Positions 1 to 64,000 of a stretch of 64,000 bases of DNA are shown here, in pieces; the stretch's first letter is position 1, and the number at the start of each line of letters is the position of its first letter. This DNA comes from an archaeon (GTDB lineage: Archaea > Nanobdellota > Nanobdellia > Pacearchaeales > GW2011-AR1). A program made the translations under genes and the position numbers. The notes below the pieces were generated by a model. It did not search any database. It was not told the origin of the DNA and was given only the letters and a program-made list of their open reading frames with translations. The stretch lies in assembly GCA_030605415.1 (NCBI GenBank), contig JAUWIJ010000006.1, positions 2,335 through 66,334 of the forward strand. The letters run 5' to 3'.

Positions 1-2
1 TG

Positions 3-380
3 CAGGCAACAGCGTCTATCTCTCCGAATATTACTCCTGATTTGGTGAATACAATTGTTTCAAAAGCGAGACCGTCTGATATTAAGATTGTTTTAGATTA
101 TGCGTTGAGTGGGGATTTTGTGAGTTCTAAAGAGAAGTTGTTAGATATTATGTTGAAGGAGTCGATTTCGGGGCAGGATGTGATTAAGGCGATTCAGAAG
201 GAAGTTTGGAATTTGCCGATTGATAATGCTTTGAAGGTTCGGCTGACGGAGAAAACTGGTGAGATTGAGTTTCGATTGGTCGAGGGTGCGGATGAGTTTA
301 TTCAGCTTGAATCTTTAATCGCGGCTTTTGTTATGGCTGGAATTGGTAATGGTGTTGGCGGGTTGAAGGAGAGTGGATAA
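3..380 (+). CDS. rfcS: Replication factor C small subunit, C-terminal fragment (5' end outside window)
   Basis: Frame is open from the window edge. The tail (KVRLTEKTGEIEFRLVEGADEFIQLESLIA) resembles the RFC small-subunit C-terminal domain, and rfcL lies 1 kb downstream. Confidence 0.7.
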   Translation, partial: QATASISPNITPDLVNTIVSKARPSDIKIVLDYALSGDFVSSKEKLLDIMLKESISGQDVIKAIQKEVWNLPIDNALKVRLTEKTGEIEFRLVEGADEFIQLESLIAAFVMAGIGNGVGGLKESG

Positions 381-790
381 TGAAAATTTATATTGCGTGC
401 AGTAAGTATTTTTATTCCGAAATAAAAAAAATTGCTAATATTTTAGAGGACATGGGACATAAAATTAGTTATCCGAATTCTTATGATGAGCCGTTTGCGG
501 AGGAGCGGTTTAAGCAGATGAGTGCGGAAGAACATGCTAAATGGAAAGCGATGATGATGGGCAAGGATAAGGAAAATATTGAGCCGCAGGATGCAATTTT
601 AGTTTTGAATTTTAAAAAGAATAAAATTCCTAACTATATTGGCGGTGCTACTTTTTTAGAGATTTATATGTCTTGGCAATTAAGAAAGAGAATATTTTTT
701 TATAATCCTTTGCCGAATTGCTCTTTTACCGATGAGCTTAAAGGAATAAACCCTATTATAATAAATGGAGATTTGGAGTTGGTACGATGA
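380..790 (+). CDS. Nucleoside 2-deoxyribosyltransferase-like Rossmann protein (tentative)
   Basis: 136-aa ORF overlapping both neighbours by 1-4 nt. The pattern KIYIAC...DAILVLN...GGATFLEIYMS recalls the deoxyribosyltransferase-like fold, but the similarity is weak. Confidence 0.4.
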   Translation: MKIYIACSKYFYSEIKKIANILEDMGHKISYPNSYDEPFAEERFKQMSAEEHAKWKAMMMGKDKENIEPQDAILVLNFKKNKIPNYIGGATFLEIYMSWQLRKRIFFYNPLPNCSFTDELKGINPIIINGDLELVR

Positions 791-1365
791 AAATAATTTT
801 AGCTACGGGGTCGCCCTATAGACAGGCAGTTTTTAGAAATGCGGGAATTGAATTTGAAGCTTATGTAAGTAATATTGATGAAAAGTTTGAGGGTAGACCA
901 ACTGAGCCGTCTGAGCTAGTGAAGGCTCTTGCTGAATTAAAAGCAGAAGAAGTTGCCAAAAATTTTACTGATGGAGTTGTTATAGGGTTTGATTCTTTGG
1001 GTTTTTTTAATGGAGAGATTCTTGAAAAACCAACTTCTTATAACGAGGCTTTTGATAGACTTAGGAGACTTTCTGGGAATTCCTATTCTTTTTTTACTGG
1101 AGTTTATATGAAGAAGTTGCCTACGGGTAATGAAATTGTCCGATGTGTAGAGACAAAGGTGTCAATGAGGATTCTGAGTAATGAAGAGATTAAGGAATAT
1201 TTAATCTCTGATAAAGAAAAACTTTACAAAACTTATGCTCAAGGATTTGACCCTATGAGGGGCATTAGTTCAACATTTATTAAAAATATTAGTGGTAGCT
1301 ATCTGAATATTTTGCAAGGAATTCCGTTGGAAACTGTTGTTGAAATGTTGAGGGAAATAAAATGA
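787..1365 (+). CDS. maf: Maf-like nucleoside triphosphate pyrophosphatase
   Basis: Full-length Maf pattern (KIILATGSPYRQ..., FDSLGFFNGEILEKP..., YAQGFDP). The gene is translationally coupled to its neighbours. Confidence 0.85.
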   Translation: MKIILATGSPYRQAVFRNAGIEFEAYVSNIDEKFEGRPTEPSELVKALAELKAEEVAKNFTDGVVIGFDSLGFFNGEILEKPTSYNEAFDRLRRLSGNSYSFFTGVYMKKLPTGNEIVRCVETKVSMRILSNEEIKEYLISDKEKLYKTYAQGFDPMRGISSTFIKNISGSYLNILQGIPLETVVEMLREIK

Positions 1366-2552
1366 TGAATGTGGATAATATTCCGTGGAGTGAAAAGTAT
1401 CGTCCTGAGGGATTTGAGGATATTAAAGGGCAGGATTTAGCGATAGATAAGATAAGGTTTTTTTTAAAAAGTTTCCCGAAGAAGAGGGCGATTGTTTTGC
1501 ACGGGGCACCGGGGATTGGGAAGACGAGTTTGGCTTATGCGATTGCGTCAGAAATGGATGCCGAGATTATGGAATTGAATGCATCGGATTTTCGGAACAA
1601 GGAAAAGATTTCAGAAATTATTGGTCCGGCGAGTAAGCAGAAAAGTTTGTTTAAAAAACATAAAGTTATTTTGATTGATGAGGTTGACGGAATTTCGGCG
1701 ACTAAAGATAGGGGGGGACTTGGGGAGTTGTTGGTTTTGTTAGAGAGGTCGGTGTTTCCCGTGATTGTTACTGCGAATGATATTTGGAATAAAAAGTTTA
1801 GTTTGTTAAGGCGAAAGGCAGAGATTGTTCCGCTGAAGGAAGTTGATTATAAGGTTGTGTTGGGGATTTTGAATGATGTTTGCGAGAGCGAGAACTGTGT
1901 GGTTTCTAATGAAGTTTTGACGTCGATTGCGATTAGGGCGCGTGGGGATATTCGGGCGGCGTTGAATGATTTGCAGGTTTTGTCGAAGATGGATTCGCCG
2001 GAATTAATTAAAGAGGTCGGGGACAGGAACAGAGAACAATCTATTTTTAGTGCGTTGCAATATGTGTTTCAAAATGCGAAGATTGACGAGGATATGATTA
2101 GGGTTTATGATGAGGTTAATATGCCGATTGATGATATTTTTTTGTGGATTGACGAGAATATCCCGTTGGCGTATAAGGGCGAGGAGTTGTGTCGAGCGAT
2201 TGAGGCGTTGAGTTTGGCTGATGTTTTTAGAGGGAGAATTCGTCGGCAGAGACATTGGAGGTTTATGGTTTATGAGTATTTTTTGTTGGGGGCAGGAATT
2301 GCCAGTGTGAAAAAATATAATCGGAGCGGGTGGGTATCATATAAAAAGCCGTCGAGAATTTTGAAGATTTGGTTGCAGAATCAGAGGGCGGCAAAAAAGA
2401 AGACGATTTGTCAGAAGTATGCGAAAATGTGTCATATTTCGACGAAAACTGCGATGAAAGATTTTTTATTATTGAGAGTTATTTTGGGGAATGAGGAAAT
2501 TAGGAGAGGATTAAAACTGAGTAGTGATGAAATTACCTATTTGGATAAGTAA
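1362..2552 (+). CDS. rfcL: Replication factor C large subunit
   Basis: WSEKYRP motif, Walker A GAPGIGKT, DEVD box, and an archaeal RfcL-type C-terminal region. Confidence 0.85.
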   Translation: MMNVDNIPWSEKYRPEGFEDIKGQDLAIDKIRFFLKSFPKKRAIVLHGAPGIGKTSLAYAIASEMDAEIMELNASDFRNKEKISEIIGPASKQKSLFKKHKVILIDEVDGISATKDRGGLGELLVLLERSVFPVIVTANDIWNKKFSLLRRKAEIVPLKEVDYKVVLGILNDVCESENCVVSNEVLTSIAIRARGDIRAALNDLQVLSKMDSPELIKEVGDRNREQSIFSALQYVFQNAKIDEDMIRVYDEVNMPIDDIFLWIDENIPLAYKGEELCRAIEALSLADVFRGRIRRQRHWRFMVYEYFLLGAGIASVKKYNRSGWVSYKKPSRILKIWLQNQRAAKKKTICQKYAKMCHISTKTAMKDFLLLRVILGNEEIRRGLKLSSDEITYLDK

Positions 2553-2654
2553 TTTTAATTCTTAGCGACTTATACTGCGTTGGACGAACCCTCACGTAGG
2601 AAACTACGCTACGGAACCGTCCGCCTTGTCTAATCCTGCTAAGAATTAAAATTA
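2550..2654. repeat. Long hairpin element H1 starting on the rfcL stop codon
   Basis: Perfect 17-bp arms taattttaattcttagc / gctaagaattaaaatta enclose a GC-richer structured core (gcgttggacgaaccctcacgtagg...cggaaccgtccgcc). Confidence 0.8.
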
Positions 2655-2661
2655 TTTGTAT

Positions 2662-2815
2662 GGAACGGGAGATTTTTAGGAGTTAGGTGGTAGGGACATA
2701 AGCGAGGGATTTGGTATTTGGGATTTGTGGGAACGGGGAATCGGGGAGCTACTAACTATTAATTACCGACTACAAACTGAGAGAGGGGAACGAGAGCGGA
2801 GGAAGGGGGTTGAGG
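2662..2815 (+). repeat. G-rich composite low-complexity repeat (copy R1)
   Basis: A G/T-word arm (gggatttggtatttgggatttgtgg), a G-run core (gggaacggggaatcgggga) and an A/C-word arm (ctactaactattaattaccgactacaaact). The same word families recur at 12 or more loci. Confidence 0.8.
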
Positions 2816-2853
2816 AAATACCGAAAATTTTATTAAGTTGTGATTCTTTTTGT

Positions 2854-3201
2854 ATGAGAAGCAAAATGGAATTAATACAAATAAAAGGAATAAAGAATCT
2901 GATAGATGAAGAGAAAAAATTGTTTAATAAATTATTGAATGAATATTATCCAAAAATTCAAAGGAAATTAAAGAATATTATTTTTTTAGAGGTTCATATT
3001 AAAAAATATGAAAAAGATGGCAAGAGAAAAAAGTATACTATAAATATTAAAGTTGTAGATGGCGCGAATGTGTTTGAGGCGAACGCTCATAACTGGGATT
3101 TTGCGAGAACAATGCACAAGGTTTTAAAGAAAATAGAAAATGAAATAGAGAGCAGATTTCATTCAAGTGAGCAACACCCGAAGGCAAAAAAGAGTTTTTG
3201 A
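2854..3201 (+). CDS. Ribosome hibernation/RaiA (S30AE)-like protein (tentative)
   Basis: Trimmed to Met-44 of the track ORF, because the upstream part reads through repeat R1. The pattern EVHIKKYEK..YTINIKVVDGANVFEANAHNWDFARTMHKVLKKIENEI fits the HPF/YfiA family layout. Confidence 0.45.
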   Translation: MRSKMELIQIKGIKNLIDEEKKLFNKLLNEYYPKIQRKLKNIIFLEVHIKKYEKDGKRKKYTINIKVVDGANVFEANAHNWDFARTMHKVLKKIENEIESRFHSSEQHPKAKKSF

Positions 3202-3294
3202 AACGAATTCTAATTGTTAAAAATTTGATATTATAATTGTAATGTTTTAATAAAATCCAGAAAAGTTTTAATAGTTCGTTTATTTATTTTTTGT

Positions 3295-3918
3295 ATGAAT
3301 AAACAAGGAATGTTGCAAAGTGTTTATAATTATCTTTCTTTATTCGGAGATGTTGACGAGAAAATTTTAGAAGCAATGAAAAAGATTGACAGAAAAGATT
3401 TTATGGATATAAATAAAGAGTTCGCCTACGTTGATAATGCGATGTCAATTGGATATGGTCAGACAATTTCTCAGCCGTCGACAGTTGCCAGAATGTTATC
3501 TTTGCTTAAATTAAAAAAGGGCGATTTTGTTTTGGAAATTGGGACTGGCTCTGGCTGGAATGCTGGTCTGATAAGTTATTTGGTTAAATCAGGAAAGGTT
3601 AAGAGTTTAGAGATTGTTAAGGAGTTGGCAGAAAGGTCAAGGAATAAAATCAAGGAATTGGAAATAAAAAATATTGAGATTAAAGAAGAGGACTTTAGAA
3701 AATTAAAAGAAAAGTTTGATAAGATTATTTTTACTGCGGGCATTTTACACAGCGAAGAAAATATAATTGAAAATTTTGCTCAAGGACATTTAAATGAAAA
3801 CGGAATTTTAGTGTGTCCGCATCAGTCGGGACCTTTAATTATAATTAAAAAGAAGCAGGGAAAAATTAAGAAAGATTATACAAATGAGGAGTATGGGTTT
3901 GTGCCTTTGGTTTTGTGA
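3295..3918 (+). CDS. pcm: Protein-L-isoaspartate O-methyltransferase
   Basis: GYGQTISQPSTVARML and the SAM-binding VLEIGTGSGW motifs. Confidence 0.85.
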   Translation: MNKQGMLQSVYNYLSLFGDVDEKILEAMKKIDRKDFMDINKEFAYVDNAMSIGYGQTISQPSTVARMLSLLKLKKGDFVLEIGTGSGWNAGLISYLVKSGKVKSLEIVKELAERSRNKIKELEIKNIEIKEEDFRKLKEKFDKIIFTAGILHSEENIIENFAQGHLNENGILVCPHQSGPLIIIKKKQGKIKKDYTNEEYGFVPLVL

Positions 3919-4445
3919 TTTTTTTCTTTTTCGGTATTTATTCCATAACACCAAATTTCTGCATCTCTCCATGTGTTCTTGTTAAGACCTGTCTTTAAAC
4001 TGAGATGCTCTAAAAATTCAATTTTATCCGGAATCTGTTTCCAGACCTGTGGCAAAAATGTTGCATTATGAAAACCTTTTTTTAGTATTATTCCCATTTT
4101 ATTATTTATTTTTTTGAGCAGTTCTTCAGGGGTTTTAAATTTTAATTTTTTTGGTTTGCTTAAAATAGAAACTTCAATTTTAATTTTTTTTAGTTCTTGT
4201 TTTTCTAACGGTGAGAATCTTGAGTCGTGGAAAGCAGAATTTATTGCATTTTCCTGAACATCTTTGTATAATTGTCTTATTGAAAATAGTGAGCCAATGC
4301 ACCCTCTTAACTTATTGTTTTTGGTCAAGGTGACAAAGCTTGCTTTTTTTTCTTTATATTTTTCTTTATATTTTTCGTCTGGTTTAAAATTTTTGTTTTG
4401 AAAATAAGCTTCAATTGTTTTTCGTGCAAGTTGTGAGAGGTTCAT
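3876..4445 (-). CDS. AMMECR1 domain protein (AmmeMemoRadiSam system protein A)
   Basis: RGCIGS motif and the FLPQVW region. Start moved to MNLSQLARK so the gene abuts the upstream radical SAM gene instead of overlapping it by 68 nt. Confidence 0.85.
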   Translation of the reverse strand: MNLSQLARKTIEAYFQNKNFKPDEKYKEKYKEKKASFVTLTKNNKLRGCIGSLFSIRQLYKDVQENAINSAFHDSRFSPLEKQELKKIKIEVSILSKPKKLKFKTPEELLKKINNKMGIILKKGFHNATFLPQVWKQIPDKIEFLEHLSLKTGLNKNTWRDAEIWCYGINTEKEKNHKTKGTNPYSSFV

Positions 4446-4449
4446 TTTT

Positions 4450-5463
4450 TTATTTAAAAATTCCTGCAATTTTTTCTCCGCAATAAGGACATTTATCTTT
4501 TTTGAGTTTGTTTTCAATTAAATAACCTGTTCTTTTTATTATTTCTTTTTTACAATGAGGGCAAAAGGTTGGGCTTTCTTCAGGGATGTTTCCAATGTAA
4601 ACATAGTTTAGATGTTTTTTTCCTATTTCATATGCTTTCTTTAAACTCTCGAATGACGTTGGTTGTTTGTTTAACATTTTATATGTCGGAAAAAATCTTG
4701 AGATGTGCCATGGAATATTTTTATCTATTGAGGCAATAAATTTTGCAATTTGTTCCAATTCTTCTTTTGAGTCATTTTCGCCCGGAATAATCAATGTTGT
4801 AATTTCAATCCAGATTTTTTTCTTGTACGCAAGTTTGATTGTTTCTAAAACTGGTTTTAGGCGGGCAGAGCAAATCTCTGTGTAAAATTTATCTTTAAAA
4901 GATTTCAAATCAATGTTCATTGCATCAATGTAAGGAGAAATATAATCTAAACATTTTTTTGTCATAAACCCATTTGTCACTAAAATGTTTTTCAATGCTT
5001 TTTGTTTTGCTAATTTTGCTGTGTCGTGAACAAATTCAATAAAAATTGTCGGCTCAGTATATGTATATGAAATGCTTTTGCATTTATTTTTTAGTGTATC
5101 ATTAACAATTTGTTCAGGAGTTATTTCTTCTCCTATAACTTTTTTATAATATTCTCTAAATTGGGAAATGTCATAATTCTGACAAAATTTGCATTTAAAA
5201 TTGCATCCTACTGTTCCAATTGAATAGGCATTAGTTTCAGGAAGAAAATGATACAAGGGTTTTTTCTCTATTGGGTCAATGTGTTTTGCAACAACTTTTC
5301 CATAAACAAGAAGATAGAGTTTTCCTTTGATATTTTTTCGGACTCCGCAGATTCCTGTTTTGCCTTGTGATATTAGGCATTTATGATTGCAGGCAAGACA
5401 CTGGACTTTATTATCTTTTAATTTTTTGTAGAGAGCACATTGTTTCATAAGATTAATAAGCAT
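4450..5463 (-). CDS. AmmeMemoRadiSam system radical SAM enzyme
   Basis: CNFKCKFCQN radical-SAM cluster, an N-terminal extra Cys cluster, and adjacency to the AMMECR1 and Memo genes. Confidence 0.85.
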   Translation of the reverse strand: MLINLMKQCALYKKLKDNKVQCLACNHKCLISQGKTGICGVRKNIKGKLYLLVYGKVVAKHIDPIEKKPLYHFLPETNAYSIGTVGCNFKCKFCQNYDISQFREYYKKVIGEEITPEQIVNDTLKNKCKSISYTYTEPTIFIEFVHDTAKLAKQKALKNILVTNGFMTKKCLDYISPYIDAMNIDLKSFKDKFYTEICSARLKPVLETIKLAYKKKIWIEITTLIIPGENDSKEELEQIAKFIASIDKNIPWHISRFFPTYKMLNKQPTSFESLKKAYEIGKKHLNYVYIGNIPEESPTFCPHCKKEIIKRTGYLIENKLKKDKCPYCGEKIAGIFK

Positions 5464-5481
5464 GTGTTTATTAAATAGTTT

Positions 5482-6183
5482 ATGGCTGAGTGGTATCCAT
5501 CAGATAAAAATGAGTTGGGTAATTTATTAGAAAAGTTTTTGTCTCAAAAAACAGGTTTTGAGGGTGAGGTGCATGGATTAGTTGTGCCCCATGCTGGTTA
5601 TGTTTTTTCTGGAGCAGTTGCAGGGAAATCTTTTGGTTTATTGAAGAATAAAAAAATAAATAAAGTAGTTGTTTTGGGACCGTCTCATTATGCCGATTTT
5701 CATGGCGTGCGGGCTTTGGAAAAAATTAAAACTCCTTTAGGCGGAGTTAGAATAATTGAAAATGATTTTGAAAAATTAAAATGTGAACATTCTGTTGAAA
5801 ACCAGATTCCTTTTTTGCAATTTTTAAATTCTGAGATTGAGGTTTTACCTTTGGTTGTAGGAGAGATTTCAAATAAAGAAGCTCAGGAGATTGCTAAAGA
5901 AATTGCGAAAATTGACGGAGTTTATGTTTTTTCAAGTGATTTGAGTCATTTTTTCCCTTATGATATTGCTGTTGAAAAAGATAAAAAAACGATTGGAATA
6001 ATTGAGGATTTAGATTTTGAAAAATTTAATGAGGTTGATGCTTGTGGAAAATTTCCTTTATTGATTATGATTCATTTGTGTAAATTATATAACTGGAAAC
6101 CAAAACTTATAGAATATAAAAATTCAGGAGATATTACAGGAGATAAAAATAGTGTCGTAGGTTATGCAAGTTTTGTATTTTAA
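5482..6183 (+). CDS. Memo-like protein (AmmeMemoRadiSam system protein B)
   Basis: VVPHAGYVFSG, GPSH and EHSVENQIPFLQ motifs of the MEMO1 family. Divergent from the radical SAM gene. Confidence 0.85.
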   Translation: MAEWYPSDKNELGNLLEKFLSQKTGFEGEVHGLVVPHAGYVFSGAVAGKSFGLLKNKKINKVVVLGPSHYADFHGVRALEKIKTPLGGVRIIENDFEKLKCEHSVENQIPFLQFLNSEIEVLPLVVGEISNKEAQEIAKEIAKIDGVYVFSSDLSHFFPYDIAVEKDKKTIGIIEDLDFEKFNEVDACGKFPLLIMIHLCKLYNWKPKLIEYKNSGDITGDKNSVVGYASFVF

Positions 6184-6290
6184 GATTTTATAAAAATGAA
6201 TAATTTTTAACATTGAGCCTGCGTGTCAGCTCCAGTTGTATCCCATCCCCACATTGGACTTGGTGCCGTGCTTGAAAATTCATATAAAAT

Positions 6291-7010
6291 TTAATTAGCT
6301 ATACAATTATCAACCCAATTTTTAAGAGCTAATTTATCCATTTCTCTATTTTCATCTGTAAACGCTCCTACATGTATTTCATTTGTTCTTGGGCAAATAA
6401 ACTGTGGGACTCCACCACTACCCATATGTGCCCGAATACATTCATTAATTATTTGAGAACCTTCTGTGTCACTTCCTTCAATCCATTTGAAATTATATCC
6501 TTCTTCTTCTAATGCTTCTACTCCTGGTTTCATTTTTGCACACCATCCACATCCGTCGGAATAATAAAAAATAATTGTTTCATTTGAAATCCCATATTTT
6601 TCAACACATTCGTAGATAGGAATTTTAGGAGTGTTGTCTTGAGCAGTTTGTTGTGGTGTATCCCGAACTGCGTTTGCTGTTAGCGGGATTACCTGTTGTG
6701 TGAACGACTTCCCGTCTTTGGTTACATAGAGTGGGACTTGCTGTCCTTGTATTGATAAGACGACTTGATAAAATTGTCCGCTGTCTTCTACTGAAACCAA
6801 TTCTGCTCCTGCTCCTTGGTTGTTTGCGAATGATAGTATATTTTGTCCAGCTTTTTCTGCACTGACCACTGCACTGGTTGTTGAGCATCCGTTTATTAAA
6901 ATTGCGATTAGTATAACTGCCAATATCACCGTCGAAATTGCCCAATAGTTTTCTGGCAAATTTTTTAGAATTTTCTTGCAGTCAAATTTGCACTTCTTTT
7001 TATCTGTCAT
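6291..7010 (-). CDS. Membrane-anchored thioredoxin/glutaredoxin-like protein
   Basis: N-terminal TM helix and a C-terminal thioredoxin-fold region with the CGWC active-site motif. Confidence 0.6.
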   Translation of the reverse strand: MTDKKKCKFDCKKILKNLPENYWAISTVILAVILIAILINGCSTTSAVVSAEKAGQNILSFANNQGAGAELVSVEDSGQFYQVVLSIQGQQVPLYVTKDGKSFTQQVIPLTANAVRDTPQQTAQDNTPKIPIYECVEKYGISNETIIFYYSDGCGWCAKMKPGVEALEEEGYNFKWIEGSDTEGSQIINECIRAHMGSGGVPQFICPRTNEIHVGAFTDENREMDKLALKNWVDNCIAN

Positions 7011-7060
7011 GTTTTATTGAAAAAACAATTCTTTATAAATGTTTTCGTTAGTTTAGTTAT

Positions 7061-7969
7061 ATGAATATCGAGCAGAAGGTTGCGGAGACTATTAAGAAAT
7101 ATAAATTACTTAAGAAGTCGGATAAGGTAGTTGTGGCTTTGTCGGGTGGGAAAGATTCGACGAGCGTTTTATATATATTGAAAAAATTGGGATATAACGT
7201 CGAGGGGCTGATGATTGATTTGTATTTGGGGCAGTGGTCAGAGATTCATAATAAAAATATGATTAAGTTTTGTAGGGAGATTGGTGTGCCGTTGACGATT
7301 GTTGATTTGAAAAAAGAGGTGGGGCAAAGGATTTGTTTTATCAAAACGGTTTTAAAAAAGCAAAAGAACTTGACGGGGTGCACGGTTTGTGGAATTATTA
7401 AGCGGTGGATTTTGAATAAGTGGGCGAAGAAGATGGGGGCGAATAAGTTGGTGACCGGGCATAATTTGGACGACGAGGCGCAAAATGTTTTGATGAATTT
7501 TTTGAAAGGAAATATTTTGCTCGGGGTGAATTCGTCGCCAGCGACAGGGGGGAGTGGGGACGGAGGGTCGGAGGTTCGGGGTTCGGGGTTCGGGAAAGTG
7601 GGAACAGGGAAGGGGGAACAGCCGACAGCCGACAGCCGACAGCCGACAGCCGAAGGTGGCTTCGTTCAGAGAATTAAGCCGTTGTTTTTTATTCCGGAAT
7701 CTGAAATTATGAAATATGCTAAGAAAAAAAAATTTGATATTTTGTATGATAAATGTCCGTGTGCGTTTGGGACGTACAGGGTTGAGACCAGAGATTGGAT
7801 GAGTAATATAAGTGATGGGGAAAAAATGACGATTGTTAAAGAATTCCAAAAATTAATTCCTAGATTAAGAGAAGGAAATTTTCGGGAAATTAAGAAATGT
7901 AAAAAATGCGGGGAGCCGTCGAGGGGCGAAGTTTGTAGTGCTTGTAAGATTTTTGAATGTCTGAAGTAA
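7061..7969 (+). CDS. PP-loop ATPase of the TtuA/NcsA/TtcA tRNA-thiolation type, carrying an in-frame low-complexity insert
   Basis: SGGKDS PP-loop, GHNLDDEAQ, and a C-terminal CxxC...CxxC zinc ribbon. About 40 codons of Gly/Ser-rich repeat-derived sequence lie in the middle. Confidence 0.75.
   Translation: MNIEQKVAETIKKYKLLKKSDKVVVALSGGKDSTSVLYILKKLGYNVEGLMIDLYLGQWSEIHNKNMIKFCREIGVPLTIVDLKKEVGQRICFIKTVLKKQKNLTGCTVCGIIKRWILNKWAKKMGANKLVTGHNLDDEAQNVLMNFLKGNILLGVNSSPATGGSGDGGSEVRGSGFGKVGTGKGEQPTADSRQPTAEGGFVQRIKPLFFIPESEIMKYAKKKKFDILYDKCPCAFGTYRVETRDWMSNISDGEKMTIVKEFQKLIPRLREGNFREIKKCKKCGEPSRGEVCSACKIFECLK
7536..7655 (+). repeat. G-rich low-complexity repeat inside the TtuA-like CDS (copy R2)
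   Basis: gggagtggggacggagggtcggaggttcggggttcggggttcggg...(gccgaca)x4, the same words as the intergenic copies. No stop codon, and the frame is preserved. Confidence 0.8.
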
Positions 7970-8022
7970 CCTATATATTATATCCCATATTTTCTTATAA
8001 AGGTTTGAAATTTTATTCAGAC

Positions 8023-8787
8023 ATGAAAGAAGGAAAGCTAATTGTTTTTGAAGGAACTGATTGTTCTGGAAAATCTACACAGATTAATTTGTTAATTGAA
8101 AAATTAAAAAGTTTAAATCGTGGAGTTGTAACCTTAGACTTTCCGAATTATTCGACGCCGACCGGAAAGATTGTGCGACGTTATCTTGATGGGGAGTTTG
8201 GTCCTGCGAATGAAATTCCGGCGAAGGTTGCTTCAGTTTTTTATGCAGAAGATAGGTTTGCCTCGAAAAAATTTATTTATGACGAGTTGGAAAAGGGGAA
8301 TGTGACGATTTTGGATAGGTATGTTGAGTCAAATATGGGACATCAGGGAGGAAAGATTCGTGACCGTGCCGAGAGAGAGAAGTTTTTTGAGTGGTTGTAT
8401 AAACTTGAATATGAGAATTTTAAACTACCAAAGCCTGACGCCGTTGTGTTTCTTTATATGCCGTATGAGGTTGGTCAGCAATTGATGTCGGAACGTGAAC
8501 GGAAGTCGGAGTTTCATCCTGGGGCCGAGAAGTTAGATGGACACGAAGGGTGCAAGGAACATATGAAAAATGCGGAGGAGTCATATTTACATTTGGCTGA
8601 ATTGTATGGTTGGATTATGATTAATTGTGCGCCGAACGGAACGATGGCTTCGCTGAAGACGCCAAAAGAAATTCATGAAGAGTTGTGGGAGAAGTTGGAG
8701 GAACGTTTGAAATACAGTGAGGATGAAAGAAAACGAAATGGTTATTGTTGGAAACTGGATTGCGGATGTGATAAATCATATGTCTGA
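8023..8787 (+). CDS. tmk: Thymidylate kinase
   Basis: Start trimmed to MKEGKLIVFEGTDCSGKST (P-loop). The C-terminal ~25 codons are an out-of-frame read of a glyA remnant, so the native end is uncertain. Confidence 0.8.
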   Translation: MKEGKLIVFEGTDCSGKSTQINLLIEKLKSLNRGVVTLDFPNYSTPTGKIVRRYLDGEFGPANEIPAKVASVFYAEDRFASKKFIYDELEKGNVTILDRYVESNMGHQGGKIRDRAEREKFFEWLYKLEYENFKLPKPDAVVFLYMPYEVGQQLMSERERKSEFHPGAEKLDGHEGCKEHMKNAEESYLHLAELYGWIMINCAPNGTMASLKTPKEIHEELWEKLEERLKYSEDERKRNGYCWKLDCGCDKSYV

Positions 8788-8854
8788 TGAATCTGTCCGT
8801 GAGAAAATTCGGGAAGAGGTTAGAGAAATGTGTAAGGGGTTTTGTTTTTATTAA
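8711..8854 (+). pseudogene. glyA: Serine hydroxymethyltransferase 3'-terminal remnant
   Basis: The +1 frame reads NTVRMKENEMVIVGNWIADVINHMSDESVREKIREEVREMCKGFCFY*. This matches the SHMT C-terminus pattern (RGxKExEM...IADV...V...IrxxVxxlcxxfPxY), and no upstream part of the gene exists. Confidence 0.65.
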
Positions 8855-9067
8855 AATTCTTAATATCATCCTCGACATTTCTATCATAATTTTATGGAAA
8901 ATTTTGGCTATATAAAGATGCGTAACTATTAAAAAAAAGTAAATGCGGGTTTGAAATGTTAACTATTGTTAACAGAGATGTATTCTTTATGACAATAATC
9001 TTTAAATAGTCTTTCTTGTAATGTTTTTCTTACAACTACAAGCAATTGTGGTTAAAAGAGGTGCGAG

Positions 9068-9083
9068 ATACTATATCTTGTAT
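9068..9083. promoter_or_regulatory. Candidate NrdR box
   Basis: atactatatcttgtat matches about 13 of 16 positions of the published NrdR-box consensus acaCwAtATaTwGtgt. It lies about 80 nt upstream of nrdR. A second box was not found. Confidence 0.3.
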
Positions 9084-9160
9084 TCACTAAAAAATAACAA
9101 AGTGACCTCAAAGAAGTCCCATGTTTTCATTTGTTTAATAAAGGCAACAAAAAATAAAAA

Positions 9161-9604
9161 ATGCTATGTCCATATTGTACTGCGAGCGAAACGAAAGTTA
9201 CTGATAAGCGTGATAGTGGTTCGGTGGCGCGTCGGAGACGTGAATGTTTAAAATGTGGGAAACGATGGACGACGTATGAGAGGGTAGAGTTAGATCTTAA
9301 TGTTATTAAAAAAGATGGTCGGCGGGAAAAATTTTCGCGTGGAAAACTTTTTGAAGGAATTGACAAGAATCTTCAGAAAAGGCCTTTTACAAGTGAGCAA
9401 ATAGATAAAATTGTTGATGATGTGGAAGCGAATATTTACCGAGTTGCAAAAGATAAAGATATTAAAAGTTCAAAAGTCGGCGATATTGTTATGAACAAAC
9501 TCAAGCGAATTGACAAAGTTGCGTATATTCGTTTTGCGGCGGTATATCGTGATTTTGCTGACATCAAAGAATTCAGGGACGAGATTAAAAAATTAGGAAA
9601 ATAA
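9161..9604 (+). CDS. nrdR: Transcriptional repressor NrdR
   Basis: N-terminal zinc ribbon CPYC...CLKCG followed by an ATP-cone. First gene of the nrd operon. Confidence 0.9.
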   Translation: MLCPYCTASETKVTDKRDSGSVARRRRECLKCGKRWTTYERVELDLNVIKKDGRREKFSRGKLFEGIDKNLQKRPFTSEQIDKIVDDVEANIYRVAKDKDIKSSKVGDIVMNKLKRIDKVAYIRFAAVYRDFADIKEFRDEIKKLGK

Positions 9605-9605
9605 A

Positions 9606-10001
9606 ATGAGTGTAAATATAAAAGAATATCAGGAGACGTGTAAGATGACGGCGAAGAAATGTGAGAATGATAAACTTGAGATTTGCAATTGGGGACTTGG
9701 GCTTGCGGGGGAAGCGGGTGATGTAGTGTCGTGTATTAAGAAAGTGGTGTTTCATGAAAATGAAATGATTAAAGATGGTATACGAGAAAATGTGGGAGAT
9801 ATGATGTGGTATACTGCGATGATTTGTAATTTTTATGATTGGAGTCTGGATGAAATTTTAGGTGAGAATTTAGAGAAGTTGGAAAAAAGATATGCAAGTG
9901 GCGGGTTTAGCTTGAAAGAAGCACAGAGAAAAGGAACGATGAAAAAATGGAGTGGGACAGATTCTGAAGTTAAAATTGTGGGAGGTGTGGAAAATGGTTA
10001 A
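9606..10001 (+). CDS. MazG-like nucleotide pyrophosphohydrolase
   Basis: GLAGEAGD...VGDMMWY...LEKLEKRY, the all-alpha NTP-PPase pattern. Confidence 0.75.
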   Translation: MSVNIKEYQETCKMTAKKCENDKLEICNWGLGLAGEAGDVVSCIKKVVFHENEMIKDGIRENVGDMMWYTAMICNFYDWSLDEILGENLEKLEKRYASGGFSLKEAQRKGTMKKWSGTDSEVKIVGGVENG

Positions 10002-13000
10002 AAAAATTAGAAAAAGAGACGGAAGCGTTGTGTTTTTTCAGAAGGATAAAATTGAGAATGCAATTTGGAAAGCTGTTCGTGCCGTCGGAGGGAAAGATAA
10101 AGAGCGTGCGAAGGAGATTGCGGGTTTGATTATTAAAAAATTGGACGAGACATATGGGGTGCATGGAATCCCGGAGGTTGAGGTTGTTCAGGATTTAATT
10201 GAGAAGATTTTAATTGAGGAAGGACATGCTCAGGTTGCTAAGGCGTTTATTCTTTATCGTAAAAGTCGTGAAGAGCTGAGAGATGTTAAGGGTCTGTTCG
10301 ATACAATTGAGGCGGTTGAAGATTACATTGGCTTGGATGATTGGATGGTTAAAGAAAATTCTAATATGGGGTATTCATTGCAGGGATTGAATAATTATAT
10401 TGCGACGAAAATTATCGCGAACTATTGGGTGAGAAGAATTTATCCTGAGGCGATTAGACGTGCTCATGAGACAGGGGATTTACATATTCATGATTTAGGC
10501 TGTTTGGGGGCGTATTGCTTTGATGATAAAACTATGATTTTAACGAAGCATGGTTGGAAATTTTTTAAGGATGTTATCAAAGGAGAAAGAGTCGCAACGA
10601 AAAATTTAAAGACGGGTGATATGGAATTTCAAGTCCCTTATGGCAGACAGGTTTATAATTATTCTGGAGAGATGTATTCTTTTGAAGGAAGAAGCGTGTC
10701 CTTGAATGTTACCCCAGAGCATCGGCTTTTAGTCAGGAGAAAACACAAGAAAACATGGGAGTTTGTTAATCCGACCGAGTTTAAATATGGCATGGAATTT
10801 GAAAAAAGAGTTTCATGGAAAGGGAAAACAGTGAAAATGTTTCAGATTCCAAATGTTAAAGGAGGTAACCGGAAGAAAGATATCGAAAAATTTAAAGTGG
10901 AAGATTATGTAGAATTTATGGGATGGTATCTTTCCGAGGGTTCAGTTTATGAGCCGAACAAGGGAGATTATAGGATAAGCATTGCGCAGTTAAGAAAAAA
11001 TTATAGAGAAGAAATTTTGAAATTATTGGATAAGATGAAACTAAATTATAATAATCAATCTAAATTCAATATTCATCTTCATTCGAAAGATCTATTTTAT
11101 TATCTAAAAGGTTTTGGAGTATCTGGTGTAAAATATGTTCCGAAAAATATTAAGGAATTGGATTCTAAAATGATTAAGAAGTTTTTAGTTGCGTTGTTTA
11201 AGGGAGATGGTTCATTTTCTGTAAATGGAAAGTTGTATAAATATTATACAAAATCTAAGAGATTGGCAGAGGATGTTGTTGAGTGTTTGTTGAAAATTGG
11301 TATTTGTGGCACGATTACAAGGAGAAAGGGGATGAATATTTATATGGTATCCGTTGAAAATAACCACCTTACTCCTGTTTATAATAAGAAAGCTGTGAAG
11401 AAAAAATATAGTGGAAAGGTTTATGATTTTTCAGTTAAAAATGGAACACTGATTGTTATGAGAGAGGGGAAAGTTGTTGTTTCGGGAAATTGCGTTGGAT
11501 GGGATTTAAAGGATTTGTTAACGGTTGGATTTAAAGGGGTTAAGGGCAAGGTTGAATCAAAGCCACCTAAACATTTGAGAACGGTGTTGGGACAGATGGT
11601 TAATTTCTTTTATACTTTGCAGGGTGAAACTGCGGGAGCTCAGGCGTTTTCAAATTTTGATACTTTGCTTGCGCCGTTTGTGAGGTATGATAATTTGGAT
11701 TATGAACAAGTTAAACAGGCCATGCAGGAATTTGTTTTTAATTTGGCGGTGCCGACGAGGGTGGGATTTCAGTGCATGTCGGAAGATACTGAAATTTTGA
11801 CACCAAATGGTTGGGCAGGTTATAACGATTTAAAAAAGGGAGATGTAATAAAAACTTTTAATATTGAAAAAGGAATAATTGAAGATAAGCTTATTAAGAA
11901 ACTTTTTGCTAGAAAATATAATGGAATTATGTATAATTTGAAAAATAGAATTCAGGACCAGTTGATTTCTCCAGGGCATAGAGTTGTTAGAAGAAAATTT
12001 TGTGGGAATTATGTTTTGGAGAAAATTGAAGATGTTAAAAAAATAAAGTCGCCATTTATAGTTCCAATTGCCGGGATTAATTCCAAGAAAGATTCAAAAA
12101 TAAGTGACGAAGAAATAAAACTTCTTGCGTGGATAATTAGCGAAGGAACGATTGAAAATTATACGACGCATAGACATTGCAAACGAATTACGATATATCA
12201 ATCTAAATTAAAGAATTTTGAAAAATATAAAGAGATAATAAATTTGTTAAAAAAATTCAAGTTAAATTTCAACGAGAGAGATTCTTGTCCGGCTTTTGGT
12301 GATTCTGTTAAAATGATAAGAATGGATGCCAAATCTTCGAGGGTTATTTATAAAATGATGGGGTCAAACGAAAGTGTTAATTTTATACCGAAGAAGTTAA
12401 CGAATATGAGTAAGAAACAATCAAGATTATTTTTGGATACTTACATCAGGGGTGATGGTTTTGAAGGTTGTAAGATTGCTACAACAAATGAAAATATTTT
12501 GGATGGATTACAACAAATTTCTGTTAATTCAGAATATGGATTTAGTGTTTTAACCAGAAAGCCGACCATTGGAAAAAAGCTGATTTATGTTTTGAGGTTG
12601 ATTAAACATAAAGATACATATATTCAAAAAGTGGAAGAAGTGAATTATCAGGGAATCATTTGGTGTCCTAATACCGATAATGAAACGGTCGTAGCCAGAA
12701 GAAACGGGAAAGTATTTATTACAGGGAATACTCCGTTTACAAACATTACAATGGATTTAGATGTGCCTGACTATATGGTGAAGGAACATGTGATTGCGGG
12801 AGGTCAGCCACAGATGGAAACTTATGGAGATTTTCAGAAAGAAATGAATATGATTAATAAGGCGTTTGCAGAATGTATGCTTGAAGGTGATGCGACGGGA
12901 CAGGTTTTTACTTTTCCGATTCCGACTTATAATATTACAAAAGATTTCGATTTTGATAATCCTGAATATGATTTAATATGGGAAATGACGGCGAAGTATG

Positions 13001-14121
13001 GTATTCCTTATTTTTCAAATTTTGTTAATTCTGAGATGAAACCGGAAGATGTGCGAAGTATGTGTTGTCGGTTAAAAATAGATAATAGAGAATTGAGAAA
13101 AAGGGGCGGTGGTTTGTTTGGTTCAAATCCATTAACAGGAAGTATTGGAGTTGTGACAATAAATATGGGGAGATTGGGTTATGTGTCGACGGATGAGGAT
13201 GATTTTATGGCGAGGTTGGATGGGTTGATGGAGTTGGCGAAAGAGAGTTTGGAGATTAAGAGAAAAACGATTGAGAACTTTACAGAGATGGGACTTTATC
13301 CTTATACGAAATTTTATCTCAGGCAGGTTTATCAAAGATTTGGTGAATATTGGAAAAATCATTTTGCGACGATTGGTCTTTTGGGGATGAATGAAGCGGT
13401 GACGAATTTTTTGCCCGGGGAAAATATTACGACAAAGAAAGGTAAAGATTTTACGTTGAAGATTTTGAATTTTATGAGGGATAGGCTGACAGAGTATCAA
13501 GAAGAGACTGAAAATATTTATAATTTAGAGGCAACGCCGGGCGAGGGAACAACTTATAGATTTGCTCGGATGGATAAAAAAAGGTTTGGTAGAATTTTGG
13601 TTGCAAATGAAGATGCGTATCAGAAAGGTGCGAAACCATATTATACAAATAGCACTCAACTTCCTGTAAATTTTACTGATGATGTTTTTGAGGCATTGGA
13701 TTTGCAGGATGAGTTACAATGTAAATACAGCGGAGGTACGGTTTTTCATACTTTTATTGGTGAGAAGATGACTAAAGATTCAGTTAAGAAGATGGTTAAG
13801 AAAATTTCTAATAATTATCATTTGCCGTATTTTACAATTTCGCCGACGTTTTCGATTTGTCCGATTCATGGATATCTGAGTGGGGAACATGAATATTGTC
13901 CGAAGTGTGATGCTGAAATAGCTGAGGTAGAAGTTGCTCCGGTTTCTGTTGCTGATGATATTGTTGAAGCAGAAAAGAGAGATGAAAAAATTAGCGAGGT
14001 TGAAAGTTTTGGAGTGATAAAAAATCAAAAGCCAGAAGTACTAGAAGTTGAAAAAGTGGCGATGAAAGGAAATAATGTGTCGGATTTAAAACTAAATTTA
14101 AGAGGTGATACTAATGAATAG
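9994..14121 (+). CDS. nrdD: Anaerobic (class III) ribonucleoside-triphosphate reductase body, with two inteins; glycyl-radical motif not in this frame
   Basis: Start trimmed to MVKKIRKRDG (ATP-cone). NrdD blocks are HIHDLG..AYC|VGWDL, VPTRVGFQ|TPFTNIT and a C-terminal CPIH...CPKC zinc site. The frame ends in ~65 non-conserved codons. Confidence 0.9.
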   Translation: MVKKIRKRDGSVVFFQKDKIENAIWKAVRAVGGKDKERAKEIAGLIIKKLDETYGVHGIPEVEVVQDLIEKILIEEGHAQVAKAFILYRKSREELRDVKGLFDTIEAVEDYIGLDDWMVKENSNMGYSLQGLNNYIATKIIANYWVRRIYPEAIRRAHETGDLHIHDLGCLGAYCFDDKTMILTKHGWKFFKDVIKGERVATKNLKTGDMEFQVPYGRQVYNYSGEMYSFEGRSVSLNVTPEHRLLVRRKHKKTWEFVNPTEFKYGMEFEKRVSWKGKTVKMFQIPNVKGGNRKKDIEKFKVEDYVEFMGWYLSEGSVYEPNKGDYRISIAQLRKNYREEILKLLDKMKLNYNNQSKFNIHLHSKDLFYYLKGFGVSGVKYVPKNIKELDSKMIKKFLVALFKGDGSFSVNGKLYKYYTKSKRLAEDVVECLLKIGICGTITRRKGMNIYMVSVENNHLTPVYNKKAVKKKYSGKVYDFSVKNGTLIVMREGKVVVSGNCVGWDLKDLLTVGFKGVKGKVESKPPKHLRTVLGQMVNFFYTLQGETAGAQAFSNFDTLLAPFVRYDNLDYEQVKQAMQEFVFNLAVPTRVGFQCMSEDTEILTPNGWAGYNDLKKGDVIKTFNIEKGIIEDKLIKKLFARKYNGIMYNLKNRIQDQLISPGHRVVRRKFCGNYVLEKIEDVKKIKSPFIVPIAGINSKKDSKISDEEIKLLAWIISEGTIENYTTHRHCKRITIYQSKLKNFEKYKEIINLLKKFKLNFNERDSCPAFGDSVKMIRMDAKSSRVIYKMMGSNESVNFIPKKLTNMSKKQSRLFLDTYIRGDGFEGCKIATTNENILDGLQQISVNSEYGFSVLTRKPTIGKKLIYVLRLIKHKDTYIQKVEEVNYQGIIWCPNTDNETVVARRNGKVFITGNTPFTNITMDLDVPDYMVKEHVIAGGQPQMETYGDFQKEMNMINKAFAECMLEGDATGQVFTFPIPTYNITKDFDFDNPEYDLIWEMTAKYGIPYFSNFVNSEMKPEDVRSMCCRLKIDNRELRKRGGGLFGSNPLTGSIGVVTINMGRLGYVSTDEDDFMARLDGLMELAKESLEIKRKTIENFTEMGLYPYTKFYLRQVYQRFGEYWKNHFATIGLLGMNEAVTNFLPGENITTKKGKDFTLKILNFMRDRLTEYQEETENIYNLEATPGEGTTYRFARMDKKRFGRILVANEDAYQKGAKPYYTNSTQLPVNFTDDVFEALDLQDELQCKYSGGTVFHTFIGEKMTKDSVKKMVKKISNNYHLPYFTISPTFSICPIHGYLSGEHEYCPKCDAEIAEVEVAPVSVADDIVEAEKRDEKISEVESFGVIKNQKPEVLEVEKVAMKGNNVSDLKLNLRGDTNE
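10516..11490 (+). mobile_element. Intein 1 in NrdD (325 aa, LAGLIDADG homing endonuclease type)
   Basis: Starts CFDDKTMIL, has block B TPEH and LAGLIDADG-like motifs (FMGWYLSEGS, LFKGDGSF), ends VVSGN, and is followed by a +1 Cys. Removal restores GAY|CVGWDL. Confidence 0.85.
11773..12729 (+). mobile_element. Intein 2 in NrdD (319 aa, LAGLIDADG homing endonuclease type)
   Basis: Starts CMSEDTEIL, has block B SPGH and motifs LLAWIISEGT and YIRGDGF, ends FITGN, and is followed by a +1 Thr. Removal restores VGFQ|TPFTNIT. Confidence 0.85.
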
Positions 14122-14136
14122 GACGAAATGTGAGGT
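13929..14136 (+). other. 208-nt insertion in the nrdD 3' region bounded by tgaggt direct repeats
   Basis: tgaggt occurs at 13923-13928 and at 14131-14136. Deleting the 208 nt between them joins CPKCDAEIAEV to WSRVCGYLRP in one frame. Confidence 0.6.
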
Positions 14137-14272
14137 GTGGAGTAGGGTTTGTGGTTATCTTCGACCGACTGCCCGATGGAATGAAGGCAAATTAGCAGAG
14201 TTCAAAGATAGGAAGATGTTTAGCGCGACGAGAACTGAGAACTCGGCGGACAGGATACCCTCACAGATATAA
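14114..14272 (+). CDS. NrdD glycyl-radical domain as a separate 52-aa ORF (or a frameshifted nrdD 3' end)
   Basis: MNRTKCEVWSRVCGYLRPTARWNEGKLAEFKDRKMF carries the RVxGY glycyl-radical motif. Its ATG overlaps the nrdD stop (ATGAATAG). The last ~16 codons read into repeat R3. Confidence 0.55.
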   Translation: MNRTKCEVWSRVCGYLRPTARWNEGKLAEFKDRKMFSATRTENSADRIPSQI

Positions 14273-14580
14273 GGGAGAGATGGGTTGGGGCACACTGAGT
14301 CCAGAACTGAGAACTCCAACGAGAACTTAGATCTCAGAACTGAGAACTCCAACGAGAACTCAGATACCCTCACAAATATAAGAGAAAAACAGGTTGGGGC
14401 ACGCCGACTCAGATCTCAGAACTCAGAGGGGAAAGGGGGCAACCGACAACCGACGGGGCAGAAACTCAGAGGGGGAACGGGGAAGCGGGGGTGGCTCTAA
14501 GAGCGAATGAAATGAACGGTCTGAGTTCTCAGAGCAAAGCGGTCTAAGTTCTCAGAGTGAAACGACCTGAGTTCTGAAGG
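14226..14580 (+). repeat. G-rich composite repeat (copy R3) with two M modules
   Basis: gagaactgagaactc words, two accctcaca...ttggggcac modules (14257-14293 and 14366-14402), a G-run core, and then complementary words (gagttctcag) ending in gtgaaacgacct. Confidence 0.85.
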
Positions 14581-14615
14581 AGAAATGAGAAACAAAAAAT
14601 GAGAATAATGTTAAA

Positions 14616-15320
14616 ATGAAAATTGCAGGTCTACAAAAAGTAACAACGATTGATTATCCGGGCGAGATTGCGTGTACGATTTTTTTACATGGATGTAGTT
14701 TTCGTTGTGGGTTTTGTCATAATCCCGATTTGGTTATTGGGGATTTTAAAGGGGGTTATCATGAAGAGGAGGTTTTAGAATTTTTGAAAAAAAGAAGTGG
14801 GAAATTAGATGCGGTTTGTATTACAGGTGGCGAGCCGTTAATGAGTTTGGATTTTGATTTTGTGAAGAAGATTAAAAAGTTAGGATATAAAGTAAAGATT
14901 GATACAAACGGTTCGTTTCCAAGCCGACTAAAAGAGATGATTGATTTGGGACTGGTCGATTATATTGCGATGGATGTGAAGAGTTGTAGAAAGGATTATG
15001 AAAAAGTTGCTGGTGTTAAGGTTGACTTAAAAAAAATTGAAAAGTCAATTAAGATGATTTATAATTTTGAAGAGTACGAGTTTAGGACGACGATTGTAGA
15101 AAGATATCATAATGTGGATTCCATAAAAGCTTTGGGAAAATGGTTAAATGAGATTTGTGGTGCGAAACCGAAGAGATATTTTTTGCAGGGGTTTAAGCGA
15201 AACGAAGGGGGGATGATTGATTCTTCTTTTTTGAAAGAGAAAGATGTTAGCGAGGAATTTTTGAATGAATTAAAAAGTAGTGTCAAAGAATTTTTTGAGG
15301 AAGTTGGGATTAGGGATTAG
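14616..15320 (+). CDS. nrdG: Anaerobic RNR activating protein (radical SAM)
   Basis: CSFRCGFCHNPD cluster motif, GGEPL, and position downstream of nrdD. Confidence 0.9.
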   Translation: MKIAGLQKVTTIDYPGEIACTIFLHGCSFRCGFCHNPDLVIGDFKGGYHEEEVLEFLKKRSGKLDAVCITGGEPLMSLDFDFVKKIKKLGYKVKIDTNGSFPSRLKEMIDLGLVDYIAMDVKSCRKDYEKVAGVKVDLKKIEKSIKMIYNFEEYEFRTTIVERYHNVDSIKALGKWLNEICGAKPKRYFLQGFKRNEGGMIDSSFLKEKDVSEEFLNELKSSVKEFFEEVGIRD

Positions 15321-15369
15321 GAAATTTTTTAACAAAATGTTTATATAGTAGTTATAAGTTCTGTATAAC

Positions 15370-15606
15370 ATGGAAAAAACAACTATTCAAATAAGTTCAG
15401 ATACTCTTGAAAGATTGAAGATGCTTAAGAGACACGAAAGGGAATCTTATGATTTTGTTTTGAATGTCCTTTTGGAAGAAGCTGAAGAAGATGTTTTGGA
15501 CGACGACGAAATTGACGAAATTAAGGAAGCTTTAGAAGAAGTTAGAAGGGGAGAAACTATTCCAATAGAAGATGTCGCAAAAGAATTTGGAGTAATTCTT
15601 AGATAA
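15370..15606 (+). CDS. Putative antitoxin partner of the RelE-like toxin
   Basis: 78-aa acidic protein ending 1 nt before the toxin gene, with an N-terminal TIQISSDTLERLKMLK segment. A paralogous pattern occurs at 45785-46051. Confidence 0.55.
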   Translation: MEKTTIQISSDTLERLKMLKRHERESYDFVLNVLLEEAEEDVLDDDEIDEIKEALEEVRRGETIPIEDVAKEFGVILR

Positions 15607-15607
15607 A

Positions 15608-15856
15608 ATGTATTTTGTAGAATTTTCTAAATCTGCTAAAAAATTTCTCAAGAAAATTTCTCAAGAAGATAAGAGTATACTCTTAAATAAACTTTATTCT
15701 ATAAGAGAAAATCCATTTAGATTTTTGAAAAGATTGCAAGGACATAAACTTTGGAGATTAAGGGTTCTTAAATATAGGATGATTGTCGACGTCGTCGTTT
15801 CGGGCAGGAAAATAATTGTTTTAAGAATTGGTTATAGAAAGAATGTTTATTCCTAA
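15608..15856 (+). CDS. relE: RelE/ParE-family toxin
   Basis: 82 aa. The KKFLKKI...NPF...LKRLQG..LWRLRV..YRMIVDV.....I.VLRIGYRKNVY layout is typical of RelE-type mRNA interferases. Confidence 0.75.
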   Translation: MYFVEFSKSAKKFLKKISQEDKSILLNKLYSIRENPFRFLKRLQGHKLWRLRVLKYRMIVDVVVSGRKIIVLRIGYRKNVYS

Positions 15857-15911
15857 TAGGGTGTTGGATATTTTTTGAAAGATAGTTTTGAACTTAAGAG
15901 GTTTGAATTAG

Positions 15912-16100
15912 TCAAACAGAATCATCTATGTGTTTAATGTCTGGATTTCTTGGGAGTTCTTTTGACGATTTAATATTGAGAAAATAACCACCCCCACGAG
16001 AAATAAAACTCTTTCCTAAAACAGACGCAGAATAATTGGCTCTTATGCGAATTCTTTCTTGCTCGGCAATATCTTCAGGGGTATCTTGATAATGTTCCAT
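15912..16100 (-). CDS. Hypothetical small protein
   Basis: 62-aa ORF in an otherwise empty gap. No recognisable motif. Confidence 0.3.
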   Translation of the reverse strand: MEHYQDTPEDIAEQERIRIRANYSASVLGKSFISRGGGYFLNIKSSKELPRNPDIKHIDDSV

Positions 16101-16152
16101 TAAGAATTAAATGAACTTGGATATATAAATTTATCTTAATAGTTTGGTTTTT

Positions 16153-17388
16153 TTAATTTTCTAACTTCCTACTCAACCTCTCAATTGCATTAACATACGC
16201 TGCAATTCTTGTCGTGGTTTGATATTTTTCCTTTTTATCTAGAATTTCTTTTGTCGCATTTTGCATTTTTTCTTTTAGCTTTTCATCTACTTTTTCTGCT
16301 GTCCATTTTTCCTGATTTATATTTTGGAACCATTCGTAATAAGAAACAGTTACTCCGCCGGCGTTTGTGAGAATGTCAGGAAGGATTAGTTTATTTTTTT
16401 CTTCAAGAATTTTATCTGCTTCGGGCGTTGTTGGTCCATTTGCAAGTTCTAAAATTATTTTTGCCTTTATTTTGTCTGCATTTTTTTCTGTGATTTGATT
16501 TGCAAGAGCTGCCGGAACTAAGACGTCACAATCTAATTCTAATAACTGTTCATTTGTCATGCAAATTGTGTCTGGAGTATTCATCACCGAACCCGTTTGT
16601 TTTTTATGTTCGAGAACTTTATTTATATTTAGTCCTTTTGGATTGTGGATTGCGCCTTTGGAATCTGAGATGGCAATTATTTTTGCGTTATCTTTGGATA
16701 TCAGTTTTGCGAAATTTCCGCCGGCGTTTCCGATTCCCTGAATTGCTATAGTTGCATTTTCCAGAGTTGGAATTATTTTAGTTTGTTCGATTGCTTGTTT
16801 TAAAACAAACTGTCCGCCTCGTGCCGTTGCAGTGTCTCGTCCGAGCGAGCCTCCGTTTTCTATAGATTTCCCCGTGACAACAGCTTTTGCTTTTTCAATT
16901 GGTATACCTTCTGTTTTAGAATATTCGTCGACGATTATGTCCATTATTTTTGAGTTTGTATATACGTCTGGTGCGGGGATATCTTTGTGTGGTCCGATTA
17001 CCGGAGCGATTTTTTTTATGAATCCTCGCGTTAAATTTTCAATTTCTTGTTCTGAAAGTTCTTTTGGATTACAAATTACTCCACCCTTTCCCCCTCCGAG
17101 TGGAAGATTCAGCGTCGCTGTTTTTATTGTCATCCAGATTGACAGGGCAGATACTTCATTGAGATTTACTTCCGGATGGTATCTTATTCCTCCTTTGTAT
17201 GGTCCGAGTAACGAATTGTGTTGGATTCTGTAGCCGGTAAAAATTTTCTGTGTTCCGTCATCCATTTGTACAGGGAAATTTACTTTTACTTCTCTTTCTG
17301 TGTTTAGAATTATGTCGAGAGTTTCTTTTGAGAGATTTAATTTTTCTGCCGCCTTTTTAATTGTGTTTTTTGCGTTTTCTAGTTCCAT
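16153..17388 (-). CDS. gdhA: Glutamate dehydrogenase
   Basis: PLGGGKGG motif, the GNAGGN Rossmann motif, and full-length Glu/Leu/Phe/Val dehydrogenase organisation. Confidence 0.9.
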   Translation of the reverse strand: MELENAKNTIKKAAEKLNLSKETLDIILNTEREVKVNFPVQMDDGTQKIFTGYRIQHNSLLGPYKGGIRYHPEVNLNEVSALSIWMTIKTATLNLPLGGGKGGVICNPKELSEQEIENLTRGFIKKIAPVIGPHKDIPAPDVYTNSKIMDIIVDEYSKTEGIPIEKAKAVVTGKSIENGGSLGRDTATARGGQFVLKQAIEQTKIIPTLENATIAIQGIGNAGGNFAKLISKDNAKIIAISDSKGAIHNPKGLNINKVLEHKKQTGSVMNTPDTICMTNEQLLELDCDVLVPAALANQITEKNADKIKAKIILELANGPTTPEADKILEEKNKLILPDILTNAGGVTVSYYEWFQNINQEKWTAEKVDEKLKEKMQNATKEILDKKEKYQTTTRIAAYVNAIERLSRKLEN

Positions 17389-17483
17389 AGATTTCTTTCT
17401 TTTTTAGAAAAAAAGAAATTTCTCTTCCGCCCAAAATGGCGTACCTCTGTTGAGGCAAAGTAGAAAAAACTTATTTTCCAAAT

Positions 17484-25668: not shown

Positions 25669-25863
25669 ATGCATATACTCCAACCGAAGCACGCAAAATT
25701 GAGTCAGAATGAAGTTAAAACGATTCTTGATAAGTTCAATATTGCGTTGGCACAGCTGCCAAAGATTTCTAAAAAAGATCCGGCGCTTCCAGAGGGTTGC
25801 GAGACTGGTGATATTGTTAAGATTTCCCGGGTTGGCGAGATGTATTACAGGGTCGTGATTTAA
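25669..25863 (+). CDS. rpoH: DNA-directed RNA polymerase subunit H (Rpo5)
   Basis: KHAKLSQNEV...QLPKISKKDP...GDIVKISR...YYRVV pattern. Sits directly upstream of rpoB. Confidence 0.85.
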   Translation: MHILQPKHAKLSQNEVKTILDKFNIALAQLPKISKKDPALPEGCETGDIVKISRVGEMYYRVVI

Positions 25864-25864
25864 G

Positions 25865-28800
25865 ATGGTTGAGGCAAATGAACACATTTTGGTTAAGAAA
25901 TTTTTGCAGAATCATTCGTTGGTTGAATCTAATATTAAATCGTTTAATGATTTTATCGAGAATCGTATGCAGGAAATTGTTACTGAGTTGTCCGATGCTT
26001 TGTCTAATGATGATTTTGAAATTAAGTTAGGTAAAATCAGGGTCGGCAAACCAAATATGATTGAGGCTGACGGTTCTTCGAGACTCGTTACTCCTGCTGA
26101 AGTTAGGTTAAGAAAATTGACTTACTCGGCGCCGATTTGGATGGAGATGACAATTAATTATGCGGGGCAGGTTGAGAACGAGGAGGTTCAGCTTGGTAGA
26201 ATTCCGATTATGGTTAAGAGTAAATTTTGTAATCTTGATGGGATGAACGAAGAGGAATTGATTAAGAATTATATTGACCCTAAAGATTATGGTGGTTATT
26301 TTTTGATTAATGGCAACGAGAGAGTGATGGTTATGGCTGAGGATTTGGCTTCTAATCAGACTTTTGTCGAATGGCAGAAAATCAAAAAGCGTTTGATGCT
26401 TAGACTGTTTTCTCAGAGAGGCGCTTATAAAATTCCGGTTTCTTTGGTTGAGAGTCCTGAAGGAATTTTGGAAACGTCGTTTTCACGTTTTAGAGATATA
26501 CCAACTATTGTTTTACTGAAGGCGTTGGGACTTACGAGCGATGCGGATATAGTTAAGTTGATTAAGAAACAGACAGATAGTTTGGTTGTTAATCTTTACG
26601 AGTTCGCAGATATTGTGAGTGTGAACGATGCTTTAATGTGGATTGCGGAGAAGAGCTCGTTGCAGGGAACGAACAAGGAAATGCTTGACAGGGTTAATCA
26701 GAGGATAGATTTGTATTTTTTGCCACATATTGGTTTAGATAAGAATGCGCGGGTGGAGAAAGCTAAGACTCTTTGCAAATTTATTAAACAGTTTTATATT
26801 GCGAGGGAGAATCCCAGTGCGGCTATGACGGATAAGGATCATTATGCTAACAAGAGAGTTCGGTTGTCGGGCGATTTGTTGTCTGATTTATTCAGGGTTA
26901 ATATTAATATTCTTTTGAGAGAGGTTCAGCATACTTTGCAAAAAACCGTGAAGAGGCGGAAGTTTTATTCGATTAAAACGATTGCAAAATCAACTTTATT
27001 TACTCATCGGGTTGAAAGTGCGATTGCGACTGGTTCGTGGATTGGTGAACGGAAGGGTGTTACGCAAAATATGGATAAGAATAATTCGTTTGCGATTATG
27101 TCTCAATTACAGAGAGTGACTTCTACTTTGCCAGGAGAACAAGAAAATTTACCTGCGAGGACTGTTCATCCTACGCATTATGGTAGGTTCTGTCCGATTG
27201 AAACTCCTGAGGGAACTGAGATTGGTTTGAGGAAGAATTTGGCTTTGTTGGCGAGGATTTCGACAAGAACCACTATGGAGCATGAGGGCGTTTTGAAAGT
27301 TTTGAAAAATGGCGGGATGAATGATGATGGCACTTTAGATGTTTTCTATAATGGTCGATTTATTGGAGCTGTTGACGATGCTAATGTTTTTTTGAAGAAT
27401 ATTAAGAGTGAGAGGAGAACTGGAAATTTGCCTATTGAAATGTCTATTCGGTTTGATAGATTTTTAGATACGGTTTTTATTAATTCTGAAATTGGCAGGG
27501 TGATTAGACCTTTGATTATTGTTGAGAGCGGTAAGCCCAGATTAAAAGAAGAGCATTTGGTTATGGTTAAGGATGGTTCTCTAACCTGGAGGAATTTGTT
27601 TGAAAAGGGAATTTTGGAATATCTTGACGCTGCCGAGGAGGACGATTGTTATATTTGTCTTAAAGAGGACGGGTTAACTGAGGAACATACACATTTAGAG
27701 ATTGATGAGATGGATATTTTTGGTGTTAGTGTTTCGTTGATTCCGTTTGGCAATCATGATCCTCCAGCGCGTATGGTTAAGGGTGGTTCGAGGGCATATA
27801 GACAGGGGCTTGGTCTTTATGCGGGTAATTTTCCGGTGAGGATTGATAACGATGTTTCGATGTTGCACTATCCGCAAAAGCCGTTGGTGCGAAGTTTTAC
27901 TTATGATACTTTAAATGTTCATCCTGTTGGGCAGAATGTTATTTTGGCGGTTATGCCTTATGAGGGTTACAATATGGAGGATGCTACTGTTTTGAATAGC
28001 GGTTCTGTCGATAGAGGATTTGGCAGGAGTTCACGATTTAAGCCTTATGTTTCGGTTGAGTTGAATTATGCTGGTGGTCTTCAGGATGAAATTTGTATTC
28101 CAGATAAAGATGTTTCTGGTTATAGAATTGAGGAGAGTTATAGATTTTTAGAGGATGATGGAATTGTTTTTCCTGAGGCTGAAGTGAGAGAGGGCGAGGT
28201 TGTTATTGGTAAAGTTAGTCCGCCTAAGTTTTTAAGTGAAGCCCGTGAGATTTCAATCCAGACAAAAAAGGAAAATTCTTCGGCGATTAAGCAGGAGGAG
28301 TTGGGGATTATTGACGCTGTTTTTCTTACTCACGATAAGGAGGGTAACAGGATTGTTCAGGTTAGGGTTAGAGAGTTGAGAGTTCCTGAGATTGGGGATA
28401 AGTTTTCGGTGCCTCATGGACAGAAGGGTATCGTAGGTATGATTGCTCCTGAGCAGGATATTCCGTTTACGGTTGGCGGCATTAAACCGGATATTATGTT
28501 TAATCCGCATGGTATACCTTCTCGTATGACGGTTGGTTATTTGATGGATATTCTTGGCGGAAAGGTTGCGGCTTTGTCTGGGAGGATTGTTAATGCATCG
28601 TCTTTTTCCGGAGAGACAATTGATAGTCTGGAAAACAACCTGAAGAAACTTGGGTTTAGGCAGAGCGGTAAAGAAGTTATGTATAATGGTATTACGGGAC
28701 AGAGGATGCCGATTAAAATTTTTATTGGTAATATGTTTTATTTGAAGTTGAAGTATATGGTCGCGGATAAAATACATGCCCGTGCTTCGGGTAAAATTGC

Positions 28801-29125
28801 CTTGTTAACGAGACAGCCGATTGAAGGTAGGGCTCGTGGCGGTGCTTTGAGACTTGGGGAAATGGAGCAGGAAGCTTTGGTTGGTCATGGAGCGTCTCTT
28901 CTTTTGAAAGAGCGTTATGATTCAGATAAGGTTGTAATTAATATCTGTTCAAAGTGTGGGAGTATTGTTATCGACGACCAAATTCATAATAAAAGAGTTT
29001 GTTCGCTTTGTCATTCAAATCAGGTCGAGTTTGTTGAGGTTTCGTATGCATTTAAGTTATTGATTGAAGAATTACAGGGGTTGCATTTATTAACTAAATT
29101 CGGATTGAAAAATAAATACGAATGA
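25865..29125 (+). CDS. rpoB: DNA-directed RNA polymerase subunit B (unsplit)
   Basis: 1086 aa with canonical Rpo2 blocks (GYFLINGNERV, HPTHYGRFCPIETPEG, GDKFSxxHGQKG, LGEMEQEAL) and a C-terminal zinc ribbon. Confidence 0.95.
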   Translation: MVEANEHILVKKFLQNHSLVESNIKSFNDFIENRMQEIVTELSDALSNDDFEIKLGKIRVGKPNMIEADGSSRLVTPAEVRLRKLTYSAPIWMEMTINYAGQVENEEVQLGRIPIMVKSKFCNLDGMNEEELIKNYIDPKDYGGYFLINGNERVMVMAEDLASNQTFVEWQKIKKRLMLRLFSQRGAYKIPVSLVESPEGILETSFSRFRDIPTIVLLKALGLTSDADIVKLIKKQTDSLVVNLYEFADIVSVNDALMWIAEKSSLQGTNKEMLDRVNQRIDLYFLPHIGLDKNARVEKAKTLCKFIKQFYIARENPSAAMTDKDHYANKRVRLSGDLLSDLFRVNINILLREVQHTLQKTVKRRKFYSIKTIAKSTLFTHRVESAIATGSWIGERKGVTQNMDKNNSFAIMSQLQRVTSTLPGEQENLPARTVHPTHYGRFCPIETPEGTEIGLRKNLALLARISTRTTMEHEGVLKVLKNGGMNDDGTLDVFYNGRFIGAVDDANVFLKNIKSERRTGNLPIEMSIRFDRFLDTVFINSEIGRVIRPLIIVESGKPRLKEEHLVMVKDGSLTWRNLFEKGILEYLDAAEEDDCYICLKEDGLTEEHTHLEIDEMDIFGVSVSLIPFGNHDPPARMVKGGSRAYRQGLGLYAGNFPVRIDNDVSMLHYPQKPLVRSFTYDTLNVHPVGQNVILAVMPYEGYNMEDATVLNSGSVDRGFGRSSRFKPYVSVELNYAGGLQDEICIPDKDVSGYRIEESYRFLEDDGIVFPEAEVREGEVVIGKVSPPKFLSEAREISIQTKKENSSAIKQEELGIIDAVFLTHDKEGNRIVQVRVRELRVPEIGDKFSVPHGQKGIVGMIAPEQDIPFTVGGIKPDIMFNPHGIPSRMTVGYLMDILGGKVAALSGRIVNASSFSGETIDSLENNLKKLGFRQSGKEVMYNGITGQRMPIKIFIGNMFYLKLKYMVADKIHARASGKIALLTRQPIEGRARGGALRLGEMEQEALVGHGASLLLKERYDSDKVVINICSKCGSIVIDDQIHNKRVCSLCHSNQVEFVEVSYAFKLLIEELQGLHLLTKFGLKNKYE

Positions 29126-29355
29126 TGGCAAATATTATTTTAGATGGACTGGATGAGTTTGAGGAATTTTTGAAAGGATTAGGTTATGGTAAAGAGGACA
29201 GGGGGATAAGATATCCGATTAATAATACTGGGTATTCTGAGGAGAAACTTTGTTCGCAATTGCCAAATTGTTTAAAGTCAAAAGAGAGTGCAAGAGTGTT
29301 TGATGAATATTGTTCGGGCGATTATAATAAATGTGAAGACAAGGTGTTAAATTAA
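29122..29355 (+). CDS. Hypothetical 77-aa protein wedged between rpoB and rpoA
   Basis: ATGA overlap with the rpoB stop, and ends 1 nt before the rpoA start. Contains 4 Cys. No recognisable family. Confidence 0.4.
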   Translation: MMANIILDGLDEFEEFLKGLGYGKEDRGIRYPINNTGYSEEKLCSQLPNCLKSKESARVFDEYCSGDYNKCEDKVLN

Positions 29356-29356
29356 A

Positions 29357-32300
29357 ATGAAATCAATTAGAAAAAAAATTAAGGAGCTGAGTTTTTCTTT
29401 GCTTAGTCCTGAGCAGATTAAGAAATTGAGCGTTGCGAAGATTGTGACGCCGGAGCTTTATGATGTTGATGGTTATCCTGTCGACGGTGGATTGATGGAT
29501 TTGAGGCTTGGTGCGATTGATCCGGGTGTTAGGTGTCGAACTTGCGGTGGGCGATTGAAAGAGTGCCTGGGTCATCCTGGTATAATCGAATTTGCGAGAC
29601 CTGTTGTTCATATTAAATATTTACCTATTATTGATTTGGTTCTTCGAAGCACATGTGAGGCGTGTGGTAAAGTTTTGATTAAAGACGAGAAGGATTTGGC
29701 TAAAGATTTGATTGGCAGAATTAAGAAAGCAAAAGACGGGAAAAAATGTCCGCACTGTTCAATTATTCAGGAGAAGACTAAGTTGGAAAAACCGACTACT
29801 TTTAGAAGTGGCAGGAGAAGATTATTTCCTTCAGAGATTAGAGAGAGGCTGGTTAAGGTTTCCGACGAGGATTTGAAGATTTTGGGAATTAATGCGGCGA
29901 CTTTGAGACCTGAGTGTGCAATTTTAACTTCGTTGCTTGTCCCATCTGTGACAGTTCGTCCGTCGATTACTTTAGAATCTGGCGAGAGGTCTGAGGACGA
30001 TTTGACTCATAAGTTGTCGGATATTATTCGTTCGAATCAGAGGCTTTGGGAGAACTTGAATGCCGGTGCGCCTGAGGTTATTATTGAGGACCTTTGGGAT
30101 TTGTTGCAGTATCATATTACGACTTTTTTTGATAATTCAATTGCCAAGATTCCTCCTGCTCGACATAGAAGTGGTCAGCCCCTGAAAACAATTACAGAAA
30201 GAATTAAAGGCAAGGAGGGTCGAATTAGAAAAAATTTGGCTGGTAAGAGAGTTAATTATTCGGCGCGTACTGTTATTTCTCCGGACCTTAATTTGAAATT
30301 GAATGAGGTGGGTGTTCCGTACGAGGTTGCTAAAATTTTGACTGTTGCAGAGAGGGTAACTTCTATTAATATAAAAAGAATGAAGAAATTGGTTGCCAGT
30401 ACAGAATATCCTATGGCAAATTATATTTTGAGGATTGATGGCAAGAGAAAGAAAATTGTTGATGAGTTGAGGGACGAATTAATTGAGGAGCTTGAACCTG
30501 GCTATATTGTTGAGAGGCATCTTGTCGACGGTGATGTTGTATTATTTAATCGACATCCGTCTTTGCATAGAGCTTCGTTAATGGCGCATTATGTTAAGGT
30601 AATTTCTGGCAGGACTTTTAGAATTCATCCTGCGGTTTGTGCTCCTTATAATGCCGATTTTGACGGTGATGAAATGAATATTCACGCACCTCAGACCGAA
30701 GAGGCTCGGGCTGAAGCAAAAATTTTATTGAATGTTAATGCTAATTTGTTTTCTCCGAAAAATAATATGAATTTTCTTGGTTGTGTTAAGGATGCGGTTA
30801 GTGGTAATTTTATGTTGAGTGAAGCTGAATTGAGCAAGGAGGACGCTTCGCAGTTATTGCATGAAGTGGGGGTTGAGATACCCAATTTAAACAAGATTAA
30901 TTCTGGCAAGGATGTTTTTGAAAAAGTTATACCTAAATTTATTGTTGGCAAGGGTTTTGATGCGACAAATTTTAAGACGGGAAGGGGAGAGGTTTTAAGG
31001 GTCATAGATAAGGAACATAATCGTGAATCCGCCGTTGAACTTCTGAGACAGGTTTTTTCGCTTGGTACGACTTTTTTATCGAGGACAGGATTTACGCTTG
31101 CGATGGAGGATTTGGATGTTCCCGAATCCGTGAAGAAAAAAACATCAAAGATTATTGAGGTTGCTGAAGAAAAAACATCAAAGATTATTGAGAGTTATTA
31201 TGATGGTAGTTTAGAGTTATTGCCAGGGAAGAGTGCGGAGGAGACGAGAGAGAATAAGATTTTGCATGCTTTGAATGAGACGCGAACTGAGATTGGGGAT
31301 GCAGTTAAAGAGGGTTTTCCTAAGGATAATTTAGCGAGCAAGATGATTGGTTCGGGTGCTGGAGGTAGCATGTTGAATATTACTCAGATTGCGTGTTCGG
31401 TTGGGCAGCAGGTTTTGCATGGTCGTAGGATTGATTTTGGTTATACAGAGAGGACGTTGCCGTTTTTTAAGAGAGGTGATTTATCAGCTAGTGCTGGCGG
31501 TTTTATTTATGGTTCGTTTATGAAGGGTTTGAAACCTGAGGAATTTTTCTTTGGTGCTATGACGGGTAGGGATGGTTTAATGGATACTGCGCTTAGAACT
31601 CCTAAGTCCGGTTATTTATACAGACGATTGGCTAATGCTTTGCAGGATTTAATTATGGCTTATGACGGGACTGTCAGAGATGCTTCGAATAATATTATTC
31701 AGTTCATTTATGGTATTGATGGTTTGGATATTTCGGCCAAACATTTGAATAAGAAAGTTGTGCCGGGTGAGGCTATTGGTATTGTGACTGCTCAGTCTTT
31801 TGGTGAGGCGTCGACGCAGATGGTTCTGAATGTGTTTCATGCGGCAGGTGTTGCAGAGATGCAGGTTACTCAGGGACTTCCTCGTATTATTGAGATTTTG
31901 GATGCTCGTAAGTTGCCTAAGACACCGTCTATGGAAATTTATTTAGACAAGAAACACAATAATGAAAAGGATGCCAGAATTGTTGCTGAGAAAATTAAGG
32001 AAGTTAAGTTGAAGGAAATTATTTCGGATATTGCAATTGATTTTGGTTCAAAGAAAATTAAGATTAGCGTTGATATGAAGGCATTGAAGAGTGTGCATAT
32101 TTCTTTAGATAAGGTAGTCGAAATTCTTGGAGAGAAAGGTTTTGATATTAAAAAATTGTCTGATGGTATGGTTCTTGATATGACTAAAGAAGATTTTAAG
32201 ACTATTTATAAAATTAAAGAGAAAATTAAAGAAGTTATTTTGACAGGTATTAAAAATATTTCGCAGGTTCTTGTTGTTAAGCGAAATAGGGATTACGTTA

Positions 32301-32764
32301 TTTTGACTGCTGGTTCTAATTTGAAAGATGTTATGTCATTTAAGGGTGTTGATGCTGACAGGGTTTTGAGTAATGATATTCATGAGGTTTCGCAGGTGTT
32401 GGGTATTGAGACGACTCGACAGTTGATTATTAATGAAATTAATAAGGTGATTAGTTCACAGGGTCTTGCCGTTGATGGTAAGCATGCTATGTTGGTTGCG
32501 GATACAATGACGAATTCGGGTGTTGTTAAGGGAATTACTCGTATGGGAATTATTTCTGACAAGAGTTCTATTTTAGCGAAGGCTTCGTTCGAGACTCCTG
32601 TGCCTCAGTTTGTTCAGGCTACTAAGATTGGAAGAAAGGATAAGTTAGCGTCGGTGATTGAGAATATTATTTTGAATCAACCTGTGCCTGTTGGGACAGG
32701 GTTGCCTGGTCTTTTGGTTAAGGTTACTGGTTCGTTAGCAGAAAAGAAGGAGAAAAATAAATGA
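29357..32764 (+). CDS. rpoA: DNA-directed RNA polymerase subunit A, with A' and A'' in a single ORF
   Basis: A' blocks (zinc sites, NADFDGDEMN) and the A'' trigger-loop block (GEAIGIVTAQSFGEASTQMVLNVFHAAGV) lie in one 1135-aa frame with no stop between them. Confidence 0.9.
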   Translation: MKSIRKKIKELSFSLLSPEQIKKLSVAKIVTPELYDVDGYPVDGGLMDLRLGAIDPGVRCRTCGGRLKECLGHPGIIEFARPVVHIKYLPIIDLVLRSTCEACGKVLIKDEKDLAKDLIGRIKKAKDGKKCPHCSIIQEKTKLEKPTTFRSGRRRLFPSEIRERLVKVSDEDLKILGINAATLRPECAILTSLLVPSVTVRPSITLESGERSEDDLTHKLSDIIRSNQRLWENLNAGAPEVIIEDLWDLLQYHITTFFDNSIAKIPPARHRSGQPLKTITERIKGKEGRIRKNLAGKRVNYSARTVISPDLNLKLNEVGVPYEVAKILTVAERVTSINIKRMKKLVASTEYPMANYILRIDGKRKKIVDELRDELIEELEPGYIVERHLVDGDVVLFNRHPSLHRASLMAHYVKVISGRTFRIHPAVCAPYNADFDGDEMNIHAPQTEEARAEAKILLNVNANLFSPKNNMNFLGCVKDAVSGNFMLSEAELSKEDASQLLHEVGVEIPNLNKINSGKDVFEKVIPKFIVGKGFDATNFKTGRGEVLRVIDKEHNRESAVELLRQVFSLGTTFLSRTGFTLAMEDLDVPESVKKKTSKIIEVAEEKTSKIIESYYDGSLELLPGKSAEETRENKILHALNETRTEIGDAVKEGFPKDNLASKMIGSGAGGSMLNITQIACSVGQQVLHGRRIDFGYTERTLPFFKRGDLSASAGGFIYGSFMKGLKPEEFFFGAMTGRDGLMDTALRTPKSGYLYRRLANALQDLIMAYDGTVRDASNNIIQFIYGIDGLDISAKHLNKKVVPGEAIGIVTAQSFGEASTQMVLNVFHAAGVAEMQVTQGLPRIIEILDARKLPKTPSMEIYLDKKHNNEKDARIVAEKIKEVKLKEIISDIAIDFGSKKIKISVDMKALKSVHISLDKVVEILGEKGFDIKKLSDGMVLDMTKEDFKTIYKIKEKIKEVILTGIKNISQVLVVKRNRDYVILTAGSNLKDVMSFKGVDADRVLSNDIHEVSQVLGIETTRQLIINEINKVISSQGLAVDGKHAMLVADTMTNSGVVKGITRMGIISDKSSILAKASFETPVPQFVQATKIGRKDKLASVIENIILNQPVPVGTGLPGLLVKVTGSLAEKKEKNK

Positions 32765-32994
32765 GTATAAAAGAAATTAAGGAAGCGATGGAAAAAGGGA
32801 ATGTTCTTTTTGGAGTTCGACAAGCATTAAAAAATAAAAAGTTGAAGCAGGTTTTTATTTCTAAGGATACTCGAGATGAAACGGTTGAAAAGCTCGAGGC
32901 TGCCAAAATCGAATTTGATGTTTTGAAGTCTAAGGCGGATATTTCTAAGGAATTAAATCTTGATTTCGAGTGCGAAGTTTTTTCTATTAAATAA
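32761..32994 (+). CDS. rpl30e: Ribosomal protein L30e (short form)
   Basis: The position after rpoA is conserved in archaea. The G(V)RQALKN...KQVFISKD pattern of the L30e/L7Ae fold is present, but at 77 aa it is shorter than usual. Confidence 0.65.
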   Translation: MSIKEIKEAMEKGNVLFGVRQALKNKKLKQVFISKDTRDETVEKLEAAKIEFDVLKSKADISKELNLDFECEVFSIK

Positions 32995-33004
32995 GATGGC
33001 TGGG

Positions 33005-33025
33005 GTAACATTAAAAATGTTTCAT
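33005..33025. promoter_or_regulatory. Conserved 21-nt palindromic promoter-region motif (copy 1, upstream of nusA)
   Basis: gtaacattaaaaatgtttcat has aacat/atgtt arms around an A-rich TATA-like centre and lies 25 nt before the ATG. Identical at 53047-53067. Confidence 0.6.
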
Positions 33026-33050
33026 GAATCCATTTTCGGGAGAATAAAAA

Positions 33051-33476
33051 ATGGCTGAGGTTATTGATATGCAGATGATGAGGTACATTAATTTGTTTTC
33101 TAAGACTACGAGAATTCAGACGACGAAAGTTTTTGTTTATAATAATCAAATTATTTTTGTGGTTCCGAAGAGCAAGGTTTCAGTTGCGATTGGGAGAGAT
33201 GCGGTTAATGCTAAGAAGTTGAATGAGATTTTGCGGAAGAAAATTAAAATTGTCGCGATGCCTACTGTCGAAAATAATGAGGGAATTGAAAAATTTATTA
33301 AAGATGTTGTAGCGCCTGTTGAATTTAATGGTATTGAGATACGGGGAGATTCTCTTGTTCTTAATGCTGGTCGTCAGAGTAAGGCGGCTTTGATTGGGCG
33401 GGGTCGCCAGAGAGAAAAAGAGCTTACAGATGTTTTGAAGAATTTTTTTGGGATTGCGAAATTGAGGATTGCTTAG
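33051..33476 (+). CDS. nusA: Archaeal NusA-like transcription factor (two KH domains)
   Basis: IDMQMMRYINLF...KSKVSVAIGRDAVNAKKL pattern, and conserved operon position. Confidence 0.8.
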   Translation: MAEVIDMQMMRYINLFSKTTRIQTTKVFVYNNQIIFVVPKSKVSVAIGRDAVNAKKLNEILRKKIKIVAMPTVENNEGIEKFIKDVVAPVEFNGIEIRGDSLVLNAGRQSKAALIGRGRQREKELTDVLKNFFGIAKLRIA

Positions 33477-33489
33477 AAATATTTATAGA

Positions 33490-33510
33490 GTAACATTAAA
33501 AATGTTTCAC
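33490..33510. promoter_or_regulatory. 21-nt palindromic motif (copy 2, upstream of rps12)
   Basis: gtaacattaaaaatgtttcac, one mismatch to copy 1. Confidence 0.55.
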
Positions 33511-33524
33511 GAAAATTTTTTTGG

Positions 33525-33560
33525 CAAAAGTTTTTAAACCAAATTTTCACTTAATTTATA
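33525..33560 (+). promoter_or_regulatory. Promoter box shared by rps12 and fusA (likely leaderless)
   Basis: caaaagtttttaaaccaaattttcacttaatttata is near-identical to 36569-36604. The TATA-like tttttaaa lies about 25-30 nt before the ATG. Confidence 0.55.
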
Positions 33561-33562
33561 CG

Positions 33563-33985
33563 ATGGGATTAATGAATGGACGAAAATTAAAGAAAGATAG
33601 GAAGAAGTTTAGGGATAATAGGTTGCCTGATAAAAAGAAGCGACTTGGGATTAGTCTTAAGTTTGATTCTTTGGGGAGGTCGTCGCAGGCGAAGGGGATT
33701 GTTACGAAGAAAATTCAGAAGGAAGCTAAGCAGCCTAACTCAGCTATGAGAAAATGTTGCAGGGTGCAGTTGATTAAGAATGGCAAGGAAGAGACGGTGT
33801 TTATTCCTGGGAACTTGGCGCAGAAATTTGTTGACGAACACGACGAAGTTATTATCGAGAGAATTGGCGGGAAGCAGGGACGGACGAAGGGCGATTTGTC
33901 GGGAGTTAGATTTCAGGTTATTAAAGTAAATGATCAGCCATTGGCTCGACTTTGGTCGGGGAAGATTGAGAAGGGAAGACGATGA
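33563..33985 (+). CDS. rps12: Ribosomal protein S12 (uS12)
   Basis: Start trimmed to MGLMNG. KQPNSAMRKCCRVQLIKNGKE is the universal uS12 signature. Confidence 0.9.
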   Translation: MGLMNGRKLKKDRKKFRDNRLPDKKKRLGISLKFDSLGRSSQAKGIVTKKIQKEAKQPNSAMRKCCRVQLIKNGKEETVFIPGNLAQKFVDEHDEVIIERIGGKQGRTKGDLSGVRFQVIKVNDQPLARLWSGKIEKGRR

Positions 33986-34003
33986 AATTTTTTCAAGATT
34001 TCA

Positions 34004-34100
34004 TGGGTGTTCGGTGTTCGGTGTTCGGGTGTTCGGGGCTTGGCGAGTTGAAGGTTGGGGGGAGGTTTTAGGATGGGAGGAATGGGCTGTAGTGGTTTTG
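34004..34100 (+). repeat. G-rich low-complexity repeat (copy R6)
   Basis: gggtgttcggtgttcggtgttcgggtgttcgggg...ggttggggggagg, following the rps12 stop after a short hairpin spacer (~18 nt). Confidence 0.75.
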
Positions 34101-34102
34101 GG

Positions 34103-34327
34103 ATGAATTATAGAATGCCTGAAGTTTTAGATATTATGTTAAGTCCAGAGAGTAATTATGCTTGTATTATTGAAGTGGATAGAGAGACAAATAGGGTTAG
34201 GAGGAGTGAGACATCCTTGACTCATTTCTACAATAGATCTGAAGCAGAAATTAGTTTTGGTTCATCTGATTCTGATGAGAGAATATTTGAAAAGGTTTCT
34301 AAATTTGGCGAGGTATTTAGTTTCTAA
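34103..34327 (+). CDS. Hypothetical small protein between rps12 and rps7
   Basis: Track ORF trimmed to MNYRMPEV because the upstream part is repeat R6. It ends 1 nt before the rps7 ATG. No known motif. Confidence 0.3.
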   Translation: MNYRMPEVLDIMLSPESNYACIIEVDRETNRVRRSETSLTHFYNRSEAEISFGSSDSDERIFEKVSKFGEVFSF

Positions 34328-34328
34328 A

Positions 34329-34922
34329 ATGGAAATGAAAATTTTTGGTCTGTTTGATGCTTCGGATATTGGGGTGGAGGATCCGGGGATGAGGAGGGTT
34401 ATTAATCTGAATGCTAAGTTGATGTTGAAATCGCACGGGCGAATTAAGTGGGACCCGACGAGGGCGAAGGTTAATGTTATTGAGAGGCTGGTTAATTTGT
34501 TGCAGGTTCCTGGGTCGCGGGGGAAGAAGCATAGAATTATTACGGGATGGATTACGGGGAAGCAGACCCGATGTATAGGCATTGTTATTGATGCGTTTAA
34601 GATTATAGAGGAGAAAACAGGGGAAAATCCTTTGAAGGTTTTTATTAAGGCAATTGAGAATGGTGCGCCAAGGGACGAGGTTGTTGCTGTAGAGTATGGT
34701 GGAGCAAGGTATCCGCAGGCAGTTGATGTTTCGCCACGACGGAGATTGAATTTAGTTTTGCGATATTTTGTCAATGGAGCTTATGACAAGGCGTTTAATA
34801 AGAAGGCAACTATTGTCGAGGCTTTAGCAAAAGAGATTATGTTGGCGGCTGAAAATTCGGGCGAGAGTTATGCTGTTCGGAAGAGGAATGATTTGGAAAA
34901 GCAAGCAGACGCAGCAAGATAG
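34329..34922 (+). CDS. rps7: Ribosomal protein S7 (uS7)
   Basis: Start trimmed to MEMKIFGLFD. The C-terminal ...AAENSGESYAVRKRNDLEKQADAAR is typical of archaeal uS7. Confidence 0.9.
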   Translation: MEMKIFGLFDASDIGVEDPGMRRVINLNAKLMLKSHGRIKWDPTRAKVNVIERLVNLLQVPGSRGKKHRIITGWITGKQTRCIGIVIDAFKIIEEKTGENPLKVFIKAIENGAPRDEVVAVEYGGARYPQAVDVSPRRRLNLVLRYFVNGAYDKAFNKKATIVEALAKEIMLAAENSGESYAVRKRNDLEKQADAAR

Positions 34923-34985
34923 ACTGTGCTTGTCTTGGGGTATTAGGCATTGGGGCGCTTTGCTGTTAGGTGTTAGGTTATTAGA
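34923..34985 (+). repeat. G/T-word low-complexity repeat (copy R7)
   Basis: cttggggtattaggcattggggcgctttgctgttaggtgttaggttattag begins right at the rps7 stop. Confidence 0.6.
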
Positions 34986-35086
34986 AAGAAAAAGCAATCT
35001 TTATAATAAAGTTTTGGAAAAGGTATGAATCTATATATATTTTCATTATAACAATTTTTAAAAACGTTAAGTTCGATTGGAATGGT

Positions 35087-35479
35087 ATGAGTGCTAAAAT
35101 AATTGGTTATCGACCTTTGACCTCTATAGTTCCATATAAAGTTATTGAAGAGAGCGCACCGAAAAAGGGATTTTCTTTTTTGGAGAGTTTGAAGACAAAA
35201 GAACAGCAGGTTAAATTTTTTGAAAAGAGTTTATGTGAATCGGTATACCTTTCTTTAGAAGGAGTTCCGGAAAATTTAATGGCTATTCGAAGGGCAAAAC
35301 ATAGTGATATTTTATTTAAAATAAATAGAGAGTATGGAATAATATTTGGTGTGTATATAAACAGGGAAAAGTGGACAGAGACGGCGGTAACTGTTTACAA
35401 TTATTATCATCACATGAAGGGGTTCCCATTAAGAGAAGTAATAAGATTTAAAGGCTCATTGGCGGATGTGGTTGCTTAA
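35087..35479 (+). CDS. Hypothetical protein
   Basis: 130-aa ORF, AT-rich, inserted between rps7 and fusA. No motif recognised. Confidence 0.4.
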   Translation: MSAKIIGYRPLTSIVPYKVIEESAPKKGFSFLESLKTKEQQVKFFEKSLCESVYLSLEGVPENLMAIRRAKHSDILFKINREYGIIFGVYINREKWTETAVTVYNYYHHMKGFPLREVIRFKGSLADVVA

Positions 35480-35509
35480 TTTATTAACGGTTAATTTTAT
35501 AGGACAATA

Positions 35510-35692
35510 ATGGATTCAATCAGACTATCTACAAAAGGGACTGAACAAGTTTTTAATTCATTCGAAGGTATGAGTAAGCATGCAAAAAATTTGTTCAGAT
35601 TGGGTTCAGAAGAAGATAAGACAGATTTGGAAAAAATTGGATTTAAGGTGAATGTACAGGAAGGTTATGGGCATTTTACAATGACAAAATAA
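35510..35692 (+). CDS. Hypothetical small protein
   Basis: 60-aa ORF. No motif recognised. Confidence 0.3.
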   Translation: MDSIRLSTKGTEQVFNSFEGMSKHAKNLFRLGSEEDKTDLEKIGFKVNVQEGYGHFTMTK

Positions 35693-35776
35693 AAACAGGA
35701 TTATCTGTTTAGATTTATGAGGATGGAAAAATTTCTTTTTCAATAATTTTATATATCTGTTTATTCTATCTCGACT

Positions 35777-36517
35777 ATGAAAAAAATGAAAAAAAGTAAA
35801 TATAAAACCCCTACAGAAAGAATACAATCTTTTTTTCGTCCTGATTTAGAAAGTGTATGGATAAAAACTCCTGGAAAAATAAAATCAGCAAAAAGATACA
35901 AAAGGGCGAAGAAATCTGTGAAATTTGAAAGTCCTGATTATTTACACACCCAAATTCATACACACCCAATGCATTATCCTAAAGATTATTTTTATAGAGT
36001 GGGAATAGGTTTTCCCTCTATACCTGATTTTGAGGGGTTCTTTAAAGATAGAAATATTAAAACAATGGTTGTAGCCCAACTTAATCCAAAATTAAAAAAA
36101 GTTGAAGGATATACTTTTGTAAGAAAAAAGAAACATTTTGTAACAGAAAAAAGTAAAAATCTAATTTCAAAATTAGAAGCCGAGAAAGCACCTACTTGCT
36201 ATGATAAATTTCAAGATGTATTAGATTCAAGATATCTTCAATTTAGATTTGTTCCTGCTCGGGGTTATCGATTTGAAAAAGATGAATTAATTTATCAAAA
36301 AAAAACAGATAGAGAATACAGATTAGGAATAATAGTTTTTTTTGCATTTTTAATAATTTTATTTTTTTCTCAAAAAAAACTTACTGGATTTACGATTTTG
36401 GCAGGAAAGACATTTCCTTTTCCATCAATTTTTATCTTGTTTATGCTTTTAATAGGATTAACATTTTATCTAATAAGAAAAAAAATAAATTTTTATTCTG
36501 GGAAAAATAAAAATTGA
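35777..36517 (+). CDS. Hypothetical membrane protein with a JAMM-like HxH...SxxD motif
   Basis: HTQIHTHPMHYP...GFPSIPD, followed by two C-terminal TM helices. The motif spacing is non-canonical. Confidence 0.4.
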   Translation: MKKMKKSKYKTPTERIQSFFRPDLESVWIKTPGKIKSAKRYKRAKKSVKFESPDYLHTQIHTHPMHYPKDYFYRVGIGFPSIPDFEGFFKDRNIKTMVVAQLNPKLKKVEGYTFVRKKKHFVTEKSKNLISKLEAEKAPTCYDKFQDVLDSRYLQFRFVPARGYRFEKDELIYQKKTDREYRLGIIVFFAFLIILFFSQKKLTGFTILAGKTFPFPSIFILFMLLIGLTFYLIRKKINFYSGKNKN

Positions 36518-36568
36518 GTTGTAAATTGTTAATTCTTTTTTTCGTCGTGAAAATTATTTTTTAGTAGA

Positions 36569-36604
36569 CAAAAGTTTTTAAACCAATTTTTCAATTAATT
36601 ATCT
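36569..36604 (+). promoter_or_regulatory. Promoter box (fusA copy)
   Basis: caaaagtttttaaaccaatttttcaattaattatct ends at the fusA ATG, implying a leaderless or very short 5' UTR. Confidence 0.55.
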
Positions 36605-38776
36605 ATGGCAATTGATACGACGGCAAAAGTTAAGGAGTTACAGAGAGATCCTACGCATATTCGTAATATTGCTATTTGTGCGCACATCGACCACGGCAAG
36701 ACGACGTTTTCTGATAACTTGTTGGCTGGCGCTGGGATGATGAGCGAGGCATTGGCAGGAAAGGCACGGACTTTGGATTTTCACGAGGACGAAGCGGAAC
36801 GGGGAATTACGATTGATTCAGCTTCGGTTTCTATGATTCATTCGGTTGAGGGTCAGGATTATTTAATCAATTTAATCGATACTCCGGGGCATGTCGATTT
36901 TGGAGGCGATGTTACTCGAGCAATGAGGGCGGTTGATGGTGCGATTGTTTTGACCTGTGCTTCCGAGGGTATTATGCCTCAAACTGAGACAGTTCTTCGT
37001 CAGGCGTTGAAGGAAAGGGTTAAGCCGATTTTATTTATTAATAAAGTTGACAGATTAATCAGAGAAGTTAAACTGACTCCTGAAGAAATGCAGAAAAGAT
37101 TTGTGGATATTATTAATAATGTAAATAAGTTGATTGCTGAGATTGCCGAGCCTGAGTATAAACAGAAATGGCAGGTTAATGTTGCCGATGGTTCGGTTGC
37201 GTTTGGTTCGGCTTTTCATAATTGGGCTTTGAGTATTCCGTATATGCAGAAAAATAATATTTCTTTCAAAGAAGTTATTGATGCTTACGAGGCTGGTGGA
37301 GAGGAGTATAAGGTCTTGGCTAAAAAGGCGCCGATTCATGAGGTTATTTTGAATATGGTAGTTAATAATCATCCCGACCCTGTGACTGCGCAGAAGTATA
37401 GAATTCCCAAAATTTGGCGTGGCGATTTGAAAAGTGAAGAAGGTAAAGATTTAGTTAGTTGTAATATTGAGGGTGAGGTTGCGTTTGTGCCTATTAAAAT
37501 TGTGATTGATCCTCACGCTGGCGAGGTTGCGGCTGGTCGGTTATTTGGTGGCAGGATTAAACAGGGTGATGAGTTGTATATGAATATTGCCGGAAGGAAA
37601 GTCAGGGCTCAGCAGGTTTCAATTTACAAGGGTGCGAGTAGGGTTCAGCTTGATGAAGTTGTAGCTGGTAATATTGTTGGCATTGTTGGATTGAAAGATA
37701 TTGTCGTCGGCGAAACTGTTTCTACTAATCCTATTGAACCGTTTGAGGCGATTAGTCATTTGTTTGAGCCGGTTGTTACGAAATCAATTAGTGCGAAGAG
37801 GACTGCGGATTTACCGAAGCTGATTGAAATTTTGAGACAGGTAGGGAAGGAAGACCCGTCGCTAAGGATTGAAATTAATGAAGAGACTGGCGAGTCTTTA
37901 ATGTCTGGGATGGGAGAGTTGCATTTAGAGATTATTGAAAATAGAATTAAGACAGAGAAAGGACTTGAGGTTGAAATGGGGCCTCCTATTATTGTTTACA
38001 GAGAAGCGGTTTCGAAACTTAGTGATGTTGCCGAGGGTCGTTCGCCTAATAAACATAATAGTTTTTTCCTGACGGTTGAGCCATTAGAGGATGTGATTGT
38101 TCAGGCGGTTGCTGATGGCAATTTACCGAAGGGCAGGATTAAAAAGAAAGATAAAGCGCTGGATGAAACATTGGTTGGACTTGGGATTTCCAGGGACGAG
38201 GCACAGCAGTATAGAGATATTTTTAGTGGAAATGTTTTTTTAGATAAAACTAAAGGAGAGGTTCATATTGGCGAGGTTATTGAGTTGGTTTTGGATTCTT
38301 TTGAGGAAGTTATGAAGGCAGGTCCTTTGGCGAGGGAGCCGACTTTGAAACTGAAGGTTTCTTTGGTTGATTTGAAGTTACATGAGGATGCGATTCACAG
38401 GGGCCCTGCTCAGGTATACCCGGCTATACGAGAGGGTCTTCGGGCGGCTTTTGCTAAAGCGGTTCCTATTATTTACGAGCCTGTTCAGATTCATCAGATT
38501 GAAGTGCCTATAGATTTTATGGGTGCGGTTACATCATTGGTTTCTACTAAGAGAGGAGTTTTGGTTGATGTTCAGCAGGATGAAACGGGGGCTACGATTA
38601 GGGCAGAGATTCCGGTTCAGGAAATGCTTGGATGGACTTCTGATTTGCGTAGTGCGACGGAAGGCAGAGGAGTTTCCAGCTTAGTTTCCCAGACTTTCAA
38701 GAAATTACCTAACGATATGCAGGTGAAAGTTATTGGGCAGATTAGGGAACGGAAAGGTTTGGCTGAGAATCAATAA
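36605..38776 (+). CDS. fusA: Translation elongation factor 2 (aEF-2)
   Basis: AHIDHGKTT, DTPGHVDF, NKVDR and the diphthamide-region HEDAIHRG. Confidence 0.95.
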   Translation: MAIDTTAKVKELQRDPTHIRNIAICAHIDHGKTTFSDNLLAGAGMMSEALAGKARTLDFHEDEAERGITIDSASVSMIHSVEGQDYLINLIDTPGHVDFGGDVTRAMRAVDGAIVLTCASEGIMPQTETVLRQALKERVKPILFINKVDRLIREVKLTPEEMQKRFVDIINNVNKLIAEIAEPEYKQKWQVNVADGSVAFGSAFHNWALSIPYMQKNNISFKEVIDAYEAGGEEYKVLAKKAPIHEVILNMVVNNHPDPVTAQKYRIPKIWRGDLKSEEGKDLVSCNIEGEVAFVPIKIVIDPHAGEVAAGRLFGGRIKQGDELYMNIAGRKVRAQQVSIYKGASRVQLDEVVAGNIVGIVGLKDIVVGETVSTNPIEPFEAISHLFEPVVTKSISAKRTADLPKLIEILRQVGKEDPSLRIEINEETGESLMSGMGELHLEIIENRIKTEKGLEVEMGPPIIVYREAVSKLSDVAEGRSPNKHNSFFLTVEPLEDVIVQAVADGNLPKGRIKKKDKALDETLVGLGISRDEAQQYRDIFSGNVFLDKTKGEVHIGEVIELVLDSFEEVMKAGPLAREPTLKLKVSLVDLKLHEDAIHRGPAQVYPAIREGLRAAFAKAVPIIYEPVQIHQIEVPIDFMGAVTSLVSTKRGVLVDVQQDETGATIRAEIPVQEMLGWTSDLRSATEGRGVSSLVSQTFKKLPNDMQVKVIGQIRERKGLAENQ

Positions 38777-38810
38777 ATTTATAAATAGTCACTTCTTTAG
38801 AATTACTACA

Positions 38811-39281
38811 ATGACAATAAAAAATATTGCTGAAAAAGTTGCAGGAGTTTTGCCAATTGGAAGTGGAATTAAATATAATATTAATCAATTCGAAAAACCG
38901 ATAGAAGAAAGAGATAGTGGAATTAGATATATTGGTAAAATTTTAGGGCATGCTACTTATACCGCAGTTTTTGGTGCTTATGTTCTTATAGGAAGTGTAG
39001 GTGGTATTTGGACACCTCAACAATATAAACAAGCTTTTGAAAAAGTTAAAGCAAGAAATGAACAAAACAAAATAGAAATAGCACAAACAGAAGAATACAA
39101 ACAAAAACTTTTTGGAGAAAATGGTTATGCTGATAAAGATGGAGAAAAAGGAATTAGTCCTTCTGAAAGATTTGAAGTTTATAAAAGAGCTGGATTGGAA
39201 GATAAAATAATTTTTCCAGAACTTTCTGTAAAAGATTTAGAAAAAGCAGTAAAGAGTTATGAGGCAGATAATCAAGAATAA
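38811..39281 (+). CDS. Hypothetical membrane protein between fusA and tuf
   Basis: Start trimmed to MTIKNIAEK. One predicted TM segment (HATYTAVFGAYVLIGSVGGIW). Confidence 0.45.
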   Translation: MTIKNIAEKVAGVLPIGSGIKYNINQFEKPIEERDSGIRYIGKILGHATYTAVFGAYVLIGSVGGIWTPQQYKQAFEKVKARNEQNKIEIAQTEEYKQKLFGENGYADKDGEKGISPSERFEVYKRAGLEDKIIFPELSVKDLEKAVKSYEADNQE

Positions 39282-39388
39282 TTCCCAACCAATATCTTTA
39301 AAAACCATTATTAATACATTATATTTATACCTTAGATGAACAAAATTCTCGAGGGTAATTAAACTAACTAAATTAGGAAATAAGAAAT

Positions 39389-40675
39389 ATGGCTAAAGAA
39401 AAACCAGGAATTAATGTTGTCTTCGTTGGACATGTCGACCATGGGAAGTCTACCTGCGTGGGCAGGCTCTTTTATGATGGCGGTGCGGTCTCTGAACAAG
39501 AGATGAAAAAGTACAAGGAAGAAGCGGCAAAGCATGGTAAGGCTGGGTTTGAATTTGCTTATGTGATGGATAATTTGAAGGAAGAGCGAGAGAGAGGAGT
39601 TACTATTAACTTGTCTTATAAGAAGCTTGTTACTCAGAATTTTGAAGTTACAATTATTGATGCACCAGGGCATAAGGATTTTGTTAAGAATATGATTACT
39701 GGAGCTTCGCAGGCAGATGCAGCGTTTTTAGTAGTTTCTGTTGATGGTGGAGTTCAGCCTCAGACTAAGGAGCACGTTTGGTTGCTTCGAACGATGGGAG
39801 TGAAGTCCTTAGCTGTCTTGGTTAACAAGATGGACACTGTGGAATATTCTGAAGAGAAGTTCAAGAAAGTTGTGGAAGATGTTTCTGCGATTATCAAACA
39901 GGCGGGATACAAACCGGACGAGGTTCCATTTTTAGCGGGTTCTGCTCTTATGGGCGATAACATTGCGAATAAGTCGGACAAGATGGCGTGGTATAAAGGA
40001 CAGACTGTTTTAGGGCAGATTGACAAATTTTCTATTCCGGAGAAACCAACAGGATTGCCTATGAGAATGCCTATTCAGGATGTCTATGATATTACGGGTA
40101 TTGGTACTGTTCCTGTAGGAAAGGTTGAAACTGGAATTATGAAAGTCGGTCAAAAGGTTGTTGTTCTGCCAGGTCGGTCTGGAACCGGAATCGAAGGCGA
40201 AGTTCGTTCTATCGAAGCTCATCACGAGCAGTTGAAAGAAGCTGAAGCTGGAGACAATGTTGGTATTAATATCAGGGGCGTTGGCAAGAAAGACATAGCT
40301 CGAGGAGATGTTATTTGCGATGCGGCTAAACCTGCGAAACTTGTTGAAGAATTCGAAGCTCAGATTGCTGTGATTAATCATCCAACCGTTATTGCTAAAG
40401 GTTATACACCAGTTTTCCATGTTCATACAGCTCAGGTTCCATGTCAGTTTGTGGAAATTAAGTCTAAGCTGGATCCTGCTACAGGACAGGTTGCGGAAGA
40501 GAATCCGGACTTTTTGAAGAATGGGGACGTTGCTATTGTTAAAATCAAACCAGTCGGAAATTTAGTGCTCGAGGCAGTTGGAGATAATCCAAATATGGCT
40601 CGGTTCGCTATTCGAGACGCGGGTGTTACGGTTGCGGCTGGGGTTTGCAAATCTCTAACTGAGAAGAAATTATAA
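39389..40675 (+). CDS. tuf: Translation elongation factor 1-alpha (aEF-1A)
   Basis: [21 protein letters not shown], and full-length EF-Tu/EF-1A organisation. Confidence 0.95.
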
Positions 40676-40770
40676 TTTTATTTGAAAATTTTGGCGTTGG
40701 AGCCGAACTCGTGTACCCGATGTACACCACGTTCGACTCCGCCTAAAACTTTTCTAACTAAAATTAAATT
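40676..40770. repeat. Hairpin element H2 immediately after the tuf stop
   Basis: Core palindrome ggcgttggagccgaac...gttcgactccgcc (40693-40743) with AT-rich outer arms. The core is related to the H1 core (gcgttggacgaac...gtccgcc). Confidence 0.75.
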
Positions 40771-40882
40771 TCTGGAAACTTTGGGTTGTAAAAGACCCTT
40801 TTTATTTTTTTTATTTTTAAGATTTTTCCCCGAGGGGGTGCTTTGGGAAAGCATTTAAATATATTATTATCTTGTAATTTTT

Positions 40883-41089
40883 ATGGAAATCACTTTTGAC
40901 AAAGATGCAGACGCAGTTTATATCGAGTTTTCTAGTGGCGACTTTGTATCAAACAAAAAAATGGATGACGACACAATTTTAGATTTAGATAAAGATGGAA
41001 ATATTTTGGGTATTGAATTGTTAAGCGTGAGTAAAAGAATTTCAAAAGATTTTCTTTCTGAAGTTAATGTTAAAAATTTAGTTTGTTGA
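40883..41089 (+). CDS. DUF2283-family small protein
   Basis: ITFDKDADAVYIEF...ILDLDKDGNILGIELL is the characteristic DUF2283 pattern. Confidence 0.7.
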   Translation: MEITFDKDADAVYIEFSSGDFVSNKKMDDDTILDLDKDGNILGIELLSVSKRISKDFLSEVNVKNLVC

Positions 41090-41223
41090 TTTTTGTGGAG
41101 TTAGGGTATTTTGTTTTTGGGATTGAGGAGAAGTTAAATTTTTAGAAGTTCAGACATTATAGTATTAATTTAAAAGTAGTATCAAGCCCAAAAGTTTATA
41201 AAGTAGGTAGCTCTAATTTTAAT

Positions 41224-41670
41224 ATGGTAGAGAATTATAATCCAACAAGGAAAGAAGTGCTAAGAGAGGCATTTAGCGGAGTTAATTTGAAAAACACTAG
41301 GAGCAAATTAAAGCAAGTTGGGGGAGATTTTATTGCAATGGCAAGTATATCTTCTCTTTGTCCATATATTATTCCTACAACTGTTCGTCTACACCGAGAT
41401 ATTGAATCTTTAGGTGAAAAAGTTGAGATTGATGTAGCAGACTATATTGGACTATCGGCAGGTCTTATAGCTGGAGTTGGTTCATATATTGTTCAAGTGG
41501 GTGGTTATTTATATGCAGTAGAACACGACCATCCAGAAGCATTATTAATTCCGGTTGCAACAAATGTGGTTTCTGGTGTTTATGAAGTTGGAAGGAAAAT
41601 TTATAATAATGCAAGACAAAAGATATTAGATAAGCATAATGCCGAAGGTCTTGAATCTACATTGAAATAA
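41224..41670 (+). CDS. Hypothetical membrane protein
   Basis: 148 aa with two or three hydrophobic segments. Confidence 0.45.
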   Translation: MVENYNPTRKEVLREAFSGVNLKNTRSKLKQVGGDFIAMASISSLCPYIIPTTVRLHRDIESLGEKVEIDVADYIGLSAGLIAGVGSYIVQVGGYLYAVEHDHPEALLIPVATNVVSGVYEVGRKIYNNARQKILDKHNAEGLESTLK

Positions 41671-41725
41671 ATTCTAAAAACCAAATCACATAAATTCTTA
41701 AAAACTCTTTAAATCTTTCCCTCCC

Positions 41726-42292
41726 ATGTCAATACAGGTTAGAGAAAAAACTATTGAGGAAATTGAAAAGAAGTTGGGTGAGATGGGTACCGATTTGAAT
41801 AAGATTGATTATCTGGAATCGGTGTTGAAGAGCGCGAGTTTTAGTTTTGAGATTAAGCGGTTTTTGTGCAAGGAGTTGTCTGAGTTGTACGAGGAGCGGA
41901 AGATGTTTGAGCGGGCGGCGCGGGCGATGTCTAATAAGGCGGGGATGGAAATTACATTTAAAGATAAGATTGATAGTTATGTGACGGCGGCGGAATTGTT
42001 TTCGAGGATTGGGAAGGTTGACGACGCTGATGAAATGTTTGTCAGGGCTATGAGAGATGCGAACAGCGAGCAGAAGACAAAAGTTAAGTTGGCACGGAAG
42101 AATATTTATTTGATTTCGGCTAAGGAGTTGGAATCTAAGGGCAAGAGGGCGTCGGCGATTAAGTTTTATGAGAAATTAATTAAGATGAATCTTGAGGATG
42201 TTGAGAAAAATGAGATTAAGGAAAAATTATTAAGGACATATAAAGCACTTGGTTTATTTAGAGAGGCGCGACTGTTGGGAAGTAGTGAGTAG
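41726..42292 (+). CDS. Hypothetical helical (TPR-like?) protein
   Basis: 188 aa, helical repeat character. The last codons lie in repeat R8. Confidence 0.45.
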   Translation: MSIQVREKTIEEIEKKLGEMGTDLNKIDYLESVLKSASFSFEIKRFLCKELSELYEERKMFERAARAMSNKAGMEITFKDKIDSYVTAAELFSRIGKVDDADEMFVRAMRDANSEQKTKVKLARKNIYLISAKELESKGKRASAIKFYEKLIKMNLEDVEKNEIKEKLLRTYKALGLFREARLLGSSE

Positions 42293-42400
42293 TTGGTGGT
42301 GAGTAGTAAGTAGTGGGGACGGGGGACTACAAACTACCAACTACTAACTACCAACTACTAACTACCAACTACAAACTGAGAGTGGGAGTAGTTTGAGAGA
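42278..42400 (+). repeat. Composite repeat (copy R8), clear inverted-arm architecture
   Basis: gtagttggtggtgagtagtaagtagt, then ggggacggggg, then actacaaactaccaactactaactaccaactactaactaccaactac. The arms are approximately complementary. Confidence 0.85.
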
Positions 42401-42889
42401 TTTATGATTTAAAAAAATAAAATAAGAAATAGTTTAGATATCTTCTTCAAGGTCGATATCGGAGTTAATGTCTTCGTATTCTGCGTTTAGGCTTTTTTCG
42501 GCTTCTGGCATTTTATTCACAAGGGCTATTCCTCGTCGTCGAGTTCTTCTTCATCATCGAATTCCTCGTCGTCGAGTTCGTCATTTTTGGTTTCCATATG
42601 CCCTCTTTTATTTAATATTTACTAAATTAAAGTCTTTATAAATATTTGCGTGGATTTGTTTGGGAATTAAGAAATGTAAAATAATTTAAAGGGAGGATTC
42701 TTTGGAGTTTTTATTTGTAATTTTGTGAGAAAAGATTTAAAAAGGGAAAATTGTTTTATTTATTGTTAGGGATGACCTTAGAATCATATTACGATTATCA
42801 CATTTACAATCATGAAAGGCTCGGGGGAGTAACAGCGAAGGTATATTTCTAATTATAACTAAATATGGAGAAAATAAAAAATGGCAAAA

Positions 42890-42910
42890 GTAACATGTAA
42901 AATGTTTCAT
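42890..42910. promoter_or_regulatory. 21-nt palindromic motif (copy 3, upstream of dnaG)
   Basis: gtaacatgtaaaatgtttcat lies 25 nt before the ATG, the same spacing as at nusA. Confidence 0.55.
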
Positions 42911-42935
42911 TATCTATTTTTTGGGAAACTGAAAA

Positions 42936-44102
42936 ATGGCAAAAATTAGTCCAACGTCGATTAAATATTCGATTATAGCGGATTTTGTAGCGGATGGTCC
43001 GTTTCAGAAACCTGATGTTATTGGGGCTTTGTTTGGGCAGACCGAGGGTTTGCTTGGTTCTGACATGGAATTGAGAGAGCTCCAAAAAGAAGGTAAAATT
43101 GGTCGTATAGAAGTTGAACTGAACACCGAGGGCGGGAAGACAACGGGGGAAATTATGATTCCGTCTGCTTTGGATAAAACTGAGACGACAATTATTGCTG
43201 CGTCTTTGGAGACTATTGATAAGATTGGACCTACCGATGCGAAGATAACTATTAAGGATATCAGCGACGTCAGGGGTTCGAAGCGTGATTACATTATGGA
43301 GCGGGCGAAAGCTTTGTTGGCTGGGATTAAGAATGAAGGTATGGATTCTACGGAGATGGAAACTGAACTTAGAGAGTCGACTCGAGTTTCAAAAGCTATT
43401 GAGTATGGAGTAGAAGGTTTAGCGGCAGGTCCTAATATCGATAACGATGCGGAAATTATTGTGGTTGAGGGTCGAGCTGATGTTGTGAATATGCTGAAGC
43501 ACGGAATTAAAAATGTTATTGGGATGCAAGGAACAAAGTTTCCTAAAACTATTGCGACTTTAAGTAAAACAAAGGAGCTTACTTTGTTTGTTGATGGTGA
43601 CCGAGGCGGAAAGTTAATTGCACAAAATGTGTGTGATAATGCTAAGATTGTTTATATCGCTACTGCACCCGACGGGAAGGAAGTTGAGGAATTGGCTGGT
43701 AAGGAATTATTACAAGCGCTTCGAAAAAAGGTTTCGGCGGATGTTTTTTTGAGGGACATTAAGAGATCGTCATATAATAATCGCAGTTCTGTTCGCAAAG
43801 AAGAAATGACATCTGGGATTATTCGAAGAGAATTAGTTAGTGACGATGTTTCTAAATTGAGAGAGCTTATTTCTGAAATTAAGGGGAAGAATGTTTTGGT
43901 TTTGAACGAAGATTTAGAAATTGTTAAGAATATTTCTGTTTCGAGATTGAGTTCGGTTGATGCAAAAAGTGCTTTCATATTAATGGTTCATGTGGCTACT
44001 AAGTCTGTGATTCAGGAAGCTGAACGGATGAAATCAAAGGCAGTTGCAGCAAAGACGTTTGGTAAAGTTTCAGATACGGACATTCAATTAGTTTCGCTTT
44101 AA
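42936..44102 (+). CDS. dnaG: Archaeal DnaG-type primase (TOPRIM)
   Basis: The N-terminal KYSIIADFVADG...DVIGALFGQTEGLLG signature of archaeal DnaG, and a TOPRIM region (IVVEGRADV...DGDRGG). Confidence 0.85.
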   Translation: MAKISPTSIKYSIIADFVADGPFQKPDVIGALFGQTEGLLGSDMELRELQKEGKIGRIEVELNTEGGKTTGEIMIPSALDKTETTIIAASLETIDKIGPTDAKITIKDISDVRGSKRDYIMERAKALLAGIKNEGMDSTEMETELRESTRVSKAIEYGVEGLAAGPNIDNDAEIIVVEGRADVVNMLKHGIKNVIGMQGTKFPKTIATLSKTKELTLFVDGDRGGKLIAQNVCDNAKIVYIATAPDGKEVEELAGKELLQALRKKVSADVFLRDIKRSSYNNRSSVRKEEMTSGIIRRELVSDDVSKLRELISEIKGKNVLVLNEDLEIVKNISVSRLSSVDAKSAFILMVHVATKSVIQEAERMKSKAVAAKTFGKVSDTDIQLVSL

Positions 44103-44209
44103 AAAATTGATTTTAGTTGGTAATTTCTTGGTAAAGAAAATTCTCGCGTATGTTAAATACGCCACGAATTTTTTTTACCAAGAAATTACCAACTAAAATC
44201 AATTTTTTA
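44101..44209. repeat. Hairpin element H3 overlapping the dnaG stop
   Basis: Perfect 35-bp arms (44101-44135 and 44174-44208), plus an inner stem cgtat/atacg with a symmetric 3x3 internal loop. Confidence 0.85.
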
Positions 44210-44360
44210 TTTTTATGCTTCTTATTGGGGCAACCTATTTTTTTATTTTTTTATTTCCCATTGGGTGAATATCCCGCAGCTTGCTGTGAAGTGAGCGAAG
44301 CGAACTATAGGATTTTTATTTTTTGAAAAGTTTTATATACCTTGTCTTATTTTATATTAA

Positions 44361-44834
44361 ATGAAGGGTGAGGAGACGGGCAGGTATTTTAAATGGAAGT
44401 GGTTTGTGATTTTGGTAGTATTAGTGATTTTGGTTTGGGGAATTTGGATGTTGTTTTTTAGTTATGCGCATTGTGAGACCTGGGAATGTTTTAATGCTCA
44501 TTTGAAGGATTGTGATAGAGTGAGGTTTATTGGGGAAGTGGACATGATTTTTAAATATACCATTGAGGGGGATTCTAATGGGGAGTGTGAAGTTGTGGTG
44601 CAGTTGTTGCAGGGTGAGTTAAATAATCGGGATTTGATAAAATTAGAGATGCAAAAAATGACCTGTATGTTGCCAAGGGGTGTTGTGATGGTTCCTGAGA
44701 GTGATATTGGAAATTGTCATGGAATGTTAAAAGAGGGGTTGCAGGATTTAGTGATTGAGAAGTTGCATACGTATCTTGTTCAGAATTTAGGGAAATTGAA
44801 TTTAGAGGTATTGGATGTGCCGGATGGGAGTTAA
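44361..44834 (+). CDS. Hypothetical membrane-anchored protein
   Basis: N-terminal TM helix and a Cys-containing ectodomain. Confidence 0.45.
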   Translation: MKGEETGRYFKWKWFVILVVLVILVWGIWMLFFSYAHCETWECFNAHLKDCDRVRFIGEVDMIFKYTIEGDSNGECEVVVQLLQGELNNRDLIKLEMQKMTCMLPRGVVMVPESDIGNCHGMLKEGLQDLVIEKLHTYLVQNLGKLNLEVLDVPDGS

Positions 44835-44835
44835 G

Positions 44836-44968
44836 AGTTTATCAGCTTCGCTGATAGTTGGGGGTTCGGTGTTGGGAGTTGGGAGTGGGGGCAGGGAGTG
44901 GGGGCAGGGAACGGGGAAGCGGGGAGCTACTAACTCCTAACTACCAACTCCTGACTGGCGAGGGGGGA
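44836..44968 (+). repeat. Composite repeat (copy R9) with a strong G4-type core
   Basis: Left end tcagcttcgctgatag, then gttgggagttgggagt words, then gggagtgggggcagggagtgggggcagggaacggggaagcgggg, then ctactaactcctaactaccaactcc. Confidence 0.85.
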
Positions 44969-45001
44969 TAAATTTAAATTCTCCTTTTCCCATTTCTAAT
45001 C

Positions 45002-45784
45002 ATGTCAACTATTAGATTTGGTCCGGCGGGGATTGGTCCGGTGAAAGATGCGATTAGTAATTTGGAGATGTTTCATAAGTTGGGATTTAAATCCTGCGAG
45101 ATTGCATTTACTTATGGTCCGTATATTAAAGAAAAGGAAGATGCTATTGCGATTGGTGAAGTTGCGAAGAAGTGCGGAATTTGTTTATCAATACACGCAC
45201 CATACTATATTAATTTGAATTCAAAGGAGAGCGAGAAAATTGAGGCGTCGAAAAAGCGAATTTTAAAATGTTGCGAGGTTGGAAATTGGCTTGGTGTTAA
45301 AAGAGTTGTTTTTCATTCTGGGTTTTATTCTGGGATGAATTCCGTTGAGGCAGGTGTCAAAATTAAGGAGGGTATACTTGAGATGCAGGAAGTTATTAAG
45401 GAAAATAAATGGAGTGTTGAGTTGTGTCCCGAAGTTATGGGGAAGGTAAATGTTTTTGGGTCGATTGATGAAATTGGTGATTTGATTGACTCAACGGGGT
45501 GCGGGGCGTGTATCGATTTTGCGCATGTCTTGGCGAGATATGGTAAATATGAATTTGAGAAAATTAAAGAGATGTTCAAAATGAAAAAGTGGCATGTGCA
45601 TTTTTCCGGGATTGAGTTTGGGGAGAAGGGCGAGAAAAAACATTTGCTGACGCCGATTGAAGAGTGGAAAAAGATTTTGGAATTTTTAAAAGAGTTAGAT
45701 AAAGATGTGGTTTTAATTTGCGAAAGTCCGGATCCGGTTGGTGATTCGGTTGCTGGGATGAAAATTTGGGATGGAATGAAGTGA
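45002..45784 (+). CDS. Endonuclease IV-like / xylose-isomerase-like TIM-barrel protein
   Basis: IHAPYYINLNS, VVFHSG and IDFAH patterns resemble AP endonuclease family 2. Confidence 0.6.
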   Translation: MSTIRFGPAGIGPVKDAISNLEMFHKLGFKSCEIAFTYGPYIKEKEDAIAIGEVAKKCGICLSIHAPYYINLNSKESEKIEASKKRILKCCEVGNWLGVKRVVFHSGFYSGMNSVEAGVKIKEGILEMQEVIKENKWSVELCPEVMGKVNVFGSIDEIGDLIDSTGCGACIDFAHVLARYGKYEFEKIKEMFKMKKWHVHFSGIEFGEKGEKKHLLTPIEEWKKILEFLKELDKDVVLICESPDPVGDSVAGMKIWDGMK

Positions 45785-46051
45785 TTATTTCAATTGGTTT
45801 TCTTTTTCTAAGTTTTCTTTTTGTTGTTTTTCTTCTTCAAGCATTCTTTGTCTGAGGTCAGAAATTTTTTCCAGGATTCGTCTTGCTTTATCGGGGTCGT
45901 CTCGTGCAATATTTAGAACATACAAAATTTTTCGTAAAAGGTCGTCATAAGATTCCCTTTTGTATTCTCGGAGTTTTTCAATACGGAGTTTTGTTTCTTC
46001 CAGTAACTTTATCGTCGTGATTTTTTCTGCTGATGTTTTTTCTTTTATCAT
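45785..46051 (-). CDS. Antitoxin-like small protein (orphan paralog of 15370-15606)
   Basis: TIKLLEETKLRIEKLREYKRESYDDLL parallels TIQISSDTLERLKMLKRHERESYDFVL. No adjacent toxin gene. Confidence 0.4.
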   Translation of the reverse strand: MIKEKTSAEKITTIKLLEETKLRIEKLREYKRESYDDLLRKILYVLNIARDDPDKARRILEKISDLRQRMLEEEKQQKENLEKENQLK

Positions 46052-46183
46052 TTTTTTATTACTTATTTGGACAATGGTACGTATACGAAAGTATACTTTT
46101 TAAAGCTTTTTGTCTCTTTGTAATTACAACAATAACAAGGTTTAAATAGTTTTAAGAGAACAAAATATTAACTAAATTACAAA

Positions 46184-47383
46184 ATGAAAAATATGAAAAA
46201 AAATATGTTTTTAATTTCTTTTATTGCAGTTGTGATTTTAATGGCTGTAGGTTTTGCTTCGGCTGAACTTGCTGGTACTATTACTACTGATTTTAACAGT
46301 GTTGAGTTAGATTCTAATATTAATATGGTCGGCAATGTTAACGATGTTGTTCCAATTAGAGTTACATTTAACGCCATGGATAATGCAAGTGATGTTAAGG
46401 TAAAAGTTTATATGGAAGGTCATCGAGATGATGTCTCTGTTTCTACAAATAGATTCGACATTGAGGCGGGTATAACATATACAAAACTTTTGTCTTTGCG
46501 ATTACCTTCTGATTCTGACGATTTGTCTGAAGAATATACTCTCTATGTAGAGGTTATTTCTAAGGATGATCGAAGTGAAGAAGAATATAATATTAGTATG
46601 CAAAGAGAATCTTATTCTCTTGATGTATTGTCTGTTGACTATTCTTCGAAAGTCTTGGCTGGTGAAATTGTTTCTGTTTCTGTTGTTGTGAAAAACATTG
46701 GTTACAATAGGATGGATGATACTTATGTTGTTGTTTCAATTCCTGCGTTGGGTGTTTCTTCCCGAGGATATGTTGGGGATTTGATTCCTGCGGAAGATTA
46801 TGAAGATTATGAGGACGAAGAAGATTCTATGCTTAGAATGGTATACTTGAAAGTTCCGAAGAATACTGAATCTGGCGTTTACGAGTTGGAAGTTGAAGTT
46901 TACAATGACGATGCTGAAACTACTGTTACAAAGTTAATTAGTATTGGCGATTCTGTTTCGACTTTAGTTTTAGCTGCTATGAAGAATCAAGATTTGAGTG
47001 CGGGAGAAACAGTAACTTACGATTTGATTATTGTGAACTCTGCAGATGACGTTAAGGTTTTTGACATTAAGACTATTTCCGGGGATGTTTTGAGTGTGTC
47101 GGCTCCTTCAGTAATTACTGTTGGCCCAGATGCAAGCGAGACTGTTTCCGTTATGGTTAAGGCGGCAAATGATGCTGTGGTTGGAACTTATACTTTCTCT
47201 GTGGATGTTGATGGTGAGCAAACTGTTTTTGGTGCTAATGTTGTTGAGGCAGCCGTCTCGACTTCTGTTGTTGCTTTAACGGTAGTCCTTGTGATTATCT
47301 TTGTTGTACTCCTTGCAGTTTTGGTTGTTCTTCTTACAAGAAAAGAAAAGCCGATCGACGAAGTAGAAACTAGTTACTATTAG
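46184..47383 (+). CDS. Surface (S-layer-like) protein with signal peptide and C-terminal TM anchor
   Basis: N-terminal signal/TM, beta-rich repeats, an acidic patch, and a C-terminal hydrophobic anchor followed by a basic tail. Confidence 0.55.
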   Translation: MKNMKKNMFLISFIAVVILMAVGFASAELAGTITTDFNSVELDSNINMVGNVNDVVPIRVTFNAMDNASDVKVKVYMEGHRDDVSVSTNRFDIEAGITYTKLLSLRLPSDSDDLSEEYTLYVEVISKDDRSEEEYNISMQRESYSLDVLSVDYSSKVLAGEIVSVSVVVKNIGYNRMDDTYVVVSIPALGVSSRGYVGDLIPAEDYEDYEDEEDSMLRMVYLKVPKNTESGVYELEVEVYNDDAETTVTKLISIGDSVSTLVLAAMKNQDLSAGETVTYDLIIVNSADDVKVFDIKTISGDVLSVSAPSVITVGPDASETVSVMVKAANDAVVGTYTFSVDVDGEQTVFGANVVEAAVSTSVVALTVVLVIIFVVLLAVLVVLLTRKEKPIDEVETSYY

Positions 47384-47449
47384 TTTTGACAAGTAATTTT
47401 TATTTTTATTTTTATAATTCCCCCATTTAGGGGGTTGATTTTATTTTTA

Positions 47450-47672
47450 GTGAATTTAGGTCAGCTTCGCTGATAGTTGGGAGTTGGGGGTTTGGTGTTG
47501 GGAGTTAGGGAAGCGGGCACAGTGAGATAGTTTTTGGTTGTCATCTCACGTGCCAAGGGCGGTTCTAAGAGCGAATGAAATGAGCGGTCTGAGTTCTCAG
47601 TTCTGAGTTCTACGTTTCGGGAATAAAACGACCTATATTTTCAAACTAATTATTTTAGAAATGTTTTTCTGT
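47450..47672 (+). repeat. Composite repeat (copy R10) plus smc-3'-end-like tail
   Basis: Left end aatttaggtcagcttcgctgatag. Right part is ctaagagcgaatgaaatgagcggtctgagttctcag...aaaacgacct followed by ttcaaactaattattttagaaatgttttt. Confidence 0.85.
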
Positions 47673-50600
47673 AATTGTTTTTTGACTTTTTTATTTTCAA
47701 TAATGTAAAAAAATATTATTGTTAGAATTGCAAAAATGAGACTTAGTTTTGAAAAGAAATTTAATAGAACTGTATCGTGTCCGCACATAGTTTCTCTTAT
47801 TCTGTCGTCGCATCCTATGTCATCACTTGTATAATTAACAATTATTTTATCGTTTGTTTCATTGCATTCCCCGATTATGTTTCCAAAATAAGAACAGCTC
47901 TTGCCATCGATTGTGCTTTTGAAATTGCATTGATTAAATGTGTCATCCCAAACACATCCATATTCTTGACTTGTATCGCAACTAAAAGCTACGCAATCAT
48001 ATAGGAGTGCTTTGTAACAAGGGTCTATCTCACATGTTTCTTCGTTGTTGTATCCTGAGCAGGTGTTTGGAATGATGCTGCAATTTAGGCAAGTTCCGTC
48101 ATCGACGGAGGAGGGAGGGCAGGAAGTTCCATCACAATCCCACCCACATAATCCGGATTTAGATTGACTCCAATCATTACATATTGAGTATAAGTTGAAA
48201 GTTGAACAAATTTCGGAGTAGGGGTCTGCACAATATCCCTCATCTGGAATTGTTATGAAAGGACTTGGACATTCGCATTTGTTTTCTTTGTCTATGACAT
48301 CTTCTCCGAAGAAATTAATTCGGTGCATATAGCCGTCGTCTTCGCTGTAGTAGCAATGAGTTACAAGAAAGGGTATTTGAAAAAGATTATAGTTATCTTC
48401 TTCTCCGCTATCTCCTGAAGAAAGTATTTCGGCTATTTGATTATTTGAATCTAAGTCGAGAACAACTAAATATTCTCCATAACTGAAATCAAAGTCAAAA
48501 GTAAGTTTGGTTACTTCGTCTTCACTGATATAAAAAATAGCAGTTGTTTCTTTTAAAACTTCCCCATCTGGATTACTTCCGTTGATTAATTTAATTTCTA
48601 CTTCATATGAATTTCCAGCTAATTCTTCCCATGCAGAATCACTTCCCTCTATATTCCAGCTCAATGTAATTTCTTCATTTTTTGTAGAATTTAAGTTATC
48701 TAAGAAAATAATTTCTGGGTCGAATCTAACTGGGTTTATGTTGAACCAGTTTAAAGCATCTTTGTCTACATCTAAAATAAAATCTAAATCCTTATTTTTT
48801 GTGATAATTCCATCATCTGTTTTTAGATTTGCTTGGGTATTTATTTTAAGATTTTCCAGTATGGAACTAGCTACCCAAGGGTCGTAAGTAGCGTTTATCC
48901 AAAAAGTTATTTCTTTTGATTGCAATGGGTATAGGTGGATTGTTTGAGAAGGGTTTTTTGAAAAGGAGTTTCCGTCCCAACTTAACATGAAATTGTTTTC
49001 GTCACTCCAACTTCCGATGGTTAGGTCGATGTCGTTTTCGTAAAAACTTGGGTTGAAGATAACTATTTTTTCGCTATCTATTTGACTACCTATTCCAAAG
49101 TTTAATGTGTCATCGTAAGAATATGCGATATCTCCTGCTTTGAAGTAGGGAGATTTCACTATGCTTGCTATTTTTTTGTCTTTGAATGGTTCTGTAAGTT
49201 TGACGGAGTATAATTCGATATAACATTGACCCCCTTCTTCCTTGTATTCGTTCTTTATGGGAATAATGATAGTGTGTTCGGTTGTACTACCTTCGGTTAA
49301 TTCGGTTTTTCCCATTTTGGCGAATTCTGCGTCATCTAATATGATAGTGAAGTTGTCTATTTTTTCGCCGTTAAGATATAGTTCGGCTAAGAGTGCGTAG
49401 TCGCTTGGTTTTATTACAGGAGTGTATGCGTAACTGGTTGCGACGAGTAATTCTGTTGTCATATTAAAGACTGGTTGATATATTCCTTCAGGCGTTTTTT
49501 CTAACTGTATTCTTGGGTCAAATCTTAAAAATCCTAAGTAATCTACTTCGTCAGAACCGATTGGAGGCCAAGAAGGAGCGTGACTAGAATATGGGCTATC
49601 TCCATATACATACCTACGTCCTCTGAGGTGAGGAAATACTCCACCTTCGGGAATTATCATATCGTAGTAAATTGTCTTTTCTTCTCCTGGTAAGAAATCT
49701 ACATAATCTGTTTTCCTACTATCAAAACCATGAATATCTGTTCCGGCAGATCCAACTCCTCCAGTCCACATTAGTTCGGAATATATTCCCCTTGTTATTC
49801 TTATATTATTGAGGGGTATGCCAAAATCGTTTTTGAATGTAAAAGCTGCACTTATTTTATTTCCAGAATTGGCAACAAAATAAGGAGATTTTCCTGTGTT
49901 TTCATTTTTAAAAGTTTGACTAATTGCTCTTGGTTTCAGCATATTTTTTGCATCCTGCATATCTGAATCGATATAGAACCAGTTACCGAAAGAAGAAAAT
50001 AATGACTGATGCCCGTTTTCTCTAATTAAAGAATAAGCATAAAAAATACTTGATGCAAAATTATCTAAATTCATAACGGTTGTTACAGTGGGTTCTGTAT
50101 TTGGATAAAATCCATTATTGTATAAAGTAGATGAAGAATGTTCAGAATCTACTTTATTATCAATATAAAAAATTCCATCTGTTCTAACCTGAGAAGAGGC
50201 TCCCGAATATCTTGAATATGAACTAGGGGTGTTATTATATTGTGAGAGAGAACTATAAGAATATCCAGTCATACTTTCGGTAACTATATTTTGCGTTAAA
50301 TTAAAATCGTGAGTTAGGTATGCACAATGACTTCCAAAATTATGATAGAAGGTTACGAAAAATATTCTATAATCTCCGACTTTGTAATTGCATTTTGTGT
50401 AAACTTTATTTTCCTCGTTAGATGCTCTTACTATTAGGTATGGGATTGTTGATGTTCCTCCATATTCAAAATTATTGTAGTAAGTTCTTGCGGGCTGATA
50501 AACAGTATATTCGTAACTTGGATTTTGTGTTTCCCCGAGAACAAGATTATTATTTGTAATTTTCAAAAAAATACCCGTTTGTGCCGATTCATCCCAATTA

Positions 50601-50740
50601 TTAAAATCTTCATCATTATAACTGAAAATACAATCCTTTACAGCCATCTTTTTTTGATAGGCACTAACACTTGAACTTAAAAATATAATTATAAATAAGC
50701 AAAAAGCAATAGCGCATATTTTTATTTTTTTAGGATGCAT
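47633..50740 (-). CDS. Large secreted/anchored surface protein (1035 aa), Cys-rich C-terminal region
   Basis: Signal peptide, a long beta-rich ectodomain, about 40 Cys in the last 250 aa, a TM anchor, and a tail ...KNISKIISLKI that copies the smc C-terminus. Confidence 0.6.
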   Translation of the reverse strand: MHPKKIKICAIAFCLFIIIFLSSSVSAYQKKMAVKDCIFSYNDEDFNNWDESAQTGIFLKITNNNLVLGETQNPSYEYTVYQPARTYYNNFEYGGTSTIPYLIVRASNEENKVYTKCNYKVGDYRIFFVTFYHNFGSHCAYLTHDFNLTQNIVTESMTGYSYSSLSQYNNTPSSYSRYSGASSQVRTDGIFYIDNKVDSEHSSSTLYNNGFYPNTEPTVTTVMNLDNFASSIFYAYSLIRENGHQSLFSSFGNWFYIDSDMQDAKNMLKPRAISQTFKNENTGKSPYFVANSGNKISAAFTFKNDFGIPLNNIRITRGIYSELMWTGGVGSAGTDIHGFDSRKTDYVDFLPGEEKTIYYDMIIPEGGVFPHLRGRRYVYGDSPYSSHAPSWPPIGSDEVDYLGFLRFDPRIQLEKTPEGIYQPVFNMTTELLVATSYAYTPVIKPSDYALLAELYLNGEKIDNFTIILDDAEFAKMGKTELTEGSTTEHTIIIPIKNEYKEEGGQCYIELYSVKLTEPFKDKKIASIVKSPYFKAGDIAYSYDDTLNFGIGSQIDSEKIVIFNPSFYENDIDLTIGSWSDENNFMLSWDGNSFSKNPSQTIHLYPLQSKEITFWINATYDPWVASSILENLKINTQANLKTDDGIITKNKDLDFILDVDKDALNWFNINPVRFDPEIIFLDNLNSTKNEEITLSWNIEGSDSAWEELAGNSYEVEIKLINGSNPDGEVLKETTAIFYISEDEVTKLTFDFDFSYGEYLVVLDLDSNNQIAEILSSGDSGEEDNYNLFQIPFLVTHCYYSEDDGYMHRINFFGEDVIDKENKCECPSPFITIPDEGYCADPYSEICSTFNLYSICNDWSQSKSGLCGWDCDGTSCPPSSVDDGTCLNCSIIPNTCSGYNNEETCEIDPCYKALLYDCVAFSCDTSQEYGCVWDDTFNQCNFKSTIDGKSCSYFGNIIGECNETNDKIIVNYTSDDIGCDDRIRETMCGHDTVLLNFFSKLSLIFAILTIIFFYIIENKKVKKQLQKNISKIISLKI

Positions 50741-51242
50741 ATTGTCCTGGATAAAATCTATCTGTGTCTTGCGGGATACTTATAGGTATGTTATTTATTT
50801 CTATTTCACAATTTTGTTTTAAATCATCATCTTCAATTTGCCAACACAAATCTAATCTTATATTCATTATCGCTATTTTGTAAAAACATTCATCTTTCAA
50901 ATTTTCTATTTTTTCACATTTTTCTTCGATGTCTGGACTTGAAAAAAGCAAGTTACAGTTTAAATCAAATTCTTCCATTTCTAAACATTTTTCCATCTCC
51001 GCAATATCTTGGATGTTTTTCTGTGGTTCCTCATTTTTTGCAATTATTGTTTCAGAATTATCTTCAGAATCATCTGTAAAAATAAAATAAAAAGTCGCAA
51101 TTAATCCTATAAAGATTATCGCTGGGACTATTAGCCAAATTAACTTTGATTTATTAAAATTGGAAATATGGTTTGTAGTCAAATCGGAATTATAGTTCTG
51201 AATTTTTTGTGGTTGCTTTTCCATTTTTACCTCTACTAACAC
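50730..51242 (-). CDS. Hypothetical membrane-anchored protein, co-oriented with the large surface protein
   Basis: One TM helix and a Cys-containing acidic ectodomain. Overlaps the downstream gene start by 11 nt. Confidence 0.45.
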   Translation of the reverse strand: MLVEVKMEKQPQKIQNYNSDLTTNHISNFNKSKLIWLIVPAIIFIGLIATFYFIFTDDSEDNSETIIAKNEEPQKNIQDIAEMEKCLEMEEFDLNCNLLFSSPDIEEKCEKIENLKDECFYKIAIMNIRLDLCWQIEDDDLKQNCEIEINNIPISIPQDTDRFYPGQYAS

Positions 51243-51332
51243 AGGTTGAAACTCTTTTTATAATTATTGTTTACACTTTTCAAGATTATAAATAATAGAA
51301 GCAATTAAAAACATCTTTTTCTTATTTAGTTT

Positions 51333-51809
51333 ATGAAAACTGTCGCTGAAAAACGAGGTCTGTCTCCTGTGATAGCGAGTGTTCTTATGATATTATTGGT
51401 TTTAGTTTTGGCAGCTATAATTTTTTTGTGGGCACGTGGTTTTATTAGTGAGCAGATTGAGAAATTTGGGAAGCCAGTTGAGGAGTTGTGTTCGTCGGTA
51501 GATTTCAGTGCAGTAATTGTCGATAGTGGAGGATATAGTATTTTGGAAATTGTCAATAGGGGGAATGTGGACATTAGTGCATTTGAGATTAAGATGTATT
51601 CTGGTGGAGATTCTGAAATTGTTAGTTTTGATATAGGTGTTCCTGTTGGAAAATCGGTAAGTAGCGAGGTTGTTTTGGACGTTATGCAAAATGGCAATGT
51701 TCCGGATAAGGTTGAAATTTTTCCTGTATTAACTGGAAATGTTCGTGGTAAGAGTTCATATAAAGTTTTTACTTGTCGTGAATATCCTACTCCTTTGTTA
51801 GATTTTTAG
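51333..51809 (+). CDS. Archaeal type IV pilin-like protein (class III signal peptide)
   Basis: MKTVAEKRGLSPVIASVLMILLVLVLAAIIF matches the KRG|LSPVIA prepilin-peptidase site plus the hydrophobic helix. Confidence 0.7.
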   Translation: MKTVAEKRGLSPVIASVLMILLVLVLAAIIFLWARGFISEQIEKFGKPVEELCSSVDFSAVIVDSGGYSILEIVNRGNVDISAFEIKMYSGGDSEIVSFDIGVPVGKSVSSEVVLDVMQNGNVPDKVEIFPVLTGNVRGKSSYKVFTCREYPTPLLDF

Positions 51810-51837
51810 AGAGACTATTTTTGAGATGTTTAGAAAA

Positions 51838-52101
51838 TTAATTGCTTTCAATGAGTCTTTCAATTTTTGCCTTTTCCCGAATGTTCAGTGAAATTTCTAA
51901 TCCATAATTAGTTGGTTTTGATAATAGTAGTCCTTTTTTAAGAAGTTCCTCAATAGCTTTTTTGACCTCTTTCCCACTTCTGAGAAATTCCGGGAGACCT
52001 TTTGGAAGATTATGAATACTCGTATGTTTATGTAGCCACATTCTTTTTCTGACGAGCTTTCTTAAAATAAATTTCTTTACATCTTCTCTTTCATTATTCA
52101 T
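51838..52101 (-). CDS. Small winged-helix-like protein
   Basis: 87 aa, basic, with a helix-turn-helix-like centre. Weak. Confidence 0.4.
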   Translation of the reverse strand: MNNEREDVKKFILRKLVRKRMWLHKHTSIHNLPKGLPEFLRSGKEVKKAIEELLKKGLLLSKPTNYGLEISLNIREKAKIERLIESN

Positions 52102-52224
52102 AATTTATTATAACTTAATATGTTTAAAAGATTTTAGTAATTGCCCCGATTTGATAATCGCCAAAATAATAATCTAAGTTAATAAAATAGAAATGTTTAA
52201 ATACGTCCTTATTTTAAAGAAAAA

Positions 52225-52557
52225 ATGGAACAAGGAGAACAGAGTGTTTTTGTAGAATATTTTGGAGGTTCGCCATATATTAAGATTTTGGATTTTTTAA
52301 TTCAGGGACAGGATTTTGATTATGGTATGACAGAAATAGCTCGGGGAGCAGGAGTTGGATGGAGTGCCTTTAGCGGTGTTTGGATAAAACTTGTAGATAA
52401 AGAGATGGTTGTTCCGACGAGAGAAATTGGGAATGCAAAATTATTTAAATTAAATAAAGAAAATCCTTTTGTAAAGAAATTGATAAAATTAGATTGGGAA
52501 ATAACCAAGTTTGAGAATGATAAATTTTTGAAGAATTCAGCTCAGGTTATTGTTTAG
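52225..52557 (+). CDS. Winged-helix transcriptional regulator-like protein
   Basis: YGMTEIARGAGVGWSAFSGVWIKLVDKEMVVPTREIGNAKLFKLN fits a wHTH. Confidence 0.5.
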   Translation: MEQGEQSVFVEYFGGSPYIKILDFLIQGQDFDYGMTEIARGAGVGWSAFSGVWIKLVDKEMVVPTREIGNAKLFKLNKENPFVKKLIKLDWEITKFENDKFLKNSAQVIV

Positions 52558-52960
52558 ATTTTTAAGCTAACTATTTTTTAGTAAATTTAGGTCAGCTTCG
52601 CTTCCAAAATTCAGAACTCAGAACTCAGTACTCAGAACTTAGACGAGATCTCAGATCTCAGTACTCAGAACTTAGAGGGGGAACTGGGAACTGGGGAGCG
52701 GGGAACTGGGGGTAGGGAGCGGGGGGCGGGGGCAGGGGGGCGTGCCCCCGGGGCAGGGCTTTCGGGAGTGGTAGTTCTAAGTTCTCAGAGCGAAGCGGTC
52801 TCAGTTCTAAGAGCGAATGAAATGAGCGGTCTCAGTTCTGGAACAAAGAGCAAAGCGGTCTCAGTTCTCAGAGTGGAACGGTCTCAGTTCTAAGTTCTAG
52901 GAGAAGTGAAACGACCTAAACTTTTAAACTAACTATTTTTTAGATGTTTTCCTGCATTAT
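52558..52960 (+). repeat. Largest composite repeat (copy R11) plus smc-3'-end-like tail
   Basis: Left end aatttaggtcagcttcgct, cagaactcag words, an ~80-nt G-run core, complementary ctcagttctaag words, gtgaaacgacct, and then cttttaaactaactattttttagatgttttcctgcat. Confidence 0.85.
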
Positions 52961-53046
52961 GCTTCCTTTTTTAGAAAAAAAGGTTCCCTGGCACTTCGGT
53001 GGGTGCCTTCTGCGGAAGGCAAATCAAAAAACTTATATCGGTGAAA

Positions 53047-53067
53047 GTAACATTAAAAATGTTTCAT
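53047..53067. promoter_or_regulatory. 21-nt palindromic motif (copy 4) with no ORF downstream
   Basis: Identical to copy 1. At the position where nusA and dnaG have their ATG, this locus reads ctg. Confidence 0.5.
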
Positions 53068-53451
53068 GTTTTTCTCATGTGTCCGAAAAAACTGTGGGAG
53101 CTTCGCGTTGTAATCAATACAGTTATACCCTTACAGATTTATCATTACTTTCGGTTGGACTGGAAATATAAATCAATCACGTCCCGTGGCGACGTTCTAA
53201 CAAAATGTCCACTTTGATAATTTTCAAACTTCTTCGTCACCCACAAGTAGACCGACAATATTTATATAATTTTAAATCATTAAGAATATGTTATGAAAAT
53301 ATGTAGATTTAAGATTCCTGCCAAAAAGGTAATGTTTTTGTCAAATTTTCATGCCAAAAAGATCATAGAAAAAGATTACATCCTCGACGATATAAATATT
53401 ATTTCCTGCCAAGATAGTAAGGTTTTTAAATAAAGAATCTTTATTATAATT

Positions 53452-54408
53452 ATGAGTCACATAGAAATTAAAAAAACAAAAGGCAATAATTATGCATCTT
53501 TTGTAAAGAAAGTAGTTTTTATGGGAGATCTTCATGTCATTAAAAAAAGCATGGGATTACAATCCTCAACTATTAATAAAGAAAAATTTTTATTCGATAA
53601 TCTTGATTTAATAACAAAAGAAGAATTTGATTTTAGAAAAAAATATTTAAATCAGATTAGCTCGAAAATTTCTCACAATGAAAAGTTGCCAGAAAAGATA
53701 GAGTTAGCTTCTATAAGATTAAATAATTTAATCGATGCTAAAAATTGTCAAGAAATGGTTGATATAGAATTTGCTAAAGAATTTATTTTTAATTCAAATA
53801 ATATTGAAGGATCTAAAATTCCTCCTCATGCCGTTAGGGAAATTATCGATAAAGGAGATACTAAATATTCTGACAAAAATGAGGTCAAGGAAGTAAAGAA
53901 TTCCATCGAGGCATTTAATTATTTGAAAAAATCCTTTAAATTTAATATTCTCTCTATGAAAAAACTTTATCATGTTTTGACAAAGGATTTAGAAATGCAA
54001 AAAGGGATTCTTTACCCAAGGGGTTTTAAAAAAGTTCAAAACGTAGTGGGCAATTCTATAACCACTGCTCCAGAAAATGTAGAATCTGAACTGATTGATT
54101 TATTAAAATGGTATAGAAAAAACAAGAATAAAATTCATCCTTTGATTTTAGCCTTTGAATTTCATAAGCGATATGAAGGAATCCATCCTTTTTTAGACGG
54201 CAATGGAAGAACTGGAAGATTGATTACGAATAAGATTCTTATGAGTAATGGATATCAGCCGATAATAGTTTATAAGGATAATAAAGAATCGTATTTCAAT
54301 TCTTTGGCTAAAGCTAATGAGAGTATATCAAAAAAATATTACCAGTTCATGCTGGAACAAACAAGAAAAAGTTATGATTTCTTAGAAAGTGTTATAGAAA
54401 AATATTAA
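53452..54408 (+). CDS. fic: Fic/DOC family protein
   Basis: Canonical Fic motif HPFLDGNGRTGR. Confidence 0.85.
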   Translation: MSHIEIKKTKGNNYASFVKKVVFMGDLHVIKKSMGLQSSTINKEKFLFDNLDLITKEEFDFRKKYLNQISSKISHNEKLPEKIELASIRLNNLIDAKNCQEMVDIEFAKEFIFNSNNIEGSKIPPHAVREIIDKGDTKYSDKNEVKEVKNSIEAFNYLKKSFKFNILSMKKLYHVLTKDLEMQKGILYPRGFKKVQNVVGNSITTAPENVESELIDLLKWYRKNKNKIHPLILAFEFHKRYEGIHPFLDGNGRTGRLITNKILMSNGYQPIIVYKDNKESYFNSLAKANESISKKYYQFMLEQTRKSYDFLESVIEKY

Positions 54409-54462
54409 ATATTTATCCACTCACCAAAGACACACATCTCTAGTCACGGCGGCTGGGGCATA

Positions 54463-57333
54463 CTAGATTTTTAAACTAACTATTTTTGAGATGTTTTCTT
54501 GCATACTTACTCCGTAGAGATTTTTGGCTTCGGAAATTAAAGTGTCGTTGTGAGTTATGACGATGTATTGACCCGTTGTTATGTATTTTTTGAGGAGGGC
54601 GGCAAGGAGTTCGGAGTTACGTTTGTCAAGGGCGGCATCAATTTCGTCGAAAACATAGAAGCAATATGGTTTGTATTCCTGGATTGCAAAAATCAGCGAG
54701 AGGGCGACCATTGTTTTTTCTCCTCCCGAGAGAGAAGTGACGTCGAAATATTTATTTCGTGAAACTTTTATTATAATATTTAATCCACCTTCAAACGGTC
54801 CTTTTTTGTTTTCGAGTTCGAGGAATACCTGACCTTTTCTGGAAAGCTGCGAGAAATTTCTCGTAAAATATTCGTTGATAACAGTTAAGGTTGTGATAAA
54901 TGATTTCTTTTTCTTTTTGTCAATTTCGGCGATGATATTTTGGATTTTATCTTTTTCTTTTGAAATTATTTCGACTTTGTTTTGAATTAGTTGGACTTGT
55001 TCGCCCACTTTATCAAACACTTCAAGTGCTCTTAAATTTACATTACCAAGTCTTGATATCCGAAATTGTGATTTTTGCAGTCGTTCTTTAATCTGATTAG
55101 TTGGCATAGCGAGGAGTTTGACTTGCCCTATTTCAGATAGCTCAGATTTTAATGAATCAATTTGAGCGGCGAATTGCGCTTTCTGAATTTTGTTGTGATT
55201 TATCTTATCTTCGATATTTTTTACAGTGTGTTGCATTCCTATAATATCAGTTTCCAAAACTTTTTGCTGGTCCTGCAATTCGTTTCTTTGATCGAAGAAT
55301 TTTTGCGCTTTTTCATATAATTTTTGTTCTTCGATTTCTTTTTTAACTGCGTCTTTATCTTTCTCTGTAATTTGCGATTCTATTTTTCGCAACTCTATTT
55401 CGGATTCTTCTATATCTCTCATGACTGATTTCAACTCAACAGAAAGTCGATTAATTTCCTTTCTTTTTATTGTAATTTCTGTATCGACATCCATATCAGC
55501 GAATGAGATTTCCTGAAGGGTTAGTCTTGCTTCGTCATATTTTTCTTCAATATTTTTTAAGTTTTCGTATTTACTTCTTATTAAATGAATTTTTTCATTG
55601 GTCGATTTTAATTCTTCTTTTATTTCTGTTTGATTTTTTGTGATTCGTTTTATTTGCTCTTTTTTTTCTTCCGAATTTTTTAGTTTTATTTGATCAATGT
55701 CAAGTTCGTTAAGTTTTGTCCTCAGCGTCGACAATCTTTCCTTGAAGTGGTTTGTTTTTTTGACTTCTTCAGTTCGTATTTTAATATTTTTTTCAACTTC
55801 ATATTTTGCTGATTCTATTTTTGCACTTGCCGTTGTTGATATTTTGTGTTTGTGACTGTCTTCAACATTTTGTTTACAGATGGGGCAGAATTGTAATTGA
55901 GTAATATCGGTTTTCAGTTTCTCCTCTCTTTTTATATTCATTTCTAAGATTGCGTTTCTCTTTTCTCTTTCAAGGATTTCTCTTTCAAGATTTGATATTT
56001 GCTCAATTACCGTTTCAATTTTTGATTTTGTTTCGATATTCAATTCTTTGTTTGTTTCAGTTGATTTTGAATATTTTATTTCGTTGAATGATGAAGTGAT
56101 TGTTTGTTCGATTAGTTGAATTTCTTTAGATGATTCAATGAGGAATTTTTCTTTTTGAGATTTTTGATTTTCTAAGGTTGATAAGTCTGATTTTAAAATG
56201 TAGAATTTTCTTCTTTGCTGTTCGAGGATGTCGAATTTTTCCTGAAGGATTTTTTGTTGTTTTTGTTGTTCTTTTATTTCCGGAGAGGCAGTTTGTATTT
56301 TTGATATTTCGAGATTTAGTTTTTCTATTTTGTTTTTGAAGTTAGAGATTTTTTCTTTTCCCTGAATCATTCTATTGTTGAAGTTTTCACGACGGACATC
56401 TAATCCTGCAAGGTCTGCTTTTAGGTCTGAGATTTCCCGATGTAATACTTCCTGTTCGTTACTGGTTGAAGATTGAATTTGTTTATTTATTATTAGTATT
56501 TTGTTTTGCAGGTTATTAACGCTAGAATTTTTTTCATAAATTTGTTTTCGGAGTTTCTCGATTTCAGAGTTGTAATCTTCGATAGTTTTGTTTATTTCAG
56601 AAGTTTCTTTTTCTTTGCTATTTATTGTTTTTGCTATTAGAGTTGCCTTGCATTGTTTGATTGTAGTTTCGAGTTTTTGATAAGAGATTGCTTCTTGTCT
56701 TTCTTTGTCGAGATTTTTCAAATATGATGTTCGTTCTTTGAGGACAGCTGTGACTTCTTTTAGTTTTTCGTCGGTCTTTTCAAATTCTTTCAGAGATTTT
56801 TGTTTTCGTGTTTCGTAAATTGAGATACCTGCTACATCTTCTATTATTTTTCGCCGTTCTTCCGGAGTTGCTTGAACTAAAGATTGTATTTCGCCTTGGA
56901 GCACAATGTTAAATCCGTTTGGGTCGATGCCAGCTTGAGCCATAAGTTCCAAGATGTCTTGTCGGGTTTTTGTTTGTCCGTTTATTCTATAAATTGATTG
57001 TCCGGTTTTTCGGACGATTCGTTTAATTGTAACTTCTGATGTGTCGATACCGAATGTTTTATCGGAGTTGTCGAAGACTAATTCTACTGATGCTTCTTGT
57101 GAGCCTTTGTATGTTTTATTTCCTGAGAAAAGTAAGTTTGCGGCTTTTGCGGCCCGAATTGATTTAATTGAGAGTCGACCGAGGACAAAGCAGAGTGCGT
57201 CGGTGACGTTTGATTTTCCACTCCCGTTTGGTCCGACGACAACGTTCATTGTGTTTTCCAGTGGTATCTCGGTTTTTCGTGCGAAAGATTTGAACCCATG
57301 CATCACCATCTTTTTTATATATGTCATGGGCAT
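54463..57333 (-). CDS. smc: SMC-family ATPase (956 aa) with a central CxxC instead of a recognisable hinge
   Basis: SMC head (GFKSF...GPNGSGKSN, VLQGEI...PEERR, LSGGEKT, DEIDAALD). Coiled-coil throughout, with CPIC at residues 483-486 of 956. Confidence 0.8.
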   Translation of the reverse strand: MPMTYIKKMVMHGFKSFARKTEIPLENTMNVVVGPNGSGKSNVTDALCFVLGRLSIKSIRAAKAANLLFSGNKTYKGSQEASVELVFDNSDKTFGIDTSEVTIKRIVRKTGQSIYRINGQTKTRQDILELMAQAGIDPNGFNIVLQGEIQSLVQATPEERRKIIEDVAGISIYETRKQKSLKEFEKTDEKLKEVTAVLKERTSYLKNLDKERQEAISYQKLETTIKQCKATLIAKTINSKEKETSEINKTIEDYNSEIEKLRKQIYEKNSSVNNLQNKILIINKQIQSSTSNEQEVLHREISDLKADLAGLDVRRENFNNRMIQGKEKISNFKNKIEKLNLEISKIQTASPEIKEQQKQQKILQEKFDILEQQRRKFYILKSDLSTLENQKSQKEKFLIESSKEIQLIEQTITSSFNEIKYSKSTETNKELNIETKSKIETVIEQISNLEREILEREKRNAILEMNIKREEKLKTDITQLQFCPICKQNVEDSHKHKISTTASAKIESAKYEVEKNIKIRTEEVKKTNHFKERLSTLRTKLNELDIDQIKLKNSEEKKEQIKRITKNQTEIKEELKSTNEKIHLIRSKYENLKNIEEKYDEARLTLQEISFADMDVDTEITIKRKEINRLSVELKSVMRDIEESEIELRKIESQITEKDKDAVKKEIEEQKLYEKAQKFFDQRNELQDQQKVLETDIIGMQHTVKNIEDKINHNKIQKAQFAAQIDSLKSELSEIGQVKLLAMPTNQIKERLQKSQFRISRLGNVNLRALEVFDKVGEQVQLIQNKVEIISKEKDKIQNIIAEIDKKKKKSFITTLTVINEYFTRNFSQLSRKGQVFLELENKKGPFEGGLNIIIKVSRNKYFDVTSLSGGEKTMVALSLIFAIQEYKPYCFYVFDEIDAALDKRNSELLAALLKKYITTGQYIVITHNDTLISEAKNLYGVSMQENISKIVSLKI

Positions 57334-57378
57334 GAGAGGAAATTTGGGTTTTTAAAAATATATATTTTTGAAAATTGT

Positions 57379-57458
57379 CCAGTAGGTATCTTTGGTGAGC
57401 TACCCAGTAGGTGATCTGGTGAGCTAAAGTTTTTACTCAGTAGGGGATGTGATTTAGG
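57379..57458 (+). repeat. Tandem ~24-nt repeat (2.5 copies) between smc start and rnhB end
   Basis: ccagtaggtatctttggtgagcta / cccagtaggtgatctggtgagcta / ctcagtaggggatgtgatttagg. Confidence 0.7.
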
Positions 57459-57468
57459 GGTTGTCAAG

Positions 57469-58122
57469 TTAGAATAACTTTTCCTGATTTTTGGCTTTGA
57501 TAAGTTTCTTAACAGTCTTCCACGAGAATCGGATTATGTGTTTGTATTTTTTATTGTTGAAATTTTTTGCGATGAATTCTTTTGTTTTTGGGTCGGCGGG
57601 ATAGCCTGAGCCGAAGTTTTTTTTGAGTTGTAATTTTAGTTTATAAATTTCATCTTCTCTTTTTTCTTTGGCAATGATTGATGCGGCTGATACAACTGGG
57701 TGATTAAAGTCGGCTTTATGCTCGCAAGATAGTTGGACAATTTCTGGTTTTTTAATAAGTTGTTGGACGTCGTCAGACCATGCCTGAATATTTACAGAGG
57801 GGCAGTCGACGATGACCTTTACTTTTTCATTTAAATTTTTAGTTAATTCGTTAATTATTTTTGCAGTTTTAATCGCTTCAAGGTAATTAAGATTTGAGGA
57901 TTCATCAATTTCTTTTGGCTGTGTGATTTCGATGTGATATTTGAATTGTTGTTTTATTTTTTCTTTTATCTCTCTTCTTATTTTTGGAGTCAAGAGCTTT
58001 GAATCTTTCGCACCCCAAGATTGAATTATTTTTTCCTCTTTTGGTTTAATCAGAACGCCCGCCAAAATCATTGGGCCCAAGACTGGTCCCCGTCCTGCGT
58101 CGTCGATGCCTAAAAGTTTCAT
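57469..58122 (-). CDS. rnhB: Ribonuclease HII
   Basis: GIDDAGRGPVLGPM N-terminal catalytic motif, and typical length. Confidence 0.9.
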   Translation of the reverse strand: MKLLGIDDAGRGPVLGPMILAGVLIKPKEEKIIQSWGAKDSKLLTPKIRREIKEKIKQQFKYHIEITQPKEIDESSNLNYLEAIKTAKIINELTKNLNEKVKVIVDCPSVNIQAWSDDVQQLIKKPEIVQLSCEHKADFNHPVVSAASIIAKEKREDEIYKLKLQLKKNFGSGYPADPKTKEFIAKNFNNKKYKHIIRFSWKTVKKLIKAKNQEKLF

Positions 58123-58173
58123 GTAATTATATATTAGTTAGATTTAAAAGTCTTGAGTATGATTTCTTTCCAT

Positions 58174-58355
58174 AGCGAGATGGAGCAGTCTGGTCAGCTC
58201 GTGAGGCCCATAACCTCGTTTCGGATTAGAAATCCTCACTAAGTGTTCATCCTTCACACTTAAAGGTCGTGTGGTTCAACCGTCGCTTCGGAGAAGCTCG
58301 GCCGAAATCTTACAGATTTCTAAAAGTCCATAAAGAACTTTTTATCACGCTCTAT
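58174..58355 (+). pseudogene. Degenerate tRNA-Met paralog carrying two intron-like insertions
   Basis: The first 44 nt are identical to tRNA-Met. A 45-nt insert follows the anticodon stem, and cassette B lies in the T loop (58280-58343). The 3' acceptor strand lacks cgc, so it cannot pair. Confidence 0.65.
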
Positions 58356-58401
58356 TTTTCAAAAGAAAGCTTTATAATGCGTTTTTATCATTTAATATTA
58401 T

Positions 58402-58477
58402 AGCGAGATGGAGCAGTCTGGTCAGCTCGTGAGGCCCATAACCTCAAGGTCGCGTGGTTCAAATCCCGCTCTCGCTA
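58402..58477 (+). tRNA. tRNA-Met (anticodon CAU), possibly initiator-like (A1:U72)
   Basis: Acceptor AGCGAGA/TCTCGCT, anticodon arm TGAGG-CCCATAA-CCTCA, T arm GCG(T)GG-TTCAAAT-CCCGC with one extra nucleotide. Confidence 0.85.
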
Positions 58478-58591
58478 TTTTGTTTTGAGCAGGATTTGAA
58501 ACTAAGCGACTCGCGTGGCGAAAACCTTTGCTCGAATTTTTTGTTATGTTGTTTTCTAAAACTATATAAGTTTTATTTTGTTTATATTTTT

Positions 58592-59182
58592 ATGAAAAAT
58601 TCCAATTCCTATGTTCTCGCGGGAGTGTTCTTTATTTTTTTGCAAATTATTGTGATAATCAGAAATTTGTATTTTGATTTTGCGTATTTCTTTTGGTTCT
58701 GCGATTTCGTGCCGATAATTTTGGCCCTGGCATTTTTCCTAAAAAAAGATTACGTCATAAAAGGGATTGTTAACATTGGATTATTTCCCCAAATTGTTTA
58801 TATATTTGGCTTTATTATAAAAATATTTTTGGGAATTTCTTTTCTGAGTGAGGTGGAATTACTTTTGACTTATAATATATTTATAATTTTTTCATCCGTT
58901 TTTGTTCATCTAGCTACGATAATTGCATTTGGTTTTACATACAAAGTTAGGCCGACGAAAGAGACGCTTGTTTATTCTTTGCTGGGATTGGTTTTGATTT
59001 ATCTTGTGATGATTTTTTTTACAGCTCCTGTAGATGATATCAATTATGTCTTTTTGTTAAGTAACTTTTTCGGAGTTGATGTGTTTTCGGTTTTTTGGAT
59101 TCCTATAACTTTTTTACTTGTAGTCCTCCCGACTCAGGGATTTCAATATTTAATTTATAGGTATTTTGGGAAACATAATTAG
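58592..59182 (+). CDS. Hypothetical polytopic membrane protein
   Basis: Start trimmed to MKNSNSY because the track ORF start overlaps the tRNA. About 6 hydrophobic helices. Confidence 0.5.
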   Translation: MKNSNSYVLAGVFFIFLQIIVIIRNLYFDFAYFFWFCDFVPIILALAFFLKKDYVIKGIVNIGLFPQIVYIFGFIIKIFLGISFLSEVELLLTYNIFIIFSSVFVHLATIIAFGFTYKVRPTKETLVYSLLGLVLIYLVMIFFTAPVDDINYVFLLSNFFGVDVFSVFWIPITFLLVVLPTQGFQYLIYRYFGKHN

Positions 59183-59255
59183 GGATTTGGGGTTAGGTAT
59201 TTGGGATTTGAGGGGAAGGGAACGGGACAAGATAGGGATTGGGAGCGGGGATTTG
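59180..59255 (+). repeat. G-rich low-complexity repeat (copy R13)
   Basis: gggatttggggttaggtatttgggatttgaggggaagggaacgggacaagatagggattgggagcgggg begins on the stop codon. Confidence 0.8.
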
Positions 59256-59259
59256 AAAA

Positions 59260-59539
59260 GATGCCTGCACTATTCACAATTCACACCTCGTAAAATTATC
59301 TTTTGAATTGTGTTTTACTCGGAGCAAATTGTTCAGCCAAACGCCCGTTTGTTCACTTACCGCCAACTTTTTATATTGTTATTTCTAATTGTTTTCATGT
59401 GGGGATGCCTACGTTATTCACAATTTGCATTTCGCAATCATATTAAAATTCGTTGGATTACTCAAAGCGAATTGCTCAGCCAAACGCCCGTTTGTTCACT
59501 CCGATAATTTTATAACCTTTATTCCTTGCATAATTTTAT
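59260..59539 (-). repeat. Two inverted cassette-A copies, each preceded by a tRNA-Leu 5' fragment
   Basis: gatgcc plus unit at 59266-59357, and atgtggggatgcc plus unit at 59410-59500. The units are the reverse complement of cassette A, and each contains ccaaacgccc resembling the tRNA-Leu D loop. Confidence 0.75.
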
Positions 59540-59623
59540 GTGGGGATGCCGGAGTGGCCAAACGGGCTGGCTTTAAGCGCCAGTAGCTTTACGCTTACGG
59601 GGGTTCGAATCCTCCTCCCCACA
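59540..59623 (+). tRNA. tRNA-Leu (anticodon UAA), class II
   Basis: Acceptor GTGGGGA/TCCCCAC, anticodon arm CTGGC-TTTAAGC-GCCAG, a long variable arm, and T arm GGGGG-TTCGAAT-CCTCC. Confidence 0.9.
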
Positions 59624-59742
59624 TGAGGATGAGAACCCTGTGCTTCGATTCCTTGCTTGTGAGATTTATCGAGTCAAGCAGCGAGGATTTTCAATCCGGC
59701 GCCCTCCCCACATGAGGATGAGAACTCCATGTTTCGATTCCC
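59624..59742 (+). repeat. Duplicated tRNA-Leu 3' end plus trailer
   Basis: ctccccacatgaggatgagaac.c..tg.ttcgattcc occurs at 59615-59652 and 59704-59741, separated by a hairpin and a degenerate T-arm-like piece. Confidence 0.75.
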
Positions 59743-59777
59743 AAGATTTATTAATGTATTAAATTGTTTTTTATTAT

Positions 59778-59850
59778 GCCTTCGTAGCTCAGTTGATAGA
59801 GCGCAACACTCGTAATGTTGAGGTCACGGGTTTGACTCCCGTCGGAGGCT
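59778..59850 (+). tRNA. tRNA-Thr (anticodon CGU)
   Basis: Acceptor GCCTTCG/CGGAGGC, anticodon arm CAACA-CTCGTAA-TGTTG, T arm ACGGG-TTTGACT-CCCGT, D loop AGTTGATA. Confidence 0.9.
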
Positions 59851-59958
59851 TAGAAACACGTGACCGGTCACGGTGAACAAAACGCTTTGAGCAAAACAAA
59901 AGTTTAAAATATTTTTGCGAGATGCATTTTGTGAATAGTTTGACTCCCGTCGGAGGCT
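59851..59958 (+). repeat. Cassette-A unit next to tRNA-Thr
   Basis: tagaaacacgtgacc, then ggtcacgg, then tgaacaaaacgctttgagc...gcattttgtgaatag, then tttgactcccgtcggaggct. Confidence 0.8.
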
Positions 59959-59999
59959 TAGATTATTTTTAGAAGAATAATATTTATAAAAGCTTTTGA

Positions 60000-60215
60000 A
60001 TGTTAATTGAAATGGAAGGATTTGACTTGACGAAATTTCAGGAGAAGGGTAAGGAGCAAGACAAGATTCGTAAAATTATGGGAAAGATTTTATCTGGACG
60101 AGATGGTTATGAAGTGATTATTGAAGAGAAGAAGAAAATTAAGAGATGTCCTGAGTGTGATTGGGCATTAGAGGGTGGGGAGAAATTCTGCCCTGAATGT
60201 GGGGCGAAAGTTTAG
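60000..60215 (+). CDS. Small zinc-ribbon protein
   Basis: C-terminal CPECD...CPECG ribbon. Confidence 0.4.
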   Translation: MLIEMEGFDLTKFQEKGKEQDKIRKIMGKILSGRDGYEVIIEEKKKIKRCPECDWALEGGEKFCPECGAKV

Positions 60216-60217
60216 GT

Positions 60218-60550
60218 TTAACTCATCTCCCCGATTCTTTCCCCGTAATCACATTTTGTACATTGCAATAAATATATCCAATCCTCGTCGCCGTACATTA
60301 TTCCGAGGTCAATCACTCTGCATTTGTCGTTCCCACATTCTGGACATTTGAAATCGTATCCTGTTTTGGGATTATTTTCTGCCGCTCCAGTTCCCAATTT
60401 CTTTTGTTTGAGATTTTCAGTCATCAATATTTTATTATCTTCGGTATACTTTTCCTTCAAATCGCATTTGGAACATACAAGATATTTCTCATTATTTTCA
60501 GTTACTATCTTCAATATACTATTACATTTTTGGCAAAATTTTATTGACAT
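60218..60550 (-). CDS. Transcription factor S / RpoM-like double zinc-ribbon protein
   Basis: N-terminal ribbon CQKC...CSKC and C-terminal ribbon CPECG...CTKC with an acidic loop (YGDEDW). Diverges from the canonical TFS QxRSADE. Confidence 0.55.
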   Translation of the reverse strand: MSIKFCQKCNSILKIVTENNEKYLVCSKCDLKEKYTEDNKILMTENLKQKKLGTGAAENNPKTGYDFKCPECGNDKCRVIDLGIMYGDEDWIYLLQCTKCDYGERIGEMS

Positions 60551-60627
60551 GTTATATTGAGTTGACAGGGATACATAAAGTTTTCTGCAACGATTAACTT
60601 TAAAATCTGGCTTTATTTCTATTTGTT

Positions 60628-62487
60628 ATGAAGTTAGCGATTATTCACAAGGAGAAATGTAAGCCGACGATTTGCGGGCATGAGTGCAAGAAATATTGTC
60701 CCGTCGAGAAAAAGGAAGCGGATAGTTGTGTCACTATCGATGGCAAAGCGAAGATTGATGAGAACGCGTGTGTTGGGTGTGCAATTTGCGTGAAGCGGTG
60801 TCCGTTTGGTGCGATTGATATTGTTAATTTGCCGTCGGTGAGCGAGAAGGATATGGTGCATAGGTATGGAGCGAATGGATTTGCGTTGTATGGTTTGCCG
60901 ACGCCGAAAGATGGTTCGGTTCTTGGGTTGCTTGGAAGAAATGGAATTGGAAAGTCTACAGCTGTGAAAATTTTAGCTGGAACAGAGAAGATAAATTTAG
61001 GAAAAAAGTTTGCAAGCGATGAGGACATTAAAAAATTTTTTAAGGGTAATGAACTTTTGAGATATTTTGAGGGCTTGGATAAAAAAAAGGTTTCGTATAA
61101 GCCACAGAACTTGTCGCAGTTAGCGGTTGATGTGGGAGTTATGAAACTATTGTTACAGCGAGTTGTTTCTAATGCACCCAAGGGTGTACCTCCTGCCCAG
61201 ATGGCATCTGCTAACGCAGACAAGGTCGGCAAGATTAAACAATTGGCTGAAAGACTTGGCATCTCGTATGTTCTTGGAAATCGAATGGATAAATTATCGG
61301 GCGGCGAGTTACAAAAGGTTGCAATTTTAGCGGCGAGTTTAGGAGAGGCAAGTATTTATTTTTTTGATGAGCCTTTGGCATTTTTGGATATTGGAGAAAG
61401 ATTGAGGGTTTCGGATTTTATTAAGGAGATTGCAAAAGGTAAGTCTGTTATTGTTGTCGAGCACGATTTGTTGATTTTGGATTATTTGACGGATTATTTG
61501 AATGTTTTTTTTGGGGGGCAGGGGGCGTTCGGAATTGTATCGGGAGTTAAAAGTTCGGGGGTTGGAGTTAATGCTTATTTAAATGGGTTTTTGAAAGAGG
61601 AAAATATGCGGATTCGAGATAAAGTTTTGAGTTTTAATTTTACAAAAAATCCTGCTATGTCTGGAGCAAAGATTGCTGAGTGGCCTGCTTTTGATTTGAA
61701 ATTCGGGTTGGGTTTTGAATTAAAGGTTAATGCTGGCGAAATTCATGAGAACCATGTGATTGGAATTTTGGGAAAGAATGGAACTGGGAAGACTTCGTTT
61801 GTGCGGGCACTGGCGGGAGAAATTAAGGTTCGCAAGTTCGGAGTTACCCTCACAAATTCAAAACAAAAATTGGTTGGGGCAGACTCTCGGAGTTCGGAGT
61901 TTGAAGAGGGAGAAAAGGAAAGGCTGGATTTGGATTTGAGCATTTCATATAAACCTCAATATTTATTTAGCGAAAGCGAAGAGATTGTTAAGGACATTAT
62001 ATTTAGGGAAAAGATAAATAAAAAATTGTCGTCGGTGTTTAATCTTGGGGTTTTAGTTGGAAAGAAATTGAAGGAGTTATCGGGCGGCGAGTTGCAGAGA
62101 TTTAGTGTTGCGAGGTGCCTGGCGAAAGATGCGGATGTTTATTTAATTGATGAGCCGTCGGCGTATTTGGATGTTGAGGAAAGGATTTCGGTTGCGAAGG
62201 CGATTAAGGATATTATGGTTGAAAAAGGAAAGACGGCTTTTGTTGTAGACCACGATTTGTTGCTTGTTTCATATTTGGCGGATTCGATTATTAATTTCTC
62301 GGGAGAGAGTGGAGTTCGTGGGAAGGCATCGGAAATTAGTGGATTCGAGGAAGGGATTTCTGAATTATTGAAGAGTTTGGATGTTACTCTAAGGAAGGAT
62401 AAAGAAAGTGGCAGACCGAGGATTAATAAAAGAGGTTCGGTTTTGGACAGGGAGCAGAAAGCCAAGGGAAAGTGGGCTGTGTTTTAG
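60628..62487 (+). CDS. abce1: ABCE1 (RNase L inhibitor-type ribosome recycling ATPase) with an in-frame repeat insert
   Basis: N-terminal 2x[4Fe-4S] Cys motifs, two ABC domains (GRNGIGKST, GKNGTGKTS, 2x LSGGELQ), and extra codons between LAG and SYKPQ. Confidence 0.9.
   Translation: MKLAIIHKEKCKPTICGHECKKYCPVEKKEADSCVTIDGKAKIDENACVGCAICVKRCPFGAIDIVNLPSVSEKDMVHRYGANGFALYGLPTPKDGSVLGLLGRNGIGKSTAVKILAGTEKINLGKKFASDEDIKKFFKGNELLRYFEGLDKKKVSYKPQNLSQLAVDVGVMKLLLQRVVSNAPKGVPPAQMASANADKVGKIKQLAERLGISYVLGNRMDKLSGGELQKVAILAASLGEASIYFFDEPLAFLDIGERLRVSDFIKEIAKGKSVIVVEHDLLILDYLTDYLNVFFGGQGAFGIVSGVKSSGVGVNAYLNGFLKEENMRIRDKVLSFNFTKNPAMSGAKIAEWPAFDLKFGLGFELKVNAGEIHENHVIGILGKNGTGKTSFVRALAGEIKVRKFGVTLTNSKQKLVGADSRSSEFEEGEKERLDLDLSISYKPQYLFSESEEIVKDIIFREKINKKLSSVFNLGVLVGKKLKELSGGELQRFSVARCLAKDADVYLIDEPSAYLDVEERISVAKAIKDIMVEKGKTAFVVDHDLLLVSYLADSIINFSGESGVRGKASEISGFEEGISELLKSLDVTLRKDKESGRPRINKRGSVLDREQKAKGKWAVF
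61831..61908 (+). repeat. M-module-containing insert inside ABCE1 (copy R14)
   Basis: gttcggagtt, then accctcacaaattcaaaacaaaaattggttggggcag, then actctcgga, then gttcggagtt. Encodes VRKFGVTLTNSKQKLVGADSRSSEFE in frame. Confidence 0.75.
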
Positions 62488-62529
62488 TAAAAGCGTTTAT
62501 TTTATAAAGTTCTTTTTTATTATTTAATT

Positions 62530-63351
62530 ATGAAGAAAGAGTTGTTTGTAGTGTTGATGGTTGTGTTATTTGTTTTTGGTATTTCTTTTATCTCAAATTC
62601 AATGACGGGTAGTGTTATTGGTGATTCTGAAATAATGCAAGAAGAACATATCGGTCCGAGTGCGGAAGATATTGCGTGTTTAGAAAGTTGTATTGGTGTT
62701 GGGTGTGGGTCTGGCGATGAAGAATGTATGTTTGCAAATAGTGCAAAGTGTGAACAAGAATGTGGCGTGGAACCTGCGCCAGAATCTGCTGATGAAGGCG
62801 AAGCTTGTATGCAGGAGTGTGTTTCTCAGGGTTGTGATGAATATGATTTTGATTGTCAAAGTTCTAATATGGGTAGATGTGAAAAGGAGTGTGGGATGGT
62901 TGGAGAACCAGAAGCGCAGGGTGAAGAAGAACAATGTATTAGGGATTGTATTAATAAAATTGACCCAACCATTAGTTGCTCATCTGGGACTTTTGAAGGA
63001 GAAGGAGAAACAGGAAATGAAGTTTGTCAAAAATGCGCAAAATCTTGCGAGCATTTATATTCTGGTCCCTGTTTGAGCGATGAGGAATGGACTGAAAAAG
63101 AAAATGTGTGTTATGCTCAATGTGAGCATTGTTATGGTGAGCCAGTTGAGGGACCTTCTGGACAAGGATGGGATTGCACTATTGATATAAAATGTGTAGA
63201 TGCTTCAGCTGAATTTGGAGACGACGCTGGAAGCGGAGATGATAGTTTTGAAAAGGGGCATGAGGGTCCTGGAATTATAGTGTCGGTTGGAGAGGTGGTT
63301 GGTAATGTTTTTGAGGGAATAGGGAATTTTTTTAAGGGGTTATTTAGTTAA
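62530..63351 (+). CDS. Secreted acidic cysteine-rich protein
   Basis: Signal/TM start and repeated CxxEC / CEKECG-type motifs. Very acidic. Confidence 0.5.
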   Translation: MKKELFVVLMVVLFVFGISFISNSMTGSVIGDSEIMQEEHIGPSAEDIACLESCIGVGCGSGDEECMFANSAKCEQECGVEPAPESADEGEACMQECVSQGCDEYDFDCQSSNMGRCEKECGMVGEPEAQGEEEQCIRDCINKIDPTISCSSGTFEGEGETGNEVCQKCAKSCEHLYSGPCLSDEEWTEKENVCYAQCEHCYGEPVEGPSGQGWDCTIDIKCVDASAEFGDDAGSGDDSFEKGHEGPGIIVSVGEVVGNVFEGIGNFFKGLFS

Positions 63352-63402
63352 GACTTTTTAGGTCTAGTAAAGTTTAATAAATCTTGATTCGTATTATATT
63401 TT

Positions 63403-64000
63403 ATGAAAAATAAGATTGCTAAATTGATTGCAAAAGAAATCAAGTTAAGTGTGGTTGAAATTGAAAATTTAATTGAGATTCCACCTATGTTCGAGATGGG
63501 GGATTTCGCGTTTCCGTGTTTTGGTTTGGCTAAGTCGCTTAAGAAAAATCCCCTGATAATTGCCGAAGATTTGGTTAAAAAGATAAGAAAAAAACTGCCT
63601 AGGGAAATTTCAAATGTTGATTTTAAAGGAGCTTATATTAATTTTTTTATTGATAAAAAAATTTTGGCTGAAGATGTTTTGGCGAAAGTAAAGAAAAAGA
63701 ATTTTGGAGAGAATAATTTAGGGAAGGGGAAAAAGATTGTAATTGAGTTTTCTCAGCCGAATACGCACAAGGCGTTCCATGTTGGGCATATAAGGGGCAC
63801 ATCTTTGGGCGAGAGTTTGGCTAGGATTTTTGAGATTGAAGGAAATAAGGTTGTTCGGGTTAATTATAGTGGAGATACTGGAATGCATATTGCAAAATGG
63901 ATTTGGTGTTATAGGAAATATCATGCAAAAGAAAAATTAAAAGGAGATGAGACATGGATTGCAGGGATTTATGTAGACGCTGTAAAAAGGCTCGAAAATA
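63403..64000 (+). CDS. argS: Arginyl-tRNA synthetase, N-terminal part (3' end outside window)
   Basis: Not in the ORF track because it runs off the window. MKNKIAKLIAKEI...FSQPNTHKAFHVGHIRGT contains the class I HIGH motif in ArgRS context. Confidence 0.85.
   Translation, partial: MKNKIAKLIAKEIKLSVVEIENLIEIPPMFEMGDFAFPCFGLAKSLKKNPLIIAEDLVKKIRKKLPREISNVDFKGAYINFFIDKKILAEDVLAKVKKKNFGENNLGKGKKIVIEFSQPNTHKAFHVGHIRGTSLGESLARIFEIEGNKVVRVNYSGDTGMHIAKWIWCYRKYHAKEKLKGDETWIAGIYVDAVKRLEN

Follow-up and report, generated by a model that had tools for sequence, protein, structure and literature searches.

The gene for ABCE1, a ribosome-recycling ATPase that is among the most conserved and indispensable proteins of archaea and eukaryotes, carries in this archaeal DNA an in-frame insert that is a layered composite rather than one repeat plus a duplication. 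The insert consists of the heptamer array (GTTCGGA)3 with short flanks, divided by one copy of a 42-nt repeat (here termed M) that recurs elsewhere in the 64,000-nt stretch analyzed (the window) and in other DPANN genomes. We consider it likely that M is a frame-neutral, non-autonomous mini-element that works like the palindromic elements (RPEs) of Rickettsia, and that this is the best explanation of the observations as a whole.

The host gene (60628..62487, + strand) encodes a 619-aa ABCE1/RLI protein in which the FeS-domain cysteines, both Walker A motifs, LSGGELQ, and Walker B are intact. Profile searches matched the protein to P. abyssi ABCE1 (3BK7/3J15) at E = 1e-141, with an alignment that starts at residue 1 of the window protein, and to mammalian ABCE1 at 7e-123. 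Nine Cys fall within residues 11-58, as expected for two [4Fe-4S] clusters, and both PF04068 (Fer4_RLI) and PF00037 were recorded. The presence of two NBDs is evident from the Walker A motifs (GRNGIGKST and GKNGTGKTS), from LSGGELQ at 223 and 484, and from the Walker B motifs (FFDEP and LIDEP).

The first-pass annotation had noticed a long stretch between LAG and SYKPQ in the second ABC domain, and this is confirmed. The distance is 42 residues in the window protein and 15 in Pyrococcus ABCE1; of the 111 close homologues compared, 80 have 15 aa, five have 13 aa, and 26 have 19-56 aa. The window protein exceeds the baseline loop by 27 codons (81 nt): extra codons are indeed present, although the earlier count of ~26 needs this small correction. 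In the alignment, the expanded NBD2 loop spans 32 codons (KVRKFGVTLTNSKQKLVGADSRSSEFEEGEKE; 61825..61920, + strand) versus five in relatives (e.g., STSSG), and it is placed directly after the Walker-A helix FVRALAG, ahead of the strand that runs toward the Q-loop (SYKPQY). Mapping of the insert on a known ABCE1, a check suggested earlier, gave the same position: the HMMER alignment to P. abyssi ABCE1 (3BK7/3J15) is interrupted exactly at residues 397 and 426, which places the insert after the Walker-A helix and before the strand that follows. AlphaFold2 assigns residues 405-428 a pLDDT below 50 and no secondary structure (24-38 in the insert versus 80-90 in the remaining NBD2), and the model predicts that the insert is a disordered loop following the NBD2 Walker-A helix. 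The same loop holds other inserts in 26 of the 111 relatives, one of them an M-free (GTCGGNA)x5 array. It should be noted, as a separate observation, that the NBD2 loop of ABCE1 has been the independent target of at least four kinds of module.

The sequence at 61836-61901 is exactly as first described. Two copies of the 10-nt direct repeat GTTCGGAGTT are found at 61836..61845 and 61892..61901 (both + strand), and the letters between them are ACCCTCACAAATTCAAAACAAAAATTGGTTGGGGCAG at 61846-61882, followed by ACTCTCGGA at 61883-61891. The 10-mer has three occurrences versus 0.12 expected. Of the initial reading, which was one M flanked by a 10-nt direct repeat, the assignment to the M family stands and the flanking repeat does not: it is an interrupted heptamer array, not a target-site duplication. 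Both 10-mers lie inside the array, and the final T of the first copy is the first base of M. The M element itself (61845..61886, + strand) is 42 nt or 14 codons long (TACCCTCACA-AATTCAAAACAAAAATTG-GTTGGGGCA-GACTC, translated (V)TLTNSKQKLVGADS) and separates the left (CGCAAGTTCGGAGT; 61831..61844, + strand) and right (TCGGAGTTCGGAGTT; 61887..61901, + strand) portions of the array. That M interrupts a heptamer array follows from the result of deleting it, because removal of 61845-61886 restores CGCAA(GTTCGGA)x3G. The heptamer flanks of the ABCE1 M comprise 39 nt in total.

A second, independent in-frame module is present in NBD1 of the same gene (61174..61235, + strand). This “P” module (GCACCCAAGGGTG abutting TACCTCCTGCCCAGATGGCATC...GACAAGGTCGGCAAGAT, peptide VVSNAPKGVPPAQMASANADKVGK) is missing in the closest relative (L001) and found in another (L007); in other genes and genomes, the P module contains M exactly after GGGTG. 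Along with the heptamer modules borne by the PP-loop ATPase of the window, this second ABCE1 module agrees with the proposal that such elements survive in conserved genes without breaking the frame.

M constitutes a repeat family with the architecture TACCCTCAC-N19-GGTTGGGGCA-N5, in which the ends are fixed, the 19-nt AT-rich center is variable, and the length is invariant; 42 distinct copies can be aligned without gaps and share 15 invariant columns. Seven copies lie in the 64-kb window, six of them canonical and one decayed, and all are on the + strand. The pattern ACCCTC-N24-GGGGCA occurs six times in the window versus zero times in 200 shuffles, blastn aligns the ABCE1 copy to that at 17827 over 40 nt (E = 7e-6), and a covariance model run on the window ranks the ABCE1 copy top (59.5 bits, E = 4e-15; the next non-family match has 15.5 bits). 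The similarity to other M copies that had been claimed at the nucleotide level is thus borne out. The first-pass annotation had also named the finding that would overturn it, namely a lineage-wide native loop with no nucleotide similarity to M. The data contradict this on both counts, in that the loop is short in 85 of the 111 relatives and the match to the M family is clear.

Two of the other window copies are in a module cluster between nrdD and nrdG (14256..14297, with (GAGAACT)n on its flanks, and 14365..14406; both + strand). A solitary copy in an AT-rich spacer (17483..17524, + strand), which is a G8:C30 variant, has an ortholog in a Pacearchaeota MAG (L050), where the flanks are the same. 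The copy closest to that in ABCE1 (17827..17868, + strand; 35/40 identical) has similar flanks as well (GAAGTTCGGCGTT... before M and TTCGGAGCGGGGG after it). Another (20363..20404, + strand) follows (GGTATTC)x3 in a cluster enclosed by a 47-nt duplication of the 5' end of a gene. The decayed copy (TACCCTtACAGATTTATCATTACTTTCGGTTGGactgg; 53126..53162, + strand) was detected using the covariance model (15.5 bits, E = 0.04).

Outside the window, the matches listed include ~50 more M copies in ~40 DPANN loci of the Pacearchaeota/Woesearchaeota type, and about half of the matches listed in a genome scan for M were DPANN MAGs. The covariance-model scores of true M copies are 38-62 bits, and these come from DPANN loci without exception; bacterial chance matches score no higher than 23 bits. 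Judged by this sequence survey, M is specific, among the matches listed, to Pacearchaeota/Woesearchaeota-type DPANN archaea. A viral origin was considered and rejected, given that the 11 pattern matches in IMG/VR all are without an M-type center and tail and represent chance. DPANN elements of this kind are not described in the published full texts that we searched (M end sequences included), and insertions in universal DPANN proteins are the subject of a 2026 preprint that makes no mention of repeats.

A search of the whole window against Rfam (4227 families, gathering thresholds) returned four tRNAs only and no match to M. The 9-nt ends of M (TACCCTCAC / TGCCCCAAC) match as inverted repeats at 6/9 positions, conservation is limited to the basal 6 bp, and there is one covarying pair, 8:30, whose members co-change in 3/42 copies. 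Folds of single copies, calculated as RNA or DNA, have MFEs of -2 to -8 kcal/mol (z -0.4 to +1.6) and are not better than those of shuffles. The idea that M is a structured RNA or stable hairpin was rejected on these grounds (a weak terminal hairpin, shuffle-level folding energy, and a single covarying pair). So too was a CRISPR-like reading of a 25-nt junction “repeat” with an 18-nt “spacer,” as the copies are mostly solitary, nested, or genic, and their centers are related AT-rich sequences.

Comparison of relatives provides direct evidence that M can insert as a 42-nt unit. In the closest ABCE1 (L001, 84% identity), the primary M is 42/42 identical to that of the window, and its 23rd base is followed by a nested second M with exact 42-nt boundaries and no duplication; the right heptamer flank contains three full GTTCGGA units. 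The insert is found in four independent assemblies of this relative, and so is not an assembly artefact. The insert-free allele that had been proposed as a check does exist in a related genome (P0003/L004), where the ABCE1 ortholog is 82% identical and reads GEISTSSGRLDL. No insert-free ABCE1 closer than this was found in a collection of 5.8 billion proteins, and for the primary M, we infer an empty state from the restored heptamer array and the more distant orthologs. For Elp3, there is a filled/empty pair: one sequence is empty (L031; AAAAAA followed directly by GGAAAATC), and the other (L077) is filled by a clean 42 nt (+14 aa). No target-site duplication was detected in the exact filled/empty comparisons, which are those of ABCE1 (window versus L001) and Elp3 (L031 versus L077). 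PolD contains tandem and nested M copies, with nesting at the same loop position, and PolD of the L001 genome has an M whose loop is identical to that of the ABCE1 copy, with different flanks. An IleRS composite is missing from two orthologs. Overall, M has been seen inside another M, beside another M, and within other modules. These comparisons show that, as far as orthologous sequences can tell, M appears and disappears between genes as an exact 42-nt block, without target-site duplication.

The DNA of the insert is more conserved than the gene that carries it. Between the window and L001, the insert has one difference in 77 nt versus 15.5% divergence gene-wide (p = 3e-5), and third codon positions are identical at 25/26 sites within the insert versus 389/575 outside (p = 6e-4). 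A neutral passenger would not be predicted to show this excess, which may point to constraint on the nucleotide sequence, to concerted evolution, or to recent transfer.

The genes with in-frame M include ABCE1, PolD DP2, IleRS, an Elp3-type radical SAM protein, Trm5/Tyw2, L31e, and S3Ae. About half of the M copies are intragenic; they are read in five frames and both orientations are used, with M sense in ~14 host ORFs and antisense in ~11. With a length of 14 codons, M would not shift the reading frame on insertion, and because fixed stop codons are missing from five of its six frames, it would often keep the host frame open. Strand polarity is strong: in 31 of 33 loci, M is on the locally G-rich strand (a proxy for the direction of replication), and all 11 multi-copy loci have M in a uniform orientation.

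We looked for an enzyme that might mobilize M. A Pfam scan of 20 window ORFs identified no transposase domains, and tblastn with unverified TnpA and RAYT queries against a small sample, 790 kb of M-bearing loci, returned nothing below E = 0.08. Within the window, each TACCCTC on the M strand has its TGGGGCA at exactly 36 nt, so no long element with M ends is present there.

In the mini-element explanation, M would be selfish and non-autonomous, with its copying carried out in trans. With ~90% of the genome coding, the genic copies that persist would be those that landed in tolerant surface loops. The ABCE1 insert is presumably transcribed and translated as a flexible, hydrophilic loop of the disordered kind predicted above; such a loop would spare the ATPase core, and the gene probably remains functional. 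The insertion appears to be older than the split between the window organism and the L001/CBDVEE01 organism, with a further M apparently entering the first one later in the L001/CBDVEE01 lineage. More speculatively, the orientation of M may follow the locally G-rich strand (the majority-gene and presumably leading strand), not the orientation of the host gene, and strand-tracking orientation in combination with the lack of junction duplication would make copying probably coupled to replication. Candidate routes are single-strand DNA transposition of the IS200/IS605-REP type or polymerase template switching, and the heptamer arrays could be either preferred landing pads or by-products of insertion.

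M and the heptamer arrays could instead have been copied between loci without a dedicated enzyme, by replication template switching or ectopic gene conversion, with microhomology or the arrays serving as homology arms, and we give this a real but minority chance. It would fit with the lack of target duplication at all junctions examined, with the negative transposase searches (window ORFs and 790 kb of loci), and with the surroundings of M, which usually is in or beside similar heptamer arrays (GTTCGG-type in ABCE1, at 17806-17880, and in the L001 IleRS) and adjoins sequences like its own 5' end (GGGTG next to TACCTCC in the P module; M-M tandems). The 47-nt duplication around one cluster points in the same direction, and the high interspecies identity of the insert is compatible with concerted evolution. 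However, where a clean 42 nt entered Elp3 or the AT-rich loop of a further M, heptamer arms are missing and microhomology is slight or absent, and the invariant 42-nt length and sharp conserved ends suggest recognized termini. The interspecies identity of the insert, seen as synonymous positions far more conserved there than in the host gene, might otherwise indicate acquisition for a function, either as a polar replication-oriented or regulatory DNA or RNA motif or as a selected new surface loop of ABCE1. The strong strand polarity of M, the intergenic copy kept at an orthologous position with a compensatory change, and the invariance of the ends over phylum-level diversity could be cited in favor. 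We nevertheless find this improbable, given that the central 19 nt vary freely, the insert is missing in most close ABCE1 relatives, and the loop is predicted by AlphaFold2 to be disordered. Moreover, the genes that host M are unrelated, transcription may run with or against it, and five reading frames are used, so M can have no common peptide or mRNA role.

If M were a mini-intron spliced out of the transcript (the archaeal splicing endonuclease being one candidate), the protein would be unchanged. Such a process is brought to mind by the conserved pairable ends, in which a G.U is invariant and one pair covaries on the M strand, and by nucleotide conservation of the insert above that of the gene. 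Yet the flanks of M differ locus by locus, so there can be no common bulge-helix-bulge with the exons; the ABCE1 region is predicted to fold into a plain weak imperfect hairpin rather than a bulge-helix-bulge; antisense copies are equally stop-free; and 39 nt of heptamer flanks would remain in the mRNA anyway. We consider splicing very improbable. We give still less credence to local slippage as the origin of a native, lineage-specific loop, with the resemblance to M due to coincidence or assembly artefact. The ABCE1 loop is a hot spot of length change in the clade, and heptamer arrays could expand through slippage, but slippage would account neither for a family match at E = 4e-15 nor for an M copy that recurs, 42/42 identical, in a relative assembled independently and known from several samples, and it is at odds with the exact nested 42-nt copy and with the 82% identical relative that has no insert.

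If M is a selfish element, its presence inside ABCE1 illustrates how far frame-preserving elements can go. If the sampled loci are a fair guide to how general the family is, it would account for much of the puzzling length variation in universal proteins of DPANN archaea, and would call for caution with phylogenies and “signature insertion” arguments based on such proteins. In that case, the 42-nt unit, the lack of target duplication, the strand polarity, and the heptamer arrays together pose a mechanistic problem that could lead to a new mobilizing enzyme or repair pathway. With less than even confidence, we suggest that Pacearchaeota/Woesearchaeota-type DPANN may possess an undescribed system of coding-compatible mini-elements (the 42-nt M, the ~60-nt P and K modules, and the 7-nt arrays) with replication-strand polarity, no target duplication, and a mechanism unlike those of known transposon families, which would routinely enter essential genes in frame (ABCE1, PolD, IleRS, Elp3, ribosomal proteins). 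If true, such a system would be a major and continuing source of loop insertions among the most conserved proteins of archaea.

Several known systems share features with M. Integron attC sites are 57-141 bp, form part of gene cassettes, and require the IntI integrase and an attI platform. The conserved, imperfectly paired ends, variable center, and strand-specific logic of a folded single strand resemble those of M by analogy only, and no cassettes, IntI, or attI were seen with M. REPs, 20-40 nt long, form stable GC-rich palindromes marked by a conserved GTAG/CGTC tag and occur essentially outside genes. Like REP/BIME-RAYT and IS200/IS605-derived elements, M is very short, has pairable ends, and is presumably non-mobile alone; it also causes no target duplication and has an orientation bias that fits a single-strand, replication-linked mechanism (the G-rich strand being a proxy). 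In contrast to REPs, the hairpin of M is weak, there is no conserved tetranucleotide 5' of M, half or so of the copies are intragenic, and the TnpA and RAYT queries found no Y1 transposase match in the 790 kb of loci. Prokaryotic MITEs, including those of archaea (Sulfolobus, Halobacterium, Haloquadratum; PMC10969869), are usually 100-400 bp, with target-site duplications and a parent IS that has the same ends. M is similarly small, presumably non-autonomous, and multi-copy, has no coding capacity of its own, and has candidate imperfect terminal inverted repeats and occasional in-frame fusions, but is 42 nt, makes no target-site duplication, and has no parent with the same ends in the window.

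The parallel drawn at the outset is with RPEs, which are bacterial, ~100-150 bp, and each encode a conserved peptide, as summarized in PMC10969869 (Ogata et al. 2000). So far as that summary describes them, RPEs and M are alike in being short, multi-copy, non-coding repeats of a reduced genome, with intergenic copies too, and in having repeatedly entered unrelated conserved genes in frame, where the peptide is tolerated by the fold. There is no sequence similarity between them, and M differs from RPEs as summarized there in being a 42-nt archaeal (DPANN) unit whose variable center is read in five frames, rather than a unit of RPE length encoding a conserved peptide. M also nests in itself and in other modules, travels with heptamer arrays, and is strongly strand-polar. 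Should the family prove general, M would be an archaeal counterpart of the Rickettsia RPEs, again in a reduced, host-dependent genome.

The open reading frame at 60628-62487 (+ strand, 619 aa) is, judged by its sequence, unmistakably ABCE1/RLI. Similarity to the solved ABCE1 proteins extends over its full length (E = 1e-141 against the Pyrococcus abyssi structures 3J15/3BK7, and E = 7e-123 against mammalian ABCE1), and it retains intact FeS cysteines, two Walker A and two Walker B motifs, and two LSGGELQ signatures. The HMMER alignment to the solved structures is broken at query residues 397|426, just past the Walker-A helix (FVRALAG) of the second nucleotide-binding domain (NBD2) and ahead of the strand leading up to the Q-loop (SYKPQY). 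The nearest relatives are from Pacearchaeota/“Nanoarchaeota” (DPANN), with a modal length of 573 aa. Of 111 close relatives, 80 have 15 aa between LAG and SYKPQ, five have 13 aa, and 26 have 19-56 aa; the window protein has 42 aa. The first-pass annotation, whose reading of the sequence at 61831-61908 is exact, was right about the extra length, although its count of ~26 codons becomes 27 by this comparison. An AlphaFold2 model built on a shallow alignment (35 sequences; mean pLDDT 69) places NBD2 at pLDDT 80-90 and residues 405-428 below 50 (block means 24 and 38) with no secondary structure, as would fit a tolerated surface loop. We infer that the insert is translated.

Nucleotide comparison with relatives shows that the insert is layered. 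Its core is a 42-nt copy of the dispersed repeat M (61845-61886, + strand; in order, TACCCTCACA, AATTCAAAACAAAAATTG, GTTGGGGCA, and GACTC). When M is cut out, the flanks rejoin as CGCAA(GTTCGGA)x3G, thus M interrupts an array of 7-nt units (heptamers). The 10-nt direct repeat previously noted on either side of M (61836-45 and 61892-901; three occurrences in the window vs. 0.12 expected) does exist, but as the interrupted array rather than as a separate feature. As part of (GTTCGGA)x3, it was rejected as a target-site duplication. Another Pacearchaeota ABCE1 (P0064, locus L109) has a (GTCGGNA)x5 array without M at the same site, and further relatives have still other modules at this NBD2 position.

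A repeat search placed the ABCE1 copy in one group with five further copies from the window. In all six, which lie on the + strand, the distance from ACCCTC to TGGGGCA is exactly 36 nt, and this end pattern did not occur in shuffled window sequence. When one genome per prokaryotic species was scanned for the pattern, DPANN MAGs, several of them holding many copies, accounted for about half of the matches listed; the other listed matches fell singly in large bacterial genomes. An alignment of 42 distinct copies needs no gaps and has 15 invariant columns and a 19-nt centre that is unconstrained except for being AT-rich. A covariance model made from these 42 copies scores true M at 38-62 bits, all in DPANN loci, and bacterial matches at no more than 23 bits. 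Applied to the window, the model recovers the six copies already grouped, ranks the one in ABCE1 first (59.5 bits), and adds a decayed copy at 53126. Searches of IMG/VR viral contigs gave only chance matches, and Rfam holds no family resembling M.

The ends of M could pair (C3-G35, C4-G34, C5-G33, U6.G32, A8-U30, and C9-G29), and pair 8:30 is never broken, being A-U in 39 copies and G-C in three (from three genomes). However, a dimeric protein recognizing two inverted ends would also be expected to produce this covariation, and single copies do not fold better than shuffled sequences, so we go no further than to ascribe to M either a weak hairpin or imperfect terminal inverted repeats. The intergenic copy at 17483-17524 shares its flanks (..TTTTCCAA|M|ACTTTGTTTTGATTTAATT) with a copy at 4855-4896 of L050, a locus from a Pacearchaeota MAG, and is thus orthologous and old; pair 8:30 is A8:T30 in L050 and the compensated G8:C30 in the window copy.

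That M moves as a 42-nt block is visible in the related loci, all of which come from metagenome assemblies. The closest ABCE1 (84% identical; locus L001 of MAG CBDVEE01), assembled independently from three ENA samples and that MAG, has the same insert as the window plus a second M (TACCCTCACAAATACAAGGGAAAATCAGGTTGGGGCAGACCC), placed exactly between CAAAACAAA and AATTGG in the centre of the first. The boundaries of this nested copy are unambiguous and without duplication; it adds 14 residues in a different frame. In an 82% identical relative the loop is bare (GEISTSSGRLDL). An Elp3-type gene gives a similar pair: L031 has the empty form (AAAAAA|GGAAAATC), and L077 has an antisense M (+14 aa). 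The PolD DP2 gene of the CBDVEE01 genome contains tandem and nested copies, one with a centre identical to that of the ABCE1 copy in different flanks, and one sitting at the same point within the M that hosts it. In the relative's genome, DP2 (the replicative polymerase D catalytic subunit; locus L079), a 1262-aa open frame, contains at least four M copies, tandem and nested, and ACTACNA-type heptamers, and its Pfam central domain is broken into three stretches. In L001, the IleRS gene (14988-17888, - strand) has an antisense, in-frame composite at 17180-17275 (+26 aa), (GGTGTTC)n-M(39 nt)-(TGTCGGT)n, that is missing in the L005 and L006 orthologs; the heptamer flanks sum to 39 nt both here and in ABCE1.

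M equals 14 codons and has a fixed stop in only one of six frames (TGA in antisense TGTGAGGGTA). About 25 of 50 copies lie inside long ORFs, ~14 sense and ~11 antisense, using five frames and encoding the peptides PSQ..LGQ, TLT..VGAD, YPH..GWG, SAPT..VRV, and CPN..EG. Hosts include PolD, Trm5/Tyw2, Elp3-type radical SAM, L31e, and S3Ae (genes in related loci are open-frame calls, six proteins having Pfam support). A PP-loop ATPase (PF01171; 7061-7969) has an in-frame insert of ~38 aa, rich in G/S/T, at ~7530-7660, encoded by (GGGGTTC)n and (ACAGCCG)x5 arrays without M; it is probably the other case of modules in a conserved gene to which the first-pass annotation referred.

ABCE1 also carries a second, unrelated in-frame module, “P” (61174-61235; peptide VVSNAPKGVPPAQMASANADKVGK), in the first nucleotide-binding domain, missing in the closest relative and found in a 77% relative. 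P lies in other genes in L032, L057, and L093, and in four P copies (three genomes) M directly follows GGGTG, as it does in neither of the two ABCE1 P copies. A third module, encoding G(A/V)A(R/H)GIPSKEGT.VPSSSGK (DNA GGCATACCCTCTAAGGAGGGAAC...TCATCGGG), is seen among the aligned ABCE1 homologues (P0004-P0098, alignment A1; L005, L006, L007, and L110) at five or more different positions with a constant frame, and begins TACCCTC, as M does.

Other repeats occur in the window, and all units of its module clusters have a 7-nt period. The intergenic clusters at 14221-14580 and 52600-52900 are large imperfect palindromes: a left arm of (GAGAACT)n, a G-rich centre of GGGGAAG/GGGGCAG-type heptamers, and a right arm holding the reverse complement, (AGTTCTC)n. 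The nrdD gene (9994-14272; 1375 aa) has two intein-sized insertions, and its C-terminal glycyl-radical segment (RVCGYLRP) is in another frame (ORF 14105-14272, 17-nt overlap), the end of which extends into a cluster; a frameshift, an error, or another insertion could account for this split. Around tRNAs, a 77-nt pair (25419-25495 and 58275-58351; 83% identical) lies downstream from two of them, a 78-nt pair (58140-58217 and 58368-58445) takes in the 5′ half of the tRNA at 58402, and TCCCCACATGAGGATG occurs four times at 59395-59760, around those at 59540 and 59778.

A native loop or an artefact is excluded by the independent assemblies, the insert-free relative, and the covariance-model match. 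Excision at the RNA level is unlikely, given that the flanking sequence changes from copy to copy, open frames are seen in antisense copies too, and the heptamer part would stay behind anyway. The evidence best supports a selfish element, non-autonomous and frame-neutral, that has been kept in a permissive loop. A neutral passenger should diverge at least as much as synonymous sites. Between the window and L001, ABCE1 DNA is 84.5% identical, with 389 of 575 third codon positions identical, yet the heptamer-plus-M core differs at one of 77 positions (Fisher p = 3e-5) and 25 of 26 third codon positions of the insert are identical (Fisher p = 6e-4). This identity could come from constraint at the nucleotide level, from concerted evolution with other copies, or from a recent transfer.

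As for how such an element is copied, in 31 of 33 loci M is found on whichever strand is locally richer in G, and within the window and each of the ten other multi-copy loci all copies point the same way. Most genes of M-bearing genomes have the G-rich strand as their sense strand (in the window, GC skew is +0.29 and + carries 42 of the 52 long ORFs). Because M is nevertheless often antisense to its own host gene, this points to replication, not transcription, as setting its orientation, with the G-rich strand as proxy. Across the whole window the skew is very strong and uniform (14894 G vs. 8138 C; most 4-kb blocks lie at +0.3 to +0.4). The polarity of M and the missing duplication accord with a replication-linked, single-strand mechanism of the IS200/IS605-REP type, although searches of 20 window ORFs and of 790 kb of M-bearing loci revealed no Y1 transposase, and M showed neither a tag sequence nor a stable palindrome. 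Template switching or gene conversion also fits, given the heptamer arrays and microhomology that accompany M and a 47-nt duplication around one M cluster, but is a poorer fit to clean insertions in unrelated sequence. That duplication (20277-20323 and 20483-20529; 45/47 identical) copies the 5′ end of the gene at 20486-21493 and brackets a 159-nt module cluster containing an M; the upstream copy is a truncated 15-codon gene start running into modules.

We found no description of M-like elements in DPANN in the literature searched, which records archaeal MITEs only for Sulfolobus, Halobacterium, Haloquadratum, and Desulfurococcus (PMC10969869). M lacks the target duplication of MITEs, and the palindrome stability and tag sequence of REPs. 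In its behaviour it is closest to the Rickettsia palindromic elements, which, in the account given in PMC10969869, integrate in frame in many conserved genes. M falls outside that family, however, being archaeal, one third as large, without sequence relationship to it, and read in many different frames.
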